The notes under the pieces are model-generated. The model was given only the letters and a program-made list of their open reading frames with translations, did no database searches and was not told where the DNA came from. This document shows, in pieces, positions 1 to 64,000 of a DNA stretch of 64,000 bases; the stretch's first letter is position 1; every line of letters starts with the position of its first letter. The DNA is from a phage. Both the position numbers and the translations under genes were made by a program. The DNA lies in the sequence record OZ346151.1. One strand, given 5' to 3'.

Positions 1-1
1 T

Positions 2-352
2 ACATCTGACGGTCAAACTGAAAGAATTTATTACTCCAAGGCAAACACCTACCGCCTAGATGTAAGAATTACCTACTCCGGTGCTGCGCTTTCTACAACC
101 GAAAAAGATGCCATTATAGAGGCTCTTTTGCAGGTTGTTAACGGACTGGATGTTGCAGATACGTTGTATAATATCCAATTGGTAGGTGCTGCATCTGCTG
201 CTGTGTCAATAGGCAGATTTAATAGGCTGGTAATTCAAGTTAAATCCGTAGGAGCTTCTGATGAAGCTTACACTACAAACGATATTGTTGCGAACATGAC
301 CGAGGTGTTTGACCTCGACGAAAGTAATATAACTTTCCAACAAACTATTTAA
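2..352 (+). CDS. C-terminal fragment of a virion structural protein continuing from upstream of the window (baseplate-like by position)
   Basis: Frame open from window start with no stop (the 128 start in the ORF track is only a TTG); lies directly upstream of tail-fibre genes; no recognisable motif. Confidence 0.4.
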   Translation, partial: TSDGQTERIYYSKANTYRLDVRITYSGAALSTTEKDAIIEALLQVVNGLDVADTLYNIQLVGAASAAVSIGRFNRLVIQVKSVGASDEAYTTNDIVANMTEVFDLDESNITFQQTI

Positions 353-363
353 GGCGGCGAGAT

Positions 364-1050
364 ATGGCAGAGATTAAGTCGGATGTTAACCACATCCACA
401 CTCTGCCAGATTTTGTTCAGGGAGGTCTTGACTACCTGCCTGGAGATTTTCTGGCTGAGAAGGTTAATTTAGTCACATTCTTAACCGTATACCTTAAAAG
501 GTTGGAGGATGTTGATAAGATGCTGGTAGGTTTGGCTGAAGGAAGATTGCTTAACAATGCCAGCGGAAGATACCTTGACGAAGTTGGTAATCAACTTGGT
601 ATTCTTAGGAATGGACTTTCAGATGCTGATTTTCGTGCCACACTAATTATTCAGCAGGCCGCAGCATCAATGGGCGGGACTCGCGAAGATGTCATCTCCA
701 CCTTGCGACAATTGTTCGGAAGAGACAATTTCGATACGTGGAAAGGAGACAACTTCAGGTTTGACATAAATATTAGAAAAACTTGCTTTGACATATTGCA
801 GTCTATCGATCAGATCTTAGATATGCTACCATTGCCTTGTCATTTGCGTCTTACAGAATCGCAAGGGCAAGCTTTTGGTTTTGAAGGGGACTCTACAGCT
901 CTTGGCTTCGGATCAGTATGGGAAGAAAACCAGTTTGGAGTTGGTGGACTGGCTACTTTGCTGTATGTTCCTGACGTAAGACCTGATTGGGACACCACAA
1001 CCATTTATTGTGAAAGTATTACAGTAAACGCAACTAGACAGGAGGGTTAA
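364..1050 (+). CDS. tail/baseplate structural protein (228 aa)
   Basis: ATG start; stop overlaps next start (TAATG) indicating translational coupling in the structural operon; function inferred from position only. Confidence 0.45.
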   Translation: MAEIKSDVNHIHTLPDFVQGGLDYLPGDFLAEKVNLVTFLTVYLKRLEDVDKMLVGLAEGRLLNNASGRYLDEVGNQLGILRNGLSDADFRATLIIQQAAASMGGTREDVISTLRQLFGRDNFDTWKGDNFRFDINIRKTCFDILQSIDQILDMLPLPCHLRLTESQGQAFGFEGDSTALGFGSVWEENQFGVGGLATLLYVPDVRPDWDTTTIYCESITVNATRQEG

Positions 1051-3122
1051 TGGCAACAGCTGTTTTTAAACCTTACCGTGATTACTCTACAATGGCTGCA
1101 CGGTTTCATTACCGAACAGTTCAGGATACTGCCGTTCCTGGTAGGGATTATGATCATGTTGAGGGCGATGTAACTATCCCAGTTGGGGCAACCAGTATTG
1201 AGATCCCCGTGGAAATTGTTGACAAATTACCCAACAGGTTGCCAAGAAGCTTCTTTATGGAGTTTTCATCAAAATCTCAAGGGGTGATGATTGGAACACA
1301 AAGGGCGAAATGTACAATAGTTTCAGATGAGAATCTTGACAGGATATCTTGGGATACTGTTGAGGAGAGAATGTTTCACCCAAGATATTGGGTTACAACC
1401 ACTCAGCAGACTGAAAGTACCTGTATTGTTGCAGATAACAACTGTTGTATTAACCGTTTAGTGTCAAGAACATATGGAGGTATGGCTGGGTGCATTTGGG
1501 AAACAGTTGACAAGTATGACCATTTCGGTATTGGGTTTGATGATCACTATGAGATGAGAAACACCAAGCTTTGGTTCAGAATGTCAATAACCAACGCCAG
1601 CAACTTCTCCACTCCTGAAAAGATGATTATGACTGTAGACCTTGTTGATGGCACAATCATCTATGTTCCTTTAGCTCAATATGCTGTCAGCATCTCAGAG
1701 GATAAGAATGTTGCAGAAATTCATATTGATTTTGAGGACTGCGTCGGGATGGACCAGAACAACAACATGATGGGTGTTGATCCTCGGCAGGTGAGAAGGA
1801 TTTTAATACCGCTTATGCCTAAAGACTGGGTAAGTAATAGCACAGACCCGAGAACGGAAAATGTAAAGTGTGAGTTGCGCCTAGATCTGCTTCAGCCAGA
1901 CACAGGCTGGAAAATGATGCAACTTAACAATATCCAGGTGAGAGAGCACGATGTTGGGATCTGCACCGCATATGACGATATGTGGAACGTGTCTCCTTTA
2001 AGGGTGTTGAACAATATCAAGCGTCTGGGCTATACCGGAACCATAAACCATTATGTTGGTATGAGTCATTATTATGACTACACATGGTCAGGAACCCAAT
2101 GGTCTATAAACAGAACAGGAGCGCTAAACGCTGCAGCTTATAAATGGCATGATGATTTTATGTACAATGCCAAACGACATAACTTCGACGTTATGCAATC
2201 TGTAAGTTTTGAGCTTTTCAGCGATGCCTGCCCGTTGGAATGGACCCAAAGAGACTGGAACGATAACTACGCTAAAACAGGGTATACACCTTGTAGCTAC
2301 CTCCTGTCTCCAACCATTGAAGAGGGTATGAATTTCCTTACTGCAGTATTTAAGAATTTTGCATCAGCCGCTATGAGAAACAACCTGCCAGTGATTATGC
2401 AGGTTGGTGAACCGTGGTGGTGGTACAATACCGATACTCGTAGACCTTGTATTTATGATTACCCTACAAAACAGGCGTTTTATGATGAGACAGGCGAGTA
2501 TGCATTAGATATTGGGACTATTGACGATCCTAAAACTGGCGGTGTTTACGATAAGTATGTAGCATTTTGTCGTGGTAAGCTTGGCGCTCGTATTGCGGCT
2601 ATTTCAAAGGCAATAAAGGCACACGCTGCATCAGCTCAGATGACAGCTCTGCTGTTTTTCCCAACCATTATGGAAACCGAGCTTACGCAAAAGCTTAACC
2701 TTGCTGACCAATATAAAAAGGAAGCAGGTGCTCTTGATTTCTTCTGCACCGAGTGCTACGATTGGGTGATGCAGGGAGGTATTGAAAAGGCAAAAGAGTC
2801 TGTAAACATACCTATCGTTAAGTTAGGTTGGCAACCGTCTGAAATACAATACCTTGCAGGGTTCGTTCCTAGTAAAGAGCTTGCTCCGGTATATGGCTAC
2901 GACCCAACCAGGAATTACCAAGAATTTTTATGGAGATGTATCTGCGGAAACATGGCAACCATAGAGTATAGATACCCTGAGGTAAAACAGTATGTGTGGG
3001 CATACCCGCAAGTAATGTCTGACAGCATCACTGTTACAGCCAGAGATTCTACCGTGCTTCATATGGGGCAGGTTGCTCTGAAAGGGTATGTAGAAGATGT
3101 TGTCCCTCCAGACTTCTCATAA
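1050..3122 (+). CDS. large tail structural protein (690 aa), possible baseplate or receptor-binding component
   Basis: Long uninterrupted ORF with GGAGGG RBS immediately upstream of tail-fibre genes; no catalytic motif recognised. Confidence 0.45.
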   Translation: MATAVFKPYRDYSTMAARFHYRTVQDTAVPGRDYDHVEGDVTIPVGATSIEIPVEIVDKLPNRLPRSFFMEFSSKSQGVMIGTQRAKCTIVSDENLDRISWDTVEERMFHPRYWVTTTQQTESTCIVADNNCCINRLVSRTYGGMAGCIWETVDKYDHFGIGFDDHYEMRNTKLWFRMSITNASNFSTPEKMIMTVDLVDGTIIYVPLAQYAVSISEDKNVAEIHIDFEDCVGMDQNNNMMGVDPRQVRRILIPLMPKDWVSNSTDPRTENVKCELRLDLLQPDTGWKMMQLNNIQVREHDVGICTAYDDMWNVSPLRVLNNIKRLGYTGTINHYVGMSHYYDYTWSGTQWSINRTGALNAAAYKWHDDFMYNAKRHNFDVMQSVSFELFSDACPLEWTQRDWNDNYAKTGYTPCSYLLSPTIEEGMNFLTAVFKNFASAAMRNNLPVIMQVGEPWWWYNTDTRRPCIYDYPTKQAFYDETGEYALDIGTIDDPKTGGVYDKYVAFCRGKLGARIAAISKAIKAHAASAQMTALLFFPTIMETELTQKLNLADQYKKEAGALDFFCTECYDWVMQGGIEKAKESVNIPIVKLGWQPSEIQYLAGFVPSKELAPVYGYDPTRNYQEFLWRCICGNMATIEYRYPEVKQYVWAYPQVMSDSITVTARDSTVLHMGQVALKGYVEDVVPPDFS

Positions 3123-3134
3123 TCAGGAGATAAA

Positions 3135-4175
3135 ATGTCAAAACCTAGTTTTCCATTAGAGATTTGGGCAGAGGAGGATCAGGTTCTGCCTAACACCCAC
3201 AGACAGAACAGGCTACGCCCGATCGATGATTTGTGGAGAAAAGGTTGGGATCTTGGTCAAAAGCCATCCTGTGAAGAACTTAACTATATTTTCAATATGC
3301 TCGGAACTTGGGCAAAATACATTGCTGACGAGCAGATCCCCGCTCAAGAAGGCCGTTATCTGGTACGTGATAATAACTTGAGCGATCTTTTGAACATCCC
3401 TGTTGCCCGTAGAAACCTTGGGATTATCACTAAGGAAGAGGCAGACGCCAGGTATGTAAAAGTTACAGGTGATACAATGACAGGCCCCTTGGGGTTGCAA
3501 CGTATCAACTTTAAAGCTGCCGAGACAGATAAGGCTTGGATAGAGACAACTATTGGCCCAGATAAGACAACTCTCGACTTTGGGTTAAGTGATAATACCG
3601 GGTCGTTTGATGATGGTGGTACATCTACAGTGGATGCGTTTCGTTGGAGATTCCAGCCAACTCAGCCGGATATTAATCCAGAGTTCACTTTGATGTACCT
3701 TAACGCGATCACGGCTAATCGTGCGCTGTTGAAAGTGGTAGGCAATGTTGAAGTTGTCGATAACATGAGGTGCAATAACCTTACTATCAGCAATACAGCA
3801 ACATTCACCAACTGTAATGTGGCTAGTCAGTTGACGGCTGGGTCAGTATATGTTAATGGTGGTGCAAGTTGTGACAGTATGGTTGTAAGAAGCCAGCACT
3901 GTGTTGTCGGTAACAGAAATGTGGTGCGCTCCGTGAATGGAGTGACGGCTAACGGTAACGGTGATGTAACGATCACTATCCCGCAGACAGGTGTGCAAGA
4001 CATCAGAATCGGTGCAAGACTTGTGGACGGCGTTTCTGAATCTCCAATCCGCAACGGCTACGTTGTCACAGGCTGGCATTTCGGTGACAAAAAAGAGATG
4101 CGTGGTTCAACCTACTGGGCAGGACCCTTACAAAAACTTGTAAATGGTCAATGGATCACTGTTAATTATGCATAG
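3135..4175 (+). CDS. tail fibre protein, paralogue 1 (346 aa)
   Basis: AGGAGA RBS; N-terminus MSKPSFPLEIWAEED and C-terminus QKLVNGQWITVNYA nearly identical to the 5188..6231 paralogue; Gly/Asn/Thr-rich C-terminal half typical of fibres. Confidence 0.55.
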   Translation: MSKPSFPLEIWAEEDQVLPNTHRQNRLRPIDDLWRKGWDLGQKPSCEELNYIFNMLGTWAKYIADEQIPAQEGRYLVRDNNLSDLLNIPVARRNLGIITKEEADARYVKVTGDTMTGPLGLQRINFKAAETDKAWIETTIGPDKTTLDFGLSDNTGSFDDGGTSTVDAFRWRFQPTQPDINPEFTLMYLNAITANRALLKVVGNVEVVDNMRCNNLTISNTATFTNCNVASQLTAGSVYVNGGASCDSMVVRSQHCVVGNRNVVRSVNGVTANGNGDVTITIPQTGVQDIRIGARLVDGVSESPIRNGYVVTGWHFGDKKEMRGSTYWAGPLQKLVNGQWITVNYA

Positions 4176-4189
4176 ATCGGAGGACTAGC

Positions 4190-4774
4190 ATGAAAATACT
4201 TCAAGAGTTTAAACTTTACCAACCAGGATCTGGCGAATACCACTCCAACAAGGAAACCAAGGAGCTGACCCCTCAAGAGGTAGAGGATTACACCGCATAC
4301 ACTGGGTATTTTTTACGTAATGATGATGGTGATTGGTATGTGCAGTCACGAACATTACGACAAGAAAATCCAGGGTGTATCTTCCTACTTGTTGACGAGA
4401 AGGGAATTCTTAAGACATCTACAGAAGAACCTGATGCCTTATGGCCTGCTCCAGGTCTTCGTGTGGTTATCGCCAAAAAAGAAGAGGTACCAGAAAACAT
4501 TATGCTTCACCACGACGCTTTGCGTTTAGTTGGTGATGAATTTGTCACAGACAATGAATTCTTTGTTCAACAGGCAGAGGGTGTCATAGAGACAGAACTT
4601 GCTTGGGCTACTGCTAGAATTGGTGCCTATCAAGACATGATTGACCTTGAATATGATCTTACTGATGACCAGAAACGTAACATCAGAGATTTGAAAATGT
4701 ACAGGGTAAAACTTCTTGAAATAGATACATCTAAAGCCCCTGACATTTTCTTCCCAGAGCGACCTACCCTCTAA
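4190..4774 (+). CDS. hypothetical protein, possible tail-fibre assembly or accessory protein (194 aa)
   Basis: GGAGGA RBS; immediately follows fibre gene; role inferred from position only. Confidence 0.4.
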   Translation: MKILQEFKLYQPGSGEYHSNKETKELTPQEVEDYTAYTGYFLRNDDGDWYVQSRTLRQENPGCIFLLVDEKGILKTSTEEPDALWPAPGLRVVIAKKEEVPENIMLHHDALRLVGDEFVTDNEFFVQQAEGVIETELAWATARIGAYQDMIDLEYDLTDDQKRNIRDLKMYRVKLLEIDTSKAPDIFFPERPTL

Positions 4775-4785
4775 GAGGAGGTGTT

Positions 4786-5100
4786 GTGGAGTTGGATTTG
4801 GCGGCATTGTACGGTATCTGCATGGGTACCGTTGTCCCGATCTGTGTATGGGCTTTCAACCAGTGGCACACCAAATGGAAAGACATTTCCAAGAGGTTGG
4901 ATGAGCTGGAGAAAGACCTCATCTTAGTGAAAAACAGTATGGTTACAAAAGATAAACTTGATTCCGTTATAGAGACCCGGTTAAGCAAGCTAGAGGCCGA
5001 TATTAACGACCTTAAGCAGGATGTCAGGACAGATGTCTCCGGCATCAGAGCCGATGTACAAAAGATTTTGCACATGCTCGTAGAGCATAGTAAAAGGTAA
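4786..5100 (+). CDS. small membrane-anchored coiled-coil protein (about 104 aa, start uncertain)
   Basis: GTG start after AAGAGGAGG; hydrophobic N-terminal segment followed by heptad-like charged region. Confidence 0.4.
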   Translation: MELDLAALYGICMGTVVPICVWAFNQWHTKWKDISKRLDELEKDLILVKNSMVTKDKLDSVIETRLSKLEADINDLKQDVRTDVSGIRADVQKILHMLVEHSKR

Positions 5101-5128
5101 ACAAAGGTCAGAACGGAAAGGACTCCTC

Positions 5129-5157
5129 TTGCATTTTGTTCCCTAAAGTGTTAAAAT
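5129..5157 (+). promoter_or_regulatory. sigma70-like promoter (TTGCAT-17-TGtTAAAAT) upstream of second fibre cassette
   Basis: -35 and extended -10 hexamers with 17 bp spacing read directly from the sequence. Confidence 0.4.
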
Positions 5158-5187
5158 AGTCCTAAGGAATTTTCTCAGGAGAACGTG

Positions 5188-6231
5188 ATGACTAAACCAG
5201 TTATCCCTCTTGATATTTGGGCCAATCAGGATGTTGTGCTTGAAAATACGGGAGAGTTGAATAAGTCTCAACCAAAAAAAGAAGAGAGATTGAAAGGTTG
5301 GGATATGACACAAAGAGTGGCATGTGAAGTTGTTAACTTTGAACTTCACATGCTTTCTGCGTGGTTAAAGCATTTAACAGAAGATGTTGTCCCAGGATGG
5401 GATAATAGATTCTTAAGGGTCACTAATAATCTAGCAGACGTTCCAGACAAAGCTGCTGCACGTCAAGTTCTCAATGTATACTCGCCTGAAGAAATGGACG
5501 ATCTGTATGTTGACAAGTCTGGAGACATAATGACTCAGACTCAAACTTTAGGCCTTCAAAGAATCGAGTTTGCATCTGCGTCAACAGACAATGCGGCAAT
5601 ATATACCACCATAACTCCAGACAAGACGACGATGGACTTCTGGATTATGGACAACATCGGTGGTGCTGACGGCACAGACCTTGATGATCCTTCTCACCAA
5701 ATAGACGGGTTCCGTTGGAGATTTCAACCTTCTGGTGGGCAGCCTGTGTTTTCGGCTATGAAGCTCAATGCTATAACTGCCAACCGTGCAAGACTGGCTA
5801 TCCAAGGAAATCTTGAATGCAACGATGCAAAAAGTTCCTCTGCAAATGCCAATGCGGTCACGATACCAAGAGCCACTGTTAACGGACAACAATCCTGCGG
5901 AAGCGCTCAAATAGGTGGAAGAGTTGATTGTAACGATGAAACCGTTAGAGGCCAATATGCAACCGTTGGTGGAAGAAACGTGGTCCGCAGGGTAAACGGT
6001 AACAGCGCAGACGGTAGTGGTAACCTTACTGTCCCTATGCCCAGTAGAGGGGTTGACGATGTAAGGATAGCGAACCGTTTCAAAACCACCTACAGAGAGT
6101 CAAGGGTCTACCCTGGACATGTGATGTGCTCTGGTAACTACGCTTATAAACACCCTTATCAAGGTGATTACTGGACAGGTGCTATCCAAAAACTTGTAAA
6201 CGGTCAATGGATCACTATATCTTATGCTTAA
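5188..6231 (+). CDS. tail fibre protein, paralogue 2 (about 347 aa)
   Basis: ATG after GGAGAA RBS; shares PLDIWANQD N-terminus, LGLQRIEF, FRWRFQP and QKLVNGQWITISYA C-terminus with 3135..4175. Confidence 0.55.
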   Translation: MTKPVIPLDIWANQDVVLENTGELNKSQPKKEERLKGWDMTQRVACEVVNFELHMLSAWLKHLTEDVVPGWDNRFLRVTNNLADVPDKAAARQVLNVYSPEEMDDLYVDKSGDIMTQTQTLGLQRIEFASASTDNAAIYTTITPDKTTMDFWIMDNIGGADGTDLDDPSHQIDGFRWRFQPSGGQPVFSAMKLNAITANRARLAIQGNLECNDAKSSSANANAVTIPRATVNGQQSCGSAQIGGRVDCNDETVRGQYATVGGRNVVRRVNGNSADGSGNLTVPMPSRGVDDVRIANRFKTTYRESRVYPGHVMCSGNYAYKHPYQGDYWTGAIQKLVNGQWITISYA

Positions 6232-6242
6232 AAAGAGGGTAA

Positions 6243-6509
6243 ATGAAACTAACTCAGTTTTTATGGGGACTGGTTGCGGAATCTGATGACCCTACGAAAG
6301 TATCCCAATCTAAGCTATGGTCGAACATAGGCATGGTGGTGATGACTGGGGTGTTTATTCATATGGGGTATAATGATACGCTTCCTGAATGGTATGCGTG
6401 GATATATGCACCTTCAGTAGCCTGCCCCCAGCTTATTAGCAAATTCATCTCGCTCCGGTGGGGTTGCCAGCACCCTGACCACGTTAAAAACGAAGAGCAA
6501 AAAGCTTAA
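6243..6509 (+). CDS. hypothetical small protein downstream of fibre paralogue 2 (88 aa)
   Basis: AGAGGG RBS and ATG; position analogous to 4190..4774. Confidence 0.4.
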   Translation: MKLTQFLWGLVAESDDPTKVSQSKLWSNIGMVVMTGVFIHMGYNDTLPEWYAWIYAPSVACPQLISKFISLRWGCQHPDHVKNEEQKA

Positions 6510-6518
6510 GGAGAAATC

Positions 6519-8264
6519 ATGGCGCAAGACATGACAAGCTTCGAGCAGGCGGTAGATCAAGTAATTGTTGATTCTGAACGTTTGCACTTGATTGTCAACG
6601 GTAACGCTGTGGATGAAGTTGTCGTAGAGGATGGGACCACTATCCCTACGGTACGAAAAGCCATGCTTGACACCCTTTATTTTAAAACGCCACCAATCCC
6701 TTGGGCGTATGGTGCATCCACAACAGTTTTTAACCAGTTGTATGAGTTTAAAGGGGATACAGGCACTCAGTGGTGGTACGCCCCAGCAGCATCAAAATCT
6801 AACCCGGTTAGAATGCCAGCAGATCCTTCACAATCTCCAAACTGGAGATTATACACCGACTCTGCAGTAATGGCAAAATACTACGCAAAACTTAACAGCC
6901 CAAGGTTCGAAGGTGACCCGCGAGTACCTACACCTCCAATGGACGATAAGTCAGAGTCCATAGCAAACACAGAGTTTGTTGTTGACTATGTTGATAGCAT
7001 ATTTAAAGCCATGGAGGGGATGAAAGTTACTGTAGGATCTTTGGTGGTAAAAGGTCTTACAGAACTCGCTAACACTATAGTTGGTGGCACCCTTACCTTA
7101 CATGGACCTGTTAATGGGGCAGATTCTACTGCACGCTTTAGGAATCTAATCCTCACGGCAAATACTTCTACACTTACTTTTGCGTGGAGCGATCCTAAGC
7201 ATGCAGACTGGAGAAGTACAGAGCTGCAACCTCATGAAGTGTCCACCCACAGGGTTATAGCTGACACTATAACTTCTGGGAAACCAGTGGCTAATAATAA
7301 CGATGTGCATTTTGATGGTCTGGGTAATAACTTTTTTGACTACGTGTACATTCGTGGTAATGCCATGAAGGCAGCAACCGAACCGACATTGCAGGTAGAT
7401 GGGACCACCAGGGTTAAGAACCTTGAGGTGACAGGTACCGTTACAGGGATAACATACTCTGTCGATGGCACCATGATCTACCCTAGCTATATTGAAAGCA
7501 CTGGTGATGCATTGATAAATGGCGATTTGGAGGTTGGCGGGTCTGTAGTTATTCGAGGTACGGCCTCTATCCAAAACATAGCTCTGAATACCTTAAGAGT
7601 CAATGAGCGTGCAACTTTTGAAGGAGAAGGGCTTACAGCCAACAAAGGTGTAATTACCGAGCTGACAACAACCACTTTAACTGCAACAGCTGCAAACTCT
7701 GAAAACTGCAACGTTACCCGCAACTTGCAGGTAAATGGAGATGTCAGTTTAAACGCAGCAGGGCCTGGCACCACCTCTGTTCACAACCTTGAAATATCCG
7801 GCACGGTGACTGGGTGGTTGCCTGACTTCTCTAATGTCACCTTTGTCTGTAATGGCATTAACTCCAGTGGCAAGATAACCACCTCTCAAGAAATTGAGGC
7901 GGGTAAAACCATTACTGCCCCTACTTTCCACGCAGGAAAGGTAGATTTTGATTTAGAGGAGGTTGACGCGTCCAGTGGGACATGGACACCTAACGGGCAG
8001 GCCAGTATGTATGTTGTTCACGCGAAAGGGGATTTTACAATAGGACAGTGGCCTGGGACATCAGCGGAAGATAAACCTTATCCATTCACTGCGGTTATCT
8101 ATGTAATTCAGGATGCTGTAGGTCACAACGTGACTTTGCACGATAAGTATGCTATCCTGTCGGCAACACCTGTTATTAACAACAAGGCTAACAGTGTTAC
8201 CTTGCTGCAATTAACGTATTGTGGTGTTGGTGATATCGTAGACGTAGTAATTGCACAACGTTAA
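6519..8264 (+). CDS. tail fibre protein with conserved side-tail-fibre collar motif (581 aa)
   Basis: AAGGAG RBS; contains NSPRFEGDPRVPTPPMDDKSESIANTEFV, matching the conserved G-x-P-x-APTP...IATTAFV region of lambda Stf, P2 H and Mu S type fibres; Thr/Gly/Asn-rich C-terminal part. Confidence 0.65.
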   Translation: MAQDMTSFEQAVDQVIVDSERLHLIVNGNAVDEVVVEDGTTIPTVRKAMLDTLYFKTPPIPWAYGASTTVFNQLYEFKGDTGTQWWYAPAASKSNPVRMPADPSQSPNWRLYTDSAVMAKYYAKLNSPRFEGDPRVPTPPMDDKSESIANTEFVVDYVDSIFKAMEGMKVTVGSLVVKGLTELANTIVGGTLTLHGPVNGADSTARFRNLILTANTSTLTFAWSDPKHADWRSTELQPHEVSTHRVIADTITSGKPVANNNDVHFDGLGNNFFDYVYIRGNAMKAATEPTLQVDGTTRVKNLEVTGTVTGITYSVDGTMIYPSYIESTGDALINGDLEVGGSVVIRGTASIQNIALNTLRVNERATFEGEGLTANKGVITELTTTTLTATAANSENCNVTRNLQVNGDVSLNAAGPGTTSVHNLEISGTVTGWLPDFSNVTFVCNGINSSGKITTSQEIEAGKTITAPTFHAGKVDFDLEEVDASSGTWTPNGQASMYVVHAKGDFTIGQWPGTSAEDKPYPFTAVIYVIQDAVGHNVTLHDKYAILSATPVINNKANSVTLLQLTYCGVGDIVDVVIAQR

Positions 8265-8273
8265 TATATCTAA

Positions 8274-8298
8274 CCGCTCCTGACGGGGCGGTTTTCTT
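8274..8298 (+). terminator. rho-independent terminator or attenuator between fibre gene and giant gene
   Basis: CCGCTCC-tgac-GGGGCGG hairpin followed by TTTTCTT. Confidence 0.5.
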
Positions 8299-8312
8299 AT
8301 CTGGAGAACACA

Positions 8313-11300
8313 ATGCTTCCAATCCCTTTGCTAAAACTTGGTCGTCATTTCCTCGATAAGAGGGGTGGAATTAAGGAACTTGCTGTTCTGTCATACCCAA
8401 TAGACAACAGTGATGGTACAAGCAACACAGTATCCTATGTAAATAGCTTAGCTATACTTTTTGATGATGGTCAGCTTAATATTACTGGCTATAACAAGTT
8501 CGGAGAGTGCCGCACTGGGGATCGTAGCCCTATAAACTATCCGAGCGAAACAGCCTGGAATGTTGATCATGTGTGGAGAGCAGACCGCGCGTTTGTGATC
8601 CGGACTTTTGATAACCAGTTTTTCTACATCGGCTGCACTGCAGGTCTTATCGGATCCACTGCGGCAGGCGGTAATGATGTTTGCGTAAACGAGTGGACAC
8701 CACTCCCAGAGCAGATTGTTAAAGGATTGCACCTTGACACCCACCCAGAACGCCTTATTGAGGTGATGGGCGGTATTAACAACACTGTCTGGGTTATTGC
8801 AGAGGCAGAAGGTACTGGCATACTTAACCTGTATGGATCTGGTAACAACACCTACGGATCTTTGCATGTAGATAAAAATCAGCATGCAACCCCTGTAAAG
8901 ATTGGTGAGACATCGGAAAATCCTGAAACAGGCCCTTGGAAAAACCCAAGCATCAACTGTGAGGTGCATGACAACTCTGTTATTTTCGGTGGTCCTAGGG
9001 GTTTCTGGATTGCTGGATACGACTTTCTGAGAAATAACAGTAGAAACGACCTTGTTTGGCCTCCTGTGCAGATTACTCGTAACGATTTGAGGGGCATTCC
9101 TGCAGATGAGGAGTGGAAAGGGTTTATGTGTGGTCCTAACGGGGCAGTAATTGCTACACAGAGGATGCATAGACCCGATGACCAGCAGCTTGTTAACGTA
9201 TTTTATGGTCAAAACATTTGGGGAGATGATACATGGCGGGAACTGAATATCACCTACACCCATGAGGTAATGATGGCTCGTGGGTACGGCACAAGTGGCA
9301 TTTTCTTCAATAATGGCACTAAGCAGTATCGTGGGTTCTCTCGCAACTTATGTAATGATATTGGTGCACAATCTGCAAACAATAGTCCTAGGGCCGATTT
9401 TATCCACTATCAAGCTCTTGCTACAGCTAAATATGTTGAGCAACGCCTGCCAGTCAGCTGGACAGAGAGTGTTTATTTCCAAGGCATCCACAGAGAAGGT
9501 TTCTTAGGGACCTTTACTGTTGTTAATGGTAAACTTTGGTGGTCAGGTATCCCAAGGGGAAGTTTTACAGGCTCTAATAACCTGTTTGGCGGCAGACTTA
9601 ATAGTCAGGGGTTCACAGAGGTTCCTGAGAATTGGTATAAAAATGTCCCAGTAGACAGTTGGGGCGTTGATGATATTTTCGACGTTAATGGTGTTAGCAG
9701 TGTTAGCAATATCTACATTGGTGACACGGTCAAGATGAAATTGAAGCCTCAGCCAGAGGGAGCTACGTTCATCATTGACAAGATTGAACTGGTGAATGCT
9801 GCAGGTACGGTTGTTACAGATGCAAATTACCAATTCTCCACCAACTGGAACCACGGCGGGGCCAACGAAGTTGTTGTTACCCAGTATAACAGAAATGTTA
9901 ACAGACGTGGCCTGTACTCTGTAAAAATAACCTATCATGACAAGCATGGCACAGGCAGAACTCACACGACAAGGACTTTGAACTGGAACACCATAGTTCC
10001 TGCGTATCCGTCCAACGGCAAGTGGCATACCGTTGGTAGAAACAAGCAGTTCCATGTTAACGATACTGTATACTTTGGGCTGAATGGGACCCAGCCTGCA
10101 GTAGAAGGGGATACATCGTATATGGTCAGACTCCACAGAATGGATGCTGGATCAGTCACTTATGATGTGACCCAAGAGATCTACGATCAAAGACGCGCCA
10201 CGTATGACAATATTGTGAAAACACAAGCCTTGTGGGAGTTCAATCCTAATGGCAAGGGTGGTAAAATGTTGCAGGTTAATGAGCAGAACGGAACGTCGTT
10301 GACTGTTCACGAACACCCAGACCCTTGGCCTGATCCTGGAAAACCTCACCCGGGAGCTCGTACACTGAAAATTGTCAGCCATGATGCAGGATATTTCGGA
10401 ATACGCTGGGAAGCTACAGTAAGATATGTCGACGGGACAACAAACAACATAGGGATTACACTTGGCGGCACTAGTGAAGATAGCTCGCTGAAAATTGCCT
10501 ACACGCCCAGAGGTATCTCTATTGATAATATGGATGTTGTTCGCAATGGTTACGGCGATGTGAATGTCAAAGTTACTCTTGGCGAACATCTTGGTGGGGA
10601 AAGGATCATCATGTATGCCTTTGATCATGATCCACGCACCAATGGAACTTATGCAAATCAGGCATGGAGTTACCTGATAAATGCACCTGAGCCGAATACT
10701 AAAGAGTTCTACTATGGCATGAAGCGAGATGTGTGCAAGAAAACAGGAACACATGACTGGATTGCTATCTGCGTTAAAGATGAGCGCACAGCTTGGGATG
10801 AGCCTGTTAACAGATGGTTCATAGGTATTCCTACCAGAAGTGATAAGTATGTCGCAGAATATATTGTATGCATGGGCGGTACCAACCTAAACATGTGTTG
10901 GAACGAAGATGTAAACAAATACTCTGATTATGACTATATGAGGGATTACTCTTGTAATTTGTGGTTTAACCAAACTACAGGTTACCCTCCAAGACAGGCG
11001 AGAGTAAACCCTGCAATCTTCACAGACACGCAGGTTTTCTTGACAAAACAGGCCAACGAGGTTCAGACCTTCAAGAATAAATACGATCCTAACAAGTGGT
11101 TCTACAACTGTTACGGCGCATTTTTCTGGGGACCTGGTGAGTTACCTGGTGGTGGATCTTGCTTGAATGAGGCAACTTACGCAAGTGACTACATCATGGG
11201 GCAGGTCAAGAAGTATAAGATAATCCCCGGTCCTGAGACTTTGGGCAATGCCGTTGACCCTTATATCATCATGACTGCACTGAGATCAAACATGGATGGG

Positions 11301-13949
11301 ACATCCATGTCCATGCAAATTCCGGTAACAAACGGATACAAACGTGTTGTGATGATCATTAAGTGCGACCTGATAGGTAAACAAGTTCTTGCAGAAAACG
11401 GGACATCCACACATCCTTTTGAGATCGCTCTGCACTATCAGTTTGCTGACTCACCTTTTGCAGGGGATAAGAGAATATCTGATACAGACGCACAGCGTTG
11501 TAAGAAAGTATTGTTGGGTGCAGGTTGGTGGTGGTATGAGTTTGATTTAACAGACAAATTCACCGACACGTCTAAAGTTGTAACAGGACTTCGTCTAGAC
11601 CTTGGCGAGAACATGCACAAAGCTGTTTGTGATGGCACCTATGGTGACCCTACAATATACCTAAAATATGTTTCTTTTGAGCATCCGGAAGATGTTGTCT
11701 ACGGTCCAAAACTGAGATTGTTTGGCAGCTGGATTGCAAAAGATAGGGTAGGCATGGGTAAGAAGGTAAGAGGGTTCTTGGTTGATGCAGGAACAGAAGA
11801 CATGCTGGTTAATGCAGTATGGCCTGAATTACCTGGGACTCAGTGGGACAACTCAGCCAAATCTATAAACTGGTTTAACATTCATAGGGCCATGTGGACC
11901 ACTAACTGCTACTTGTGGAGAGAGCTTAACGATCAGGCCTTTGGATTCAGCGAGGGTAGAAGGATGGCGATCATTTGCTGGACAACACTGCAAAGATGTT
12001 ATGACCATGACTATGAGATTGGGGGCAGGGCATGGAAAAATATCAGGGATAGAATCATAACCAATTTTGCAGACGACAACGGTGGTGGAGCACATAACTT
12101 TGGCACAAGCCGACTCATCCATTTGAACGGATCCTCAGCCTACAAGAAAGAAGGTTACTCTGGGTCTATGATCGAGCGGGGTCTGGTGAAAGATGCTCGC
12201 GTATTGATGGGCCAGCAACTTGCTGCCGCAGTAGGTCCCAGCGCAGTGCAGTCGGTTAAACCAGCGTGGTTCGATATTCCATTGTGGTCACCCGGAACAC
12301 CGGGAACTGCTGCAATCAACCCTACCACTGGGGATCTGGAAATCTCCTGGGAAGACCTGAAGCAGGTCGGTGGTTGGGACAAAACAGGGTATCAGGTTCA
12401 ATGGTGGAGGGCTGACGGATCTTTAGCCGCTGATGAGTTTGTTAAGGACAATTTCTACACTATGTCCTCTGCAAAAGCACAGCAATTATTTGGTCAGGCA
12501 ACTCCGTCAACGATCACCATGTCTATGTGCTGTAAAGACAACAGGACTGGAGCTTTGGGGCCAAGGGTTGCTAAAGTTTTCTCAGGTATTAAATGGAATC
12601 TACCTGTCCAAAGTATTTCATGGAAGCAAATAGGTGATAACAAGCTGCTGGTTACCCCTGCCTGTCAGTTCAACGCAACTCTTAACGTTGATCCTGCTGT
12701 TGCGGCAAACTCAGCTAAAGCTTCTGACTTCTCTGTGTCTAACACTGCTATGGCAGATGTGAGGAAGATTGACACGCTGAACGCCAGAATTACCTGTAAA
12801 AACACTTATGGCACATTCCAAATCATCAACAACTTCACAGATGCTGATTCTAAGGTAGTGAGGACAGCAAGCCAGACTCTGAGTTTAGGAACTCTGGCCT
12901 ATGCGGCCCTGATCACCGAACAGTCGGCAACACTCCAAGGAGGTGGTGTAGGCAAGTCCATTACAACACCTGTGTGGAAGCCAAATGAGTGGGTTGTGTT
13001 TGATTTGACTGTGGACTTCTCCAGCGATAATAACTGGACATGGGTAAGGAATTGTTTGTCACAGTTGATGGGCGGTCCAAGCTCCGTTAGTGATAGTCAC
13101 GACTCTACTGACCCGAGTGTGTTCCAGGTAGGTAAAACTCACCCAGAGACTGGAGAAACGTTGCCTGACAGGAAGTATGCTTTGGTTTGCATCTCTTACG
13201 GGAAGGCAGATGTCGCCTTCTCAGGGACACACACTTATAACGGAACCTACAACTTCTCAAGGAAGTATAGTCTCAAAGCAGGGAACATTATAGACGAGGT
13301 TGGTGCGCTGTATAATCCGGGCAACGGCATAGGGATTGTTGGTGGTAAACTGCAGATGCAGGAACCTTCTATTACCCCTTCCAACGTATCCGGGATTAGA
13401 AAGACTTGGGAAAGTAGTAATACCAACATTGCAACAGTGGATGCCACCACAGGACTGGTAACATTTAAAGCTACTGGGAATGTCACCATAAAGTTTGTAG
13501 TTACTGATGATGTAGGGCGCAAAACGTCTTCAACATCTTTTACTGTCAAACAGATGGCACCACAGTGGAGAATGTGGATAGGTACAGCAACAAACGGGGC
13601 ATACCCTAATCCGTCAGGTACTTCTGGTATGAAGACTTTCTCTACAAGCAAACCGATGGAGTACGGCAGCGGTCCTAAGGTAGGGCAGATGGTGTACTTT
13701 GGTGCGTATATTCCTGAAATTATAGGGCTTCCTAGAAGTCAGCTTCAGTTGCTGTTTGGGGCTGGTGTTGACGATCTTGCCACTTTCGGGTATAGCGACA
13801 ACATCGAGGCTGCAAGGAGTTCAGGATGGGTAGGGTTCAGAATGGAGTCTGGAAAGGAAGGCAGGATTCTAGGGACAGCCTCTATAGGTGTTATGTTCCC
13901 TGGTGACCAGCAGTATCGTCTAGAAGCCTACGCAACCTTTTCTCGTTAA
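8313..13949 (+). CDS. giant virion-associated protein (1878 aa) with Big_2-type Ig-like domain; probable fibre, spike or host-specificity protein
   Basis: 5.6 kb uninterrupted ORF with GGAGAA RBS; C-terminal segment ATVDATTGLVTFKATGNVTIKFVVTDDVGRK matches the Big_2 pattern; follows fibre genes. Confidence 0.6.
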   Translation: MLPIPLLKLGRHFLDKRGGIKELAVLSYPIDNSDGTSNTVSYVNSLAILFDDGQLNITGYNKFGECRTGDRSPINYPSETAWNVDHVWRADRAFVIRTFDNQFFYIGCTAGLIGSTAAGGNDVCVNEWTPLPEQIVKGLHLDTHPERLIEVMGGINNTVWVIAEAEGTGILNLYGSGNNTYGSLHVDKNQHATPVKIGETSENPETGPWKNPSINCEVHDNSVIFGGPRGFWIAGYDFLRNNSRNDLVWPPVQITRNDLRGIPADEEWKGFMCGPNGAVIATQRMHRPDDQQLVNVFYGQNIWGDDTWRELNITYTHEVMMARGYGTSGIFFNNGTKQYRGFSRNLCNDIGAQSANNSPRADFIHYQALATAKYVEQRLPVSWTESVYFQGIHREGFLGTFTVVNGKLWWSGIPRGSFTGSNNLFGGRLNSQGFTEVPENWYKNVPVDSWGVDDIFDVNGVSSVSNIYIGDTVKMKLKPQPEGATFIIDKIELVNAAGTVVTDANYQFSTNWNHGGANEVVVTQYNRNVNRRGLYSVKITYHDKHGTGRTHTTRTLNWNTIVPAYPSNGKWHTVGRNKQFHVNDTVYFGLNGTQPAVEGDTSYMVRLHRMDAGSVTYDVTQEIYDQRRATYDNIVKTQALWEFNPNGKGGKMLQVNEQNGTSLTVHEHPDPWPDPGKPHPGARTLKIVSHDAGYFGIRWEATVRYVDGTTNNIGITLGGTSEDSSLKIAYTPRGISIDNMDVVRNGYGDVNVKVTLGEHLGGERIIMYAFDHDPRTNGTYANQAWSYLINAPEPNTKEFYYGMKRDVCKKTGTHDWIAICVKDERTAWDEPVNRWFIGIPTRSDKYVAEYIVCMGGTNLNMCWNEDVNKYSDYDYMRDYSCNLWFNQTTGYPPRQARVNPAIFTDTQVFLTKQANEVQTFKNKYDPNKWFYNCYGAFFWGPGELPGGGSCLNEATYASDYIMGQVKKYKIIPGPETLGNAVDPYIIMTALRSNMDGTSMSMQIPVTNGYKRVVMIIKCDLIGKQVLAENGTSTHPFEIALHYQFADSPFAGDKRISDTDAQRCKKVLLGAGWWWYEFDLTDKFTDTSKVVTGLRLDLGENMHKAVCDGTYGDPTIYLKYVSFEHPEDVVYGPKLRLFGSWIAKDRVGMGKKVRGFLVDAGTEDMLVNAVWPELPGTQWDNSAKSINWFNIHRAMWTTNCYLWRELNDQAFGFSEGRRMAIICWTTLQRCYDHDYEIGGRAWKNIRDRIITNFADDNGGGAHNFGTSRLIHLNGSSAYKKEGYSGSMIERGLVKDARVLMGQQLAAAVGPSAVQSVKPAWFDIPLWSPGTPGTAAINPTTGDLEISWEDLKQVGGWDKTGYQVQWWRADGSLAADEFVKDNFYTMSSAKAQQLFGQATPSTITMSMCCKDNRTGALGPRVAKVFSGIKWNLPVQSISWKQIGDNKLLVTPACQFNATLNVDPAVAANSAKASDFSVSNTAMADVRKIDTLNARITCKNTYGTFQIINNFTDADSKVVRTASQTLSLGTLAYAALITEQSATLQGGGVGKSITTPVWKPNEWVVFDLTVDFSSDNNWTWVRNCLSQLMGGPSSVSDSHDSTDPSVFQVGKTHPETGETLPDRKYALVCISYGKADVAFSGTHTYNGTYNFSRKYSLKAGNIIDEVGALYNPGNGIGIVGGKLQMQEPSITPSNVSGIRKTWESSNTNIATVDATTGLVTFKATGNVTIKFVVTDDVGRKTSSTSFTVKQMAPQWRMWIGTATNGAYPNPSGTSGMKTFSTSKPMEYGSGPKVGQMVYFGAYIPEIIGLPRSQLQLLFGAGVDDLATFGYSDNIEAARSSGWVGFRMESGKEGRILGTASIGVMFPGDQQYRLEAYATFSR

Positions 13950-13962
13950 CAAGGGGATAAAT

Positions 13963-13993
13963 AAAAAGGGGCCAAACGGCCCCTTTCTTTTTA
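13963..13993. terminator. bidirectional rho-independent terminator between convergent transcription units
   Basis: AAAAA-GGGGCC-aaac-GGCCCC-TTTCTTTTT hairpin flanked by A-tract and T-tract. Confidence 0.7.
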
Positions 13994-13996
13994 TAG

Positions 13997-14197
13997 TTAG
14001 TAATACTCCCAACATGCCCCATCTTCAGACGGCTTGACGCGCTTACCTTTATGGTCAACATAGGTATAGCCACAACCTTCACAAATAACAGGTGCTGCAT
14101 AGCCTTCCTTCCACTGATCCTCAGTGATCAGACCTTCCAAATCTTTGCAGTCAAAGCCAAACAACTCTTCAGAGCAATCTTTACAAAAATCAGCCAT
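13997..14197 (-). CDS. small Cys-rich zinc-ribbon-like protein (66 aa)
   Basis: ATG with GAGGA RBS; two CxxC pairs (CKDC ... CEGC). Confidence 0.5.
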   Translation of the reverse strand: MADFCKDCSEELFGFDCKDLEGLITEDQWKEGYAAPVICEGCGYTYVDHKGKRVKPSEDGACWEYY

Positions 14198-14200
14198 TTC

Positions 14201-14608
14201 TCAGTCCTCGCATTTAACAAATTTTTCTATAGATCCACCAAGCACAGCTTGTTGTTTGATGGCACTTTCTTCATCATAGTGGATAGACTTATGTTCCGTA
14301 CCTCCAAACTTACCTGTGTGGAAGGTGTGCACCCAAATCTCTTTAGGAAGGGATTTATTCTCTTCCTCCACCAACTCCCACATACCCCACAAGTGATCTG
14401 TGATATCTCTGATGAAATATCCCTCGCCGAGGTTTGTATTCACACTGTAAGCTGATTCGTGATCTCCGCAAATATAACGGAAGGCAGTGTACTCTTTACC
14501 TGGTGTGAAGTGAGTATCCATTAGTATGGCTGTTAAAGAATAAGGGTCTCGAAAGCCCAAGAACTTTAGTTTAACAATTTCGACATTTACATCTGCAAGA
14601 TTATCCAT
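14201..14608 (-). CDS. hypothetical protein (about 136 aa from ATG)
   Basis: ATG preceded by GAGGAG; function unknown. Confidence 0.45.
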   Translation of the reverse strand: MDNLADVNVEIVKLKFLGFRDPYSLTAILMDTHFTPGKEYTAFRYICGDHESAYSVNTNLGEGYFIRDITDHLWGMWELVEEENKSLPKEIWVHTFHTGKFGGTEHKSIHYDEESAIKQQAVLGGSIEKFVKCED

Positions 14609-14769
14609 GACGATCTCCTCTGTTTGGTTGGTGAGAATTATATATAGATCTGGTGGTGGCGTCAAGCTTAATTTTAAGAGATCTGAGAGGGTATTTTATT
14701 CAGGAAGGCAATCGCACAGGGTGGAGAAATTTATGAAGGCACAGGCCTCGTTTGAGGCCTTAAATTCTA

Positions 14770-15150
14770 TTATGACACTTTGACATAGCGCTCTGACAAA
14801 GCTGGGAAGCCAAAAGTAGTGCCTATACTACCATAGGCTATCCACCATTGGAGTTCATCGTGACACCATTTTCCGATCAGGAAGGTGCTGGGATAGCGGG
14901 TCAGTATTTTGGCATAAGCTTTAGGATCTGCATCTTCTGGGATAATGATGCTTGGAATATCTTTGTTATGACCACAGCAGCAGTTTAGCGTTTTCAAACC
15001 TGCTGCCCACAAACTCATGATAGGCTTAGCCATACACTTATCAAGGCACACACGTTTTTTGCCGTCACGAAGATTTTTAGGCACATCAACGATAACATTT
15101 GGATGCTTGGCACCTTTTACTTTCCAATTATAGGATTTACACTTGCACAT
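14770..15150 (-). CDS. Cys-rich hypothetical protein (126 aa)
   Basis: ATG with GGAG RBS; multiple Cys clusters (CKC, CLDKC, CCCGH). Confidence 0.45.
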   Translation of the reverse strand: MCKCKSYNWKVKGAKHPNVIVDVPKNLRDGKKRVCLDKCMAKPIMSLWAAGLKTLNCCCGHNKDIPSIIIPEDADPKAYAKILTRYPSTFLIGKWCHDELQWWIAYGSIGTTFGFPALSERYVKVS

Positions 15151-15376
15151 TTAATCAGTCTCCGTCTAGAAAGCCGCACTATACGTTTTTGAGGTATACT
15201 TTACTTAAAGTCTTTATCACCTGCCACGATTGCATGAATCCACTCATTGTGATGCTCAATAGCGGTGAGATGTAACATGATGTAGTGATCGTCATTGCCA
15301 AACATGATATGATAGGCTTTGGCAGCATTTTGATATAACTTCCACATCAGGTAATGATATCTTCGCCTCATGGCTC

Positions 15377-15841
15377 TTACTCCGGTTCAGGATCTGGGTA
15401 ATCTTCAATAATAAAGGGCCATCCGTTCCGCTTAGCCTCAGACTTATACTCAATCTCCTTCATTGCAAACTCTAACTGATTCTTAGCCGGAATACATGCC
15501 GGAGAATCATCAATCCAGATATCTGGGTAGATATCAAACTGCGCCAGGTAGGCTGCCTTCTGAACACCACCTGTGTAGAACACACCAACATCGAGCTCCT
15601 TGCGCCAATACTCAATGTCTACATTGTCTTGAGTAATGAATCGGAAAGTCACAAGGTAGACTGTCCACCCCTCCTTCTTCAGATCCCTGATCAGGCGGGA
15701 GAAGATGAAAGGGCTCGCATTAAACGTTCCATCAAAGTCGATGGCAATGATGTGCGTGCCGTGGCGAGTCTCATATGGATTGCTCGTGGTAAGATTGCTG
15801 TAATTAAAAGGGACTTCTTCCCCGCAGTAGCTGTAGTCCAT
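15377..15841 (-). CDS. HAD-superfamily phosphatase (nucleotidase or polynucleotide-phosphatase-like)
   Basis: HAD motif I IAIDFDGT (DxDGT) and motif IV IWIDDSP; ATG start abuts upstream stop (TGAatATG). Confidence 0.6.
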   Translation of the reverse strand: MDYSYCGEEVPFNYSNLTTSNPYETRHGTHIIAIDFDGTFNASPFIFSRLIRDLKKEGWTVYLVTFRFITQDNVDIEYWRKELDVGVFYTGGVQKAAYLAQFDIYPDIWIDDSPACIPAKNQLEFAMKEIEYKSEAKRNGWPFIIEDYPDPEPE

Positions 15842-15843
15842 AT

Positions 15844-16119
15844 TCACACCTTCTCGTTGATAAATTTACGGGCGGTTTGGTGAGTTGTTTCTGCTGTCTT
15901 CAGAATGATATTAATTTTATCGTCAAGATCATTCATCTCGGCAGTTAATTCAGGAATCTCTCCGGCATGCATGGTGAAATCATACATAGACATGCCCAAG
16001 ATCTCATTGATGCGGCGGTTGCATTCTGCAGCACGCTGGTTCATTTTCCAAGCTAACACCAAAGCCTCCTGCGTAGCCTCTAGTGCAAAATCTAATACGT
16101 CGGCCTCTTCTTTCGTCAT
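15844..16119 (-). CDS. hypothetical protein (91 aa)
   Basis: ATG with AGGAGAG RBS. Confidence 0.45.
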   Translation of the reverse strand: MTKEEADVLDFALEATQEALVLAWKMNQRAAECNRRINEILGMSMYDFTMHAGEIPELTAEMNDLDDKINIILKTAETTHQTARKFINEKV

Positions 16120-16176
16120 CTTAGTCTCTCCTGTTGTATTGTTGGTAGGTGTATGAATACCTTATAACTCACCTTT

Positions 16177-16743
16177 TTATTCAAACTGCAATAGTAAGTC
16201 CACCACCGCGCTAGGTCTGTCAACAAATTCCCCAGGTCCACATGCCCACAGAGGGTATCCGTCTACATACCGCCAAATCCAACCTGCAGTGTGGAGTTCG
16301 AGCAGGGCAGTACCGTCCTTACTGTCAACCACTCTTTCCCACAGTGTCGGGCAGCGAAGCTTGAGGATCGGATCCCCTCCCTTATACCCATCCATGTAGA
16401 TACCCATTGCAAAGTTCAGCATCATCTTTTTGTGCACTGATCTTTTACTGAGGGTACTCATCACTTCCTCTTTGTGAATGTTTGTAAGCTTCTCCTTGGC
16501 TACCCGCAGATCGTTGCAACCATTGTTCAGCAGATCTTCCAGACACTTGATCCGAAGGTCGTGAATGTCTTTGTCGTGTACCGTTGGCACAGGGTCGTAG
16601 CGGTATAGCACTGTTGATACAAGGTTGCTCGGGTGTGGGTCTGACAGCAACCCATAACCCCAATACTCTTCTGTATCTGAAAGGACAAGACACCCAATGT
16701 CTCTGTCAAGCTTTCCTGTGTTGTAAGCCACATTGACCGCCAT
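16177..16743 (-). CDS. hypothetical protein (188 aa)
   Basis: ATG start in compact leftward operon; no motif recognised. Confidence 0.45.
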   Translation of the reverse strand: MAVNVAYNTGKLDRDIGCLVLSDTEEYWGYGLLSDPHPSNLVSTVLYRYDPVPTVHDKDIHDLRIKCLEDLLNNGCNDLRVAKEKLTNIHKEEVMSTLSKRSVHKKMMLNFAMGIYMDGYKGGDPILKLRCPTLWERVVDSKDGTALLELHTAGWIWRYVDGYPLWACGPGEFVDRPSAVVDLLLQFE

Positions 16744-16745
16744 GA

Positions 16746-16991
16746 CTATAGCTCCACTAGCAAAGTGCTTTCAAAGTGACGTTCATGCAGACCGTTGTAA
16801 GGGACCACTTCCACAACGCCATCACGGACATATGGGGCCATCATGGTGGTATAATCTCCAAACGGGTTGGTATTGTCACTAACCACAACCACCTTCTGCC
16901 CTTCCTTGGCAGAGTGCCAAATAGATCTGCACTTCATCAGGTGTTCGAGAGCCCCAGGTAAAATTTTGTTACGTTCTTTACGGGTCTTCAT
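16746..16991 (-). CDS. hypothetical protein (81 aa)
   Basis: Tightly packed with neighbours, 2-nt intergenic gap. Confidence 0.4.
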   Translation of the reverse strand: MKTRKERNKILPGALEHLMKCRSIWHSAKEGQKVVVVSDNTNPFGDYTTMMAPYVRDGVVEVVPYNGLHERHFESTLLVEL

Positions 16992-17437
16992 AACAGGTAT
17001 AGCTCCTTATGAAAGTGATCTTTTAATTTCTCACTGAGAAACTTCTTGATACCTTCCTCTAAAGTGTTTTCGATGTAGTCCAGCTTAACTGCTTCGATGG
17101 ACATATCATAGATCGCCAGCTCTAAGCTGTCAAGTCCCATCATAGCATGAACCATAAGATTTTCATCTTCAGATACATTCAGGGGACTTCCTATAACATC
17201 TGGAGGCAGAATAGTTTCCCAATTATTCTGGGTGGTAGTTCTCCCTCCCTCTACTTTACGGCGCAGTTCGAATGTGTTCTTAGTGTAGAACACTTCATAA
17301 GAAACGATACGACTGTCGCTCTCGTAATAAACGAAGTTCAGGTAGGAGCCTAGCCGCAGTCGGCAAACTTCTACCCCAAACCATTGTTTCTTATAAGAAT
17401 TCAGGCTAATGCTGTCGCATTCACGTTTGCTCAACAC
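16988..17437 (-). CDS. hypothetical protein (149 aa)
   Basis: Overlaps downstream gene by 4 nt. Confidence 0.45.
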   Translation of the reverse strand: MLSKRECDSISLNSYKKQWFGVEVCRLRLGSYLNFVYYESDSRIVSYEVFYTKNTFELRRKVEGGRTTTQNNWETILPPDVIGSPLNVSEDENLMVHAMMGLDSLELAIYDMSIEAVKLDYIENTLEEGIKKFLSEKLKDHFHKELYLL

Positions 17438-17453
17438 GGCTCTCTCCTTTTTG

Positions 17454-17690
17454 TTAATCTTCGTAAATCAGGATTTCTGCTTTAGGTTTTCGTGCTTTCA
17501 TGTCCAGCTCTATCCAGTGCACCATAGCTGTTTCAAGAAAAACAGCCTGGATGCATCCGTCCTCAGCAGCGTGTCCTAGCAGCATAACAAGATCTTCTCC
17601 TTCGTCATCTGCACCACGAACATACAGAATCTCCCCGGGTTCAAAATCTTTAACAACCTGATTGTTGGATAATTTACGAATTTTCGCCAT
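17454..17690 (-). CDS. small protein, member of tandem paralogue family (78 aa)
   Basis: Shares size and FxPGxxV ... I(L/I)xE C-terminal pattern with the three genes upstream. Confidence 0.45.
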   Translation of the reverse strand: MAKIRKLSNNQVVKDFEPGEILYVRGADDEGEDLVMLLGHAAEDGCIQAVFLETAMVHWIELDMKARKPKAEILIYED

Positions 17691-17691
17691 A

Positions 17692-17955
17692 TTAGAAACC
17701 CTCTAAAAAGCTCTTGTAGAAAATAATTTCAGTATCTACACCAGTCACGATCTTATCGTTCCTGATTTCATCTGTAAGGTAGGTGTCAAAACGCAGAACC
17801 TGTGTGGTGTTGTCACACATCCACTCAGCTGTGACCATTGCGAAAATCTTAGCATCTTCATTATCTGGTGTGAATGTTACCACCTCACCGCACTTAAACT
17901 TTTCGATAGGCTGAGTGTTAGCTTTCGGTTCTGCGATAGTGATTTTTGTGGTCAT
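17692..17955 (-). CDS. small protein, tandem paralogue family (87 aa)
   Basis: Same length class as neighbours; FKCGEVV motif. Confidence 0.45.
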   Translation of the reverse strand: MTTKITIAEPKANTQPIEKFKCGEVVTFTPDNEDAKIFAMVTAEWMCDNTTQVLRFDTYLTDEIRNDKIVTGVDTEIIFYKSFLEGF

Positions 17956-18218
17956 TATTCTCCTCCTTCTTTTGAATAGCTTGTCTCTCCAAGGATGGTA
18001 ATTTTGGTGTCAAGCTCTGTAACTTTCATGTTTGGCGGCAGATCGTACAACTCATTATTTTCTAAATCGAACCCCCACACACAATGTTCTCCTGTTTTGA
18101 CAATCATAACTATGTTTTGAATGCCGTCTCCGTCGCAACTTACCACAGTCCCACACGGAAAGCTGTCTGCACGCTTTTTGTTCTTCACCTTAGAATTGAA
18201 TACAATGCTGGTAGCCAT
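17955..18218 (-). CDS. small protein, tandem paralogue family (87 aa)
   Basis: MAT N-terminus, K-rich segment, PCGTVV, FDL and I-x-I-L-G-E shared with 18218..18481. Confidence 0.5.
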   Translation of the reverse strand: MATSIVFNSKVKNKKRADSFPCGTVVSCDGDGIQNIVMIVKTGEHCVWGFDLENNELYDLPPNMKVTELDTKITILGETSYSKEGGE

Positions 18219-18481
18219 TATTGTTCCTCCACCATAACTTCGCCAATAATTTCTATGCAGGCATCCATTTCTGTAACAACCAAACTGTGAGGTAGTTCTA
18301 CAAACACCTTTCTGAACAGGTCAAATACCCCAACATATATGTTTGCAGGATGTGATTTTACAACAAGTGCTGTATTCACATCCCCAAGTTCATCAACAAA
18401 CATCACCACAGTGCCTGGAGCTACTGAGGACAGATACTTCTTAGTTTTACGGTTTGATGCAAATTTTAACTCTGTTGCCAT
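18218..18481 (-). CDS. small protein, tandem paralogue family (87 aa)
   Basis: MAT N-terminus, PGTVV, FDL, IEIIGE; clear paralogue of 17955..18218. Confidence 0.5.
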   Translation of the reverse strand: MATELKFASNRKTKKYLSSVAPGTVVMFVDELGDVNTALVVKSHPANIYVGVFDLFRKVFVELPHSLVVTEMDACIEIIGEVMVEEQ

Positions 18482-18496
18482 AAATAACCTCCTCTC

Positions 18497-19978
18497 TTAC
18501 TTAGCGTACTCGATTAATTCCACAGTTTTACCAAAGCTCGGGATATAATTTTTATTATACCCCTCAGTGAGGACCCATAGAGTATCGTACTTTTTCCACT
18601 TGTTGTCAACAACCTTTTGTTCAAAGTTATGCTCAAAGTATAGGTCGGTCAGGACGATGACATCTTTTGCATTAGGTATGTTGGCATCCAGATACTCGAA
18701 CACGCAAGCAGCTGTTGTGCCCCATGTTGAGTGGACCTCATAGTTGATCATCTCGTCTATGTTGCCGCGAGTGTATACTTTAACCTCTCCAACCTCAGTT
18801 GACCAACAGAACATTGTAACCTTAAACTCTTTATACAGATTGCACAATCCGGTGATTTCATTGAACATTTTCTTTAAAGTTCTTTGAGAGATCGAGCCAG
18901 AAACGTCTAAAGCCACCACAATATCTATAGTGTTTTCCGGATTACGACCAGGAACAATAACGTGCTGGTTCTTGTTTATAGCCCCAACTTTTCGCATTGT
19001 GCTGGTCAAAGACCCAGATCGGCGACCAGGTTTTCTGTAGGTCAGTTCGGCCTTTCTTTTAGACAACATACGTTGCTTAATGATGTCTATATAGTTGATT
19101 ACAGGCTTACCTCTGTTCTTGACAAACTCACGCACCGCCTCAGGGCAACGGCCTCCGGACGCTTGCATTGCTGCCTCCAGCATATCACCAGAGTCCTGCA
19201 TGGCCTGATCTTTATCAGATTGGCTGATTACAGGTTGTGGCTGATCATACCCCATAGCCTTTCCAAGATTATCACTGGTGCCACCGTTCCCACTCATGTG
19301 ATCATCGGTTTGTCGCTTATCACTTTGAGAGTTCTCACCTTTACCGTTCTTACTTTTACCGTTATTCTGATCTCTTTGCTTATCAAGAACTGCATAAACG
19401 TTCTCAGCAATCCATCCATGAAACTTCATGTCGCAGTAGCAGCTGGCTAAGAAGCCAAAAGGCTTACCTTTCATGAACGTAGTGCTTTTCCCCTTCGGGA
19501 AGAAAACACAAGGGGGTTTGCTAAAGTCAACCACAAGGCCTGTGTTGATAACGTGATCACAAGCAATATTGAACAGTTCCGGCTCAAAGCTTTTACCACG
19601 GACTAGGTGATCACAGATAATATGCCCCACCTCATGTGACAGAAGGAAGGCCACCTCTTTCACAGATTTTGGGGAATAGAAAACTTCAGCCATCTCAAAC
19701 TGCTCGTCAGTTAGAGAAGCCTTAAGAATAGCCTTGCGCTCATCAGCCAATCCCATAATGAACTCAGGACTGTAATAGATGCGTTTATGGTCGGTTGCCA
19801 TGGTGGAGCACCATGTGTGGTTTTCTACGAACTGCAACCCTGACAGTAGTGTGCCATAAAACGGCAGCTTTTCAAGGAGATACATACGTGCAGCCTGCAA
19901 CATTCTCAGGGCATCATCTTTCTGCGAGGCAATGATTTCTGAACTTCTGCTATCCATTAAAACTCCAGAAGGGGCCAT
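18497..19978 (-). CDS. VWA-domain protein with N-terminal HExxH metallopeptidase-like domain (DUF2201-like architecture)
   Basis: HEVGH zinc-binding motif in LLSHEVGHIICDHL; C-terminal VWA MIDAS motif IVVALDVSGSI (DxSGS). Confidence 0.65.
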   Translation of the reverse strand: MAPSGVLMDSRSSEIIASQKDDALRMLQAARMYLLEKLPFYGTLLSGLQFVENHTWCSTMATDHKRIYYSPEFIMGLADERKAILKASLTDEQFEMAEVFYSPKSVKEVAFLLSHEVGHIICDHLVRGKSFEPELFNIACDHVINTGLVVDFSKPPCVFFPKGKSTTFMKGKPFGFLASCYCDMKFHGWIAENVYAVLDKQRDQNNGKSKNGKGENSQSDKRQTDDHMSGNGGTSDNLGKAMGYDQPQPVISQSDKDQAMQDSGDMLEAAMQASGGRCPEAVREFVKNRGKPVINYIDIIKQRMLSKRKAELTYRKPGRRSGSLTSTMRKVGAINKNQHVIVPGRNPENTIDIVVALDVSGSISQRTLKKMFNEITGLCNLYKEFKVTMFCWSTEVGEVKVYTRGNIDEMINYEVHSTWGTTAACVFEYLDANIPNAKDVIVLTDLYFEHNFEQKVVDNKWKKYDTLWVLTEGYNKNYIPSFGKTVELIEYAK

Positions 19979-19990
19979 CGGCCCCTGTCA

Positions 19991-21031
19991 TTATTTAACG
20001 TGTTTGAAAATACCTGCCAACTCGGTCATTGTCATGCGGGTGGTCTTCATAAGATCTGTCATAGCTTTCTCCATAATTGGAGATACTACCATAAAGTTTC
20101 CTTTAGTGAAACCTTTATTCCAGTCGGTCACCAACAGGGGTTTAAGTCCAGCTCCAAGACGTTCACCAGTTAAAGCACAGCATTTGCGAATATACGAACT
20201 CTTAAATTGGCTGAACGACAGATCAACTTTCATACCTACATCGTAGAACGTTTGACAATAGAAAGTGTAAGCTTTGGCAATCTCAACATCATCAGGTAGT
20301 GCAGGAACCTCTTCTGTAAGCTCCTCTTCGACCTCCTGAGTCTCTTTTTCCTCTTCATGCACCTGTTGCGTCATTTCTTCAATCTCTTCTGTGATAGGCT
20401 CGTTTACAATGTCGGAAATGTGCTTCTTGGGTGCACGATAAGTAACTTTAGACATCGGTAGCATATCTTCCTCCTCTTCTTCGTCAAAGAGTGCTAGTTT
20501 ATCCTCTTCCGTTCCATATTGCAAGATGAAATCTTCAAAAGTATAATCACCTTTCAATTTCTCCATACGCTCTTCGCTCAGGTGGAGCATCATCTGCTGG
20601 ACAATTTTTCGATCAGTTTCGTCTTTAATCAAGACTGCAGTCTTTTTATCTACCAGACAGTCCTTTAGAGAGTTGCATCTCAATCCCACCACACAACAGT
20701 TATCAACCGCATAAGGACCTTCATCATCTATCCGCTCCAGAGATGGGTAGAAAGGATTCCCCAGCCCGTTTTCATCTGTGTGCATGTCAAAAGGTATAAG
20801 GGTATAGTCGCATACTCCATCTCCTAAAAGTTTTTTACCAAATAGGAGGTATTCTTCCCATGACAGGTCGAACTCTATATCTCGTTTCCGTGCGTTATTC
20901 TGTTTGCGTCTATATTTTTTGAGCAAGCGCTCTAACTCTTCTGGTGTATAATATTTTTCAAGATTCATGAGTCGTCTCTCGTGCTCTGTAAGTGAAGAAA
21001 TCGTATCAATTGTCTCAACAGATGTCAACAT
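19991..21031 (-). CDS. Glu-rich protein with two internally duplicated Cys-containing domains (degenerate HNH or His-Me-finger-like)
   Basis: N-terminal CDYTLIPF...SLERIDDEGPY...N..K repeated C-terminally as CCALTGERL...LLVTDWNKGF...N; acidic linker; weak RBS so start uncertain. Confidence 0.4.
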   Translation of the reverse strand: MLTSVETIDTISSLTEHERRLMNLEKYYTPEELERLLKKYRRKQNNARKRDIEFDLSWEEYLLFGKKLLGDGVCDYTLIPFDMHTDENGLGNPFYPSLERIDDEGPYAVDNCCVVGLRCNSLKDCLVDKKTAVLIKDETDRKIVQQMMLHLSEERMEKLKGDYTFEDFILQYGTEEDKLALFDEEEEEDMLPMSKVTYRAPKKHISDIVNEPITEEIEEMTQQVHEEEKETQEVEEELTEEVPALPDDVEIAKAYTFYCQTFYDVGMKVDLSFSQFKSSYIRKCCALTGERLGAGLKPLLVTDWNKGFTKGNFMVVSPIMEKAMTDLMKTTRMTMTELAGIFKHVK

Positions 21032-21041
21032 CAAAAACGTG

Positions 21042-21070
21042 TTGACTTTACTCTAACTCCACAATATAGT
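21042..21070 (+). promoter_or_regulatory. sigma70-like promoter (TTGACT-17-TATAGT) in the divergent intergenic region
   Basis: Near-consensus hexamers with 17 bp spacing, about 40 nt upstream of the 21111 ATG. Confidence 0.5.
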
Positions 21071-21110
21071 GCACCCATTCGAAAGAAAACTAACATAGGA
21101 GCACTTACTT

Positions 21111-22010
21111 ATGGCAAATCTTAACAGTTTTAGTACGCGGTGGAAACAGGACATAACAACCAATCTTTCAGCTGGGGACATCCTTTCTGCAATTTACGAG
21201 GCTTTAGATGATAAAGCTACTTCAAAAGCGGTTTGTACCAACCCATTAATTCCTATAGTGATGAAGGTTATTGAGCGTAGATTGGTATCTGGGTCTGATA
21301 AGTGGACATATTTAGATAATGAAGGACACACCTATTCCAATGGGTATGTCGATATAAAAGTAGAATACGCGGTATCATACCGCCGGAGCGGTTCTGTAAC
21401 TTTCAACTTCTCTGGAGGTTTTCGATCTCTGGCTACCTCACCTTTTGTTTCCTCAGAGGAGAAGTATGAGCTGCCATTTCTTTGGATGATGGCTAACGCG
21501 ACAGGAAAAACCCCCGTTAGCATCCGAGTAAAATACAACTACAACGGATCTAGTAAGATCTATGCCGAAAGTGTCTCAGCAAGTTTTTATTTTGTGATGG
21601 GGGATGGAATCCTCAAACATATAAAGATGTGCGATATGCATGATGTTATAAATGAAGTGACTGATAAGAATGTTCTAGTGAAAGACCTCAACAATTTTTA
21701 TACACCTGGAGACTATTACGTCAGCCGTCCACTGTGCATCTTTAATGCCGCACACCCTCTAGGTGAGTATTTGATCGCCAATAGCGATATTGCCAATAAC
21801 CGCTTCGAGGTAGCAAGAGTTCAGAATGAGGTATTGACATCTTGCAAGAGCGGTGATAAGTTTACCGAAGAAGAGATGGGTGTTTTAGAAATGATGGGAT
21901 ATAAGTGTAGCCTTTGGGTAGATGAGGTGTTTAATGATTGCATCTATGGACAGGATATTTACCCATTAAAGAAGTATACTGATACAAGTTTAATTTATGC
22001 GAGGGTTTGA
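21111..22010 (+). CDS. hypothetical protein (299 aa)
   Basis: ATG with AGGAGC RBS; first gene of the rightward unit. Confidence 0.5.
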   Translation: MANLNSFSTRWKQDITTNLSAGDILSAIYEALDDKATSKAVCTNPLIPIVMKVIERRLVSGSDKWTYLDNEGHTYSNGYVDIKVEYAVSYRRSGSVTFNFSGGFRSLATSPFVSSEEKYELPFLWMMANATGKTPVSIRVKYNYNGSSKIYAESVSASFYFVMGDGILKHIKMCDMHDVINEVTDKNVLVKDLNNFYTPGDYYVSRPLCIFNAAHPLGEYLIANSDIANNRFEVARVQNEVLTSCKSGDKFTEEEMGVLEMMGYKCSLWVDEVFNDCIYGQDIYPLKKYTDTSLIYARV

Positions 22011-22285
22011 CTATGATGAAGGCATGTGGTAATGTATATTACGTCGGTGAACATGTTCAGGCAGACAGTGTGTGGAAATCTATTAAGTCCACCACTGACG
22101 ATGCCCTTCTGAGTGGACTATGTTTCCCCAATCCGGGAGACATCCTCCCTCATCCTGGAGATTTTGTTGTCAACAAGATGGACGGTTATACCGTGTGCCT
22201 GATGGTTGAAAAAATCTTTTTAGACACTAGACACAATCACCGTCTTGTGTTAAAATTTCAAGAATGTAAAATGACAATTGCCTAA
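22007..22285 (+). CDS. hypothetical protein (92 aa)
   Basis: Overlaps upstream stop by 4 nt. Confidence 0.4.
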   Translation: MTMMKACGNVYYVGEHVQADSVWKSIKSTTDDALLSGLCFPNPGDILPHPGDFVVNKMDGYTVCLMVEKIFLDTRHNHRLVLKFQECKMTIA

Positions 22286-22298
22286 GGAGACCTTACCG

Positions 22299-22655
22299 AT
22301 GTCTAAAGTTACTTATCGTGCAGCTATTTACTGCAATGAACACCCAATCAATAATGATGGTCACTGCCTTTTTAAAGAAAATCAATTGGGCTGTATTGTC
22401 CTCCCTGATGAAGGGGAAGGTTATCTGATTGCATTGACAGGGTTTGAACCTGAGGCTCTGGAAGCCAATCTGGACTACCTGGTAGAAGAGGGTGCTGCAG
22501 ACCTGGTTGCCAATGGCCTCTCCATAAGCCTTGACGAAGTAGAGCGCTTCATGGGCAATTACCGTGTAGTGCGTGAGTTTACTATCGAGGTGGAAACTCC
22601 CGAGTGGAGTAGCCATGAAACTAATGCCGAAGAAAAAGAAGAGGAGGTAGAATAA
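22299..22655 (+). CDS. acidic hypothetical protein (about 118 aa)
   Basis: ATG after AAGGAG; N-terminus MSKVTYRA lies inside the 29-bp inverted repeat. Confidence 0.5.
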   Translation: MSKVTYRAAIYCNEHPINNDGHCLFKENQLGCIVLPDEGEGYLIALTGFEPEALEANLDYLVEEGAADLVANGLSISLDEVERFMGNYRVVREFTIEVETPEWSSHETNAEEKEEEVE

Positions 22656-22885
22656 TGAAAGTGCAGATCTTGACTAATGCCGAGAAGATGTTTATTGAAG
22701 ATACACCTTTTGAAGCTGGTGAGCTACAGTTCGTTTATTTTGTTGACTTAGATAAGGTGTTTCCTGCACTGAATCTAGGTTTGGATGAAGTTCCTCATAA
22801 GGTTTTGTGCCAAGTTGTTCGTGCCTTAGCGGCAGAGGGGGGAGTTCCACACCCTTCAAGATGTCCAGACCTACGGGTATCTTGA
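22655..22885 (+). CDS. hypothetical protein (76 aa)
   Basis: ATG overlaps upstream stop (TAATG). Confidence 0.4.
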   Translation: MKVQILTNAEKMFIEDTPFEAGELQFVYFVDLDKVFPALNLGLDEVPHKVLCQVVRALAAEGGVPHPSRCPDLRVS

Positions 22886-22915
22886 ACTACAACGAGAAGA
22901 AGAGGTGGACTGATA

Positions 22916-23296
22916 ATGGCTCAGTGGAAGACGACAGTTGACCTTCATGATCAGTGGTTAGGACGCATCACTGAAGACGGGAAGCTAGTGGAGTGGGACA
23001 ATAAGCATGTTAGCGAGTTGGCAAGTATTGTGGCTGGCAAGTTACGCTCCAAGTTCCCTGAACAACTGGATCCTGATAGTTCAAAGTTCGATCCTGAGTT
23101 GGAGGATGTTGTATACTACTTCGATACCGTGGATGACTACGATGCGTGGTTTGCAGCACGGGAGCTTTACCCACAAGGCTCTGCTATGCGCCAGATGGAA
23201 GAAGATTATCCTCCGTGTGAGCAATTCAATAGTGCAATGACTTGCCTCTATGATTGGGCAGATAAGAACCTTGTCTGGATTCGGACTGCATTTTAG
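22916..23296 (+). CDS. hypothetical protein (126 aa)
   Basis: ATG start; no motif recognised. Confidence 0.45.
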   Translation: MAQWKTTVDLHDQWLGRITEDGKLVEWDNKHVSELASIVAGKLRSKFPEQLDPDSSKFDPELEDVVYYFDTVDDYDAWFAARELYPQGSAMRQMEEDYPPCEQFNSAMTCLYDWADKNLVWIRTAF

Positions 23297-23340
23297 TGGG
23301 CAGGAATGGCGGCAAGGATGCCGCTTAAGGAGTAGTAGAG

Positions 23341-23610
23341 ATGTTATACCAGCAATATGAACTTCGTGCAGAAAAAGAGTTAAATTTTGACAAAGATATT
23401 CACAGATATTATTATGGGAAAGTTAGAGGGCAAGCAAGAAAGTGTACTCCAACACTCTTTTATGCCAGCAGACGACTAGCGCCAGAAGAGGCAACAGCAG
23501 AAAGGGTTGCGTACAACTGGAGAGTCACGTATGATATTGACAGATTCGATGTGATATCTGTTTTGGAAAACTTTGAAAACACTTACACACAAGTAGAGGA
23601 CTTTTACTAA
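23341..23610 (+). CDS. hypothetical protein (89 aa)
   Basis: ATG start; stop overlaps next start. Confidence 0.45.
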   Translation: MLYQQYELRAEKELNFDKDIHRYYYGKVRGQARKCTPTLFYASRRLAPEEATAERVAYNWRVTYDIDRFDVISVLENFENTYTQVEDFY

Positions 23611-24794
23611 TGTCAAGAAACGTATTCGAAAGTGGTCAAATCACTGTCCGTGAGTTGCCAGCTATTATTCAGTTTGCCCAACGTCATAGCCGATCTGTCC
23701 TAATTTTGGGACCAATGGGTGTGGGTAAAAGCCAGGTGATGAAGCAGATCGCTGATAATATGTTCGGTGAGCGAGATGACAACCTTGTTGACGTGCGACT
23801 GTCAGATAAAGATCCTGCCGACTTATCTGGGCTACCTATCCCTGTAGAAGCGGATGGAACTACACGTACAGTGTTTGCAATTCCAGAATTTTGGCCTGCG
23901 GATCCTGACTGGAGCGGAATTATCTTTCTGGATGAGCTCACTCATGCAGATAACTACCTGCAAAAGGTTGCAATGCAAATTATGCTTGACCACAAGTGCG
24001 GCACCTATGCATTCCCTAAGGGTTCTGTTTTTGTGGCTGCGGGTAACCGTTCTACAGATGGTGCGGTTCTTTCGGCGCTCGAAGCCCCTCTGGCTAACCG
24101 TTTTATCATTGTAGAGGTTACAAGCAATGCAGAGGTGTTTATTGAGGACTACGCATTCCTCAACGGGGTTCACTCCTCTGTAATTGGGTATCTGAAAAGA
24201 GTTCCATCAGCTATTGATAATTATGAGGCTATGGCTGAGATTAATTGTCCATCTTTTGCCACACCACGATCTTGGGTTGCTGCATCTGACATCTTGCACG
24301 ATTTTGACAGCGGTATTATTTCTGACGCTATGGCCCGTGTTCTTCTGCAAGGTGCTATTGGTCACACTGCAGCGGTAGAGATCTGGACATACCACACCAA
24401 GAAACGCAATTTACCGGAAATCGGTCGGATTATGGCAGGTGGCTGCAAAGAATACGTAGGCCCTAAGCAGCCAGACATTTTGTGGATTCTTGGATCTGAA
24501 GGTTGTATCGCTATTCGTAATATGATGGAAAATGCAAGTATCTCAGACGAAGATCTTGTCAGCTGTGTGGCAAACTTCCTCGATTTCCTTTGGGAAAACT
24601 TCAAGGACGAGAACCGAGATTTTGTATTCTCAGTCTTTATGGCGATGATGAAACCTAATGCCTTAGGAAATGCCTTGCTTATCGGTAAAGGGCGTGACAA
24701 GATTGTTGCTCAGCTGATCAAAGCATACCCAAACCTGATGAAGATTGTAAAAGAGTTTGGTGAAGAGTTTAGCGCCATTTTGGCTAAAGCTTAA
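23610..24794 (+). CDS. MoxR-like AAA+ ATPase
   Basis: Walker A GPMGVGKS, Walker B IIFLDEL, sensor-1-like VAAGN, about 390 aa with a C-terminal helical extension. Confidence 0.7.
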   Translation: MSRNVFESGQITVRELPAIIQFAQRHSRSVLILGPMGVGKSQVMKQIADNMFGERDDNLVDVRLSDKDPADLSGLPIPVEADGTTRTVFAIPEFWPADPDWSGIIFLDELTHADNYLQKVAMQIMLDHKCGTYAFPKGSVFVAAGNRSTDGAVLSALEAPLANRFIIVEVTSNAEVFIEDYAFLNGVHSSVIGYLKRVPSAIDNYEAMAEINCPSFATPRSWVAASDILHDFDSGIISDAMARVLLQGAIGHTAAVEIWTYHTKKRNLPEIGRIMAGGCKEYVGPKQPDILWILGSEGCIAIRNMMENASISDEDLVSCVANFLDFLWENFKDENRDFVFSVFMAMMKPNALGNALLIGKGRDKIVAQLIKAYPNLMKIVKEFGEEFSAILAKA

Positions 24795-24804
24795 GGGGGG
24801 TTGT

Positions 24805-25185
24805 ATGGCTAAAGTAGGTAAGCGGGGAAACTACCTGGTGGTATTGACCGAGGAGCCGGAGAAGGAGTACGAATGCAGCTCCACTTGCGTGATCGATATC
24901 CGAGAAAAAGATGTAGATGAAATCTGGTTTAAAATATTGGACGCTTGCGATAGCAGTGATTATTTCTTCATTTATGTCAACGATAAGGCTGGATTCTTCC
25001 ATGACGACGGAGAGTTGCCGTATGAAATCTATGAACTTGTAGAGGCTTGCCATCGTGGAGATGCGGAGTTGTTTGGCCTACGGCTGAAAAGCGGTAAATT
25101 CTTCTATCAAGATGAGTGCATGAATCTTCATAACTTTGTAGAGGGAACTTGCAACGATGGAGAGATTTTGGCACACTACGATTAA
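24805..25185 (+). CDS. hypothetical protein (about 126 aa)
   Basis: ATG preceded by AAGGGGGG. Confidence 0.45.
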   Translation: MAKVGKRGNYLVVLTEEPEKEYECSSTCVIDIREKDVDEIWFKILDACDSSDYFFIYVNDKAGFFHDDGELPYEIYELVEACHRGDAELFGLRLKSGKFFYQDECMNLHNFVEGTCNDGEILAHYD

Positions 25186-25195
25186 TTTCTAAGAC

Positions 25196-25225
25196 CTCCC
25201 CCGCTTCGGCGGGGATTTTCTATTT
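25196..25225 (+). terminator. rho-independent terminator
   Basis: CCCCCGC-ttcg-GCGGGG hairpin followed by ATTTTCTATTT. Confidence 0.6.
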
Positions 25226-25234
25226 GGAGTCATT

Positions 25235-25735
25235 GTGAAAATTAAGATCTTTGCTATTATTTTGAGCGCACTTTTATCGCTGCCTGTTGTTGCAGCACCA
25301 AAACAAAAAGTATATCATACTTGCAAGCCCTCAGATACTAAGGAAAACATTCTGGCATGCAATATCTACAGGGAGGCTAGAGGGGATGGCACGATGGGTA
25401 TGCTGGCATCAGGGTTTGCCACACTAAACAGGAAATCTCACCCCAAATACCCAGACACTATAAGAAAGATTGTCTACCAACCTAACCAGTTTTCGTGGAC
25501 AAACCACGGCAAAACTTTTAAGGTGACAGAAAAAGATTCATGGGATCACGCTAAAAGTCTTGCAAAGATGCTTCTAAAGGTCTATAATAACAACCATGTT
25601 GCATACATGGCTATGGACATAACAGGTGGAGCAACACACTACCATACAACCAAAGTACGACCGAAATGGGCAAAAAAGATGCAGAGGACAGCTCAATTCG
25701 GGAGTCATATCTACTACAAGGAGCGCAATAAATGA
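25235..25735 (+). CDS. secreted SleB-like cell-wall hydrolase (Hydrolase_2 domain)
   Basis: N-terminal signal peptide MKIKIFAIILSALLSLPVVAAP; motifs NIYREARGDG, ATLNR, VYQPNQFSW, TGGATHYH, QFGSHIYY match the SleB catalytic-domain pattern. Confidence 0.7.
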   Translation: MKIKIFAIILSALLSLPVVAAPKQKVYHTCKPSDTKENILACNIYREARGDGTMGMLASGFATLNRKSHPKYPDTIRKIVYQPNQFSWTNHGKTFKVTEKDSWDHAKSLAKMLLKVYNNNHVAYMAMDITGGATHYHTTKVRPKWAKKMQRTAQFGSHIYYKERNK

Positions 25736-26277
25736 TTGTAAACAGTAATGAAACTAAAGCAGTACTAACCGGAAATATGGAGGTCACCAGGGGCTCAATT
25801 TCTCTGAACAAAGAGACTTTTGGGCTAATCATTAAAGGGATTTACGAAGATAAGGTGCTGGCAAGCTGCCGTGAACCAATCTTCAATGCTGTGGACTCCC
25901 ATGTTGAGTCTGGACGGGGTGATGTACCGATCATCATTCACTCTCCTACAGACCTTGAACCATACTTCTTTGTGCAGGACGTTGGATTGGGCATGTCGGA
26001 AGAGATGGTCCGCAACACTTTCATGAACCTCGGGGAGTCAACCAAGCGCAACAGCAACGCTCTGGTAGGTAATAAAGGTGTAGGTTCAAAGGCCCCGTTC
26101 AGCATGGTGGACACTTTCGATGTGATCAGTGTGCCATACCAACACAACAGTGCTAAGTGCCGTGCATGCCGCTACGAAATAGTAGCAGCACCGGAATCAC
26201 GCAAAGATGGCGATCCGATTGAATACGTAGTTGACCGTGATGGTAACATCATCGACATTATCTACGAGGAGGCGTAA
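25732..26277 (+). CDS. HSP90-like GHKL mini-ATPase (181 aa, Bergerat fold only)
   Basis: N-box REPIFNAVDSH (cf. ELISNASDA), G1 box VQDVGLGMS...NLGES (cf. DTGIGMT...NLGT), G2 box GNKGVGSKAPF; stop overlaps helicase start (TAATGG). Confidence 0.6.
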   Translation: MIVNSNETKAVLTGNMEVTRGSISLNKETFGLIIKGIYEDKVLASCREPIFNAVDSHVESGRGDVPIIIHSPTDLEPYFFVQDVGLGMSEEMVRNTFMNLGESTKRNSNALVGNKGVGSKAPFSMVDTFDVISVPYQHNSAKCRACRYEIVAAPESRKDGDPIEYVVDRDGNIIDIIYEEA

Positions 26278-27647
26278 TGGAAAAAGGGCAGTATGACGTA
26301 GGCACAGATGCTGCCCTCATTGCAATCATGAGTGGTGAGAATGTCTTCGTTTCAGGACCTGCAGGTTGTGGGAAGACGTATCTCATCAACATGATCCAGT
26401 CAATGTATGGAGACTCTTGCATAACGGTTGCCCCGACAGGGGTAGCCGCTTTAAACGTTAATGGAGCAACAGCACACCGAACATTCGATCTTGCAGCAGG
26501 TGTGAGCATGGAGTCGGACTGGACCGCAATAAGGGCAAAAACAGCAAAGCCTTTGAAAAGCAAGGCATTTACCATCCTAATTATCGATGAAATCTCTATG
26601 ATCCGTGCTGATAAGTTTATAGAGATGGATAGGAAACTCCGCTTCCTTCGAAAAAATGACAAACCTTTCGGAGGCATACAGGTCATATTGTTTGGCGATT
26701 TTTACCAGGCACCTCCTGTTGTCTCTTCTATGGAGAAGGAAGCCTACTTCAACTTCTACCATACGGACCTGTGTTGCTACACCGAATCTTGGAAAGAGCT
26801 TGACCTCCACAACATAGCCCTAATAGATCAGTTCCGACAGGAGTCTATTCGATTTGCCACAATGCTTAACTGTGTTCGTGAGGGTCGTCGCATAAAAGAG
26901 GTTGTAGCAGAACTTAATGCTCGCTGTTACAAAGGTGGTGTACCAACAGATGCTCTCACAATTTGCGCCACCAACAAACAAGCAGAGGAAGTAAACAGAA
27001 GGTTCTATGATGCCATCAACGCCCCAGAGAAGGTATACACTGGTGAAATGAAGGGTAAGTTTCCCTCCACCCTGCCAGTTGAGCAGGAGATGAAGTTGAA
27101 AATTGGCATGAAAGTTATGATAACCGCCAACGATGTTGACCCGACGCACAAAGTACCTTATTATGTTAACGGAACACGTGCCACAATTGTTAAATTTAAG
27201 AACAAGGCGGTGGTGGTAGAGCTTGAAGATGGAACACAGGTTGACATAGAGCAGAGGTTGTGGGAGAATAACGAGTATAAGCCCTCTCAGAGATACAACA
27301 TTGCAGAAAGGAAGATGGAGAAGTTTATAGAGAGGGTAGTGATTGGGTCATACAAGCAACTTCCTCTGAAATCTGGGTACGCCGTAACATCTCATAAAAG
27401 TCAAGGACTTACGCTAGATTGTTACAACCTAGACCTTGGAAAGAACGGAGCTTTCTCTCCTGGGATGACGTATGTCGCTTTGAGTAGAGTTAAGACAATA
27501 CAAGGAATAAACTTGTTGCGTCCCCTAAGAGAAGTTGACATTATTGTTGACCCGCGAGTAGTAGAGTTTTACAATACAACATTCCCTGACTTAGACAAAA
27601 TTGTCAGGAAAGATTTTGAAACCAGAGCAGAAGAGGGGGACGTATGA
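26277..27647 (+). CDS. SF1B helicase, Pif1/RecD/Dda-like
   Basis: Walker A GPAGCGKT, Walker B IIDEISM, GDFYQAPPV, TSHKSQGLT and ALSRVKT motifs. Confidence 0.8.
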   Translation: MEKGQYDVGTDAALIAIMSGENVFVSGPAGCGKTYLINMIQSMYGDSCITVAPTGVAALNVNGATAHRTFDLAAGVSMESDWTAIRAKTAKPLKSKAFTILIIDEISMIRADKFIEMDRKLRFLRKNDKPFGGIQVILFGDFYQAPPVVSSMEKEAYFNFYHTDLCCYTESWKELDLHNIALIDQFRQESIRFATMLNCVREGRRIKEVVAELNARCYKGGVPTDALTICATNKQAEEVNRRFYDAINAPEKVYTGEMKGKFPSTLPVEQEMKLKIGMKVMITANDVDPTHKVPYYVNGTRATIVKFKNKAVVVELEDGTQVDIEQRLWENNEYKPSQRYNIAERKMEKFIERVVIGSYKQLPLKSGYAVTSHKSQGLTLDCYNLDLGKNGAFSPGMTYVALSRVKTIQGINLLRPLREVDIIVDPRVVEFYNTTFPDLDKIVRKDFETRAEEGDV

Positions 27648-27985
27648 GTTTGTGGAGAAATATCGTTAACTACGTGTGTGGCAATCCGACTCCTGAAGAG
27701 AAGGATGTTGTGATTCACGATTTTACTAAAAGATCTCGTGAAAAAGATCTACTGCTAACAAAGGTGACTGATAAAGATCCTGCAGTAGGGGACTGGGCAG
27801 GTTTTGCGTTTACATCGGACAAATACACCTTTAACAAAGGTGACTACCTTGTTGTGGATTTTAACGAAGACATTGAGGGTGCTGAACCTTACTATCAAAC
27901 CCTTATTGTTGCAGGGTGTGTTAATCTCTCTGCAGGTATGCACAGTTTGATTCTTTTTGAGCTTGACTCTGAAGACCTTGAGTAG
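27644..27985 (+). CDS. hypothetical protein (113 aa)
   Basis: Overlaps helicase stop by 4 nt. Confidence 0.45.
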   Translation: MSLWRNIVNYVCGNPTPEEKDVVIHDFTKRSREKDLLLTKVTDKDPAVGDWAGFAFTSDKYTFNKGDYLVVDFNEDIEGAEPYYQTLIVAGCVNLSAGMHSLILFELDSEDLE

Positions 27986-28046
27986 TAAGATGTGAGTATA
28001 AAGGGGAGGCACTCCTCCCCACAAAAACTAAGGAGAGCACCAAACG

Positions 28047-29372
28047 ATGAGTAAAACCAAATTAGAACTAACCTGGATAGGTAAAAACGAGCGCAAAAAG
28101 TTAGAGCCGCACATTTTGTTAGAAGATTCTAGCAAGTCTTACCACAGCCAGAAAGTGACCGAAAACGATATTTTTGATAATAAACTGATTTTTGGAGATA
28201 ACTTATTAGCATTGAAGGCGCTAGAGCAAGAGTATGCAGGCAAAGTGAAGTGTGTTTACATAGACCCGCCATTCAATACCGGGAGGGCTTTTGAGCACTA
28301 CGATGATAGCCTGGAGCATTCCATTTGGCTGGGCTTAATGAGGGATAGGTTAGAAATAATTCGTAATCTTCTAAGTGATGATGGGGTAATATTCGTTCAC
28401 TTAGATGATTGCGAAATGGCGTATTTAAAAGTTTTGATGGACGAGATTTTTGGTCGTGCAAATCAGTTAAATACCATATCGATGACCACAAATTCCCCTT
28501 CGGGATTTAAGGCAACAGGAGCCACAGTTTTCTCCACAGCAAACTTTTTGCTTGTATATGCAAAAGATCGCACCCAGAAACCGCTTAATAAAATCTATAT
28601 ACCTAAAGGGTACGATACAGGATATAACAAATACCTATTAAACCCGGATGACCATTATAAAAATTGGACGTGGTGCAGTATTGCCGATGCGTTTGCAAAG
28701 GCCAATGGCTATAAGGATGCAAAAGAAGCCAAGAAAAAACTGCCTGACACATTCGATGATGAATTAGCACAATTCGCAATTGATAATGCAGAACGTGTAT
28801 TTCAATCTGTTGCAATTGGTGGTGGTGCTAAAATAAAGAGAAAAGAAACTATCGAGAAGTCAAAGAAAGATAGGGATAAGGTTTATGTACATCCAAATGA
28901 GGATGTTGAAGGATTTTATATCGCAAATGGTAGGCAAATGGTCTTTTACTCCAATAGGCTTTTGGAAATTGACGGTGAGATGCAACCTGCGGAACTAATA
29001 ACTGATGTTTGGACAGACATTAGTTGGAATGGAATAGCAAATGAAGGCGGCGTTAGTTTCAAAAATGGGAAAAAACCAGAAGCGCTTTTGAAGCGGATTT
29101 TCGAAATGTGTACGCGAGAAGGCGATTTGGTATTGGATTCATTCGGTGGTTCGGGAACTACTGCTGCTGTAGCTCACAAGATGAAAAGACGTTGGATCTC
29201 AATCGAGCTAGGTGATCATTGTCATACCCATATTATTCCGCGCTTGGAAAAAGTGATCGATGGCGAAGATCAAGGTGGTATTTCTAAGTCTGTAAGCTGG
29301 CAAGGTGGTGGTGGCTTCCGTTATTACAAACTCACCCCGGCCTTAGTTGCGAAAGATAAGTCTGATCAATAA
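28047..29372 (+). CDS. DNA methyltransferase, N6-adenine/N4-cytosine class (beta-type, Mod-like)
   Basis: Motif IV VYIDPPF precedes motif I DLVLDSFGGSGTT; AAGGAG RBS; no restriction endonuclease gene adjacent. Confidence 0.8.
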   Translation: MSKTKLELTWIGKNERKKLEPHILLEDSSKSYHSQKVTENDIFDNKLIFGDNLLALKALEQEYAGKVKCVYIDPPFNTGRAFEHYDDSLEHSIWLGLMRDRLEIIRNLLSDDGVIFVHLDDCEMAYLKVLMDEIFGRANQLNTISMTTNSPSGFKATGATVFSTANFLLVYAKDRTQKPLNKIYIPKGYDTGYNKYLLNPDDHYKNWTWCSIADAFAKANGYKDAKEAKKKLPDTFDDELAQFAIDNAERVFQSVAIGGGAKIKRKETIEKSKKDRDKVYVHPNEDVEGFYIANGRQMVFYSNRLLEIDGEMQPAELITDVWTDISWNGIANEGGVSFKNGKKPEALLKRIFEMCTREGDLVLDSFGGSGTTAAVAHKMKRRWISIELGDHCHTHIIPRLEKVIDGEDQGGISKSVSWQGGGGFRYYKLTPALVAKDKSDQ

Positions 29373-29385
29373 AGAGTACAATCAA

Positions 29386-29691
29386 ATGATGAAACGTTAT
29401 AAACCATACACTTTTGAAATCGATTTCGAACTTGACGATATGTTCACTGTGGAAGCTCAGGCAGTTGTCCAGTTGCCAGACCCAGAGTGTCGTGATTCTG
29501 ATGTTGACTATTATGGATTTAGACAGATCACTGATGTGCATGTTTACCACAACGGTGAAGAGGTGGACTTCCACCAATTGCCAAACGATATGCGCCACTC
29601 AATTTACAAACGTGCAGCCCGTGAACTAGAGTCCTATCTGGATGCAGCGACGACAGCAGCTGCATTTGCTGAAGAAGTGGGAGGTTTCTGA
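29386..29691 (+). CDS. hypothetical protein (about 101 aa)
   Basis: First in-frame ATG after the methyltransferase stop. Confidence 0.4.
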   Translation: MMKRYKPYTFEIDFELDDMFTVEAQAVVQLPDPECRDSDVDYYGFRQITDVHVYHNGEEVDFHQLPNDMRHSIYKRAARELESYLDAATTAAAFAEEVGGF

Positions 29692-30086
29692 TGATTACAG
29701 GTGTGAAGATTATCCAATACCACTTAACCAAATTGGAAGATGCTGAAAAAGAGCTTGCAGAAGTTCTAAATAGTGGATATACTTTGCTATCATGCGCCTG
29801 CTCAGACACCTACGCTGTGTGGACACTTATCCGGAAGGAGGAGCCTGCAGGGATCTTGGTGCCAAACCCTAAGATTATCAGTGAAGTGGATGACTGCTCT
29901 CAGGACGGCCTGTCAGAAGACTGGGAAGCATGGGAAGGTGGTGAAAACCCTGCACCAGGTAAGTGGGTAAAATACAAACTACGTAGCGGTGCACAGCACG
30001 CTGGATACTCTGATAACCTGGACTGGAGTCATTCTTCACCGGAATCATTGGTAAGTGCATATGATATCGTTGCTTTTCAGGAATAA
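29691..30086 (+). CDS. hypothetical protein (131 aa)
   Basis: ATG after GGAGG; overlaps upstream stop. Confidence 0.45.
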   Translation: MITGVKIIQYHLTKLEDAEKELAEVLNSGYTLLSCACSDTYAVWTLIRKEEPAGILVPNPKIISEVDDCSQDGLSEDWEAWEGGENPAPGKWVKYKLRSGAQHAGYSDNLDWSHSSPESLVSAYDIVAFQE

Positions 30087-30098
30087 GGAGAGAGTGTT

Positions 30099-30581
30099 AT
30101 GTCAGATTTTATGTGGAAAGTAGGTTATGCCTCTCCTGAAATGTGCGAGGCTTGCTTTGTAAAAATAGGCCGCGAGGATATTGACAAAGTGATCTTTAAG
30201 TTTCGTGATGTATCTGTGATCGGCAACCGAGTGCTTAAGCACTTAAAGAATCTGAAGCTCACCAAAAAGAAGTTCTTCGGACTTTTCGAAGAGAAAGTTG
30301 ATGCTTGGACCCATTGCATTCAGGAAGCTAAATCTCACTACAGTGCTATCGTTACCCCAGAACGGGTAGCCAAGATGGAAGGATTCATCAACAGCACAGA
30401 GTTTGAGTGCCTAAAGGCTGCCCTTAATAGTTATCCAAAGTGCCTCAAACACCTTGACAAGTATGTAGAAAAGGATGGGGAAATGTATCTCACCCTGGAC
30501 GCATATTATGAGATGCAAGAAATTTTAAATTTAGATTTGACATTGGTATCCACCGAGTATACAATAGGTATCCGGGTTTAA
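30099..30581 (+). CDS. hypothetical protein (160 aa)
   Basis: AAGGAGAGAG RBS then ATG. Confidence 0.5.
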   Translation: MSDFMWKVGYASPEMCEACFVKIGREDIDKVIFKFRDVSVIGNRVLKHLKNLKLTKKKFFGLFEEKVDAWTHCIQEAKSHYSAIVTPERVAKMEGFINSTEFECLKAALNSYPKCLKHLDKYVEKDGEMYLTLDAYYEMQEILNLDLTLVSTEYTIGIRV

Positions 30582-30587
30582 CACTAG

Positions 30588-30614
30588 GCCCTGCCCGAAA
30601 GGGTGGGGCTTTTT
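30588..30614 (+). terminator. rho-independent terminator (copy 1 of a repeated terminator)
   Basis: GCCCTGCCCGAAAGGGTGGGG hairpin followed by CTTTTTG; near-identical copy at 41575. Confidence 0.6.
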
Positions 30615-30632
30615 GCATTAGGAGACAGCAAA

Positions 30633-31397
30633 TTGAAATTTATCTACAAAGAACACTACCACAAAGGTGTTGTGTGGAGTCTATTTGACGGGTCTGGTGG
30701 TGCAGTCATTGACTGGGCAAAAGCTGGGTACCTGTGCCTGTGCTTTAATGCAGAAGGCGCTGATCACGGCAGTTATGCAGAGGTTATAACCGATCATCCC
30801 AACATTCACTATGTGGATTATTGGATTGACCCATGGTTCCCTCAGGAAACTTTTTGCATGTACCCAGCTCCAGACTTTATTCTTGCATTTCCTCCGTGCA
30901 CGCATTTAGCGGTATCAGGTGCTGCACATTTTAAGAAAAAGCTGGCTAAGGACCCTCTGATCCAAATTAATGCCGTAAAGGATGCTCGGGTTGCGGAAGA
31001 GCTGGGAGAGATTTACGATTGCCCGTGGCATGTAGAGAATCCTGTGGGTGTTATGTCCACACTGTGGCGCAAACCTGATTACCGTTTTCATCCTTCTGAC
31101 TATGGTGGGTATTTACCGGAGGATGATGTAAACCCTTGGTTTCCTGAATTTATAGCTCCACGTGATGCCTATCCAAAAATAACTTGCGGCTGGATAGGTA
31201 ATGGATTTATAATCCCGCCCACAAAACCTGTCCCGCAAATAGTTGACGCGGTTAGCGGGTATTCTATGCAACACGCCAAGCTGGGTGGAAAGAGTGCAAG
31301 AACGAAGATGATTCGAAGTCTCACACCACGTGGCTGGGCAAAAGCCGTATTCTTAGCAAACGAGCCTGTAGTAAGGAGCAGAATTAATGGGAAGTAA
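30633..31397 (+). CDS. DNA cytosine-5 methyltransferase-like protein (about 254 aa)
   Basis: Motif I-like SLFDGSGG, motif IV-like FPPC (catalytic Cys), motif VI-like VENPVG; likely TTG start after AGGAGA; unusually short for a C5-MTase. Confidence 0.45.
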   Translation: MKFIYKEHYHKGVVWSLFDGSGGAVIDWAKAGYLCLCFNAEGADHGSYAEVITDHPNIHYVDYWIDPWFPQETFCMYPAPDFILAFPPCTHLAVSGAAHFKKKLAKDPLIQINAVKDARVAEELGEIYDCPWHVENPVGVMSTLWRKPDYRFHPSDYGGYLPEDDVNPWFPEFIAPRDAYPKITCGWIGNGFIIPPTKPVPQIVDAVSGYSMQHAKLGGKSARTKMIRSLTPRGWAKAVFLANEPVVRSRINGK

Positions 31398-33465
31398 ATT
31401 TATGGCATCTGCATACAACCGTTTCGGTGAGCCAAACCCGAAAGCAACTAAGTATAAAAGTGGGGGGAGTGTGAAACGAGACTATCGTGATGAAAAAGAA
31501 GTTGAAACTGTAGAGACTGTTTTAGAAAATACTAAAATTGTCCCTGTCCCACAACAAAATATCGGTCTGATGGCTGCACAATATTTTGGTGTGCGATCAG
31601 CATTGTCCCAAGAAGACGGTGTGACAGTCACTGCAACATATTTCCCATATTACGACCGCTACGGAAATCTGTCTGGTTTCAAAAAGCGTGACTGGACTAT
31701 TCCTAAAGAGCAAAGGGGCCATTTCTCCGTTGTTGGCATCGTAAAGGCCAACTCCCAGATGTTTGGTCAAAAGCTGTGTGCATCTTCCAACAACCGTAAG
31801 CAGATTAATGTTTGTGAGGGAGAAGGTGATGTTATTGCAGCATGGCAGGCTGCATATCAAATACAAGTAAAAGGGATTCTCACCAACGCTAAAGCCCCGG
31901 CAAAGGTGAAACAGTGGGCTAAAGAGGTCCAGGACGGGATCGATGCAGTTATCAACGGGGGTGATTTGGCAGGAAAACCCTGCCTGCCTTTTGTTGGAAT
32001 TAACTGTGGATGTGCAAACGCAGTAGATACTTTTGCAAACAATGAGAAATTTATCCGTAGCTACGGAACAGTGGTCCTTGCAATGGACAACGATGCGGCT
32101 AACGAGGTAGAGAAGCAAAAACACGTTATCAAAGGTGTTGAAGCCACACATAATATTGCAGCATTTTTGATGGCTGACAACGTTTACCACGTGGAATATC
32201 CTGGCGAGGTAAACGACCCTGATGGTGTAAAAGATATCCGTGACATGCTGAAGGCTAAAAAGCTGGAAGATATTGTAAACATGTTCCGGCATCCTGTTAA
32301 GTATGTGCCTGATGCTGTGTCGGATTTAGAAGACTTCTCTATCGAATCTTTGCGGAAAAAGACTTCCAACGGGGTAGATATCAGCGCAGAGTTTCCAAAA
32401 CTGCAAAAAATGCTAAAAGGCTTGCACAAAGGGACACTCGTAATGCTTACAGGTCCATCAGGAGGTGGTAAAACAACTGTAGCCAAAAAACTGGAACACT
32501 GTATTGCAAGATACCTAATGGACCCGACATGTCCAAAGGCCGATGACTACGAAGAGGATGATCGTCTATGCATGATTCATCTTGAGGAGGACCCAGAGGA
32601 AGCAATTAACTCCTTGTATGCAAACCAGTTAGGGTTTGATGTTAAAGAGTTTGTTGAAGATCCTAGCCAGTTTTTAACTGATCAAGAACATGCAGAGATT
32701 CACCAATCATGGGCAAAAGCTGGAAAAATCAAAGTGTTCAAACATTTCGGGTCTATTCCAGTGGACGAGTTGATTACCAAGCTTAAGCAAATGGTTTGCC
32801 TGTACCATTGTCGCTATATTGTGCTGGATCACCTGTCTATGGTAATTTCAGGGCTTAATGTTAAAGATGAGCGAAAAGAACTGGACATGGCTATGACTCA
32901 GCTGGCTGCGTTTTGTAAGCAGTTTAACGTGTTTATCTTGGTGATCGCTCACCTCAAACGTACAGAGATTGTGCCTCCTAAGGACAAGGATGGTAACCCA
33001 TTACCTTTCTGGTATCCTGTGCGAAAAGAGAATTTGCGAGGATCGGCTGGGCTTGAACAGTTGAGTTGGGTAGTCATAGGTGTCGAGGCCGAAGAAATGG
33101 TGGATCGTTCTCGTGGGCGTGTCCGTCTGGTAGGTCTTAAAAACCGTCCAGCAAAAACTTTAGGTATTGCTGACACTTTAGTTATGGACCCACATACAGG
33201 TAAGTTCCATGATGCCAGTAATTGGTACTGGGACAAAGAAATGCAGATGTTTACAGACGGAGAAGGTGGGGAGGTTGTTTGGAGACCTCAGGCCATGTTT
33301 GAGGACCAAGAGCATGCAGTTGTAGAAACACCTATGGGCAAGGTTGTAGCCGATAAGGTTGTAACTCCTACTATTAAGCCTGTTGACACGCAGGAAGACC
33401 TTCAGTACGATGATCCATCCTCTGATCCGGTCCCCGGTTTTGAGGATGATGAAACACCTTTTTAA
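31387..33465 (+). CDS. bifunctional DNA primase-helicase (toprim plus DnaB-like SF4 helicase, T7 gp4-like)
   Basis: Toprim acidic motif VVLAMDNDAAN; Walker A LTGPSGGGKT; Walker B-like YIVLDHLSMV; 692 aa. Confidence 0.8.
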   Translation: MGSKFMASAYNRFGEPNPKATKYKSGGSVKRDYRDEKEVETVETVLENTKIVPVPQQNIGLMAAQYFGVRSALSQEDGVTVTATYFPYYDRYGNLSGFKKRDWTIPKEQRGHFSVVGIVKANSQMFGQKLCASSNNRKQINVCEGEGDVIAAWQAAYQIQVKGILTNAKAPAKVKQWAKEVQDGIDAVINGGDLAGKPCLPFVGINCGCANAVDTFANNEKFIRSYGTVVLAMDNDAANEVEKQKHVIKGVEATHNIAAFLMADNVYHVEYPGEVNDPDGVKDIRDMLKAKKLEDIVNMFRHPVKYVPDAVSDLEDFSIESLRKKTSNGVDISAEFPKLQKMLKGLHKGTLVMLTGPSGGGKTTVAKKLEHCIARYLMDPTCPKADDYEEDDRLCMIHLEEDPEEAINSLYANQLGFDVKEFVEDPSQFLTDQEHAEIHQSWAKAGKIKVFKHFGSIPVDELITKLKQMVCLYHCRYIVLDHLSMVISGLNVKDERKELDMAMTQLAAFCKQFNVFILVIAHLKRTEIVPPKDKDGNPLPFWYPVRKENLRGSAGLEQLSWVVIGVEAEEMVDRSRGRVRLVGLKNRPAKTLGIADTLVMDPHTGKFHDASNWYWDKEMQMFTDGEGGEVVWRPQAMFEDQEHAVVETPMGKVVADKVVTPTIKPVDTQEDLQYDDPSSDPVPGFEDDETPF

Positions 33466-33523
33466 TGTTTAACAAAGAGTGGGAGGGGTAGTACAACCGC
33501 CTCCCCTTTAAGGAGAACTGTAT

Positions 33524-35953
33524 ATGAGCATGTGGTCGTTCGACTTTGAGTCATCCGGTTTGCTGGAAGACCCAGATCTTTATTATCACTGCGGCCTGTT
33601 TAAAGAGCTGAATAAGAACCGTTTTATGCTGTTCCTTCCTCTAAATGACCGCACACACTACTCCGAGGAGGATATAGAAAAGGCTAAGAACTTCATTCTG
33701 GCAAAGAAAACTCTTTATAAAGATTTTGAAGTTCGCATAGCAGATTTTTCAGAGTTGGAAGGTTGGCTTACAGGAAATTCTGACTGGTCACCAACAGCTT
33801 TGAACTGCCATAACTGCTACAGTTATGACTTTATGCTGATGGAAAGATTATCTGGTATTCATTTTGATATGTTCCGTGATCCTAAGTGTATGGGGACTAT
33901 CAACGATCACCAGGTTAACCTGTTTGATACGTTGGCGATGAGCCGAATCTTGTGGCCTGATCGCCCTTTACCAAAAGGTTGTCCGGACTCTGTATTCAAC
34001 CCGGTTACTAAGAAAATGCAGCCTGTTGGTCCTCACGGCCTTATGGCATGGGGCTACGCCCTTGGTAACCAGAAAGTTCAAATTGATGACTGGCGCGATC
34101 TTCCGTTATGGAAGTATGTGGATCGTGTATTTGAGGACGTTATCATCCAGGAGCTGCTCTGGAAAGAGCTGGTAGCGGAATCAAAAGGTGTATTCTACGG
34201 CAAATCTGACATGCAGAACTTTATGTACGATCCTGCCAAAGAGAAGCCGAAAGGGTTCAAGAAGATCACCTGGAAGAACGCATTACGTCGAGGCATGTTG
34301 CAGCACTTCCTGATGGAGCTGCAGGCCCGTCAGGGTGTATACTTCGACATAGATGGGGCTATTGCTTTACGTGACCGCTGCGATGCGTGGATGAAAGAGA
34401 TCGCTGATCGTGTTGAACCACAACTGCCTTTAAAAGAGCTGTCAATGTCTCAGCGGCCCAAGTTCCCTGAAAAGCCGTTTAACCAAGATGGGACAATCTC
34501 TAATAATGGTTGGAAATGGTTAAAAGATAAGCTTGGCTATCCTGTGGACATGAGTGCTTTAGAGTTCAAAGCCCCACCTAAGCGAGCATTTACCTCTACA
34601 GGAGATGTCAGTAAGATGGGGATAAAATGGTGTGAAGAGATGGGCTGCAAAGACCACGATAAGATGGCTGATTTCTTGAGAGGTTATATTAAGGGCACCT
34701 CCACACCACAACCTTTACCTAAAGAGCTGATGGATCAGGCAATAAGCGATCTGCAACAGAAGCGAATGCCTGACTGCAAGATACCTATGAAAATCAGCAA
34801 TCAGGACGACATTAAGCGATACCTGATCAGTGCTGGTTGGCTTCCGACAATGTGGAGAACTAAGGATGTAACTAAGGACAGCAAGAAGAAAGCTCTACCT
34901 GATGCAGATGTTGATGCACGAGTATATGCATACATGGACGAGCTTTTAGAGTCAGAGTATTGTGACCTAATTATCAACTTCTGGAACAAAACTGATGCTA
35001 AGTTTCAGACAACAGTGCACAAGTTCCGAAGCTTTCCTAACTCCGAAAGGATTAAAAAGGAAGTGTTCGGGAAAATACGCAGAAAAGCCAGGGCACTTAT
35101 TACTTCTCCGCAACTGAAAGATACGTTTGGACACCTATGTCCGAATCTTGAAAAATTGAACGGAGAGATGGCTAAAGATATCGTCTTGTGGTTATCATTG
35201 CGAAACCGCAGATCGGTCCTTGATCCAATCAAGGAGGATAAGGTTGATACTGGTCTTCTTAATCACCCACGTTTGAAGATTGACCATAAGCTTCCTGCTA
35301 AAAGCTCTGGATTAACAAACACTTCCCGACAGAAACACAGTATTTGTGCAAACATGCCTAAACCATCTCCTAAAGTGGTTATGGGTAAAGAGATGCGTAG
35401 CTTGTGGGGTGTTCCTCCTGGATACTTTGAGATCGGTATTGACGGGTCCAACTTAGAGCAGCTTATCGGGGCTTGGGGTGCCTTTGAGTTCGACAACGGC
35501 TTGTACTATGATGTTGTAAGTAACGGGGACGCACACCAAAACAATGCTGAGGCATATACAAAAGTAGCAGGCAGAGAGGTGTCTCGTAACGACGGTAAAC
35601 CTATCACGTATGGGGTTATGTACGGGGCACAAAAAGATAAAGTTGCAGATATGCTGGATATCTCCCCAGAGTTGGGGCAAAGGGTGATCGATGCACTTTG
35701 GGATGCCAACCCAGGTCTTAAGGGGCGCAAAGAGGATCTGGAGAAATTCTGGGAAGCAACAGGTAAGAAGTTTATCTACTCTTTTGATGGTCATGCTATC
35801 TGGACCCGATCTAAACACTCTTTACTTAATGCATACCAACAAAATGGCGGCGCATCGTTGTGTGACTTAGTTGGGATACTCATGCACCATCAAATGGTGA
35901 AGCGTGGGTGGTACGATGAAGGTGTTCGTCGTATTATCTATTACCATAAATAA
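33524..35953 (+). CDS. family A DNA polymerase, 5' exon (unspliced reading frame ends at 35953)
   Basis: 3'-5' exonuclease Exo I FDFES near N-terminus; motif A EIGIDGSNLEQL and motif B RNDGKPITYGVMYGAQ (cf. T7 RDNAKTFIYGFLYGAG); frame stops 1-2 codons into the intron. Confidence 0.8.
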   Translation: MSMWSFDFESSGLLEDPDLYYHCGLFKELNKNRFMLFLPLNDRTHYSEEDIEKAKNFILAKKTLYKDFEVRIADFSELEGWLTGNSDWSPTALNCHNCYSYDFMLMERLSGIHFDMFRDPKCMGTINDHQVNLFDTLAMSRILWPDRPLPKGCPDSVFNPVTKKMQPVGPHGLMAWGYALGNQKVQIDDWRDLPLWKYVDRVFEDVIIQELLWKELVAESKGVFYGKSDMQNFMYDPAKEKPKGFKKITWKNALRRGMLQHFLMELQARQGVYFDIDGAIALRDRCDAWMKEIADRVEPQLPLKELSMSQRPKFPEKPFNQDGTISNNGWKWLKDKLGYPVDMSALEFKAPPKRAFTSTGDVSKMGIKWCEEMGCKDHDKMADFLRGYIKGTSTPQPLPKELMDQAISDLQQKRMPDCKIPMKISNQDDIKRYLISAGWLPTMWRTKDVTKDSKKKALPDADVDARVYAYMDELLESEYCDLIINFWNKTDAKFQTTVHKFRSFPNSERIKKEVFGKIRRKARALITSPQLKDTFGHLCPNLEKLNGEMAKDIVLWLSLRNRRSVLDPIKEDKVDTGLLNHPRLKIDHKLPAKSSGLTNTSRQKHSICANMPKPSPKVVMGKEMRSLWGVPPGYFEIGIDGSNLEQLIGAWGAFEFDNGLYYDVVSNGDAHQNNAEAYTKVAGREVSRNDGKPITYGVMYGAQKDKVADMLDISPELGQRVIDALWDANPGLKGRKEDLEKFWEATGKKFIYSFDGHAIWTRSKHSLLNAYQQNGGASLCDLVGILMHHQMVKRGWYDEGVRRIIYYHK

Positions 35954-36765
35954 CATTGTGGCTTCGTGCAGTGATGCACGTCGAAAACCTCTTTAATTGA
36001 CGGGAAGGCTAAGTTGACTTTTACACCTAAACATGGTAAAAGCTCAATATGCTAATCCGCAGCGAAGACTAAAGGGGTGTAGTTAAAATGGCTAGATCAG
36101 TTGAGTATCACGGATATACCGTGTTTGATGATGGAACAATACCTTTATCGAAACGTGATCATACAACAATGTTTTGTTTTGATAATGGTCGAGGTTACCT
36201 TTGCGTAACCATGTTCATCGAGGGGAAGCAGTGCACAAAAGGTGTCCACCACTTGGTTGCTGAATGCTTTGTATCAAACCCTGATCCTGAAAGGCTCACA
36301 TGGGTGAACCATAAGGACGGAAACAAATACAACAATGCATACTGGAACCTTGAATGGACCACCCCTGGTGGAAATATCAAACACGCTTATGATAATGACC
36401 TCAGAGTAAGGCCAGTCGGTGAGTATAATGCCAACGCTGTACTGACCGAGGATGAGGTAACGGAGATTTGCGAACTGTTACAAAGTGGTTTACGACAATG
36501 CGAGATTAGGGATCTTGGGTATCCTTATGAGACGGTCAGAGCCATAAAGCAAAGAAGACAGTGGAAACATATCTCTAAAAACTACACCTGGTAGTAACGT
36601 TCAGAGACTATCGAAAGCATAGCGCCAACATAAATTGGTGCGAAGAAGCGAGTAGAGTAGACCAGCAAGTGCGGTCGAAATGGGAGGTGCCTTGGTAACA
36701 AGGTAGTGAGATAGTCCGATCCATACAGGAAACTGTATGGCTGTGCACGTAATGGTGCGGGGTAG
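35948..36765 (+). mobile_element. group I self-splicing intron (boundaries approximate) carrying an HNH homing endonuclease ORF
   Basis: Core elements present: P-like AATTGACGGGAAGG (about 35997), Q AATCCGCAGC (about 36053), R GTTCAGAGACTAT (about 36597), S GAGATAGTCC (about 36708); ORF sits between Q and R; downstream exon has no start codon. Confidence 0.65.
36088..36594 (+). CDS. HNH homing endonuclease (intron-encoded)
   Basis: HNH motif HHLVAECF...VNHKDGNKYNNAYWNLEWTT typical of phage intron HNH_3 endonucleases; own RBS. Confidence 0.75.
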   Translation: MARSVEYHGYTVFDDGTIPLSKRDHTTMFCFDNGRGYLCVTMFIEGKQCTKGVHHLVAECFVSNPDPERLTWVNHKDGNKYNNAYWNLEWTTPGGNIKHAYDNDLRVRPVGEYNANAVLTEDEVTEICELLQSGLRQCEIRDLGYPYETVRAIKQRRQWKHISKNYTW

Positions 36766-37143
36766 CTTAACGACCTACCTGAACTATTGGATGAGTACCA
36801 ACTTCAAGTCCCTGACACACCGAAGTATAAGACTGTGTACACCTTCGACACAATCGAAGAACTGGAAGCATTTAAGGCAGAGCAGGAGGCCAAACTTCAT
36901 GTGTTCGACGGTCATAAGTACAAAAAGGCACGCAAGGATGAGGACGGAAACGAAGTGGTTGACAGAGACGGAAACACGGTGTACGATCCTATCCTGAACG
37001 ATGACGGAAAGCTTGAACTTATCTGGAGCCCTGTGGGTGAAATGGTGGTGCATTGCTTCTGGCAAGCTTCTAAAATGATGGGCGTCCCGTTCCAGATCAC
37101 GGGTGAATACCTGTGTGGTCGTAATTGGGGTGATTGTCACTAA
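36766..37143 (+). CDS. family A DNA polymerase, 3' exon (C-terminal about 125 aa)
   Basis: Frame open from just after the intron core with no in-frame ATG for about 100 codons; C-terminus GRNWGDCH matches Pol I/T7 Pol termini (GENWDQAH, GPNWAICH). Confidence 0.55.
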   Translation, partial: LNDLPELLDEYQLQVPDTPKYKTVYTFDTIEELEAFKAEQEAKLHVFDGHKYKKARKDEDGNEVVDRDGNTVYDPILNDDGKLELIWSPVGEMVVHCFWQASKMMGVPFQITGEYLCGRNWGDCH

Positions 37144-37192
37144 TGTAAACTATCAACACATGGAAGTGTTGTTGAGCAAAGAGGAGACTTTT

Positions 37193-37477
37193 ATGGTAGT
37201 AGAACCAACAAAAACATTTACATCCATGACTATCCCTGTTATTATGCAGGTGGAGTGTGTTCAGGTATCTCAAGTGTGGCCTGGCACCAAAATCCCGACA
37301 GGGCCTGATTTCTTTCAGGTTGGCAAAGTGTACAATGTCTGGAAGGCACCAGATTGTTACCCTTTCATCAAAGATGACCGTGGGATGCTGTGGTATCTTG
37401 GAAATGATTTGACACTGCACCTTGGGAATGCTATTATTGCAGTATTCAGACTTAACAAGAAGGAGACTGATCAATGA
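37193..37477 (+). CDS. hypothetical protein (about 94 aa)
   Basis: ATG after AGAGGAG. Confidence 0.4.
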   Translation: MVVEPTKTFTSMTIPVIMQVECVQVSQVWPGTKIPTGPDFFQVGKVYNVWKAPDCYPFIKDDRGMLWYLGNDLTLHLGNAIIAVFRLNKKETDQ

Positions 37478-37701
37478 CGACTTTGGTTAAAGCTACCTTT
37501 GTAGAAGAAAAGATGACAGACCTGTCATTCTTTAAAGAAGGAAAGACCTACGAGGTTTATTACGATAAAGCTCGTGCAAATAAAATGATTAAAGACGAGG
37601 AAGGGGTTGCCTGGTTTATCTCCCATCTGGCAAACGGTGAGTATCATATCTACGGAACCACCCTGCTTGCCAAGTTTGTAGCTGTTGAAGAGGACCTATG
37701 A
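37474..37701 (+). CDS. hypothetical protein (75 aa)
   Basis: AGGAGA RBS; overlapping stop/start. Confidence 0.45.
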   Translation: MTTLVKATFVEEKMTDLSFFKEGKTYEVYYDKARANKMIKDEEGVAWFISHLANGEYHIYGTTLLAKFVAVEEDL

Positions 37702-37892
37702 AAGTAAAGTATCTGGCTGAGGGTATGAGTAGGTATTTCACCCTTGGTGAAGAATATTGGCCATTTACAAGCAACGGCGATGTCTACGTGAAAGATAATT
37801 TCGGCACGCCATGGTTTTTGCACCCTAACGGGTTAGGGTATTCTATTTATCGCAGTGCAATGAGCGACACAACCCTTGCAGAGTTTGTATAG
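37698..37892 (+). CDS. hypothetical protein (64 aa)
   Basis: GAGGA RBS; overlapping stop/start. Confidence 0.4.
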   Translation: MKVKYLAEGMSRYFTLGEEYWPFTSNGDVYVKDNFGTPWFLHPNGLGYSIYRSAMSDTTLAEFV

Positions 37893-37902
37893 AGGAGGTA
37901 GA

Positions 37903-38274
37903 ATGTTAGTAAAAGGTACTCACACAGTCAAACAACGTATCGAAGTTGAGATCGATGACTGCGAGCTGAAGCATATTTTACGGTCATGTTCCAACGTTTT
38001 GCTCCTTAGTATTCTCCAGGAGCGAGCGGAGAACGAGTTCTTAAATGCACTGGCAGGCCGCCCTGGTGATTTCTGTGTGCGTAAGCGTGGTGACAACAAG
38101 TCATGGCTGTGGGAGATAGACGCAGAATGGGATTACCATAAAAATGAGGGTATAGATGAACCTATTCGTGAATTGACGGACAACGAGGTTCAGATGTACA
38201 ATGAAGTTTGTCAGTGGGCAAAAAGTCAACAAACTTATCTTGATCCTTGGTGGATGATCGAAAATAGTCGTTGA
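37903..38274 (+). CDS. hypothetical protein (about 123 aa)
   Basis: ATG after AGAGGAGG. Confidence 0.45.
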   Translation: MLVKGTHTVKQRIEVEIDDCELKHILRSCSNVLLLSILQERAENEFLNALAGRPGDFCVRKRGDNKSWLWEIDAEWDYHKNEGIDEPIRELTDNEVQMYNEVCQWAKSQQTYLDPWWMIENSR

Positions 38275-38350
38275 CAGGAAGTAAGATTAGATATAAGATG
38301 CTTCACACAAACAGAGCGTTGATTGTTTAACACTTAAGGAGACCGCTAAG

Positions 38351-38605
38351 ATGAAAATTACTCTGAAGCCAGAATGCGTTGAAAATGACCGAGCTTTTAA
38401 AGATTGCACAATCGGTGCAATTTATGAAGCAGAGTTTTGTGAGAACCCTTTGGTAAAAGCCCTTCTGGAAGAAGGAGCTCCTCTATCACAGGAAGAGCTT
38501 GATGAGTTGGAAAACTCAGCACAGTGCCTTACCTTTAAAGATGATGAAGGAGACTCTGTCTGGTGCACTGTTAATGAAGTAGTTTTTGTAAAACCTGAAC
38601 ATTAA
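38351..38605 (+). CDS. small acidic protein, paralogue pair member (84 aa)
   Basis: AAGGAG RBS; shares AF(K/R)DCT and KDD(E/Q)GD...CT motifs with 38669..38941. Confidence 0.45.
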   Translation: MKITLKPECVENDRAFKDCTIGAIYEAEFCENPLVKALLEEGAPLSQEELDELENSAQCLTFKDDEGDSVWCTVNEVVFVKPEH

Positions 38606-38668
38606 TGCTTGACAACAGTCATAGGGCCTACTATAATGGCCCTATCAAAACGAAAGGGGACCACAGCA

Positions 38669-38941
38669 ATGACCAAACAATATCAACGAATTAAAGCCAA
38701 GGTTAAGCCAGACTATCTGGAGAAGGACTCTGCTTTTCGGGACTGCACAGCTGACAAAGTTTACACAGGGGCCGTCCTGTTGAACGATGAACTTGAAGTA
38801 GATATTCTGGGTAAAGAGGCCACTATTAAGGACGACCAAGGCGATTATGTTTGCTGCACCACACGTGAGCTAGAAATCTTAGAATACTTCGGTGAAATCT
38901 TCACCTCTCTTGATGATTACTTAGATGATGAGGAAGCGTGA
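38669..38941 (+). CDS. small acidic protein, paralogue pair member (about 90 aa)
   Basis: ATG after AAAGGGGA; paralogous to 38351..38605. Confidence 0.45.
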   Translation: MTKQYQRIKAKVKPDYLEKDSAFRDCTADKVYTGAVLLNDELEVDILGKEATIKDDQGDYVCCTTRELEILEYFGEIFTSLDDYLDDEEA

Positions 38942-39330
38942 TGAAAAATATTTGGGATATCGATATCTTTGAAGCCTCTAAGCTTGATGGTGCTGATGGA
39001 GTGATTATGGTGTCTGATGGCAAAGCAACACTAACTTCCGGAGATATCATCTATGCCTTGGACGAGCTGGCGCTTCTGAAATCTACCGGTAACACTTTAG
39101 AGGAGCGTCTTCAAGGCTTCGCCTTCAAAGAAGGCACAAATACCGCCATGATGTGCACCACACGGACAGTTCAAGTTGGTAACGGTGTCTATATGATCAT
39201 TGCTGTGTGTCCTAAATTCAGCAACGTCAACAAAGATGATGCTGACGCTGTCAACGATGTGGTTGTTCTCTTCGTGGGTGACGCTATGGCAGATCTGATG
39301 AATGCAGGAGAAGCAGCAAATGAAGACTGA
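38941..39330 (+). CDS. hypothetical protein (about 129 aa)
   Basis: ATG start; no motif recognised. Confidence 0.45.
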   Translation: MKNIWDIDIFEASKLDGADGVIMVSDGKATLTSGDIIYALDELALLKSTGNTLEERLQGFAFKEGTNTAMMCTTRTVQVGNGVYMIIAVCPKFSNVNKDDADAVNDVVVLFVGDAMADLMNAGEAANED

Positions 39331-39622
39331 AAACATCACCCCCGCAGGGTTCTTAAAAGTATACCGTGAACTGCTATATACTACAGAGGACAGTGTTCTA
39401 GAGTATCCAGAATATCTTTTGCTGTATAAGTATCTGCAGGAGGCTGGTGAAAATCTGCCAGTTAGTGCAGAAGGTGGTCCGAACTGGATATACAGCGCAT
39501 GGAGAAAGGTTGACATTCTCCCAGATCCGGGTAAAGATATGGTAGTTTGGCAGCTTATCAACAACATCGGGATTCCAATCTTTGATGAAGCTGTTAAAAT
39601 CTATTTTGAACTTGACGATTAA
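39320..39622 (+). CDS. hypothetical protein (about 100 aa)
   Basis: ATG after GGAGAAG. Confidence 0.45.
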   Translation: MKTENITPAGFLKVYRELLYTTEDSVLEYPEYLLLYKYLQEAGENLPVSAEGGPNWIYSAWRKVDILPDPGKDMVVWQLINNIGIPIFDEAVKIYFELDD

Positions 39623-39639
39623 TATCAGGAGACCTTAAG

Positions 39640-39885
39640 ATGGCTGAAGTAGTTGCTCGCGCAGGACAGAAAGTACGTTGTGTGGAAGTAGGTTTTGGTG
39701 GCAAAGGGTGTCAAAACTTGACTCAAGGTAAGGAATACGCTGTTATTTCTGGTGGTGGCGACGAGAGTATTGTGTTCGAGGGCCACATCCTGGATGCTGA
39801 AAACTTTGAAATCTTTGACGACGATGGAGATCCGATCACCTGCCTGCTGGACGGGAATTGGGGAACTTTCGAAGTGATTGGCTAA
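39640..39885 (+). CDS. hypothetical Gly-rich protein (81 aa)
   Basis: AGGAGA RBS and ATG. Confidence 0.45.
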   Translation: MAEVVARAGQKVRCVEVGFGGKGCQNLTQGKEYAVISGGGDESIVFEGHILDAENFEIFDDDGDPITCLLDGNWGTFEVIG

Positions 39886-39968
39886 CAAATACCTATTGTA
39901 ATTTACAGAAGGGGATGCTAAAATAGTGTCTCCTTCTATGTTGTTCAAATAAAATCGGAGATTCCATA

Positions 39969-40334
39969 ATGGAACAAATGAACGATCAAGCGTCGGTTGC
40001 GATGAACGAGCAAGAACAACCTCAAGAATTTTTCTTAGGGTTAAGTAAAGATCAAGTGTCTCTTCTGCTAGTGCTTTCTTCTTTCATGGGAAGACTTCAG
40101 GAGCTCACACAACAGCCAGAGGCTGAACAATTATTCCAAGCTTTGCGTGAAGAAGAAAAATATCGTCGTTTGGACTATGCCTTAGGTTGGGTAGCTCAAC
40201 AACGAGATATGCTGATGGCCCTCTCTGGGACCACAAGTTTTGCAATGGGGCTGTTGGCTCAAGTTCAGGACAAATTAATTCAAGCAGGGTTTGCACACAC
40301 GGCAAACACTAACGAAGAACAAGGAGACAAATAA
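39969..40334 (+). CDS. hypothetical protein (121 aa)
   Basis: GGAGA RBS; stop overlaps next start. Confidence 0.45.
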   Translation: MEQMNDQASVAMNEQEQPQEFFLGLSKDQVSLLLVLSSFMGRLQELTQQPEAEQLFQALREEEKYRRLDYALGWVAQQRDMLMALSGTTSFAMGLLAQVQDKLIQAGFAHTANTNEEQGDK

Positions 40335-41560
40335 TGAGCGTTATTCAACAATTCGCTAACCCGATGAATCCGCGTGAAACTGTTTTACTGGCTCACGGCA
40401 TGATTAAACGTGTCAGCATCAAGCCTATCAAAGGTGCTGATCCTACAACAGGTATTAAAACCACTGTGTGGCAAGGTAAGAAAATTGAATCCAGCCACAC
40501 CATCTCTTTACTGATTTCTGAACTGGATTCCTCTGATAACCTGCTTCAAGGTGGTGAAGAAGTTTGGATCAGCATGGGTGATAAGCTGCTTAAACCTGGT
40601 CATCAAGACTCTGTCTCTGTTAAAATTGATGACAAGTGGGAAACCGTAACGCCGGGATGGATCGTAAATATTCCTTTGAAGGCAAACGAGCATAACGGTA
40701 AGACCTATTACAAAGGCTCACTGGCTAAGATGGTCAAGCTGGGTGCAGGAGAGGCTCCAGCAGCGACTCAGCAGCAAAAACAGCAACAAGGTGCACAATC
40801 ACAAGGCCAGAAGCAGAAACCTCAGCAGAATGCCAATCAGGACGTTTTACGCATCTATGGTGATGTGACTCAGATTGTTGGCAACGTGGTTACTGTTAAT
40901 GACCACAAGATTGGCGAAGGTGCTATGGTTGTAACTGATGAGCAGCTTAAAGACCTGGTGGTAGGTGGTCGTGTTGCAGCCATTGTTGACAAAGACACCG
41001 GAAACATTATCAGTGGTTTCAAGGCCTATCCTCCTAAGGCAGAGAACGGCACTCAAGGCTCTGGTGGCAAGCGTAAATCCTCTTACGACCCTATCGGTGT
41101 GGAAACGGGGCATAGCATCAATGCGTTGCAGATCATCCTGGATCGCGGGTTTAAGGTAGACGACCCACTGGGCGTGGCTAAAACACTGCACGTAGTCACC
41201 ATTGAGCTTAAGAAAGAGTATGCTCAAGCCACCAACCGAGCTGAAGATGAAGTAGGTGCCAGTGTCGGTAATGCGGTGTTGAACGCTTGTCGCCGTATTG
41301 ACAAGAAAACGAAAGTTGATGATTTTGCAGTGGCAATTACTGCAGAAGCAAAAGATGTCTTGACTAATCTAGCTGAGCCGTTGTACGATTGGATCAAGAA
41401 CGGTGCTGAGTCCACTGACCATCAAGAACCTCAGGCTGCCAAACAGGAAGCAGCTCCACAGCAAAACACTGTAGACGCTCCTCCTGTAAATGATGCGGAA
41501 GATGACCCAATGGATCAGAATCCAGCACAGTACGTCTTTGATGATGACATCCCATTTTAA
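40334..41560 (+). CDS. SSB-like single-stranded DNA-binding protein with Gln-rich linker and acidic C-terminal tail (408 aa)
   Basis: C-terminus DDDIPF is identical to the bacterial SSB protein-interaction tail; Q-rich low-complexity linker; sits in the replication module. Confidence 0.55.
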   Translation: MSVIQQFANPMNPRETVLLAHGMIKRVSIKPIKGADPTTGIKTTVWQGKKIESSHTISLLISELDSSDNLLQGGEEVWISMGDKLLKPGHQDSVSVKIDDKWETVTPGWIVNIPLKANEHNGKTYYKGSLAKMVKLGAGEAPAATQQQKQQQGAQSQGQKQKPQQNANQDVLRIYGDVTQIVGNVVTVNDHKIGEGAMVVTDEQLKDLVVGGRVAAIVDKDTGNIISGFKAYPPKAENGTQGSGGKRKSSYDPIGVETGHSINALQIILDRGFKVDDPLGVAKTLHVVTIELKKEYAQATNRAEDEVGASVGNAVLNACRRIDKKTKVDDFAVAITAEAKDVLTNLAEPLYDWIKNGAESTDHQEPQAAKQEAAPQQNTVDAPPVNDAEDDPMDQNPAQYVFDDDIPF

Positions 41561-41574
41561 CATTTAGTTAACAT

Positions 41575-41603
41575 AGCCCTGCCAGAAAGGGTGGGGTATT
41601 TTT
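41575..41603 (+). terminator. rho-independent terminator (copy 2 of repeated terminator)
   Basis: GCCCTGCCAGAAAGGGTGGGG hairpin followed by TATTTTTG. Confidence 0.6.
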
Positions 41604-41622
41604 GTATAAGGAGATCTAAAAA

Positions 41623-42039
41623 ATGACATTAGAAGATATCATTGTTAAACCTGAGAACTATGACCAATACAACCTGTCAACTCAATCTGTAGACCTTGGA
41701 TGCGCCACGGTCAGTGCGTGGCTGGTTAACGGAAAAGAGCTGGATAAATGCTTAGAAGCTCACATGTCTATTAACAAGTTTCTGGATGAAAATACTCACT
41801 GGCTTGAGGGTGCAGGAGTATATGCTTCATGGTTGGAAAGTATGGGATTCGACTACCAATCTGAAGAAGGGTGGTGGAGCTATTTAGCTATCTGCCCAGA
41901 GACGCTGCAATGCTTCATGAAATATTCTGAAGATTTGGAGTACCGGGCGGTGGTTGATAGTGCTATTGCCCGTTATAGCCGTAAACCTTTTTCCCACGAC
42001 ATTAAAACTGTGGAAGAGTTTGTTGAAGTTTTCTGTTGA
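41623..42039 (+). CDS. hypothetical protein (138 aa)
   Basis: AAGGAGA RBS and ATG. Confidence 0.45.
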   Translation: MTLEDIIVKPENYDQYNLSTQSVDLGCATVSAWLVNGKELDKCLEAHMSINKFLDENTHWLEGAGVYASWLESMGFDYQSEEGWWSYLAICPETLQCFMKYSEDLEYRAVVDSAIARYSRKPFSHDIKTVEEFVEVFC

Positions 42040-42135
42040 CACAGGTGGAAAGGTGTGCAATTATAACTTCATAGAACGGGAGGACGTGATGAACGAAGAA
42101 AACTGGGATGTATAACTAACAGGAGGCCACTGCCC

Positions 42136-42333
42136 ATGATTTATCGAATCCGTGTAAGAGAAGATGCACCAGGCTGTTACTTTGACTGGCGTGGGTGGTG
42201 GTTTCTCCACCCAATGGATGGACTCACAGATAGAATGCTGGATGCTGCCCTTTATACAGATACCGACATAGAATATAATCTCTATCTGAAGGACGGTATA
42301 GATAACGGCCTGTTTGAAGCAATTCCTGTGTAA
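42136..42333 (+). CDS. hypothetical protein (65 aa)
   Basis: AGGAGG RBS and ATG. Confidence 0.4.
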   Translation: MIYRIRVREDAPGCYFDWRGWWFLHPMDGLTDRMLDAALYTDTDIEYNLYLKDGIDNGLFEAIPV

Positions 42334-42401
42334 GAGACTGTAATAGCTATGTTTTATGATCTTCCTGTAGCACCACCACCTGTTGAACCCGGAGAACTAA
42401 G

Positions 42402-42827
42402 ATGATCTATGAAATGCCAAAACTGATTCGTGACGATGCCCAAAACGCCCACACCTTTATCATGGGCAAGCGCATGGATATTATTTGTCATAAAGATTTC
42501 TGGGAAGGTAGTTACTTCACAGAATATTTTGGTAAACTGGATAATGGTCTGCTGATCCAGTTCTACACCGATGCGGAAAACAATATCTGCTGGGAGTTCG
42601 AAACTGAAGATATCCATAAACTTTTCACCTTCCTAGGTATTAAGGTTGAGGCCAAGTTTGAAGAAGGCGAGTGCGACGATTGTGGATTCTACGAGGTAAC
42701 AGATTTCTATCTCCCAAGTGGTGAGAACCTTTACTATGAAAGCCACTTCGGCAACTCAAATATGCCACAAGGTTGGGATGAGTTTTTTGAAATTGCGGAA
42801 GAGGAGCTGACATACCGTGATTATTGA
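42402..42827 (+). CDS. hypothetical protein (141 aa)
   Basis: GGAGAA RBS; stop overlaps macrodomain gene start. Confidence 0.45.
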   Translation: MIYEMPKLIRDDAQNAHTFIMGKRMDIICHKDFWEGSYFTEYFGKLDNGLLIQFYTDAENNICWEFETEDIHKLFTFLGIKVEAKFEEGECDDCGFYEVTDFYLPSGENLYYESHFGNSNMPQGWDEFFEIAEEELTYRDY

Positions 42828-43275
42828 TACTGTAGCGGGAGATTTAATCTCCCTTTTTAAGAGCGGTGCTGGTCACCTGATCCACGGTTGTAACTGCTTT
42901 CATACAATGGGTGCAGGCATAGCGAAAGATATTGCCCGTGAGTTCCCTCAAGCACTGGCAGCCGACAAAGAGACTGCCTATGGTAATCTGGACAAGCTGG
43001 GTATGTTTTCTTGTTGGGAGCATTTTGCCAAGAACAGGGTCGTATATGGAATCAACCTGTATACCCAGTTCTACCCAGGGCCCAATGCTGAATACTTCTC
43101 AATAATGAAAGGTTTTGAGCGAGTCAACGAGGTATTCAAAGGTGTGTCATTGCCGTTCTACATTCCTAAAATTGGATGCGGTATTGGCGGTCTAAAGTGG
43201 GAACATGTAGAAGATGTAATTAATCTTGCAACCACAGATATTGATGTGGTTGTAGTAGAGTACAAAAAGTGTTGA
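42817..43275 (+). CDS. macrodomain protein (TARG1/DarG-like ADP-ribose-binding or hydrolase fold)
   Basis: IHGCNCFHTMGAGIAKDIAREFP matches the HC(N/I)S...MGAGIA signature of TARG1/DarG-type macrodomains; 152 aa; GTG start overlapping upstream stop. Confidence 0.6.
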   Translation: MIIDTVAGDLISLFKSGAGHLIHGCNCFHTMGAGIAKDIAREFPQALAADKETAYGNLDKLGMFSCWEHFAKNRVVYGINLYTQFYPGPNAEYFSIMKGFERVNEVFKGVSLPFYIPKIGCGIGGLKWEHVEDVINLATTDIDVVVVEYKKC

Positions 43276-43526
43276 CGACCATCTTCTGAGGTGATATAGT
43301 TTCCACAACAACTAAGAGAGGAGAGCACTGTGGAGACTAAAATCTTAATTCTTGCTGTGGTAGATACAACCGAAGGAGCTATATTCGAATCTGCAGGGAG
43401 GTATTTCTACCTACCATACGGAAAAAGAACTTCCGAGCCAAGTAAAGATTCAATCCTCAAGGTGTTCCCGTGTGCTTTCTGGCTGGAGATTTTGGTATAA
43501 GATTGCAGAGGATTTGGGAGAGAATT

Positions 43527-43721
43527 ATGAGAAACAAGAAAGAGCTTTACTCTGGTGAGTGGATCAACGATCAACAGGTGGGAGAGGTAACCTGCTTCCG
43601 ATGTTTTACCAGGTACAATCTTAAAACTGCACCAAAAAGTGTTCCAAAGACTGACGGTTATTACATAAAAGAACCTCATTGCCCAAAATGTAAATGCCGA
43701 TTATACTGGAGTAACCTGTAA
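43527..43721 (+). CDS. small zinc-ribbon protein (about 64 aa)
   Basis: ATG after GGGAGAG; CFRC ... CPKCKC pattern. Confidence 0.4.
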   Translation: MRNKKELYSGEWINDQQVGEVTCFRCFTRYNLKTAPKSVPKTDGYYIKEPHCPKCKCRLYWSNL

Positions 43722-43784
43722 AAGATTGACATCTGAAAACTGCAGTGTATAATATATGCATAAACTAACAGAGAGTGATGTATT

Positions 43785-43976
43785 ATGGTAATTTTTAACC
43801 GGGATGGTATCATAGTTAGACAGCACCCGTTCCTTGAATACTATCAAATTGAGCAATGGTGCTACGGGGATTGCAGTCACTCCTATGGGCAAAGTTGGGG
43901 ATATCGTACAGTTTTTGAATCCACAGACCTTGACAAAGTAAAACAGAAAGTTTTAGAACTTCTTAACAACAAGTGA
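43785..43976 (+). CDS. hypothetical protein (63 aa)
   Basis: ATG start; small ORF. Confidence 0.35.
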   Translation: MVIFNRDGIIVRQHPFLEYYQIEQWCYGDCSHSYGQSWGYRTVFESTDLDKVKQKVLELLNNK

Positions 43977-43986
43977 GTATCGTGCC

Positions 43987-44319
43987 ATGGTAACATTGGA
44001 AAGACGTAAAGCTATTGCCGCCACACTGGCAGACATCTTTTGGGATTGTAATTTAAAATCTACCCGAAATTGTGGTGCATCTGTAGATGTATTATTCCCA
44101 CGGCCTACTATTGTTGCAATGGGCAACCTGCTCGATGTGGTATATGGAGCATGGGACAAGGAAGGTGGATTCTATATCTGGCAACCTGACTACGGGACTT
44201 GGAAAGAGGTTAGTGGTTCTTCGGACTTCACTCCTGCAGTGGCTAAAATGGATGGCTGGAAAATCTATGTCGGTAACGACATGGAACTGAAAGGCGAAAT
44301 TGTTTACTGGTTACCTTAA
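43987..44319 (+). CDS. hypothetical protein (110 aa)
   Basis: ATG start. Confidence 0.45.
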   Translation: MVTLERRKAIAATLADIFWDCNLKSTRNCGASVDVLFPRPTIVAMGNLLDVVYGAWDKEGGFYIWQPDYGTWKEVSGSSDFTPAVAKMDGWKIYVGNDMELKGEIVYWLP

Positions 44320-44340
44320 GAAAGTCCAGGAGATAAAGTT

Positions 44341-44586
44341 ATGAACAAAGGGTGGACATTTGTAGACGGCGTTAAAAACATGCCTCTAGGAAAGTATATT
44401 GTAGCCATGGCAGATGAGAATGGCAAGGTTGATTTCGGAGTTTGCGAGGTTGTTCTTGCAGGATCTGGTGACTATGCTCACAAAACTGGGATAATTAACG
44501 GTCATTTCTACTTTGATTACAACCCTGTTGTGGCGTATATGGCTATGCCAGAGTTCGAGCTCCCAAAGGAAGGTGCAGATGTTTAA
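44341..44586 (+). CDS. hypothetical protein (81 aa)
   Basis: AGGAGA RBS and ATG. Confidence 0.4.
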   Translation: MNKGWTFVDGVKNMPLGKYIVAMADENGKVDFGVCEVVLAGSGDYAHKTGIINGHFYFDYNPVVAYMAMPEFELPKEGADV

Positions 44587-44776
44587 GCTTAAATCTGCAT
44601 GGAACATCGCTGTGGGGGACGAGATCCGTATCCCAGGTGGAAAGACCATTATGAAAATATCTCGTATCGAGTACGAAGGTGATCGTGTATTTCATATCTT
44701 TGCAGAAGATGGTCGAGAGATTTATATACAGGTAGGATCTCACATCTATATTCGTAAGAAAGGGGAGGACAAATGA
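44582..44776 (+). CDS. hypothetical protein (about 64 aa)
   Basis: ATG after AAGGAAGG; overlaps upstream stop. Confidence 0.4.
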   Translation, partial: FKLKSAWNIAVGDEIRIPGGKTIMKISRIEYEGDRVFHIFAEDGREIYIQVGSHIYIRKKGEDK

Positions 44777-45102
44777 CAGAGATCATCATTTCAACTGCAG
44801 GGTATGTATTCCTGACAATCATTGCACTGGCTATTTTGGTGACAGTGTATGGGTTTGTTATCCTTCCTATCCTTGAGACATTTAGTTTGTGTCGGTGTTG
44901 GAGAAAAGCTTACGGTCCACAACCATGGAAGGACTGGCCCCACCTGGTGCGCTTAGCGTTCTCTTATGCTTACGATCACTCCAGTAGTGCATGCATAACC
45001 GGATACCACGCCCACAACTGGAGCTGGGAAGGGTTGAGGAAATGGAATGTTACAAAGACCATACCTCTGCGCATGTACAAACCTAAAAACAAAGACAACT
45101 GA
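44773..45102 (+). CDS. membrane protein (109 aa)
   Basis: GGGGAGG RBS; N-terminal hydrophobic helix IISTAGYVFLTIIALAILVTVYGFVILPIL. Confidence 0.45.
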   Translation: MTEIIISTAGYVFLTIIALAILVTVYGFVILPILETFSLCRCWRKAYGPQPWKDWPHLVRLAFSYAYDHSSSACITGYHAHNWSWEGLRKWNVTKTIPLRMYKPKNKDN

Positions 45103-45410
45103 TACTTGAAAATTCCTGGCATATCAAGTATAAGGGGGATTTCTAAAATGGATTTCCTCCTTTTGATATTTCACCGGGCTGGATATTTTAAAATTCTTAG
45201 AAAATCAGAAAATGGATCGAAAACTAAAATGGATTTTTCAGAGTAGGCGCGACAAGCTGAATAACTCATCCTATCGTTTGCACCATATTCCAGGCCACCA
45301 TTATAGATTTCCCACACATGCTAACCTCTCCCTACTAGAACTTCCTCCACTTACCCTTGACCTTCTATGGTAACAATCTAACCGCTATCTTGAAGTTGCG
45401 GTGCAGCTTT

Positions 45411-45600
45411 CCAGGTACTCGATCTACTTTTCATTTCAGGGCTTGGATTTTCTGAAAATTTTTCTCGATAAATTTCTCAGTACTCGATCTGTTTTTCGTT
45501 TTCTGAATCGGATTTTCTGGAAATCGTTCCGGCTCTCAACCTGAAATTTTTGGGGACGAAATCGATTTTTCGTTTTCAGAAATGGATTTTTAAAATTTCT
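45411..45600. repeat. iteron-like imperfect tandem direct repeats (about 64-bp unit, 2 full copies plus a partial one)
   Basis: CAGGTACTCGATCTACTTTTCATTTCAGG...GGATTTTCTGAAAAT recurs as CAGTACTCGATCTGTTTTTCGTTTTCTG...GGATTTTCTGGAAAT, then a partial CGATTTTTCGTTTTCAG...GGATTTTTAAAAT. Confidence 0.5.
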
Positions 45601-45705
45601 ATATGGGAATATTTTAGTGGATACTGTTTTATAGGAAATTGTTACGGAGGGTAATTAGCATGCTAATTAAATTTATTAAATGCGAGGAGTTCTCATTTAG
45701 AATTT

Positions 45706-45930
45706 TGAATGATAATCATTCTCGTTTGCAGAATAACGGGCAGGCCCGGTGATTGTCTCCCGGCCCCTGTTGCCCCGGCTTGTTATTATAGTATCACACA
45801 GGACAAAGAAAGCAAGGACTTTTTGCATAAATTTTTAAATGATAATGATAACCGTTCTCATTTTATGCAGCGCCCATCCCCGGTGGTTGTCTCCCCCGTC
45901 ACCGGTGCCTGCCGTCCTTTCGATATGTAT
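45706..45930. repeat. pair of about 85-bp imperfect direct repeats in non-coding DNA
   Basis: GATAATCATTCTCGTTTGCAG...CCCGGTGATTGTCTCCCGGCCCC recurs about 130 bp downstream as GATAACCGTTCTCATTTTATGCAG...CCCGGTGGTTGTCTCCCCCGTC. Confidence 0.4.
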
Positions 45931-46286
45931 ATTGTGCCACCTGGCGGGGCCGCTGTCAACACTTTTCAAAAAATTTTTCTAACCTGGTGCGCTAACCGTT
46001 GCAACCTGGCGGGGCCAGCCTGGCAGGACCTAACTGACCAGGTAGGGGAGAATGAAGGCTTGTAAACCTGGTGGGCCTATGCTACAGGATAGGTAACAAT
46101 TGAAGAGGAGGTACAAAAATGATATGATCCCCCTGGAAAATGTAGCTATTAATGACTCTGAGGCTATCGCCCTGGTTGAAAAGGCTATGGCGGGAGCGTT
46201 GGAACATAAAGAAGAGTACGAAAATGGTGGTTAACCTGGCGGGGGCGGCAGGTGGATTCTATCATAAAAATAATTTAAAATAGTAG

Positions 46287-46314
46287 TTGACAACAAGGTT
46301 AATCATGGTATTAT
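46287..46314 (+). promoter_or_regulatory. sigma70-like promoter (TTGACA-16-TATTAT)
   Basis: Consensus -35 with good -10, upstream of the 46365 gene. Confidence 0.5.
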
Positions 46315-46364
46315 TACCCTACAAGGTGAACAACACCGCACTAACCAGTAAAGAGGATAAATTT

Positions 46365-46562
46365 ATGAACGCATACGGGATCAAAGTACGTCGCAACACT
46401 CGCCAGGTGGTCACCAATCAAGTGATTTGCCGGGTGGATGTAACCATCAACAACGGGCAAGGCCTTTATAAATTTCGTCGCGGTCATAGCTATACCCTGC
46501 AACAGCTTAATCGTTGCGCCCTGACAAAAGGTCAGATCAACCACTGGTTTAATAAAAAATAA
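46365..46562 (+). CDS. small basic hypothetical protein (about 65 aa)
   Basis: ATG after AGAGGATAAA; first of a run of small rightward genes. Confidence 0.45.
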   Translation: MNAYGIKVRRNTRQVVTNQVICRVDVTINNGQGLYKFRRGHSYTLQQLNRCALTKGQINHWFNKK

Positions 46563-46565
46563 GTA

Positions 46566-46594
46566 TTGACATACAGTCAGACACCAAATACACT
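46566..46594 (+). promoter_or_regulatory. sigma70-like promoter (TTGACA-17-TACACT)
   Basis: Consensus -35 and TAnnnT -10 upstream of the 46627 gene. Confidence 0.45.
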
Positions 46595-46626
46595 AAAAGC
46601 ACAAAAGACACTAAGAGGATAAAATC

Positions 46627-46812
46627 ATGAAAACCACTACCTTTAATTTTGATAATGCAGACTTTTCTTTTTCTGATGTCAAGAACTGCCGCCGTGATCG
46701 TGGATTTTACAAGGCTTATAATCTGGTGGGCCTGGACGATGACAATAATTTGCACGAAGTAGCTGAGATCCAGCTTGACAGATTGGACGGGAAAGTACTA
46801 AAAACTTATTGA
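46627..46812 (+). CDS. hypothetical protein (61 aa)
   Basis: AAGAGGATAAAATC then ATG. Confidence 0.45.
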   Translation: MKTTTFNFDNADFSFSDVKNCRRDRGFYKAYNLVGLDDDNNLHEVAEIQLDRLDGKVLKTY

Positions 46813-46814
46813 GT

Positions 46815-46860
46815 TTATTTTTAGATGGCCTTGACACCAGGGCCATCAATAAAGTAAACT
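46815..46860 (+). promoter_or_regulatory. 46-bp palindrome-containing promoter element, copy 1
   Basis: TTATTTTTAGATGGCCTTGACACCAGGGCCATCAATAAAGTAAACT; TTGACA sits in the loop of a GATGGCC/GGCCATC inverted repeat. Confidence 0.5.
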
Positions 46861-47012
46861 AACCACAGTTGAGCGGAAAAGGAGGCTTAAAGATGAGCAC
46901 TACACGCCAGCACACAAAGGTAACCATCATCGTTTGCATCATTGGGTACATCCTGGCGCAAATGTTGATGGGTAGCGCCAACGGTGTCGCAAAATTTTTC
47001 TTAAACTTTTAA

Positions 47013-47040
47013 TTGACAAGCTAACTTAAATCGATATAAT
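47013..47040 (+). promoter_or_regulatory. sigma70 promoter (TTGACA-16-TATAAT)
   Basis: Perfect consensus hexamers upstream of the 47092 gene. Confidence 0.55.
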
Positions 47041-47091
47041 AAGCACATAAACGGGAAAACTTCCCAGAACACACAAAAGGAGAAAAACACC

Positions 47092-47433
47092 ATGACTACT
47101 ATGACCGCCTCAGAAAAAGCTATGCAGATCGCTGAACTGAAAAAACAGATCGCAGACCTTGAGAATAAGATCGATAACTTTGAAATCGACGAGGACAAGT
47201 ACGACGAAAACTATGATGAATGGTTAGACGAGATCTACGGCGAAATTATGATCGGAAACATTTCTTTTCTTCCGTCGCGTATCCTCAAGGAGCTAGATCC
47301 TATCGCTTACCGCTGCGGATTTAGCGACTACATCGACAGCCTGGATATTGAGGACGATGAAGAATACCAGGAATTACAGACAGAGTTAGAAGAAGCAAAA
47401 GAAGAGCTTGCGGAGCTGGAAGAAAACGAGTAA
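47092..47433 (+). CDS. highly acidic coiled-coil protein (113 aa)
   Basis: AAAGGAGAAAAACACC then ATG; E/D-rich heptad-like sequence. Confidence 0.5.
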   Translation: MTTMTASEKAMQIAELKKQIADLENKIDNFEIDEDKYDENYDEWLDEIYGEIMIGNISFLPSRILKELDPIAYRCGFSDYIDSLDIEDDEEYQELQTELEEAKEELAELEENE

Positions 47434-47435
47434 GC

Positions 47436-47481
47436 TTATTTTTAGATGGCCTTGACACCAGGGCCATCAATAAAGTAAACT
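47436..47481 (+). promoter_or_regulatory. 46-bp palindrome-containing promoter element, copy 2 (identical to copy 1)
   Basis: Exact repeat of the 46815 element immediately after the stop of the preceding gene. Confidence 0.5.
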
Positions 47482-47522
47482 TTATACTGTTAACACTGAA
47501 CTAATGCATAGGAGTTAAAACC

Positions 47523-47768
47523 ATGGCAGCACTAATCACCAAATATTATGCCCCTACCAACACCAAAAGCGCCCGTATCATGGTAAAAGGCTTCGGACGT
47601 AAAAAGGTGTACACCTGGGATTATGCCTTAGACACGGAAGACAACTACACCAACGCAATGACCGATTTTATTAATGAACTAAATAAGCAGATCTTGACAA
47701 GTTATAAAGTGACCGATATTGCTTATATAGGTGAAGGCGGGATCTGTTTTGTAGGCATTGTGAAATAG
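47523..47768 (+). CDS. hypothetical protein (81 aa)
   Basis: TAGGAGTTAAAACC then ATG (same 20-nt RBS/start context as the 51767 gene). Confidence 0.45.
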   Translation: MAALITKYYAPTNTKSARIMVKGFGRKKVYTWDYALDTEDNYTNAMTDFINELNKQILTSYKVTDIAYIGEGGICFVGIVK

Positions 47769-47815
47769 TTATTTTTTCGGTGGTCCTGGTTGCAGGGCCA
47801 TCTATAAAGATAATT
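47768..47815 (+). promoter_or_regulatory. diverged variant of the palindromic promoter element
   Basis: GGTCCTGGTTGCAGGGCCATCTATAAAGATAAT: same architecture with GTTGCA in place of TTGACA. Confidence 0.35.
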
Positions 47816-47842
47816 TATTAACACCATGAAAGGAGAAAGTAC

Positions 47843-48196
47843 ATGATCAGCGGGGCAAGTTTTATTATTGGCGCTATTGCTACGGCTTTAATTGTAAATA
47901 AGATCCAGGATAAAAAGGAAAGAGGAAGTACCGCCCTTGCAGAATATCCATTTTGGGCATTCAACGATAACGAAGATTATATTATAAAGTATAAAAATAA
48001 AGAAGGTGACCAAGTAACACCGCGACCGATCCCGGCTTACAAAATGCAGGAAACACTATACCGCCTGGAGGCGGGTGGCGCAAAAATTGTAGACTTTTGG
48101 GGATACGACCACACAGATCAGGAAGTTATAAAGCGCCGTATCCGGGCTATTCAGGCCAATATTGAAGTTAGCAAGGGGGGAATATATGAAAATTAA
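47843..48196 (+). CDS. membrane-anchored hypothetical protein (117 aa)
   Basis: AAAGGAGAAAG RBS; N-terminal hydrophobic helix ISGASFIIGAIATALIV. Confidence 0.45.
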   Translation: MISGASFIIGAIATALIVNKIQDKKERGSTALAEYPFWAFNDNEDYIIKYKNKEGDQVTPRPIPAYKMQETLYRLEAGGAKIVDFWGYDHTDQEVIKRRIRAIQANIEVSKGGIYEN

Positions 48197-48383
48197 TTTC
48201 GAGAAAATTGTAAAGCGCCCTCATGATTCCGAAGAGCTGCCAGAACGCCGCCAGCGTAACAATAAACTGAATAAGCCAAAAAGGTTTGGGAAGATCTGGC
48301 GTAATCATTATGATCGTAAATTGCCCGGCCTACTTTTGGAACGTGAACGACAGGCAGAACGATACCGCCATAAAGACAAATAA
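48186..48383 (+). CDS. small highly basic protein (about 65 aa)
   Basis: ATG after AAGGGGGG; Arg/Lys-rich. Confidence 0.4.
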   Translation: MKINFEKIVKRPHDSEELPERRQRNNKLNKPKRFGKIWRNHYDRKLPGLLLERERQAERYRHKDK

Positions 48384-48391
48384 CAACCAAC

Positions 48392-48420
48392 GCCCCGCCA
48401 TTGTGCGGGGCTTTTTATTT
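48392..48420 (+). terminator. rho-independent terminator
   Basis: GCCCCGC-cattgt-GCGGGGC hairpin followed by TTTTTATTT. Confidence 0.65.
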
Positions 48421-48540
48421 CTATCCTACGAATAGCGCCCCTGGTTGGCCCTGTAAGCGCCAAAAAGGCCCCCACCTATGCAATCGCCCCTTTAACCTGA
48501 AAACATCGCCCAGGGCCGTTTCATGGCGTTAAAAATATCA

Positions 48541-48568
48541 TTGACATCGTCAACAGGTTAGCTATACT
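48541..48568 (+). promoter_or_regulatory. sigma70-like promoter (TTGACA-16-TATACT)
   Basis: Near-consensus hexamers upstream of the 48601 gene. Confidence 0.5.
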
Positions 48569-48600
48569 AACCACATCAAAGAGAGAAAGGAGTAAACGCC

Positions 48601-48861
48601 ATGCGTAAATTAAAAAATTTTGATAAAGTTGATGTTATCCTGAATAATTTTTACTACTGCAACAACAAGGCTATTTGGTGGCGTGATAGTTCCACCGATA
48701 AAGTCAGGGCGCGCTTTCTTCAGGGGCACTGGCAAGGCCGCCCAGTGATTAAAATCATGGGGCAATCGGTAGCGTTTAAAAATTGCCGCCGTGTTGATGA
48801 CGTTGAGGAGATTTTAAACATTTTGCGCCACAATAATTTAAAAAATAGTGTTGACAAGTAA
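48601..48861 (+). CDS. hypothetical protein (86 aa)
   Basis: AAAGGAGTAAACGCC then ATG. Confidence 0.45.
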   Translation: MRKLKNFDKVDVILNNFYYCNNKAIWWRDSSTDKVRARFLQGHWQGRPVIKIMGQSVAFKNCRRVDDVEEILNILRHNNLKNSVDK

Positions 48862-48878
48862 GCCTCAATAAGTATACT
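48851..48878 (+). promoter_or_regulatory. sigma70-like promoter (TTGACA-16-TATACT) overlapping the 3' end of the preceding gene
   Basis: Same hexamer pair as the 48541 promoter. Confidence 0.45.
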
Positions 48879-48935
48879 TAAACACACAGGCGGGAAAACT
48901 TCCCGCCACTAACAAAGAAAATAGGAGAAAATATC

Positions 48936-49559
48936 ATGACCACCGTTAACATTACCGCAGGTTACAATTTATCTTTCGACGTGCTGACCGACGAACAAAA
49001 AGAAAAAGCCGTTGAAATGGTCCGCGAAAGAGAAGAACACAGCGGGGATAACTTTTTTGCAGAAAGTGTAATTGAATACTATAAAGAATATGTTTTTCCA
49101 GAGTATGGCCTTGAAGATACCGAAGTACATTGGTCAGGCTTTTGGTGCCAGGGTGACGGCGCGTCAATCAGTGCTGAAAACGTGGATTTAGAAAAATTTT
49201 TACGTAAAGTAAAGGCCCTGACCAAGTTCCGATCAATTCGTCACTTGTTCGGCACAATGCACGATGGCGAGTTATCAGCCAGTGTTGAACGCGACAAGTA
49301 CAGCCATTACAGCCATGAAAACACTGTAAGCGGGTACATTGATACCACTTGGCTAGATCTGACCGCCAAACAAGAAAACAAAGTGGAAGACCTGGAAGAA
49401 CTGATCACCGAGACGGTACGGGAGCTATCCCGCAAGGTTTACGTAGACCTGGAGGAGGCCTATCTAGAACAGTTCACCGCAGAAAACCTGATCGGCCTTA
49501 TCGAGGCCAATGATTGGCGGTTTGATGTCGATGAATATGGTGAGATGACTTTTTCATAA
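48936..49559 (+). CDS. acidic hypothetical protein (207 aa)
   Basis: AATAGGAGAAAATATC then ATG; no confident family assignment. Confidence 0.5.
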   Translation: MTTVNITAGYNLSFDVLTDEQKEKAVEMVREREEHSGDNFFAESVIEYYKEYVFPEYGLEDTEVHWSGFWCQGDGASISAENVDLEKFLRKVKALTKFRSIRHLFGTMHDGELSASVERDKYSHYSHENTVSGYIDTTWLDLTAKQENKVEDLEELITETVRELSRKVYVDLEEAYLEQFTAENLIGLIEANDWRFDVDEYGEMTFS

Positions 49560-49567
49560 ATAAAGTG

Positions 49568-49595
49568 TTGCAATAACCTAAAAACCTGCTATATT
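49568..49595 (+). promoter_or_regulatory. sigma70-like promoter (TTGCAA-16-TATATT)
   Basis: Hexamers read directly upstream of the 49650 gene. Confidence 0.4.
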
Positions 49596-49649
49596 AAAAC
49601 TCAAGGGGGCAAGACGTTTGCCCCAACACAAAACAAAGAGGATAACATC

Positions 49650-50030
49650 ATGAAAAACACTACCAAGGCTATTGACACCGTTATGTTTAACCTGGTTACA
49701 TTCCGTGAAGATATGAAAGATCTTCCTCGTGAAACAGTGTGCGACCATATCGAAAACTATCGCAAACTAATCAAAGAGTTGCCTTTAAAACGTGATCAAT
49801 ATGCGGCTAACGCCATGCTTAATGCCATGATCAAAAAGATGATCCAGTGTGATTTAACCCTGGCCTATGATTATGCAGGCGGTCGTTTTGCAGTATACAA
49901 TCAGCCCGTGCCCGGTATGAGCACCACCGAAGAATTGCACGCGCTCAATCTAAAACAAGACGTGTGGGATAGTATGCCTCGCGTGGTGGTATGGGTAGAA
50001 AGCGGAAAGATTTACGGCGATAATTTTTAA
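49650..50030 (+). CDS. hypothetical protein (126 aa)
   Basis: AAGAGGATAACATC then ATG. Confidence 0.45.
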   Translation: MKNTTKAIDTVMFNLVTFREDMKDLPRETVCDHIENYRKLIKELPLKRDQYAANAMLNAMIKKMIQCDLTLAYDYAGGRFAVYNQPVPGMSTTEELHALNLKQDVWDSMPRVVVWVESGKIYGDNF

Positions 50031-50037
50031 TCAGGTA

Positions 50038-50067
50038 GCAGGCGGCATATTTGCCGCCTTATTGTTA
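50038..50067 (+). terminator. rho-independent terminator
   Basis: GGCGGCA-tattt-TGCCGCC hairpin followed by TTATTGTT. Confidence 0.55.
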
Positions 50068-50094
50068 ATCAGAACTGTAAAAGAGGTACATAGA

Positions 50095-50466
50095 ATGGAA
50101 TTTATTATTTTGGCTGTATTGGTTGCCTTGTTTAACGCCTGGATCGCTGGCAAGATGGGAAGATCCGCCTTTTTATGGTTTATTATATCTATTTTCCTGG
50201 GGGTGGTTGCAACTATTGTATTGGTTATCCTTGCAATTGTTGACAAGGGGAATAATAGAAAGGGTAAAGTATTTTCAGACCTGTACGACGCTCAAACGTT
50301 TGTCAACGCCTATTATAGTGATCTTCCAGTCTCCCTACGTTGCAGCCTTGCACAACAGGTTTTCGATGAAGCTAAAACCAGAGATCACGCCCATGAGATT
50401 TGTTTAACTGAGGCGGATCGCCTATTTGAGAGGAATAGAAAATATGTGGACCAGCCGTTTAAATAA
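50095..50466 (+). CDS. membrane protein with two predicted TM helices (about 123 aa)
   Basis: ATG after AAAGAGG; hydrophobic segments FIILAVLVALFNAWIAG and FLWFIISIFLGVVATIVLVILAIV. Confidence 0.45.
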   Translation: MEFIILAVLVALFNAWIAGKMGRSAFLWFIISIFLGVVATIVLVILAIVDKGNNRKGKVFSDLYDAQTFVNAYYSDLPVSLRCSLAQQVFDEAKTRDHAHEICLTEADRLFERNRKYVDQPFK

Positions 50467-50576
50467 TGCCACGTTAATTAACCCCTTTAGTAAAGATTTG
50501 AAGCCAGCCGCCTGGCGGGATGGATTCAATAACGAACGCTTTATTTTCAGGCCTGATCTTGAGGAATTTTATAACA

Positions 50577-50804
50577 ATGGATCGAACAACAGCGGAGATA
50601 ATTTTTCTTGTGGTGTGTGTCGTGATAGGACTCCTGGGGGCCATTGTAGATCGCGTCACTACTACCAGAAGGAAAGGGGAGACGATGACAACCAAGGATA
50701 AGCCCCGCACCGATAAGGTGCGCCGTGTTATGGTATGGCTTGAGATCATCGCCCTTGAAATATTGTTAGGCGTAGGGATGTATTTTATCTCTGTAAGTAA
50801 CTGA
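50577..50804 (+). CDS. small membrane protein with two TM helices (about 75 aa)
   Basis: ATG after GAGGAA; hydrophobic N- and C-terminal segments; preferred over the overlapping alternative frame 50426..50701. Confidence 0.4.
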   Translation: MDRTTAEIIFLVVCVVIGLLGAIVDRVTTTRRKGETMTTKDKPRTDKVRRVMVWLEIIALEILLGVGMYFISVSN

Positions 50805-50947
50805 TAACGGCCCCCGATCCCTGGGGGGCCTAACTTTTTTCAAAAAATTTTTCTTCCGGGGTGTTGCAATCCGGTCCTGAATATGGATAATAACAATCAA
50901 CGGGGAAACATCCCCACCAACACAAAAACCAGAAAGGAGAAACAAAA

Positions 50948-51148
50948 ATGAGCAACAATATCCGCGTTATTAACTTCAAAAAAGAAGAAAAAATTGCCGT
51001 GCTGATTGACGGTCAAGAAATCTTCAAGGGCGACTATGAAGATCATCAAACGGCGATTAGTATCACTCGCGTGATTGGTTACCATAATTTTTACCCCCAA
51101 GGCGCTGAGGCGGCGGTTAAACGAATCAAAGAGATTGTAGGCCTGTAA
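50948..51148 (+). CDS. hypothetical protein (66 aa)
   Basis: GAAAGGAGAAACAAAA then ATG. Confidence 0.45.
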   Translation: MSNNIRVINFKKEEKIAVLIDGQEIFKGDYEDHQTAISITRVIGYHNFYPQGAEAAVKRIKEIVGL

Positions 51149-51151
51149 AAT

Positions 51152-51197
51152 TTATTTTTAGATGGCCTTGACTCTAGGGCCATCAATAAAGTAAATT
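51152..51197 (+). promoter_or_regulatory. 46-bp palindrome-containing promoter element, copy 3
   Basis: TTTATTTTTAGATGGCCTTGACTCTAGGGCCATCAATAAAGTAAAT; a few substitutions relative to copies 1 and 2. Confidence 0.5.
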
Positions 51198-51241
51198 TAA
51201 ACCCTGTTAAAATACCACGCAGTTAACAAGGAGTAATGATC

Positions 51242-51541
51242 ATGTTTATCCAGGCTAATAATCTTTATTTCTTTGATGGTCAGATCGTAGATGGTGTGGA
51301 AGTGGAGATCACTGGGTGCCCTGGTGGTCAGGCTATGACTTTTCGGAATAATGCCTTTGATGATTCTCATATCGTTATGAGAATGGAAGTTACAAAGCTG
51401 GACGACAAGAAAACGCTCATTGACTATTCCGTGAAAGATCATCCAGACTACCACATGATCTATGGTGATTTGTGCATTGTTGACCGTGACAAGGTGGGCG
51501 GCATTGTGATCGCTATTGTGAACGATGTTTTCTCTGTATAG
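51242..51541 (+). CDS. hypothetical protein (about 99 aa)
   Basis: ATG after AAGGAG. Confidence 0.45.
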   Translation: MFIQANNLYFFDGQIVDGVEVEITGCPGGQAMTFRNNAFDDSHIVMRMEVTKLDDKKTLIDYSVKDHPDYHMIYGDLCIVDRDKVGGIVIAIVNDVFSV

Positions 51542-51766
51542 TTCCGGCAAATGATGCAAAATAAGGCCCCTAGCAGGGCCTACAGCGATATAATCACATA
51601 AAGGCCATGCAACCGCATGGCCTTTATTATTTTGGCGTTACAGCGGCCCCAAGGCGCTTAAAAATTTTTTAAAGAAGTACTTGCATCAAGCCCTACAATA
51701 TGGATAATAGGACGTGTCAGGGGGGGGAGGCCCCAATCATTAACCGGATAGATAGGAGTTAAAACC

Positions 51767-52051
51767 ATGGCTATTGTTACCGCTGGCGATGTAGTAGAAA
51801 TGGAAGCAAAATACTTAAAAGCGGGTATGCATATCCTACGCAACGATCTTGAACTGGTCCTGACAATGGTTGACTATAACCCAGGGCAAGATTATCCAAG
51901 TGTTGACTACTTTTTTGAGTATGTTGATGAAGAGTTGAAAGAGGATGAGGCCTATTGCGGTGAGTTCTGCAACTTCTTTTGTCCTGATGAGGTTGTAAAG
52001 GTTATCTATCAACCTGGCGTAGCTTTCCCGCTGCACGCTATCAATAAATAA
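51767..52051 (+). CDS. hypothetical acidic protein (94 aa)
   Basis: TAGGAGTTAAAACC then ATG. Confidence 0.45.
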   Translation: MAIVTAGDVVEMEAKYLKAGMHILRNDLELVLTMVDYNPGQDYPSVDYFFEYVDEELKEDEAYCGEFCNFFCPDEVVKVIYQPGVAFPLHAINK

Positions 52052-52055
52052 ACCT

Positions 52056-52080
52056 GGCGGGGGCCTTTTCGGCCCCCGCC
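52056..52080. terminator. strong GC hairpin, terminator candidate (weak T-tract on + strand)
   Basis: GGCGGGGGCC-tttt-GGCCCCCGCC perfect 10-bp stem; shares the AACCTGGCGGGG motif found four times in 45.9-46.3 kb. Confidence 0.35.
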
Positions 52081-52114
52081 TGAAATTATGAAAAATAAAA
52101 AGAGGCAAACTATC

Positions 52115-52348
52115 ATGATGGAACAAATTAAACGCGCTGAGGCTATTAATGGCAATGTAATCTATTTTGTCAGCAAAAACGAAAAAGGCGTACCCTATGC
52201 GGCGGTAATAGTACAGCCTGACGGCGATTATTGGTGCACTGTGTACGGCGCTTATTCTTTTGGGCGTCCAGTGCATGATAAAATTTTGAAAGTAGCGAAC
52301 CCTACCGGGAAAAATATTACAGCAGAAAAATTTTTTGAAAAAAGTTGA
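52115..52348 (+). CDS. hypothetical protein (about 77 aa)
   Basis: ATG after AAAGAGG. Confidence 0.45.
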   Translation: MMEQIKRAEAINGNVIYFVSKNEKGVPYAAVIVQPDGDYWCTVYGAYSFGRPVHDKILKVANPTGKNITAEKFFEKS

Positions 52349-52424
52349 CATGACCATATAAAACTGTAGTATATAAATCAAAGGGGGCAACAAGCCCCAC
52401 CAACCACAAAGAGGATAAAAAATC

Positions 52425-52604
52425 ATGGCTATTATTGCAAAGACCGAGATCGTAGGCTTAGATTCTATTCTCCTCGCATATGAGGAAGCTATAGAAATGT
52501 ATGTGGTTTCCTATGGTGAGTATATCCGTGAATATGAATCTATTGATCTAGCTTTTGAATGTTATATTCGCCAGGTTAATAAAGCGTACGATGATTATCG
52601 TTAA
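52425..52604 (+). CDS. small hypothetical protein (59 aa, below the ORF-track cutoff)
   Basis: AAGAGGATAAAAAATC then ATG; fits the spacing of the surrounding small-gene array; coordinates hand-counted. Confidence 0.35.
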   Translation: MAIIAKTEIVGLDSILLAYEEAIEMYVVSYGEYIREYESIDLAFECYIRQVNKAYDDYR

Positions 52605-52695
52605 AATAGTTTGACAACAAACAACCATCTAACAAAGCATAATACATAAGGTGGTAGAATGATCCGCCACCCGGAACAAAGAAGAGGTAAACACC

Positions 52696-52941
52696 ATGAA
52701 AAGCAATAAAGGTTATAACGGTTACAAAAACAAAACTCATTGGAATGTAAGCCTTTGGATTAATAACGATGAGTCATTGTACCGGTTGGCCCAAGGATTT
52801 ATTAACGCTAATGCTAATCGTAATGATGCGGCGCGGGATATGATGCTTTTTCTGGAGCTAACCGGACAAGATAAGACCCCGGACGGCTTCAAGTACAGCA
52901 CTACGGCGATCCGTGCCGCGATGGTTGGAATGAAACACTAA
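52696..52941 (+). CDS. hypothetical protein (81 aa)
   Basis: AGAAGAGGTAAACACC then ATG. Confidence 0.45.
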   Translation: MKSNKGYNGYKNKTHWNVSLWINNDESLYRLAQGFINANANRNDAARDMMLFLELTGQDKTPDGFKYSTTAIRAAMVGMKH

Positions 52942-53259
52942 AAGCACATAGCCGCCAGATCTCAGAATTTACGTACGCTCACCAGTCTATAGCCTGCTAA
53001 GTATTTATTCCAACCATAGAATAACGGAATAGTCAATACCTGCATAAAATAATTATTCGTGTAAACTGCATAACATAAATCGGCTAGGATGTCAACATTT
53101 TTCGTAAACAGCTCGAAATTATAACGGTGAGTTATAATAAACAGAGAAATCTTTAGTCGTCTAATGTTTACTGTACATTACTATACTGACTGGAATCATT
53201 AGATGACTAAGAGAAAGATAAGAAATCATTAACAATGCAATTGTTTTATTCGTAACAAT

Positions 53260-53454
53260 AAGGCAACTATGCAAACGGATGGCATGGCGCGACGGAGTCG
53301 CGACATAATATAAAAGCAGTAACCATCACCCCCGTGATAGTTTGTCTGCAAACTATTAATCAGATCATAGTTGCCTTGTATTTAGTTAATCATGACATAA
53401 CAAGCAAGGCAACTATAGATCTGCTAATAGTTGCCCTGCTTTTATATTATGTCA
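53260..53454. repeat. nested inverted repeats forming a large imperfect palindrome
   Basis: 18-bp perfect inverted repeat GACATAATATAAAAGCAG at 53302-53319 and 53437-53454 enclosing the 12-bp inverted repeat ATAGTTGCCTTG / CAAGGCAACTAT (53367-53378, 53405-53416); the AAGGCAACTAT motif occurs 4 times in alternating orientation. Confidence 0.55.
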
Positions 53455-54984
53455 TAGATTATTAGCCTGTTAATTGTTAGTCAGTCAAATCAACAACGTT
53501 ATCATTTCAGTCTTTATTGTTGTTGATCGTTATTGTTATCATGCAAACGAATGGCATGGCTTATCATTTTTGAGTAAACAATCTATACGTGAACAGTGAG
53601 GCATGCAATAGTAAGGGCGGGAATAATGAGAGTGTAAACTGTCAAGGGTAATGTCAATTATATCAATCGTGTCAGTTATGTCACCATTATGTCAGCAGAG
53701 TTTTTCTCCTCTTTGTCAAGTGCTGCATGCCCACACAAATAGTAAGAAATATAATTGTTATGTGCGTAAACAGTAACTCATGTTATCAATCCCTGTATGT
53801 ATCGCCAGTGGTGCGCATAATGGGTATTATGTTAAATTGCCCGTAATGATAATGGTTCTCACAATGATAGGTATTCTCATTCCCCCACACAAAATAGATT
53901 GCAAATGTTGTGCCACTATGTGAACGGCCTCACCTATTAATTTGCCTCACTGCCTCGATATTTGAGAATTATCATAAGAATGAGAAGTATTCCCATTTCG
54001 TCCGCCTGGCAGCACTCCAGTCGCTACGGCTCAGAACAGGGCAGAATTGTGTCCATTCAGATATTTCTGTCTGGCTCTTCAGGTCTGTGTGGGAAAAGTC
54101 CACCTCTCTGGCGGGGCATGGGGTCATGACGGGAAAATTGCAGGTCAATTAAAAAATTTACGTGGTGTATGAAGCGCTCTTCAGGTAAGGCATGTATTAT
54201 GGGATGAAACCCTCTTCAGGCAATGATATTTGTGGGTGTGATATTTGCTGGAAAGCCAGATATGACGGGACTCCCGGCGGGGCAGGGGTAGTACAGACAG
54301 GGGAAATATGGAGGATGTGGTTAGGTGAATTGATCAGACAGGTAGAGTATGGAATATGTTACAGGTATGTTAAATAGGGCGGCTGAATATCTGTAGGATT
54401 TGTGTGTAAAATCAAAGACTTAAGTGGTGTTGTGGTATTTTCTATAAATAATTCAAGTTTAATAGGTAATATTTGTCTCTATTCGCTTTGTGTGGTAAAC
54501 AGATTCAGATGAGATTGGTTTACAAGCGTATACATAATATACAAATTAAAGATACAAGAAACCCCCCTCCCCCTTCGGCTACCATTCACCTTTTCCTCTG
54601 ACTGGTACTTAAACACTTATTCAGACTCTTCAGGTTATCACCCATATATCATATGGCAGTGACTGGTGTCCTCCGGCCCCTCTTTCGTCACCCGTCCGCT
54701 TCGCCATGCTAATGCCATAGCCAATGGTTCGGTTGTTCACCCTGTTCACTCAGGTGTATCTCCATACCCCTTCAAAACGAAGAGAACAGAAAACCCGAAT
54801 TACTCGGTAAAAGAAAAGAGAAGAACTTAATTTTATCAGGATAGGCAAGAATGTCAAGGCATGACTGCTCACTAAACAAGCAAACAGTCATGTGTGGGAG
54901 GTAAGTGATTGTGGTGGTAGGAAATTTAGTTGAAAGATGTGTTATAGGTGCTTCCAGCACTTTAGCCGGGCAGCTAATTGTGTG

Positions 54985-55200
54985 TCAGTCCAGCGGTTCA
55001 TCCTCTACTTCACTGAAATCAATGTTCATGGTCTCTTCCCAACCATCGATCTCAGCACAAGAGTGGAGTTCTTTAGGGTTTACTCCTAAAGCCTCAGCAA
55101 CAGAGTCTATATTTAACACCTCTGGCAGGTATGATTCATCAAATTCAAGGTAAATCAGGCCACGAGTGTTGTCAGCTCCACCAAATATTTCTATCTTCAT
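54985..55200 (-). CDS. small acidic protein (71 aa)
   Basis: ATG start; last gene of the leftward small-gene array. Confidence 0.4.
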   Translation of the reverse strand: MKIEIFGGADNTRGLIYLEFDESYLPEVLNIDSVAEALGVNPKELHSCAEIDGWEETMNIDFSEVEDEPLD

Positions 55201-55321
55201 AAAATCTCCTCTGGAAATGAGAGTGTGAACAGGGTTTTATACGTCCCAATGCACAGGAATTATGCACGTTTTCCTCTTCAGGCCATGCTTTAGCATGAGG
55301 AACCTGTGTGGGCTCGGTGCT

Positions 55322-55534
55322 TCATAGTCTACCACCTCTGAACTCTTCGTGCTCAGGCATAATAGAGAACCAGATATCTACGATGTCCTCCCACGTCAGG
55401 TCATCAGCCTCAGGATCTGTCTGGGACGAAGATGAAGAGTCCTCAGAATCTAAGTTTTCCTCTTTAACTGGCTCATCCAAGGGACATATGGTCACTCCTT
55501 CGGATGTCTCTTCAGATGCATGTGTGTTGATCAT
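55322..55534 (-). CDS. small acidic Ser-rich protein (70 aa)
   Basis: ATG start overlapping the stop of an upstream small TM ORF. Confidence 0.4.
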   Translation of the reverse strand: MINTHASEETSEGVTICPLDEPVKEENLDSEDSSSSSQTDPEADDLTWEDIVDIWFSIMPEHEEFRGGRL

Positions 55535-55894
55535 GTTCCACCCGTGAGTATTCCGGCAACAGCTGCTATGGACGTAATGATCATCAGGATCACCACTAAA
55601 ACTTCGGACAATGTTCTCATTGTGTACTCCATATTCTACAAACTATGTGTGGATACTATCACTGGATCGGTAATGTGTCAACAGAAACGCCGCGAGGGTT
55701 TGGTTAAAATCCGAGCGTATGGTGATTTGGGTCAAAACGGACGTGCGTTCTCGCTACGCTCGAAAGAGAGATTTGTTTGTAGGAAGCTCTTAAACGCTCT
55801 GTAATGAGATTATCTGTCCAAGGTATGCAATCGTGCACCAGATAAAGAAAAGGACGCCACAGAGCGTCCTAGGTGTCTTAAATTTGATATTTTG

Positions 55895-56194
55895 CTATAC
55901 CCATGAGGGCTTATCAAGGTTGGAGTAGCTGAAAGGTGTCAAAAGGTGACTGTCAAAATCTCTCAAACTATCTAAATCTTTTTCCTCGTCCTGACACCAT
56001 CTGTGCCTACATTTATTGTTGTAGTGCATAGAATGCATAGCGTTCTGCAACTTAACAGGTACAAGTGATTCAGGAGTAGATAGTATTGTTGGGTATGCCA
56101 GAATCACCTCAAACAGTGGAAACACATCGAAACTAAAGTCTACCTCTGCAGAGGTTGATGGCATATAGGAGTATTTAGCCGCCTTTGTAGACAT
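55895..56194 (-). CDS. hypothetical protein (about 99 aa)
   Basis: ATG after GAGGTGG. Confidence 0.4.
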   Translation of the reverse strand: MSTKAAKYSYMPSTSAEVDFSFDVFPLFEVILAYPTILSTPESLVPVKLQNAMHSMHYNNKCRHRWCQDEEKDLDSLRDFDSHLLTPFSYSNLDKPSWV

Positions 56195-56202
56195 AATCCA
56201 CC

Positions 56203-56529
56203 TCACACAGGTTTGATAATACCTTTACCGAATAATTCTTCGTATCTAATCTTATCCGGATCCCACTCTTGGATAATTTCGAAGACAATATCCAACCCAG
56301 GGATAATCACTTCTCCAGTGTCAAGTTTGGCAAGAACAAAACCAGAAGGCTGAATGGTTTCCCAGTTGCGCCGATTGGAATAGAAGACCTCGAAAATATC
56401 GCCGACCTTTATCTGTTGATCAAGATGTTCAAGATTCTCTTTCATATAGACGCAGCGGATTTTTCGTGCAGGCCATAGACCACCTGCATCACGTTCATTT
56501 AGCTCTTTTACAGTAATCGGTATACCCAT
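56203..56529 (-). CDS. hypothetical protein (108 aa)
   Basis: ATG start; followed downstream by terminator hairpin. Confidence 0.45.
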   Translation of the reverse strand: MGIPITVKELNERDAGGLWPARKIRCVYMKENLEHLDQQIKVGDIFEVFYSNRRNWETIQPSGFVLAKLDTGEVIIPGLDIVFEIIQEWDPDKIRYEELFGKGIIKPV

Positions 56530-56552
56530 CTCAAATCTCCTTCATAGATAGT

Positions 56553-56582
56553 AAAAAGAGGGGCCCAAGCCCCCCTCTTTGT
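56553..56582 (-). terminator. rho-independent terminator within the leftward array
   Basis: GAGGGG...CCCCTC hairpin flanked by A-tract and T-tract, just downstream of the 56585 gene stop. Confidence 0.5.
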
Positions 56583-56584
56583 CA

Positions 56585-56890
56585 TCATTCTACAGAGCGT
56601 TTGAACAGAATGTCTGCCTCAGACATGTGCTCAACCTCTTCTTCGATTTTAGCGCGACGTTTTTCAGCCTCATAGCGAATATCGAACTCGGTAGCCACCA
56701 GAGATTTGATGAATTTAGGAGAATACAGGTGATCCTGCTTCTCAACGAGAATGATATCCTTAATGGCATCTTTCAGATCTTTAATCTGAAGTTGGAGTTC
56801 TACCAGTTCTTCGATTGTTTTGCGAAGGCGATCACGCTCTGCAGTGTCAGAAGGAAGAGAGGTGAACAGTTCAACTTTAGATTTAGCCAT
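56585..56890 (-). CDS. coiled-coil hypothetical protein (101 aa)
   Basis: ATG start; charged heptad-rich sequence. Confidence 0.45.
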   Translation of the reverse strand: MAKSKVELFTSLPSDTAERDRLRKTIEELVELQLQIKDLKDAIKDIILVEKQDHLYSPKFIKSLVATEFDIRYEAEKRRAKIEEEVEHMSEADILFKRSVE

Positions 56891-56918
56891 AGTAAGAGTC
56901 TCCTTATGTTGTTTTAAA

Positions 56919-57170
56919 TTAACGTTCTACAAAAATACCGTTCAGTTCAATAACCAGGAATTTCTGGTCTTCACTATCGTCTCGTGCCAGCACCTCACAG
57001 ACGTATCGGTCATCCCCATCATCATCGCAGTCAAATACAAGACTGAGGACTTTATCATGGTAAACCTTCGCCACTACCGCCTCGTAAGTATTGCCGATTG
57101 TGAATCCAAGATAATCTCCGATGCATTTGACAACAACATGGTCTCCAGCATTTAAGTCAATCTTCGTCAT
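56919..57170 (-). CDS. hypothetical protein (about 83 aa from ATG)
   Basis: ATG (MTKIDLNAGDHVV) coupled to an upstream small ORF. Confidence 0.4.
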   Translation of the reverse strand: MTKIDLNAGDHVVVKCIGDYLGFTIGNTYEAVVAKVYHDKVLSLVFDCDDDGDDRYVCEVLARDDSEDQKFLVIELNGIFVER

Positions 57171-57325
57171 TACTGCGCTCCTTGGGTAATAATACTGTAT
57201 GTAAAACTTTAACCAGAGATGTGAATAACGCCCCAAAACACACCGATAGCGCTAAAACAGACAAGGCCATCATTAAAGCTTCAGTAAAATCAGTCATTCC
57301 TCACCTCTTGTTAGCCACTATACTA

Positions 57326-57589
57326 TCATTTATCCTTTTCGTCAAGAACTTTTTTAAATCTTTCAGGGATATCTCCCGTTCTTAGATAGTTCATGACCTC
57401 GCAAGGTTCCCACTTGAATTTCTTACAGAGCAGGGCGGCTGAGATTGTTTCATTGCGAAAAGAAAGGATATTAATATCCCACTCTGAGAACCCCAACTTC
57501 CGAAGGGTAGCTACAGAAATCCTCACCGCAACCCAGCAGCAAAAACATGCAACAAACGCCACTGCTACAACCCACATCAGGATGTTCAT
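57326..57589 (-). CDS. small membrane protein (87 aa)
   Basis: N-terminal hydrophobic helix ILMWVVAVAFVACFCCWVAV. Confidence 0.45.
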   Translation of the reverse strand: MNILMWVVAVAFVACFCCWVAVRISVATLRKLGFSEWDINILSFRNETISAALLCKKFKWEPCEVMNYLRTGDIPERFKKVLDEKDK

Positions 57590-57678
57590 ATAAGCACCTT
57601 ACTGAAATACAAGACACAGTGTTAAGGTTACTGACCAGCAAATAATTAGCAGGACCATTGCAACCTTGGCAAGATTTA

Positions 57679-57966
57679 TCATAGTGCCTCTAAGATTTCA
57701 TATCCTTCAGGTCGAAATACAAGCCACTCCGTGGCTCCGTTTGGTCGATACGCTTTATACAGAACAACCTGATCTCGGCACATGCACATGGCTACATAGT
57801 TTTCATCCACACCTGCAGCCTGCATTGCATCTTCTTCTCCGGCAACTGCTTTGCTTACAACTTCCTTGGTAGGTAGGTGTGCGATCAGCTCGTCACCATC
57901 ATTAATTCCAAAATGACTGAGTTCTCCATTGGTATCTTTAATCTTAATCTTAACCAGATCTTTCAT
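57679..57966 (-). CDS. small protein of the MK-start / acidic-C-terminus family (95 aa)
   Basis: N-terminus MKDLVKIKIK, C-terminus YEILEAL; overlapping stop/start with neighbour. Confidence 0.45.
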   Translation of the reverse strand: MKDLVKIKIKDTNGELSHFGINDGDELIAHLPTKEVVSKAVAGEEDAMQAAGVDENYVAMCMCRDQVVLYKAYRPNGATEWLVFRPEGYEILEAL

Positions 57967-58295
57967 TAGTCTTTCTCCAGGTTCAAAGGTCCTAAGATTT
58001 CATATGCCAGATTAGAAGTTACCAGAGGGTCTTCTGCATCTTTAGTATTGTACCACCCGTGAATAACCAGAGTCCCACTTTGTTTCATATCCAACTGGAA
58101 CTGTTCTGCAGTTTCCTCATCCAGCTCCAAGATTTCCATAAGGTATTTGATGTTAGGAAGGTATGCAGCTGTTACAGTTCCCTCCACCAAACCTTCGGGC
58201 CAACCTACATCCGGATGACAAGTAGGAACCAGGTTGGTCAACTTAATGGTGTACGCTTTTTCTGCACGAGCCTTCAGTAACGGGTCAATCTTCAT
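57966..58295 (-). CDS. hypothetical protein (109 aa)
   Basis: Overlapping stop/start on both sides. Confidence 0.45.
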   Translation of the reverse strand: MKIDPLLKARAEKAYTIKLTNLVPTCHPDVGWPEGLVEGTVTAAYLPNIKYLMEILELDEETAEQFQLDMKQSGTLVIHGWYNTKDAEDPLVTSNLAYEILGPLNLEKD

Positions 58296-58645
58296 TATTC
58301 GTCCTCCTCTTCGGTGCCTGCTTCCAGTAATAAGTTAAGAATATCTTCTGCACAAGGCTCATAGAACTCTTGGCCTTCATTATCGATGATTTTGTAGTCA
58401 TCTCCACGAATAATCAGGGGATCACTCTCAAAATTATCGAGACCTTTAACAACGACAACACGATCGATTGCCATCATTGTAAGAACTTTATCGACATCTT
58501 CCTCTGCTACACCATACTGCAGCAGAATGTCTTTGGTAGGAGGAACAGCATCCACCACAACGCCGTTACCAAAACCTTCTGGAAGTTTAGCTAAAATATC
58601 TTCCGGAACCACATTCACATCAAAACCGGTAATTTCTACTTTCAT
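58295..58645 (-). CDS. small acidic protein (116 aa)
   Basis: N-terminus MKVEITGFDV; acidic C-terminus. Confidence 0.45.
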   Translation of the reverse strand: MKVEITGFDVNVVPEDILAKLPEGFGNGVVVDAVPPTKDILLQYGVAEEDVDKVLTMMAIDRVVVVKGLDNFESDPLIIRGDDYKIIDNEGQEFYEPCAEDILNLLLEAGTEEEDE

Positions 58646-58906
58646 TTACAGCACCTCTTCGTCAACTACTTCATAAAAATGGCCTGGGATTGCAATAGCG
58701 TTCTCACCTTCACCTGCAAACACAGTTCCGTCAAGAATCAACATCATAAGAATTTCTGTAATATCCTCTTCCGGAACGTTGCCAAAACCTTTAATCAGCT
58801 CGTAGGTTGGAATATTTACATCTAAGATGTCACCATCTTTAGAACGGAAATCAACACCGTCCTGAATCTCTGCCGTTTCAAGGTTTTTCAATTTAATCTT
58901 CATCAA
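58646..58906 (-). CDS. small acidic protein (86 aa)
   Basis: N-terminus MMKIKLKNLE, C-terminus YEVVDEEVL. Confidence 0.45.
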   Translation of the reverse strand: MMKIKLKNLETAEIQDGVDFRSKDGDILDVNIPTYELIKGFGNVPEEDITEILMMLILDGTVFAGEGENAIAIPGHFYEVVDEEVL

Positions 58907-58982
58907 TCGGTCTCCTGTCTTGTTAAGATGAAGGTATTATTTCACACAGGGTTGGCGTTGTCAACACCTGTGTGCAAGAAAA

Positions 58983-59378
58983 TTACTGAAACAGTGCGGA
59001 TAAATTACCTTCTGGTGGGAACTTATCTGCCAAAAACGGTGTTAGCACAGTAGCCTTCTGAAGATCTGGGGTCCACTCGTTGTTCAGAACATCCCAGTAG
59101 TACGCAATGTTGCTGTGTGGGTGCCGCATTACGAACTTTTTCCCTTCGTAGTCGTCTGAAACCTCTACAGAAGAAATAACAACAGAATCTTCAAGGGTTT
59201 CTTCATAGAAAGATCCCCCTTCAAATTTCCAACGAGATGCAAGAGCCCCTGCCTTGAACGCTGCAGATAACGGACTGTCGGCAAGAACATACATTTCTTG
59301 CACTCTGTCGCTGCGATCTTTGCTTCTTACGTTGTATACAGTATCTGAGCTATACTCAACACGGTATAGGCTTACCAT
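58983..59378 (-). CDS. hypothetical protein, paralogue of 61190..61588 (131 aa)
   Basis: Shares H-P-x-S ... YW ... W-T-P segment with 61190..61588. Confidence 0.5.
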   Translation of the reverse strand: MVSLYRVEYSSDTVYNVRSKDRSDRVQEMYVLADSPLSAAFKAGALASRWKFEGGSFYEETLEDSVVISSVEVSDDYEGKKFVMRHPHSNIAYYWDVLNNEWTPDLQKATVLTPFLADKFPPEGNLSALFQ

Positions 59379-59710
59379 TACCGCACCTCCTCAATAACTT
59401 CCACATCTGAACCTACCACAAATGCAAAAGGACAGGTTTCATGAAAGACATCTGGATCGCCGCCAAGCTTGCTAACAATCTCTCCACCACTAATAAACAC
59501 AAGCTCACCGATATTCATCAGATTGCTGAAATAGTACCCATAATGATTAAAGAATGCAGCAGGGTCAGGTAGACTGGTAGCCTCAAGCACTACATCGGTT
59601 GAGGTTACTTTCTTATCATAACCTCTCGCCTTTTGAGATGCAAGATCTGCAGAATCCTCAGGAGACCGGAGATGCACAGGAATTGTTTCACCAATAAAGC
59701 GTACTTTCAT
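59378..59710 (-). CDS. hypothetical protein (about 110 aa from second ATG)
   Basis: Preferred start gives MKVRFIGE, matching the family N-terminal pattern. Confidence 0.4.
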   Translation of the reverse strand: MKVRFIGETIPVHLRSPEDSADLASQKARGYDKKVTSTDVVLEATSLPDPAAFFNHYGYYFSNLMNIGELVFISGGEIVSKLGGDPDVFHETCPFAFVVGSDVEVIEEVR

Positions 59711-59714
59711 ATTA

Positions 59715-59978
59715 TCACCCAACAACCATAGCTTCAAAAGGAGTCATGAACGAATAAACGGCATCATCATCTGCTTCAGGGAATGCTCCCAAAGACTTCA
59801 TATCTGAACCCTTGACAAATACAAGGTTTTGATCAAAGGCTTCTTGGGGGTCAATCCGATACATATTTCGTAGAATATCGCTTACCTCCTCATCAAGAGG
59901 TGAGTATGCTGTGCACGTTTTTCCGATCAAGCTTTGAGAATCAGGGTATCCACCTGAAGTTTTAAAATAAACAATCAT
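59715..59978 (-). CDS. hypothetical protein (87 aa)
   Basis: ATG start in compact array. Confidence 0.4.
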   Translation of the reverse strand: MIVYFKTSGGYPDSQSLIGKTCTAYSPLDEEVSDILRNMYRIDPQEAFDQNLVFVKGSDMKSLGAFPEADDDAVYSFMTPFEAMVVG

Positions 59979-60069
59979 ATAGTATCACCTCTGGTAAGAG
60001 ATTGGGATTCCTTTCCCACAAATAATTACAAATCTTCCTTATCGAGGAAGTATGCTAATCCAAGCAGGA

Positions 60070-60339
60070 TTATTCCTCTACAATCTCATACACATCAGGA
60101 GTTACAATCAACTCTTCTCCGTTACCCGGTGCAACAAACACCACCAAACCTTCAGGTGTGTGCTTTTTAGCCATCTCGATAACATCTTCTCGCAGAGCTG
60201 GCTCCATCAGATCAAAACCTTCACCCAGGGCATCACGAACCACCTTCATATAGTCAACTGGTTGTGCTTCAACAATCATGCCTTCAACCAGTCCACAGTT
60301 TTTGTCTGCCAGCTCAGTTTTGAATAATTTAATTTTCAT
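60070..60339 (-). CDS. small acidic protein (89 aa)
   Basis: N-terminus MKIKLFKTE, C-terminus YEIVEE. Confidence 0.45.
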   Translation of the reverse strand: MKIKLFKTELADKNCGLVEGMIVEAQPVDYMKVVRDALGEGFDLMEPALREDVIEMAKKHTPEGLVVFVAPGNGEELIVTPDVYEIVEE

Positions 60340-60476
60340 TTAGAGGTCTCCTCAATTATTTGATATTAATAGCCGTAACCTAACACATTAACTACAACTG
60401 CGATTGCAAACATAATTTCAAAGCATGCAATCTCTACATTTGGGACTAATTTCTTAATCACACCCATTGTAGCACC

Positions 60477-60797
60477 TCATTCTCCAAAGTCAATCTTTAC
60501 TTTGCCTTTCCCCTTACCTTTCTTTCCACCGCATTTAGCCAGCTGACGTGCTGCAACATCTACCATACGGTCAGTTGCCTCGTAAGCATCACTGCCTTTA
60601 GCCTTGGCAATAACTTCTTTTCCAGAATTGTCAAAAATGAACGCCATAACTTCCTGGTGATCATTTTCAACTTTTACACTTACACGTGCATAGTTAACAG
60701 AGGGATGTAAACGCTCCAGCTTGGACATTTTGCGGGAAATAAAAGATACCATACCTTCTGTGATTTCTACATTGTTGCCAGTGATTTCAATTTGCAT
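60477..60797 (-). CDS. hpf: ribosome hibernation promoting factor / RaiA (YfiA) family homologue
   Basis: N-terminus MQIEITGNNVEITEGM closely matches bacterial HPF MQLNITGNNVEITEAL; length 106 aa with KLERL, V-x-V-K-V-E and ARQLAK segments at corresponding positions; Lys/Gly-rich C-terminal tail. Confidence 0.7.
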   Translation of the reverse strand: MQIEITGNNVEITEGMVSFISRKMSKLERLHPSVNYARVSVKVENDHQEVMAFIFDNSGKEVIAKAKGSDAYEATDRMVDVAARQLAKCGGKKGKGKGKVKIDFGE

Positions 60798-60881
60798 AAC
60801 GTGTTCCTTTTAAGGAAGAGGGAATAACTATCTCTCTTTGAAAACAATGATACTAAATCTGAAGCGTTGTGTCAACAGTTT

Positions 60882-61172
60882 TTACAGCTTGTTGTCGATA
60901 GTTTTTAAAATATCCACAGCAAGATCTGCCATTTTTCGAACATACTCTGCAAACTCAACAGGATCCTTGATCAAAGAATTCACAGGGTCGTACCCTAGAG
61001 CGTTTAAAATGGCTGCAGCATCTACAACCTTCTCATCATTTGCGAAGATCTCTCCGTCAAACTTGTAGGTCCATTTTGAGTCAACCTTAGCAGAGCAGGG
61101 TTTGTCCATGCTTGTTACACCATCGTCTTTAAACTCTCCTGCGTTATCAATATTTAGAATTAAATCCATCAT
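60882..61172 (-). CDS. hypothetical protein (96 aa)
   Basis: ATG start in compact array. Confidence 0.45.
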   Translation of the reverse strand: MMDLILNIDNAGEFKDDGVTSMDKPCSAKVDSKWTYKFDGEIFANDEKVVDAAAILNALGYDPVNSLIKDPVEFAEYVRKMADLAVDILKTIDNKL

Positions 61173-61189
61173 GGTGACACCTCACTGTT

Positions 61190-61588
61190 TCAGTTTAGCT
61201 TTTCTTCAACAACCCCATAACTTGGGGCAGAGTCAAGAGCTTTCTGGTTTAAAAGTGGCGTAGCAGAATCTGCAAACGGTGTCCAAGTTTTTGTTCTGGA
61301 ATTCCAGTAATGCTTCACTCTGGAATCTGGATGCACTATAACAAAAACTTTTTCACTTGTCAACACATTAATTTCTTCTACACCCTTGCTGATAATTTCT
61401 CCGTCATAGCCCCCAGTCTGGTATCCTTCGTACCAGGTTCTTGCATAGGCATAGCCAGCCTGCCAGCATGCAGCCTCCTCCGAGGTGGAGACTACGTAGA
61501 AGTCTTTCTCAAATTCCGGAATACGCCCTTGCTTTACGCTCCAAGCTCCGCGAATTTTCATTGTTACTTTGAAAAGCTTGTTCTTCAT
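61190..61588 (-). CDS. hypothetical protein, paralogue of 58983..59378 (132 aa)
   Basis: VHPDSRVKHYWNSRTKTWTP parallels RHPHSNIAYYWDVLNNEWTP. Confidence 0.5.
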   Translation of the reverse strand: MKNKLFKVTMKIRGAWSVKQGRIPEFEKDFYVVSTSEEAACWQAGYAYARTWYEGYQTGGYDGEIISKGVEEINVLTSEKVFVIVHPDSRVKHYWNSRTKTWTPFADSATPLLNQKALDSAPSYGVVEEKLN

Positions 61589-61589
61589 A

Positions 61590-61844
61590 CTACCGCTCTA
61601 CAATCTCTACGTCTGTTCCTACACCGAAGGCATAGTAATGTTCTTCCCCAAAGTAATACTTGGGGACACCCGCTTTGATCAGATCTAACCCGCGAATAAA
61701 TACCACACCGTGTGATACAGTGGAATGCTTCTGACGCACAGGATCGTTGTCAGGCAACCATTCAAAGTACACCGCAGGTACAACCTTTCCCTTCAGGAAG
61801 GATTGTCCCAAGTAGACGTTAGAATCAAGAATTTTAACCTTCAT
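61590..61844 (-). CDS. small protein, paralogue of 61834..62061 (84 aa)
   Basis: MKVKILDSNVYLGQ ... TDVEIVER versus MKVKVLDSSFYIGQ ... EDAEIVED. Confidence 0.5.
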   Translation of the reverse strand: MKVKILDSNVYLGQSFLKGKVVPAVYFEWLPDNDPVRQKHSTVSHGVVFIRGLDLIKAGVPKYYFGEEHYYAFGVGTDVEIVER

Positions 61845-62061
61845 TCTCGTCCTCCACTATCTCTGCATCCTCACCAAGGGCAAAGTTGTAGGTCCACTGG
61901 CTGTCAAAGCAGTCCTGAGATGCACCAGCGGCAATAAGATCTGCACCTTTTATTTTTAAAAGGTCAGGATAATCTTCGTTAGGGATAGCGGTAAACACTT
62001 TCCCCACTAAGGGCTCCTGACCAATATAGAAGCTTGAATCTAAAACTTTAACTTTCATCAA
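61834..62061 (-). CDS. small protein, paralogue of 61590..61844 (75 aa)
   Basis: See paralogue; overlapping stop/start. Confidence 0.5.
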   Translation of the reverse strand: MMKVKVLDSSFYIGQEPLVGKVFTAIPNEDYPDLLKIKGADLIAAGASQDCFDSQWTYNFALGEDAEIVEDENEG

Positions 62062-62345
62062 CGGTCTCCCTCAGGCGGTTGTGGGACGTAAACACTGTTA
62101 CGAATATCGTCAGCAGTGTAGTAATAAGTGGTTCCAACCCTATCTCGGGCTGCAATGTACTCTGCTATACCAACAAGTGCCATTGATTTGGTGGCGTATC
62201 TTCCCCACTCGTTAGCTCCCCAGTAGAATTTAGACCAGTAGGGAATAAGACCGAACAAATATACCTTTTGACGAACTTCCCAGTAAGTGCCTTTTCCGAC
62301 AAGTTTAAACTCTACTTCACTACTGTTAATCTTTTTCATTATCAA
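62058..62345 (-). CDS. hypothetical protein (95 aa)
   Basis: Overlapping stop/start with neighbours. Confidence 0.45.
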   Translation of the reverse strand: MIMKKINSSEVEFKLVGKGTYWEVRQKVYLFGLIPYWSKFYWGANEWGRYATKSMALVGIAEYIAARDRVGTTYYYTADDIRNSVYVPQPPEGDR

Positions 62346-62638
62346 TCTCCCTCTACCGTGGTCGGATTGTCAGTAAGAAATTGAGCATTGGCTGGAGGCA
62401 CGCCTGACATTTTCCACACAACCATAAGTTTATAACCAGGCACTCTATTAAGTGCAGATCGAGTAGAGTTTGTGCACGTATACTTTCGCTTTCCAAACCC
62501 GTTCTCCATCATAATCCAGTACCCAGTATCTTTGTCACCAGGTATCGGTAGACCACCTTCATCAACCCACTGAATTGACCACGGCACGATGGCTACAGCT
62601 TTATATTTAAACTTTTTAAACCACTCAAAAAGTTTCAT
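62342..62638 (-). CDS. hypothetical protein (98 aa)
   Basis: ATG start coupled to an upstream small TM ORF. Confidence 0.45.
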   Translation of the reverse strand: MKLFEWFKKFKYKAVAIVPWSIQWVDEGGLPIPGDKDTGYWIMMENGFGKRKYTCTNSTRSALNRVPGYKLMVVWKMSGVPPANAQFLTDNPTTVEGD

Positions 62639-62938
62639 AATTCAGCCCCGCATAGACATAATCACTATAAATAGGCAAACAATGAATCCGAATGCCACGC
62701 CACCCATAAACGTTAATATTGATGCAATCATAGTCAATCAGCCTCGCCTGGCAACTCTTCTACCTTAACATGCCGAAAAGTGTTACCGTAATGGTTGATC
62801 CATGACATCAGCTCACTTTCTTGCTCTTCCTCTGGGATGAACTCTCGAATACTGACAAGTTTTAAGAAAACCTAATCACAATCTGCACCCATTCTACCAG
62901 ACAGACAATAGTGCTTCATAAAAACCCTCCCGCCCGGT

Positions 62939-63133
62939 TTAGAATATTGCTTCTTCCATTGCGCCTGAGAGCAACAAAGAGGTGATCTGGCTAACATTCA
63001 TCTCAGACTCTACTTCCTCCCCTTTGAAAGGTTCGCGGCAGAATAGGACTGTTTCAGGACTTTTACTTCGAACAATATAATACAAATCATTCAATGTGTT
63101 GTAGTAATAAGTGTTAAAACGTAAGTTTTTCAT
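62939..63133 (-). CDS. hypothetical protein (64 aa)
   Basis: Stop overlaps next start. Confidence 0.4.
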   Translation of the reverse strand: MKNLRFNTYYYNTLNDLYYIVRSKSPETVLFCREPFKGEEVESEMNVSQITSLLLSGAMEEAIF

Positions 63134-63417
63134 TTTCTAGTCCTCTTCTTAGATTTTTGGGGAGAAACGCTTTCTGCAATACGAGACAGACGTTCTTCTG
63201 AAGCCTTACCTACTCCAGGTTTTTTGAGTGGATTATCTTTATGACCACAATCCAACTGGATATTGGATACCTCTCCAACTTTGTAAGTCAATTCTAGCAA
63301 AAGGTTGTCGTCCTTGTCAAATGTTTTTACGATAAATTTTTTATCGTTCTCCTGAACTTCATATCTGGTACCTGCAGTATACAGCATGGTGCCATCAGCA
63401 TAGGATATCCAGATCAT
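63130..63417 (-). CDS. hypothetical protein with basic C-terminal tail (95 aa)
   Basis: Overlapping stop/start; Lys/Arg-rich C-terminus. Confidence 0.45.
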   Translation of the reverse strand: MIWISYADGTMLYTAGTRYEVQENDKKFIVKTFDKDDNLLLELTYKVGEVSNIQLDCGHKDNPLKKPGVGKASEERLSRIAESVSPQKSKKRTRK

Positions 63418-63761
63418 TGAGCCTCCTTTTGCTGCAACAGCATTAACTCTTTGTTAGAGATCTTTACTGCTGTTTTTATTGTTCCATCTTCACGAAACCA
63501 CGACCAGAACTCTACAGTGTCACCACTATCAAGTAAAGCATGCCCATGGTAAAAATCTTTGTCCTTAGACAGTTTCTCATCTATATCTGCATCAACACAT
63601 TCGTGATCCAGAGCATTTTGCCTGAACGCATCGGTTATGCCAATGCACGCCTTGCTCTCAAGACTGGTATATCCGATATCTTTTAATTCAGTTTCCCAAG
63701 TCCAGTACCCTATAAAAGCTAAAACAGCTACCCACAGTAATAACGTTTTAATCTTTGGCAT
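63414..63761 (-). CDS. membrane-anchored or secreted protein (115 aa)
   Basis: AGAGGTAGAGAGA then ATG; N-terminal hydrophobic helix KTLLLWVAVLAFIGYW; first gene of the leftward array. Confidence 0.5.
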   Translation of the reverse strand: MPKIKTLLLWVAVLAFIGYWTWETELKDIGYTSLESKACIGITDAFRQNALDHECVDADIDEKLSKDKDFYHGHALLDSGDTVEFWSWFREDGTIKTAVKISNKELMLLQQKEAQ

Positions 63762-64000
63762 TCTCTCTACCTCTTTCTTAGTTTATTTCACTATGGCACA
63801 TCCTTTGTGCCATATCTCAACTACTACTTAAATAGTAGTTCAAAATAGTGCAAAATTAACAGAAGTTGAACTACACCTAGTGCAACGGCGAGTATGTTAA
63901 TCTTAGAATCGAAAAACTTCTTAACTTTTACTCTAAAAGGTTCCTTAATGTCCTTTACGATCCTATCTATAGATGACCTCATATCTCTGATTACCATCCT

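What the first reader, a model, noticed from the sequence alone, without database searches (positions are those of the whole stretch)
60477..60797. Phage-encoded ribosome hibernation factor (HPF/RaiA) homologue
The N-terminal 16 residues and overall length closely follow bacterial HPF/YfiA, which binds the 30S decoding region to inactivate ribosomes. A phage copy inside an array of small early-type genes suggests direct manipulation of host translation.
Basis: partly seen in the sequence, partly recalled or inferred. Interest (0 to 1): 0.65.

Follow-up and report, generated by a model that had tools for sequence, protein, structure and literature searches.

The report
Known rV5-phage ribosome hibernation factor homologue
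This gene really is a phage copy of the bacterial ribosome hibernation factor HPF, but it has been annotated in rV5-like coliphages since 2006 and was published and partly tested in 2019, so it is a known feature whose function is still unproven.

Summary
The ORF at 60477-60797 (minus strand, 106 aa) is real. It is a full-length member of the HPF/YfiA (Ribosomal_S30AE) family: Pfam E=4e-15 over residues 3-89, TIGR00741 above its cutoff, and 43% identity to E. coli HPF.

The window is a Vequintavirus (rV5-like coliphage), and the gene is rV5 ORF144. More than 100 GenBank records already annotate it. Mizuno et al. 2019 described it and expressed it in E. coli. They did not find it in salt-washed ribosomes and saw no change in 100S. 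The finding is therefore already known.

New here:
- The phage lineage is an old, isolated branch. No cellular homologue exceeds about 45% identity, and its GC content is phage-like.
- It is under strong purifying selection (dN/dS about 0.05).
- It keeps R83/Q84/K87/K91 and K23/K26 but has lineage-specific changes at otherwise conserved ribosome-contact positions (E51, T53, H55, K80, K89).
- It carries a unique disordered Gly-Lys tail.
- It has its own conserved sigma-70-type promoter.

My best reading is a salt-labile occupant of the HPF/RaiA site that competes with host hibernation factors, not a shut-off toxin. This is inferred, not shown.

The parts
60477..60797 (-). CDS of 106 aa plus stop codon: phage HPF/YfiA-family protein, orthologue of rV5 ORF144 (ABI79209)
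   Evidence: The ORF is listed. Pfam PF02482 matches at E=4e-15 and TIGR00741 scores 56.8 bits against a cutoff of 40.9. E. coli HPF structure 2rql matches at E=4e-15 over residues 1-90. The rV5 copy is 97% identical. dN/dS is 0.04-0.18 among seven Vequintavirus copies.
60534..60797 (-). Residues 1-88: folded S30AE domain (strand 2-8, helix 14-30, strands 34-43, 48-56 and 61-68, helix 71-90)
   Evidence: In the AlphaFold2 model, pLDDT is about 90 or higher over residues 1-80. Foldseek gives TM 0.92 and rmsd 1.1 A to V. cholerae HPF 4hei, and rmsd 1.2 A to ribosome-bound E. coli HPF 6h4n_x.
60480..60533 (-). Residues 89-106: CGGKKGKGKGKVKIDFGE, a Gly-Lys-rich basic tail predicted to be disordered and specific to the phage lineage
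   Evidence: pLDDT is below 50 from residue 91 onward. The tail has 6 K, 6 G and 2 acidic residues. No comparable tail occurs among the cellular homologues inspected, which carry the K-[HY]-K-x-K motif instead. The tail is conserved across Vequintavirus copies, with one in-frame 2-residue deletion.
60847..60875 (-). Sigma-70-type promoter-like site, TTGACA-17 nt-TATCAT, equivalent to P144 of the rV5 record
   Evidence: The consensus scan matches 11 of 12 positions. DQ832317 annotates it as 'Sigma70-type promoter; P144'. The -35 block AAACTGTTGACAC is invariant in five Vequintavirus copies and in the divergent uncultured lineage L003. Promoter activity has not been shown.
60805..60809 (-). Shine-Dalgarno-like AAGGA, 7 nt upstream of the ATG
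   Evidence: Read directly from the sequence. It is conserved in the Vequintavirus copies aligned.

Best explanation
The gene encodes the Vequintavirus (rV5 gp144-type) member of the HPF/YfiA ribosome hibernation factor family. What is shown: it has the family's sequence signature and predicted fold, it is under strong purifying selection, and a host-type sigma-70 promoter motif sits immediately upstream. What is inferred: host RNA polymerase transcribes it soon after infection. The protein then binds vacant host 30S/70S particles in the channel between the head and body of the small subunit, the tRNA/mRNA site used by HPF and RaiA, through the retained K23/K26 and R84/Q85/K88/K92 surface (E. 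coli R83/Q84/K87/K91). It has lost several otherwise conserved contacts (E. coli E51, T53, H55, K80, K89) and has replaced the K-H-K-x-K tail with a longer, flexible Gly-Lys tail. I therefore expect weaker, salt-labile binding and RaiA-like behaviour. That would mean it competes with host HPF/RaiA and probably occludes the RMF-dependent route to 100S. Idle ribosomes would then stay as protected but readily reusable 70S particles during infection, rather than translation being shut off.
For: Family membership and fold are supported. Most family-conserved residues are retained: 19 of the 25 positions where the consensus residue reaches at least 65% among 141 cellular homologues. These include R83, Q84, K87, K91, K23 and K26, which the cryo-EM analysis in bioRxiv 10.1101/2025.10.07.680626 lists among the 16S rRNA contacts. 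Selection is strongly purifying, with dN/dS 0.04-0.18 and dS up to 0.7. The gene is retained at the same position in a sister lineage that is only 64-66% identical. A conserved sigma-70-type -35 box lies upstream in both lineages. Derived residues shared by both phage lineages sit at contact positions, and the tail is unique and disordered. The published data fit weak binding and low toxicity. Cells induced with 1 mM arabinose from the preculture onward grew to OD600 1 with normal 70S profiles, and the protein was present in the crude extract but absent from ribosomes after a 0.5 M NH4Cl cushion. One further lead: host RaiA is listed in the washed ribosomes of the bS21- and bL12-expressing cells but not in those of the phage-HPF-expressing cells, although it is present in their crude extract.
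Against: Ribosome binding has never been demonstrated for this protein, and the only experiment was negative. The RaiA-absence lead comes from single unreplicated shotgun runs with low spectral counts (6 and 1). Two of the five basic residues of the alpha-2 track (K80, K89) are missing, as are E51, T53 and H55, so binding could be lost rather than merely weakened. Whether the tail reaches the RMF site is a guess based on its length. Timing of expression is not known.
Confidence: 0.5

Rival explanations
1. Host translation shut-off, the reading the first reader implied. The phage HPF binds tightly to the decoding region and inactivates host ribosomes, or drives them into 100S dimers, as an early take-over function.
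For: It is homologous to factors that block the A and P sites. It lies behind a sigma-70-type promoter in an array of small genes.
Against: Continuous pBAD expression allowed growth to OD600 1 with normal 70S profiles and no increase in 100S, and the protein was not retained on ribosomes. A stoichiometric blocker of vacant ribosomes would also hit phage translation. The protein lacks K80 and K89 and differs at T53/H55. It scores only 65 bits against the HPF equivalog model, whose cutoff is 125.
Confidence: 0.12
2. Neofunctionalised HPF fold. The protein no longer binds the ribosome and instead uses the dsRBD-like/S30AE fold and the basic tail to bind another RNA or protein, for example a phage or host mRNA, a tRNA, or a host factor.
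For: The published ribosome association test was negative. The branch is long and isolated, and the protein is as far from E. coli HPF (43%) as RaiA is from HPF (40%). Both phage lineages share residues that occur at 0-1% frequency in 141 cellular homologues, at positions 17, 51, 53, 70, 74 and 89. F53 and F55 lie on strand beta-3, where cellular HPFs carry ribosome-contact residues (T53, H55).
Against: The residues that contact m4Cm1402 and neighbouring nucleotides (R83, K87, K91) are kept, as are K23/K26, Q84 and the family's core residues, and they are kept under strong purifying selection. The salt wash and growth phase used in the negative test are conditions under which hibernation factors are easily lost; this point is my own knowledge, and the authors raise the same caveat.
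Confidence: 0.2
3. Ribosome shield against nucleases or abortive-infection toxins. By occupying the decoding channel of idle ribosomes, the protein protects 16S rRNA from host RNases or ribosome-targeting defence toxins activated by infection.
For: This rests on family knowledge only: HPF-type factors protect ribosomes from degradation (e.g. PMC8406268, abstract listed). Binding at the decoding site would cover the relevant nucleotides. Nothing found here is specific to this reading.
Against: I found no defence-related context or literature for this gene. This reading overlaps with the best explanation and differs only in which benefit selection acts on.
Confidence: 0.1

Closest known systems
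rV5 gp144 / ORF144 (ABI79209), 'sigma 54 modulation factor' or 'ribosome hibernation promoting factor' of Vequintavirus phages
   Same: It is the same gene: 97% amino-acid identity, the same position in the small-gene array, and the same upstream promoter P144. It has been described as a virus-encoded HPF and tested by expression (PMC6375957), and it was noted again in PMC6969025.
   Different: The window copy is the 106-aa allele with the N8-N9 pair, as in phages nomo, slur16 and MaxBurger. rV5 itself has 105 aa with a single Asn.
E. coli HPF (YhbH), short-form hibernation promoting factor (PDB 2rql, 6h4n)
   Same: It shares the fold (rmsd 1.2-1.6 A) and 43% identity over 92 residues. K23, K26, R83, Q84, K87 and K91 are conserved.
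   Different: The phage protein falls below the HPF equivalog cutoff (65 vs 125 bits). It has V, G, F, F and M in place of K80, K89, T53, H55 and D51. Its tail is 11 residues longer and Gly-Lys rich, replacing KHKDKLKQH. It has a phage context instead of the rpoN operon, and expressing it produced no effect on 100S.
E. coli RaiA (YfiA, protein Y)
   Same: It shares the fold and the binding-site family. Like RaiA, it has a C-terminal extension beyond the HPF length, and this is the basis for expecting RaiA-like interference with RMF.
   Different: Identity is only 25%, and the RaiA equivalog model scores 22.8 bits against a cutoff of 158. The RaiA tail is acidic at its end (…NFVEEVEEE), whereas the phage tail is strongly basic. 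RefSeq's name 'ribosome-associated translation inhibitor RaiA' for the phage protein is a family-level label, not evidence of RaiA function.
Other virus-encoded S30AE proteins (Cronobacter phage GAP32 AFC21633; PHROG 8990)
   Same: They belong to the same Pfam family and are also carried by large myoviruses. PHROG 8990 matches weakly at E=1e-7.
   Different: They are separate lineages. tblastn at E<=1e-3 finds the window protein only in Vequintavirus records, and the protein has its own family, PHROG 12469. Independent acquisitions were already proposed by Mizuno et al..

Membership tests
HPF/YfiA family (Pfam PF02482 Ribosomal_S30AE; NCBIfam TIGR00741) | Full-length HMM match above the curated cutoff | tested here: met
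   PF02482 scores 56.7 bits against a cutoff of 23.7, matching residues 3-89 to profile positions 1-83 of 88. TIGR00741 scores 56.8 bits against a cutoff of 40.9.
HPF/YfiA family (Pfam PF02482 Ribosomal_S30AE; NCBIfam TIGR00741) | [quoted passage not shown] | tested here: met
   This is a predicted structure only. The AF2 model has pLDDT 84, with elements E2-8, H14-30, E34-43, E48-56, E61-68 and H71-90. The top 36 Foldseek PDB hits are all HPF/RaiA/pY, with a best TM-score of 0.92 and rmsd 1.1 A.
HPF/YfiA family (Pfam PF02482 Ribosomal_S30AE; NCBIfam TIGR00741) | Basic track on helix alpha-2 that contacts 16S rRNA (E. coli K80, R83, K87, K89, K91) | tested here: inconclusive
   Three of the five residues are kept (R84, K88, K92 in window numbering). 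K80 is replaced by V and K89 by G. Among 141 cellular homologues, V occurs at position 80 in 12% and G at position 89 in 1%. The contact list is taken from the preprint read.
HPF/YfiA family (Pfam PF02482 Ribosomal_S30AE; NCBIfam TIGR00741) | Binds the 30S decoding channel of vacant ribosomes | not testable with these tools
   The published expression test did not detect the protein in ribosomes washed with 0.5 M NH4Cl from cells harvested at OD600 1. The authors themselves consider this inconclusive.
Short HPF equivalog (E. coli YhbH type; NCBIfam NF007780) | Score at or above the equivalog cutoff | tested here: not met
   The score is 65.2 bits against a cutoff of 125. In an NJ tree the phage clade is not nested among Enterobacterales HPFs (0 of 200 bootstraps).
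Short HPF equivalog (E. coli YhbH type; NCBIfam NF007780) | About 95 aa, ending in the K-[HY]-K-x-K-x-K short tail | tested here: not met
   The protein has 106 aa and the tail KCGGKKGKGKGKVKIDFGE.
Short HPF equivalog (E. coli YhbH type; NCBIfam NF007780) | Converts RMF-induced 90S dimers into 100S | not testable with these tools
   The published profile showed no discernible effect on 100S when the protein was expressed in wild-type E. coli. It has not been tested in an hpf/raiA mutant background.
RaiA/YfiA equivalog (NCBIfam NF007654) | Score at or above the equivalog cutoff, and a long C-terminal tail with an acidic end | tested here: not met
   The score is 22.8 bits against a cutoff of 158, and identity is 25%. 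The tail is basic, with 6 K against 2 acidic residues.
Long-form HPF (Gram-positive/Thermus type) | C-terminal dimerisation domain following the S30AE domain (about 180-190 aa in total) | tested here: not met
   The protein has 106 aa, and the 18 residues after the domain are predicted to be disordered.

The most novel reading that the evidence does not exclude
The phage protein is an anti-hibernation factor: a deliberately weakened HPF. It displaces host RaiA/HPF from dormant ribosomes and blocks RMF-dependent 100S formation through its Gly-Lys tail. It is itself easily evicted by initiation factors, tRNA and mRNA. This would let rV5-like phages recruit the hibernating ribosome pool of slow-growing gut E. 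coli. The reading is compatible with the lineage-specific loss of K80/K89/T53/H55/E51 contacts, the salt-labile behaviour in the published assay, and the absence of host RaiA from ribosomes of cells expressing the phage protein in the published MS tables. Mizuno et al. already floated a related idea of competition with the cellular homologues.
Probability: 0.2. Interest if true: 0.65.

Novelty: already known. Interest (0 to 1): 0.25.

Why it matters
Virus-encoded ribosome-associated proteins are one of the few routes by which phages could reprogram translation directly. The rV5-type HPF is the only cultivated-coliphage example with an easy genetic system: E. coli K-12 hosts, many isolates, and the BASEL phages. 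Its presence is not news. What remains open is whether it binds ribosomes at all, and whether it promotes hibernation, mimics it or antagonises it. The residue-level differences and the tail described here give concrete mutants and assay conditions for settling that question. If it proves to be an anti-hibernation factor, that would bear on how phages infect non-growing bacteria.

Tried and rejected
1. A structured 5' leader that sequesters the SD. RNA folding of window 60780-60846 (minus strand) gave -9.2 kcal/mol with z=-0.6 against shuffles, which is unremarkable. The stem AAGAGGG/CCCTCTT seen in rV5-type copies has a mismatch in the window copy.

2. RNA genes or Rfam families in the window. 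None were found: no Rfam match at gathering thresholds and no tRNAs.

3. A second HPF paralogue next door. The 89-aa gene at 60070-60339 is labelled 'sigma 54 modulation factor' in some records. It has no S30AE match and no similarity to the HPF, so this is a propagated misannotation.

4. Recent capture from the host. I rejected this. The best cellular identity is 43-44%. An exhaustive phmmer search of 1.84 billion representatives gave only one hit below 1e-10, and that hit is the sister phage lineage. The gene's GC content of 41% matches the phage array. An NJ tree could not identify a donor, but it is a crude distance tree on 88 columns and should not be over-read.

5. A shared tail motif with RaiA (VK.D..F.E). 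I treat this as a chance resemblance. MAFFT does not align the two tails in register, and the tails have opposite charge.

6. More divergent phage lineages to test the signature residues. The IMG/VR scan returned only 2 loci, both Vequintavirus-like. The word-index protein search returned only 5 proteins.

7. A promoter-density argument for 'early' genes. The consensus scan found 3 promoter-like sites against 3.5 expected in 59900-61300, so only the individual conserved site counts as evidence.

8. Later experimental literature on phage HPF. Five full-text searches found nothing beyond Mizuno 2019 and Mathieu 2020, and the BASEL paper does not mention it.

Full report
**What is at the coordinates**

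The ORF listing gives an ATG-started ORF at exactly 60477..60797 on the minus strand, 106 aa plus the stop codon (sequence read). The protein is MQIEITGNNVEITEGMVSFISRKMSKLERLHPSVNYARVSVKVENDHQEVMAFIFDNSGKEVIAKAKGSDAYEATDRMVDVAARQLAKCGGKKGKGKGKVKIDFGE.
- Pfam Ribosomal_S30AE (PF02482) matches residues 3-89 against profile positions 1-83 of 88, with E=4.2e-15 and 56.7 bits against a gathering score of 23.7.
- NCBIfam TIGR00741 (HPF/YfiA family) scores 56.8 bits against a cutoff of 40.9.
- phmmer against PDB sequences finds E. coli HPF (2rql, 4v8h, 6h4n) at E about 4e-15 over residues 1-90.
- BLASTP gives 43% identity to E. coli HPF over 92 residues (E=1e-21) and 25% to RaiA (E=2e-7). The two E. 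coli sequences were checked against PDB chains.

**Fold**

I built an AlphaFold2 model from a shallow alignment of five phage-lineage sequences. It has mean pLDDT 84 and pTM 0.74. The order of elements is strand 2-8, helix 14-30, strands 34-43, 48-56 and 61-68, then helix 71-90. Residues 91-106 are predicted to be disordered. In a Foldseek search of the PDB, the 36 best matches (E<=0.001) are all HPF, RaiA/protein Y or plastid pY structures. The best are V. cholerae HPF 4hei (TM 0.92, rmsd 1.1 A) and ribosome-bound E. coli HPF 6h4n_x (rmsd 1.2 A).

**Whose gene it is, and whether it is new**

- megablast of 59500-62000 finds 121 phage records. The best is Escherichia phage nomo at 99.4%, and almost all are Vequintavirus (rV5-like myoviruses of about 136 kb).
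- tblastn with the protein finds it in 119 records. In 118 of them it is at least 90% identical. The 119th is a Salmonella chromosomal HPF at 42%.
- In the rV5 reference record DQ832317 the gene is ORF144, named 'sigma 54 modulation factor'. That record also annotates a 'Sigma70-type promoter P144' just upstream.
- Other records call it 'ribosome hibernation promoting factor', 'ribosome hibernation factor' (BASEL phages) or 'ribosome-associated translation inhibitor RaiA' (RefSeq).
- Mizuno et al. 2019 (Nat Commun, PMC6375957) list ABI79209 among virus-encoded ribosomal proteins, aligned it and placed it in a tree. They then expressed it from pBAD24 in E. coli NM522.
- In that experiment, ribosomes were pelleted through a 0.5 M NH4Cl sucrose cushion from cells harvested at OD600 1. 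The viral HPF was detected in the crude extract but not in the 70S or 100S fractions, and the 100S peak did not change.
- Mathieu et al. 2020 (PMC6969025) again note an hpf gene in five rV5-like gut isolates.
- Five full-text searches found no later functional work, and the BASEL paper does not discuss the gene.

The finding is therefore already known.

**Evolutionary position**

- An exhaustive phmmer search of 1.84 billion cluster representatives gave 141 hits at E<=0.001 but only one below 1e-10. That hit is P0004, 103 aa and 66% identical.
- P0004 lies at the same position in an equivalent array of small genes on uncultured contigs of 124-126 kb. Only about a third of that region aligns to Vequintavirus genomes, at 70-78% nucleotide identity. 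P0004 therefore represents a sister phage lineage.
- All other hits are cellular HPF/RaiA proteins at 24-44% identity.
- Over the 88 core columns, the phage protein is 43% identical to E. coli and Citrobacter HPF, 39% to Yersinia and Serratia HPF, and 35-36% to Mixta, Pantoea and Idiomarina HPF.
- By comparison, E. coli HPF is 64% identical to Idiomarina HPF and 40% to its own paralogue RaiA. The phage protein is thus about as far from E. coli HPF as RaiA is.
- In a distance (NJ) tree the three phage sequences are monophyletic in 200 of 200 bootstraps. Their sister group consists only of Enterobacterales HPFs in 0 of 200. This is a crude tree on few columns, so I conclude only that no donor can be identified.
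- The gene's GC content is 41.1% and its GC3 is 34.6%. This matches the surrounding phage array (41.8% GC) rather than E. coli, which is about 51% from my own knowledge.
- Nei-Gojobori dN/dS among seven Vequintavirus copies is 0.04-0.18, with dS up to 0.7.

Taken together, this is an old resident of the phage lineage that is kept under strong purifying selection. It is not a recent capture, which differs from the 'relatively recent' transfer suggested in the 2019 paper. It is also narrowly distributed:
- tblastn at E<=0.001 finds it only in Vequintavirus records of the phage collection.
- An IMG/VR scan returned two further loci, both Vequintavirus-like.
- It forms its own PHROG, 12469, distinct from the general S30AE PHROG 8990.

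**Residue-level comparison**

I aligned the protein with 141 cellular homologues and tabulated each E. coli HPF position.
- There are 25 positions where one residue reaches at least 65% in the cellular set. The phage protein has the consensus residue at 19 of them. These include G7, T13, K23, K26, L27, V39, E44, G58, A63, D69, Y71, D75, D79, R83, Q84, K87 and K91.
- The six exceptions are L41V, E51M, M70A, I74T, K80V and K89G.
- Other positions carry residues that are absent or rare in the cellular set: R17V (0%), T53F (0%), H55F (4%) and H88C (0%).
- Most of these changes are shared with the sister lineage P0004 or paralleled in it: V17, S51, R53, F55, A70, T74, T80 and S89. They are therefore old and maintained, not decay.
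- A cryo-EM comparison of HPF- and YfiA-bound ribosomes (bioRxiv 10.1101/2025.10.07.680626) gives the contacts. K80, R83, K87, K89 and K91 form a strictly conserved basic track on helix alpha-2 that contacts 16S rRNA, with R83 on m4Cm1402. T53 and residue 62 contact m2G966. H55 and E60 contact the C-terminus of uS9. K26 and Q29 contact the phosphates at 1496/1497.
- By that list, the phage protein keeps three of the five track residues plus K26 (with R at position 29), and it has changed K80, K89, T53 and H55.
- Across 19 listed contact positions I count about 7-8 identities to E. coli HPF. That is roughly the same as the overall identity, so contact positions are neither specially preserved nor specially eroded.

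I read this as the same binding site with altered, probably weaker, contacts. This is an inference from sequence only.

**The tail**

Cellular homologues end helix alpha-2 with R-Q-[LIV]-x-K-[HY]-K-x-K. The phage protein has RQLAKCGGKKGKGKGKVKIDFGE. This is 11 residues longer than E. coli HPF, with 6 Lys and 6 Gly among the last 18 residues, and it is predicted to be disordered. None of the inspected cellular tails resembles it. It is conserved among Vequintavirus copies, apart from one in-frame two-residue deletion. The sister lineage has a different basic tail (KYSKSKGIDKRTAKWDY), and both tails end in K-[I/W]-D-[F/Y]. With only two lineages, that motif is merely suggestive.

In E. coli, what separates RaiA from HPF functionally is RaiA's C-terminal extension, and RaiA inhibits RMF-mediated 100S assembly (summarised in PMC13152769, citing Ueta 2005 and Polikanov 2012). 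A longer tail on the phage protein is the reason I expect RaiA-like rather than HPF-like behaviour. The phage tail is basic, however, whereas the end of the RaiA tail is acidic.

**Expression signals and context**

- A TTGACA-17 nt-TATCAT site lies at 60875-60847 on the minus strand, matching 11 of 12 consensus positions. It corresponds to P144 of the rV5 record.
- Its -35 block AAACTGTTGACAC is invariant in five Vequintavirus copies and in the divergent lineage L003, where the downstream leader is otherwise different.
- The region as a whole is not enriched in promoter-like sites: 3 were found against 3.5 expected.
- An AAGGA Shine-Dalgarno-like sequence sits 7 nt before the ATG. The leader shows no unusual folding (z=-0.6).
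- None of the ten flanking small genes scanned has a Pfam match, and all belong to PHROGs of unknown function. The HPF homologue is thus the only gene in this stretch with a recognisable family.
- 'Early' expression is plausible from the host-type promoter, but it has not been shown. The rV5 genome paper reports only predicted promoters and transcription units.

**A lead from the published supplementary tables**

- Host RaiA (P0AD49) is listed in the salt-washed ribosomes of cells expressing viral bS21 (one spectrum).
- It is also listed for cells expressing viral bL12 (score 137, 6 spectra, similar to S14 and S17 in that sample).
- It is absent from the 71-protein list for ribosomes of cells expressing the rV5 HPF.
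- Yet RaiA, host HPF, RMF and the viral HPF are all present in the crude extract of those same cells.

This is what displacement of RaiA by a salt-labile competitor would look like. However, these are single shotgun runs with low counts and no empty-vector list, so I treat it only as a reason to repeat the experiment quantitatively.

**Mechanism and rivals**

What is shown: family membership, the predicted fold, purifying selection, and a conserved promoter motif.

What is inferred: the protein binds the HPF/RaiA site of vacant host ribosomes more weakly than the cellular factors, and it competes with them and with the RMF route to 100S. Idle ribosomes would then be kept usable. I give this confidence 0.5.

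The rivals are as follows.
- **Shut-off function (0.12).** Normal growth and normal ribosome profiles of expressing cells count against it.
- **Neofunctionalised fold with a non-ribosomal partner (0.2).** The negative binding test and the unusual residues favour it. Retention of R83/Q84/K87/K91 and K23/K26 under strong constraint counts against it.
- **Nuclease or toxin shield (0.1).** This overlaps with the main model and has no specific support here.

**Family filing**

The protein is a member of the HPF/YfiA family at the family level. It is not an equivalog of E. coli HPF (65 bits against a cutoff of 125) or of RaiA (23 bits against 158), and it is not a long-form HPF. The RefSeq name 'RaiA' and the old name 'sigma 54 modulation factor' should both be read as family labels.

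**Verdict**

The feature is already known, and its function is still open. I score interest as low to moderate (0.25). The gene itself is not surprising to a specialist, but the system is tractable, and the residue and tail differences give specific experiments.

Noticed in passing
window 60070-60339 (-): This 89-aa gene, two genes downstream of the HPF homologue, is annotated 'sigma 54 modulation factor' in several Vequintavirus records (e.g. nomo_102; '(x2)'). It has no Pfam S30AE match and no similarity to the HPF protein. The label looks like a misannotation that has been propagated.
   Followed up: yes
Mizuno et al. 2019 Supplementary Data 2-5 (PMC6375957): Host RaiA is listed in salt-washed ribosomes of cells expressing viral bS21 and viral bL12. 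It is absent from ribosomes of cells expressing the rV5 HPF, although it is present in their crude extract. The runs are unreplicated, but the pattern fits competition for the same site.
   Followed up: partly
window 58983-59978 and 61190-62061 (-): The HPF module is flanked by paralogous small genes in the same order. Upstream are PHROG 5009 (61834-62061 and 61590-61844) followed by PHROG 7379 (61190-61588). Downstream are a weak PHROG 5009 match (59715-59978), then PHROG 13661, then PHROG 7379 (58983-59378). This suggests an old segmental duplication around a cassette that carries its own promoter.
   Followed up: partly
window 60366-60467 (-), with a promoter-like site at 60493-60466 (-): A conserved 33-aa hydrophobic ORF (rV5 ORF145, PHROG 15151; MGVIKKLVPNVEIACFEIMFAIAVVVNVLGYGY) follows the HPF gene after 9 nt. 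A TTGACT-16 nt-TACAAT site with an extended -10 TG overlaps the 3' end of the HPF gene. No gene is called in the corresponding 83-nt gap of the sister lineage loci.
   Followed up: no
phage collection records MG0656xx ('Campylobacter phage C12, C14, C2, A12a...'): Eighteen records labelled Campylobacter phage, with host given as Campylobacter jejuni, carry this region at about 96% nucleotide identity to E. coli Vequintavirus genomes. The host label looks doubtful for typical rV5-like coliphages.
   Followed up: no
window 3135-4175 and 5185-6231 (+); 17692-18481 (-); 38351-38941 (+): There are other paralogue pairs elsewhere in the window: two proteins of about 347 aa at 43% identity, and neighbouring genes of 87 aa (17955-18218 and 18218-18481, 38% identity; a third 87-aa gene at 17692-17955 lies alongside) and of about 84-110 aa at 35-38% identity. 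I did not examine them further.
   Followed up: no
window 60034-60050 (-): A weak terminator-like hairpin (6-bp stem, poor T-run) lies just after the 89-aa gene. Together with the promoter at 60847-60875, it would delimit a three-gene unit of HPF, the 33-aa ORF and the 89-aa ORF. The rV5 record does not annotate it.
   Followed up: no
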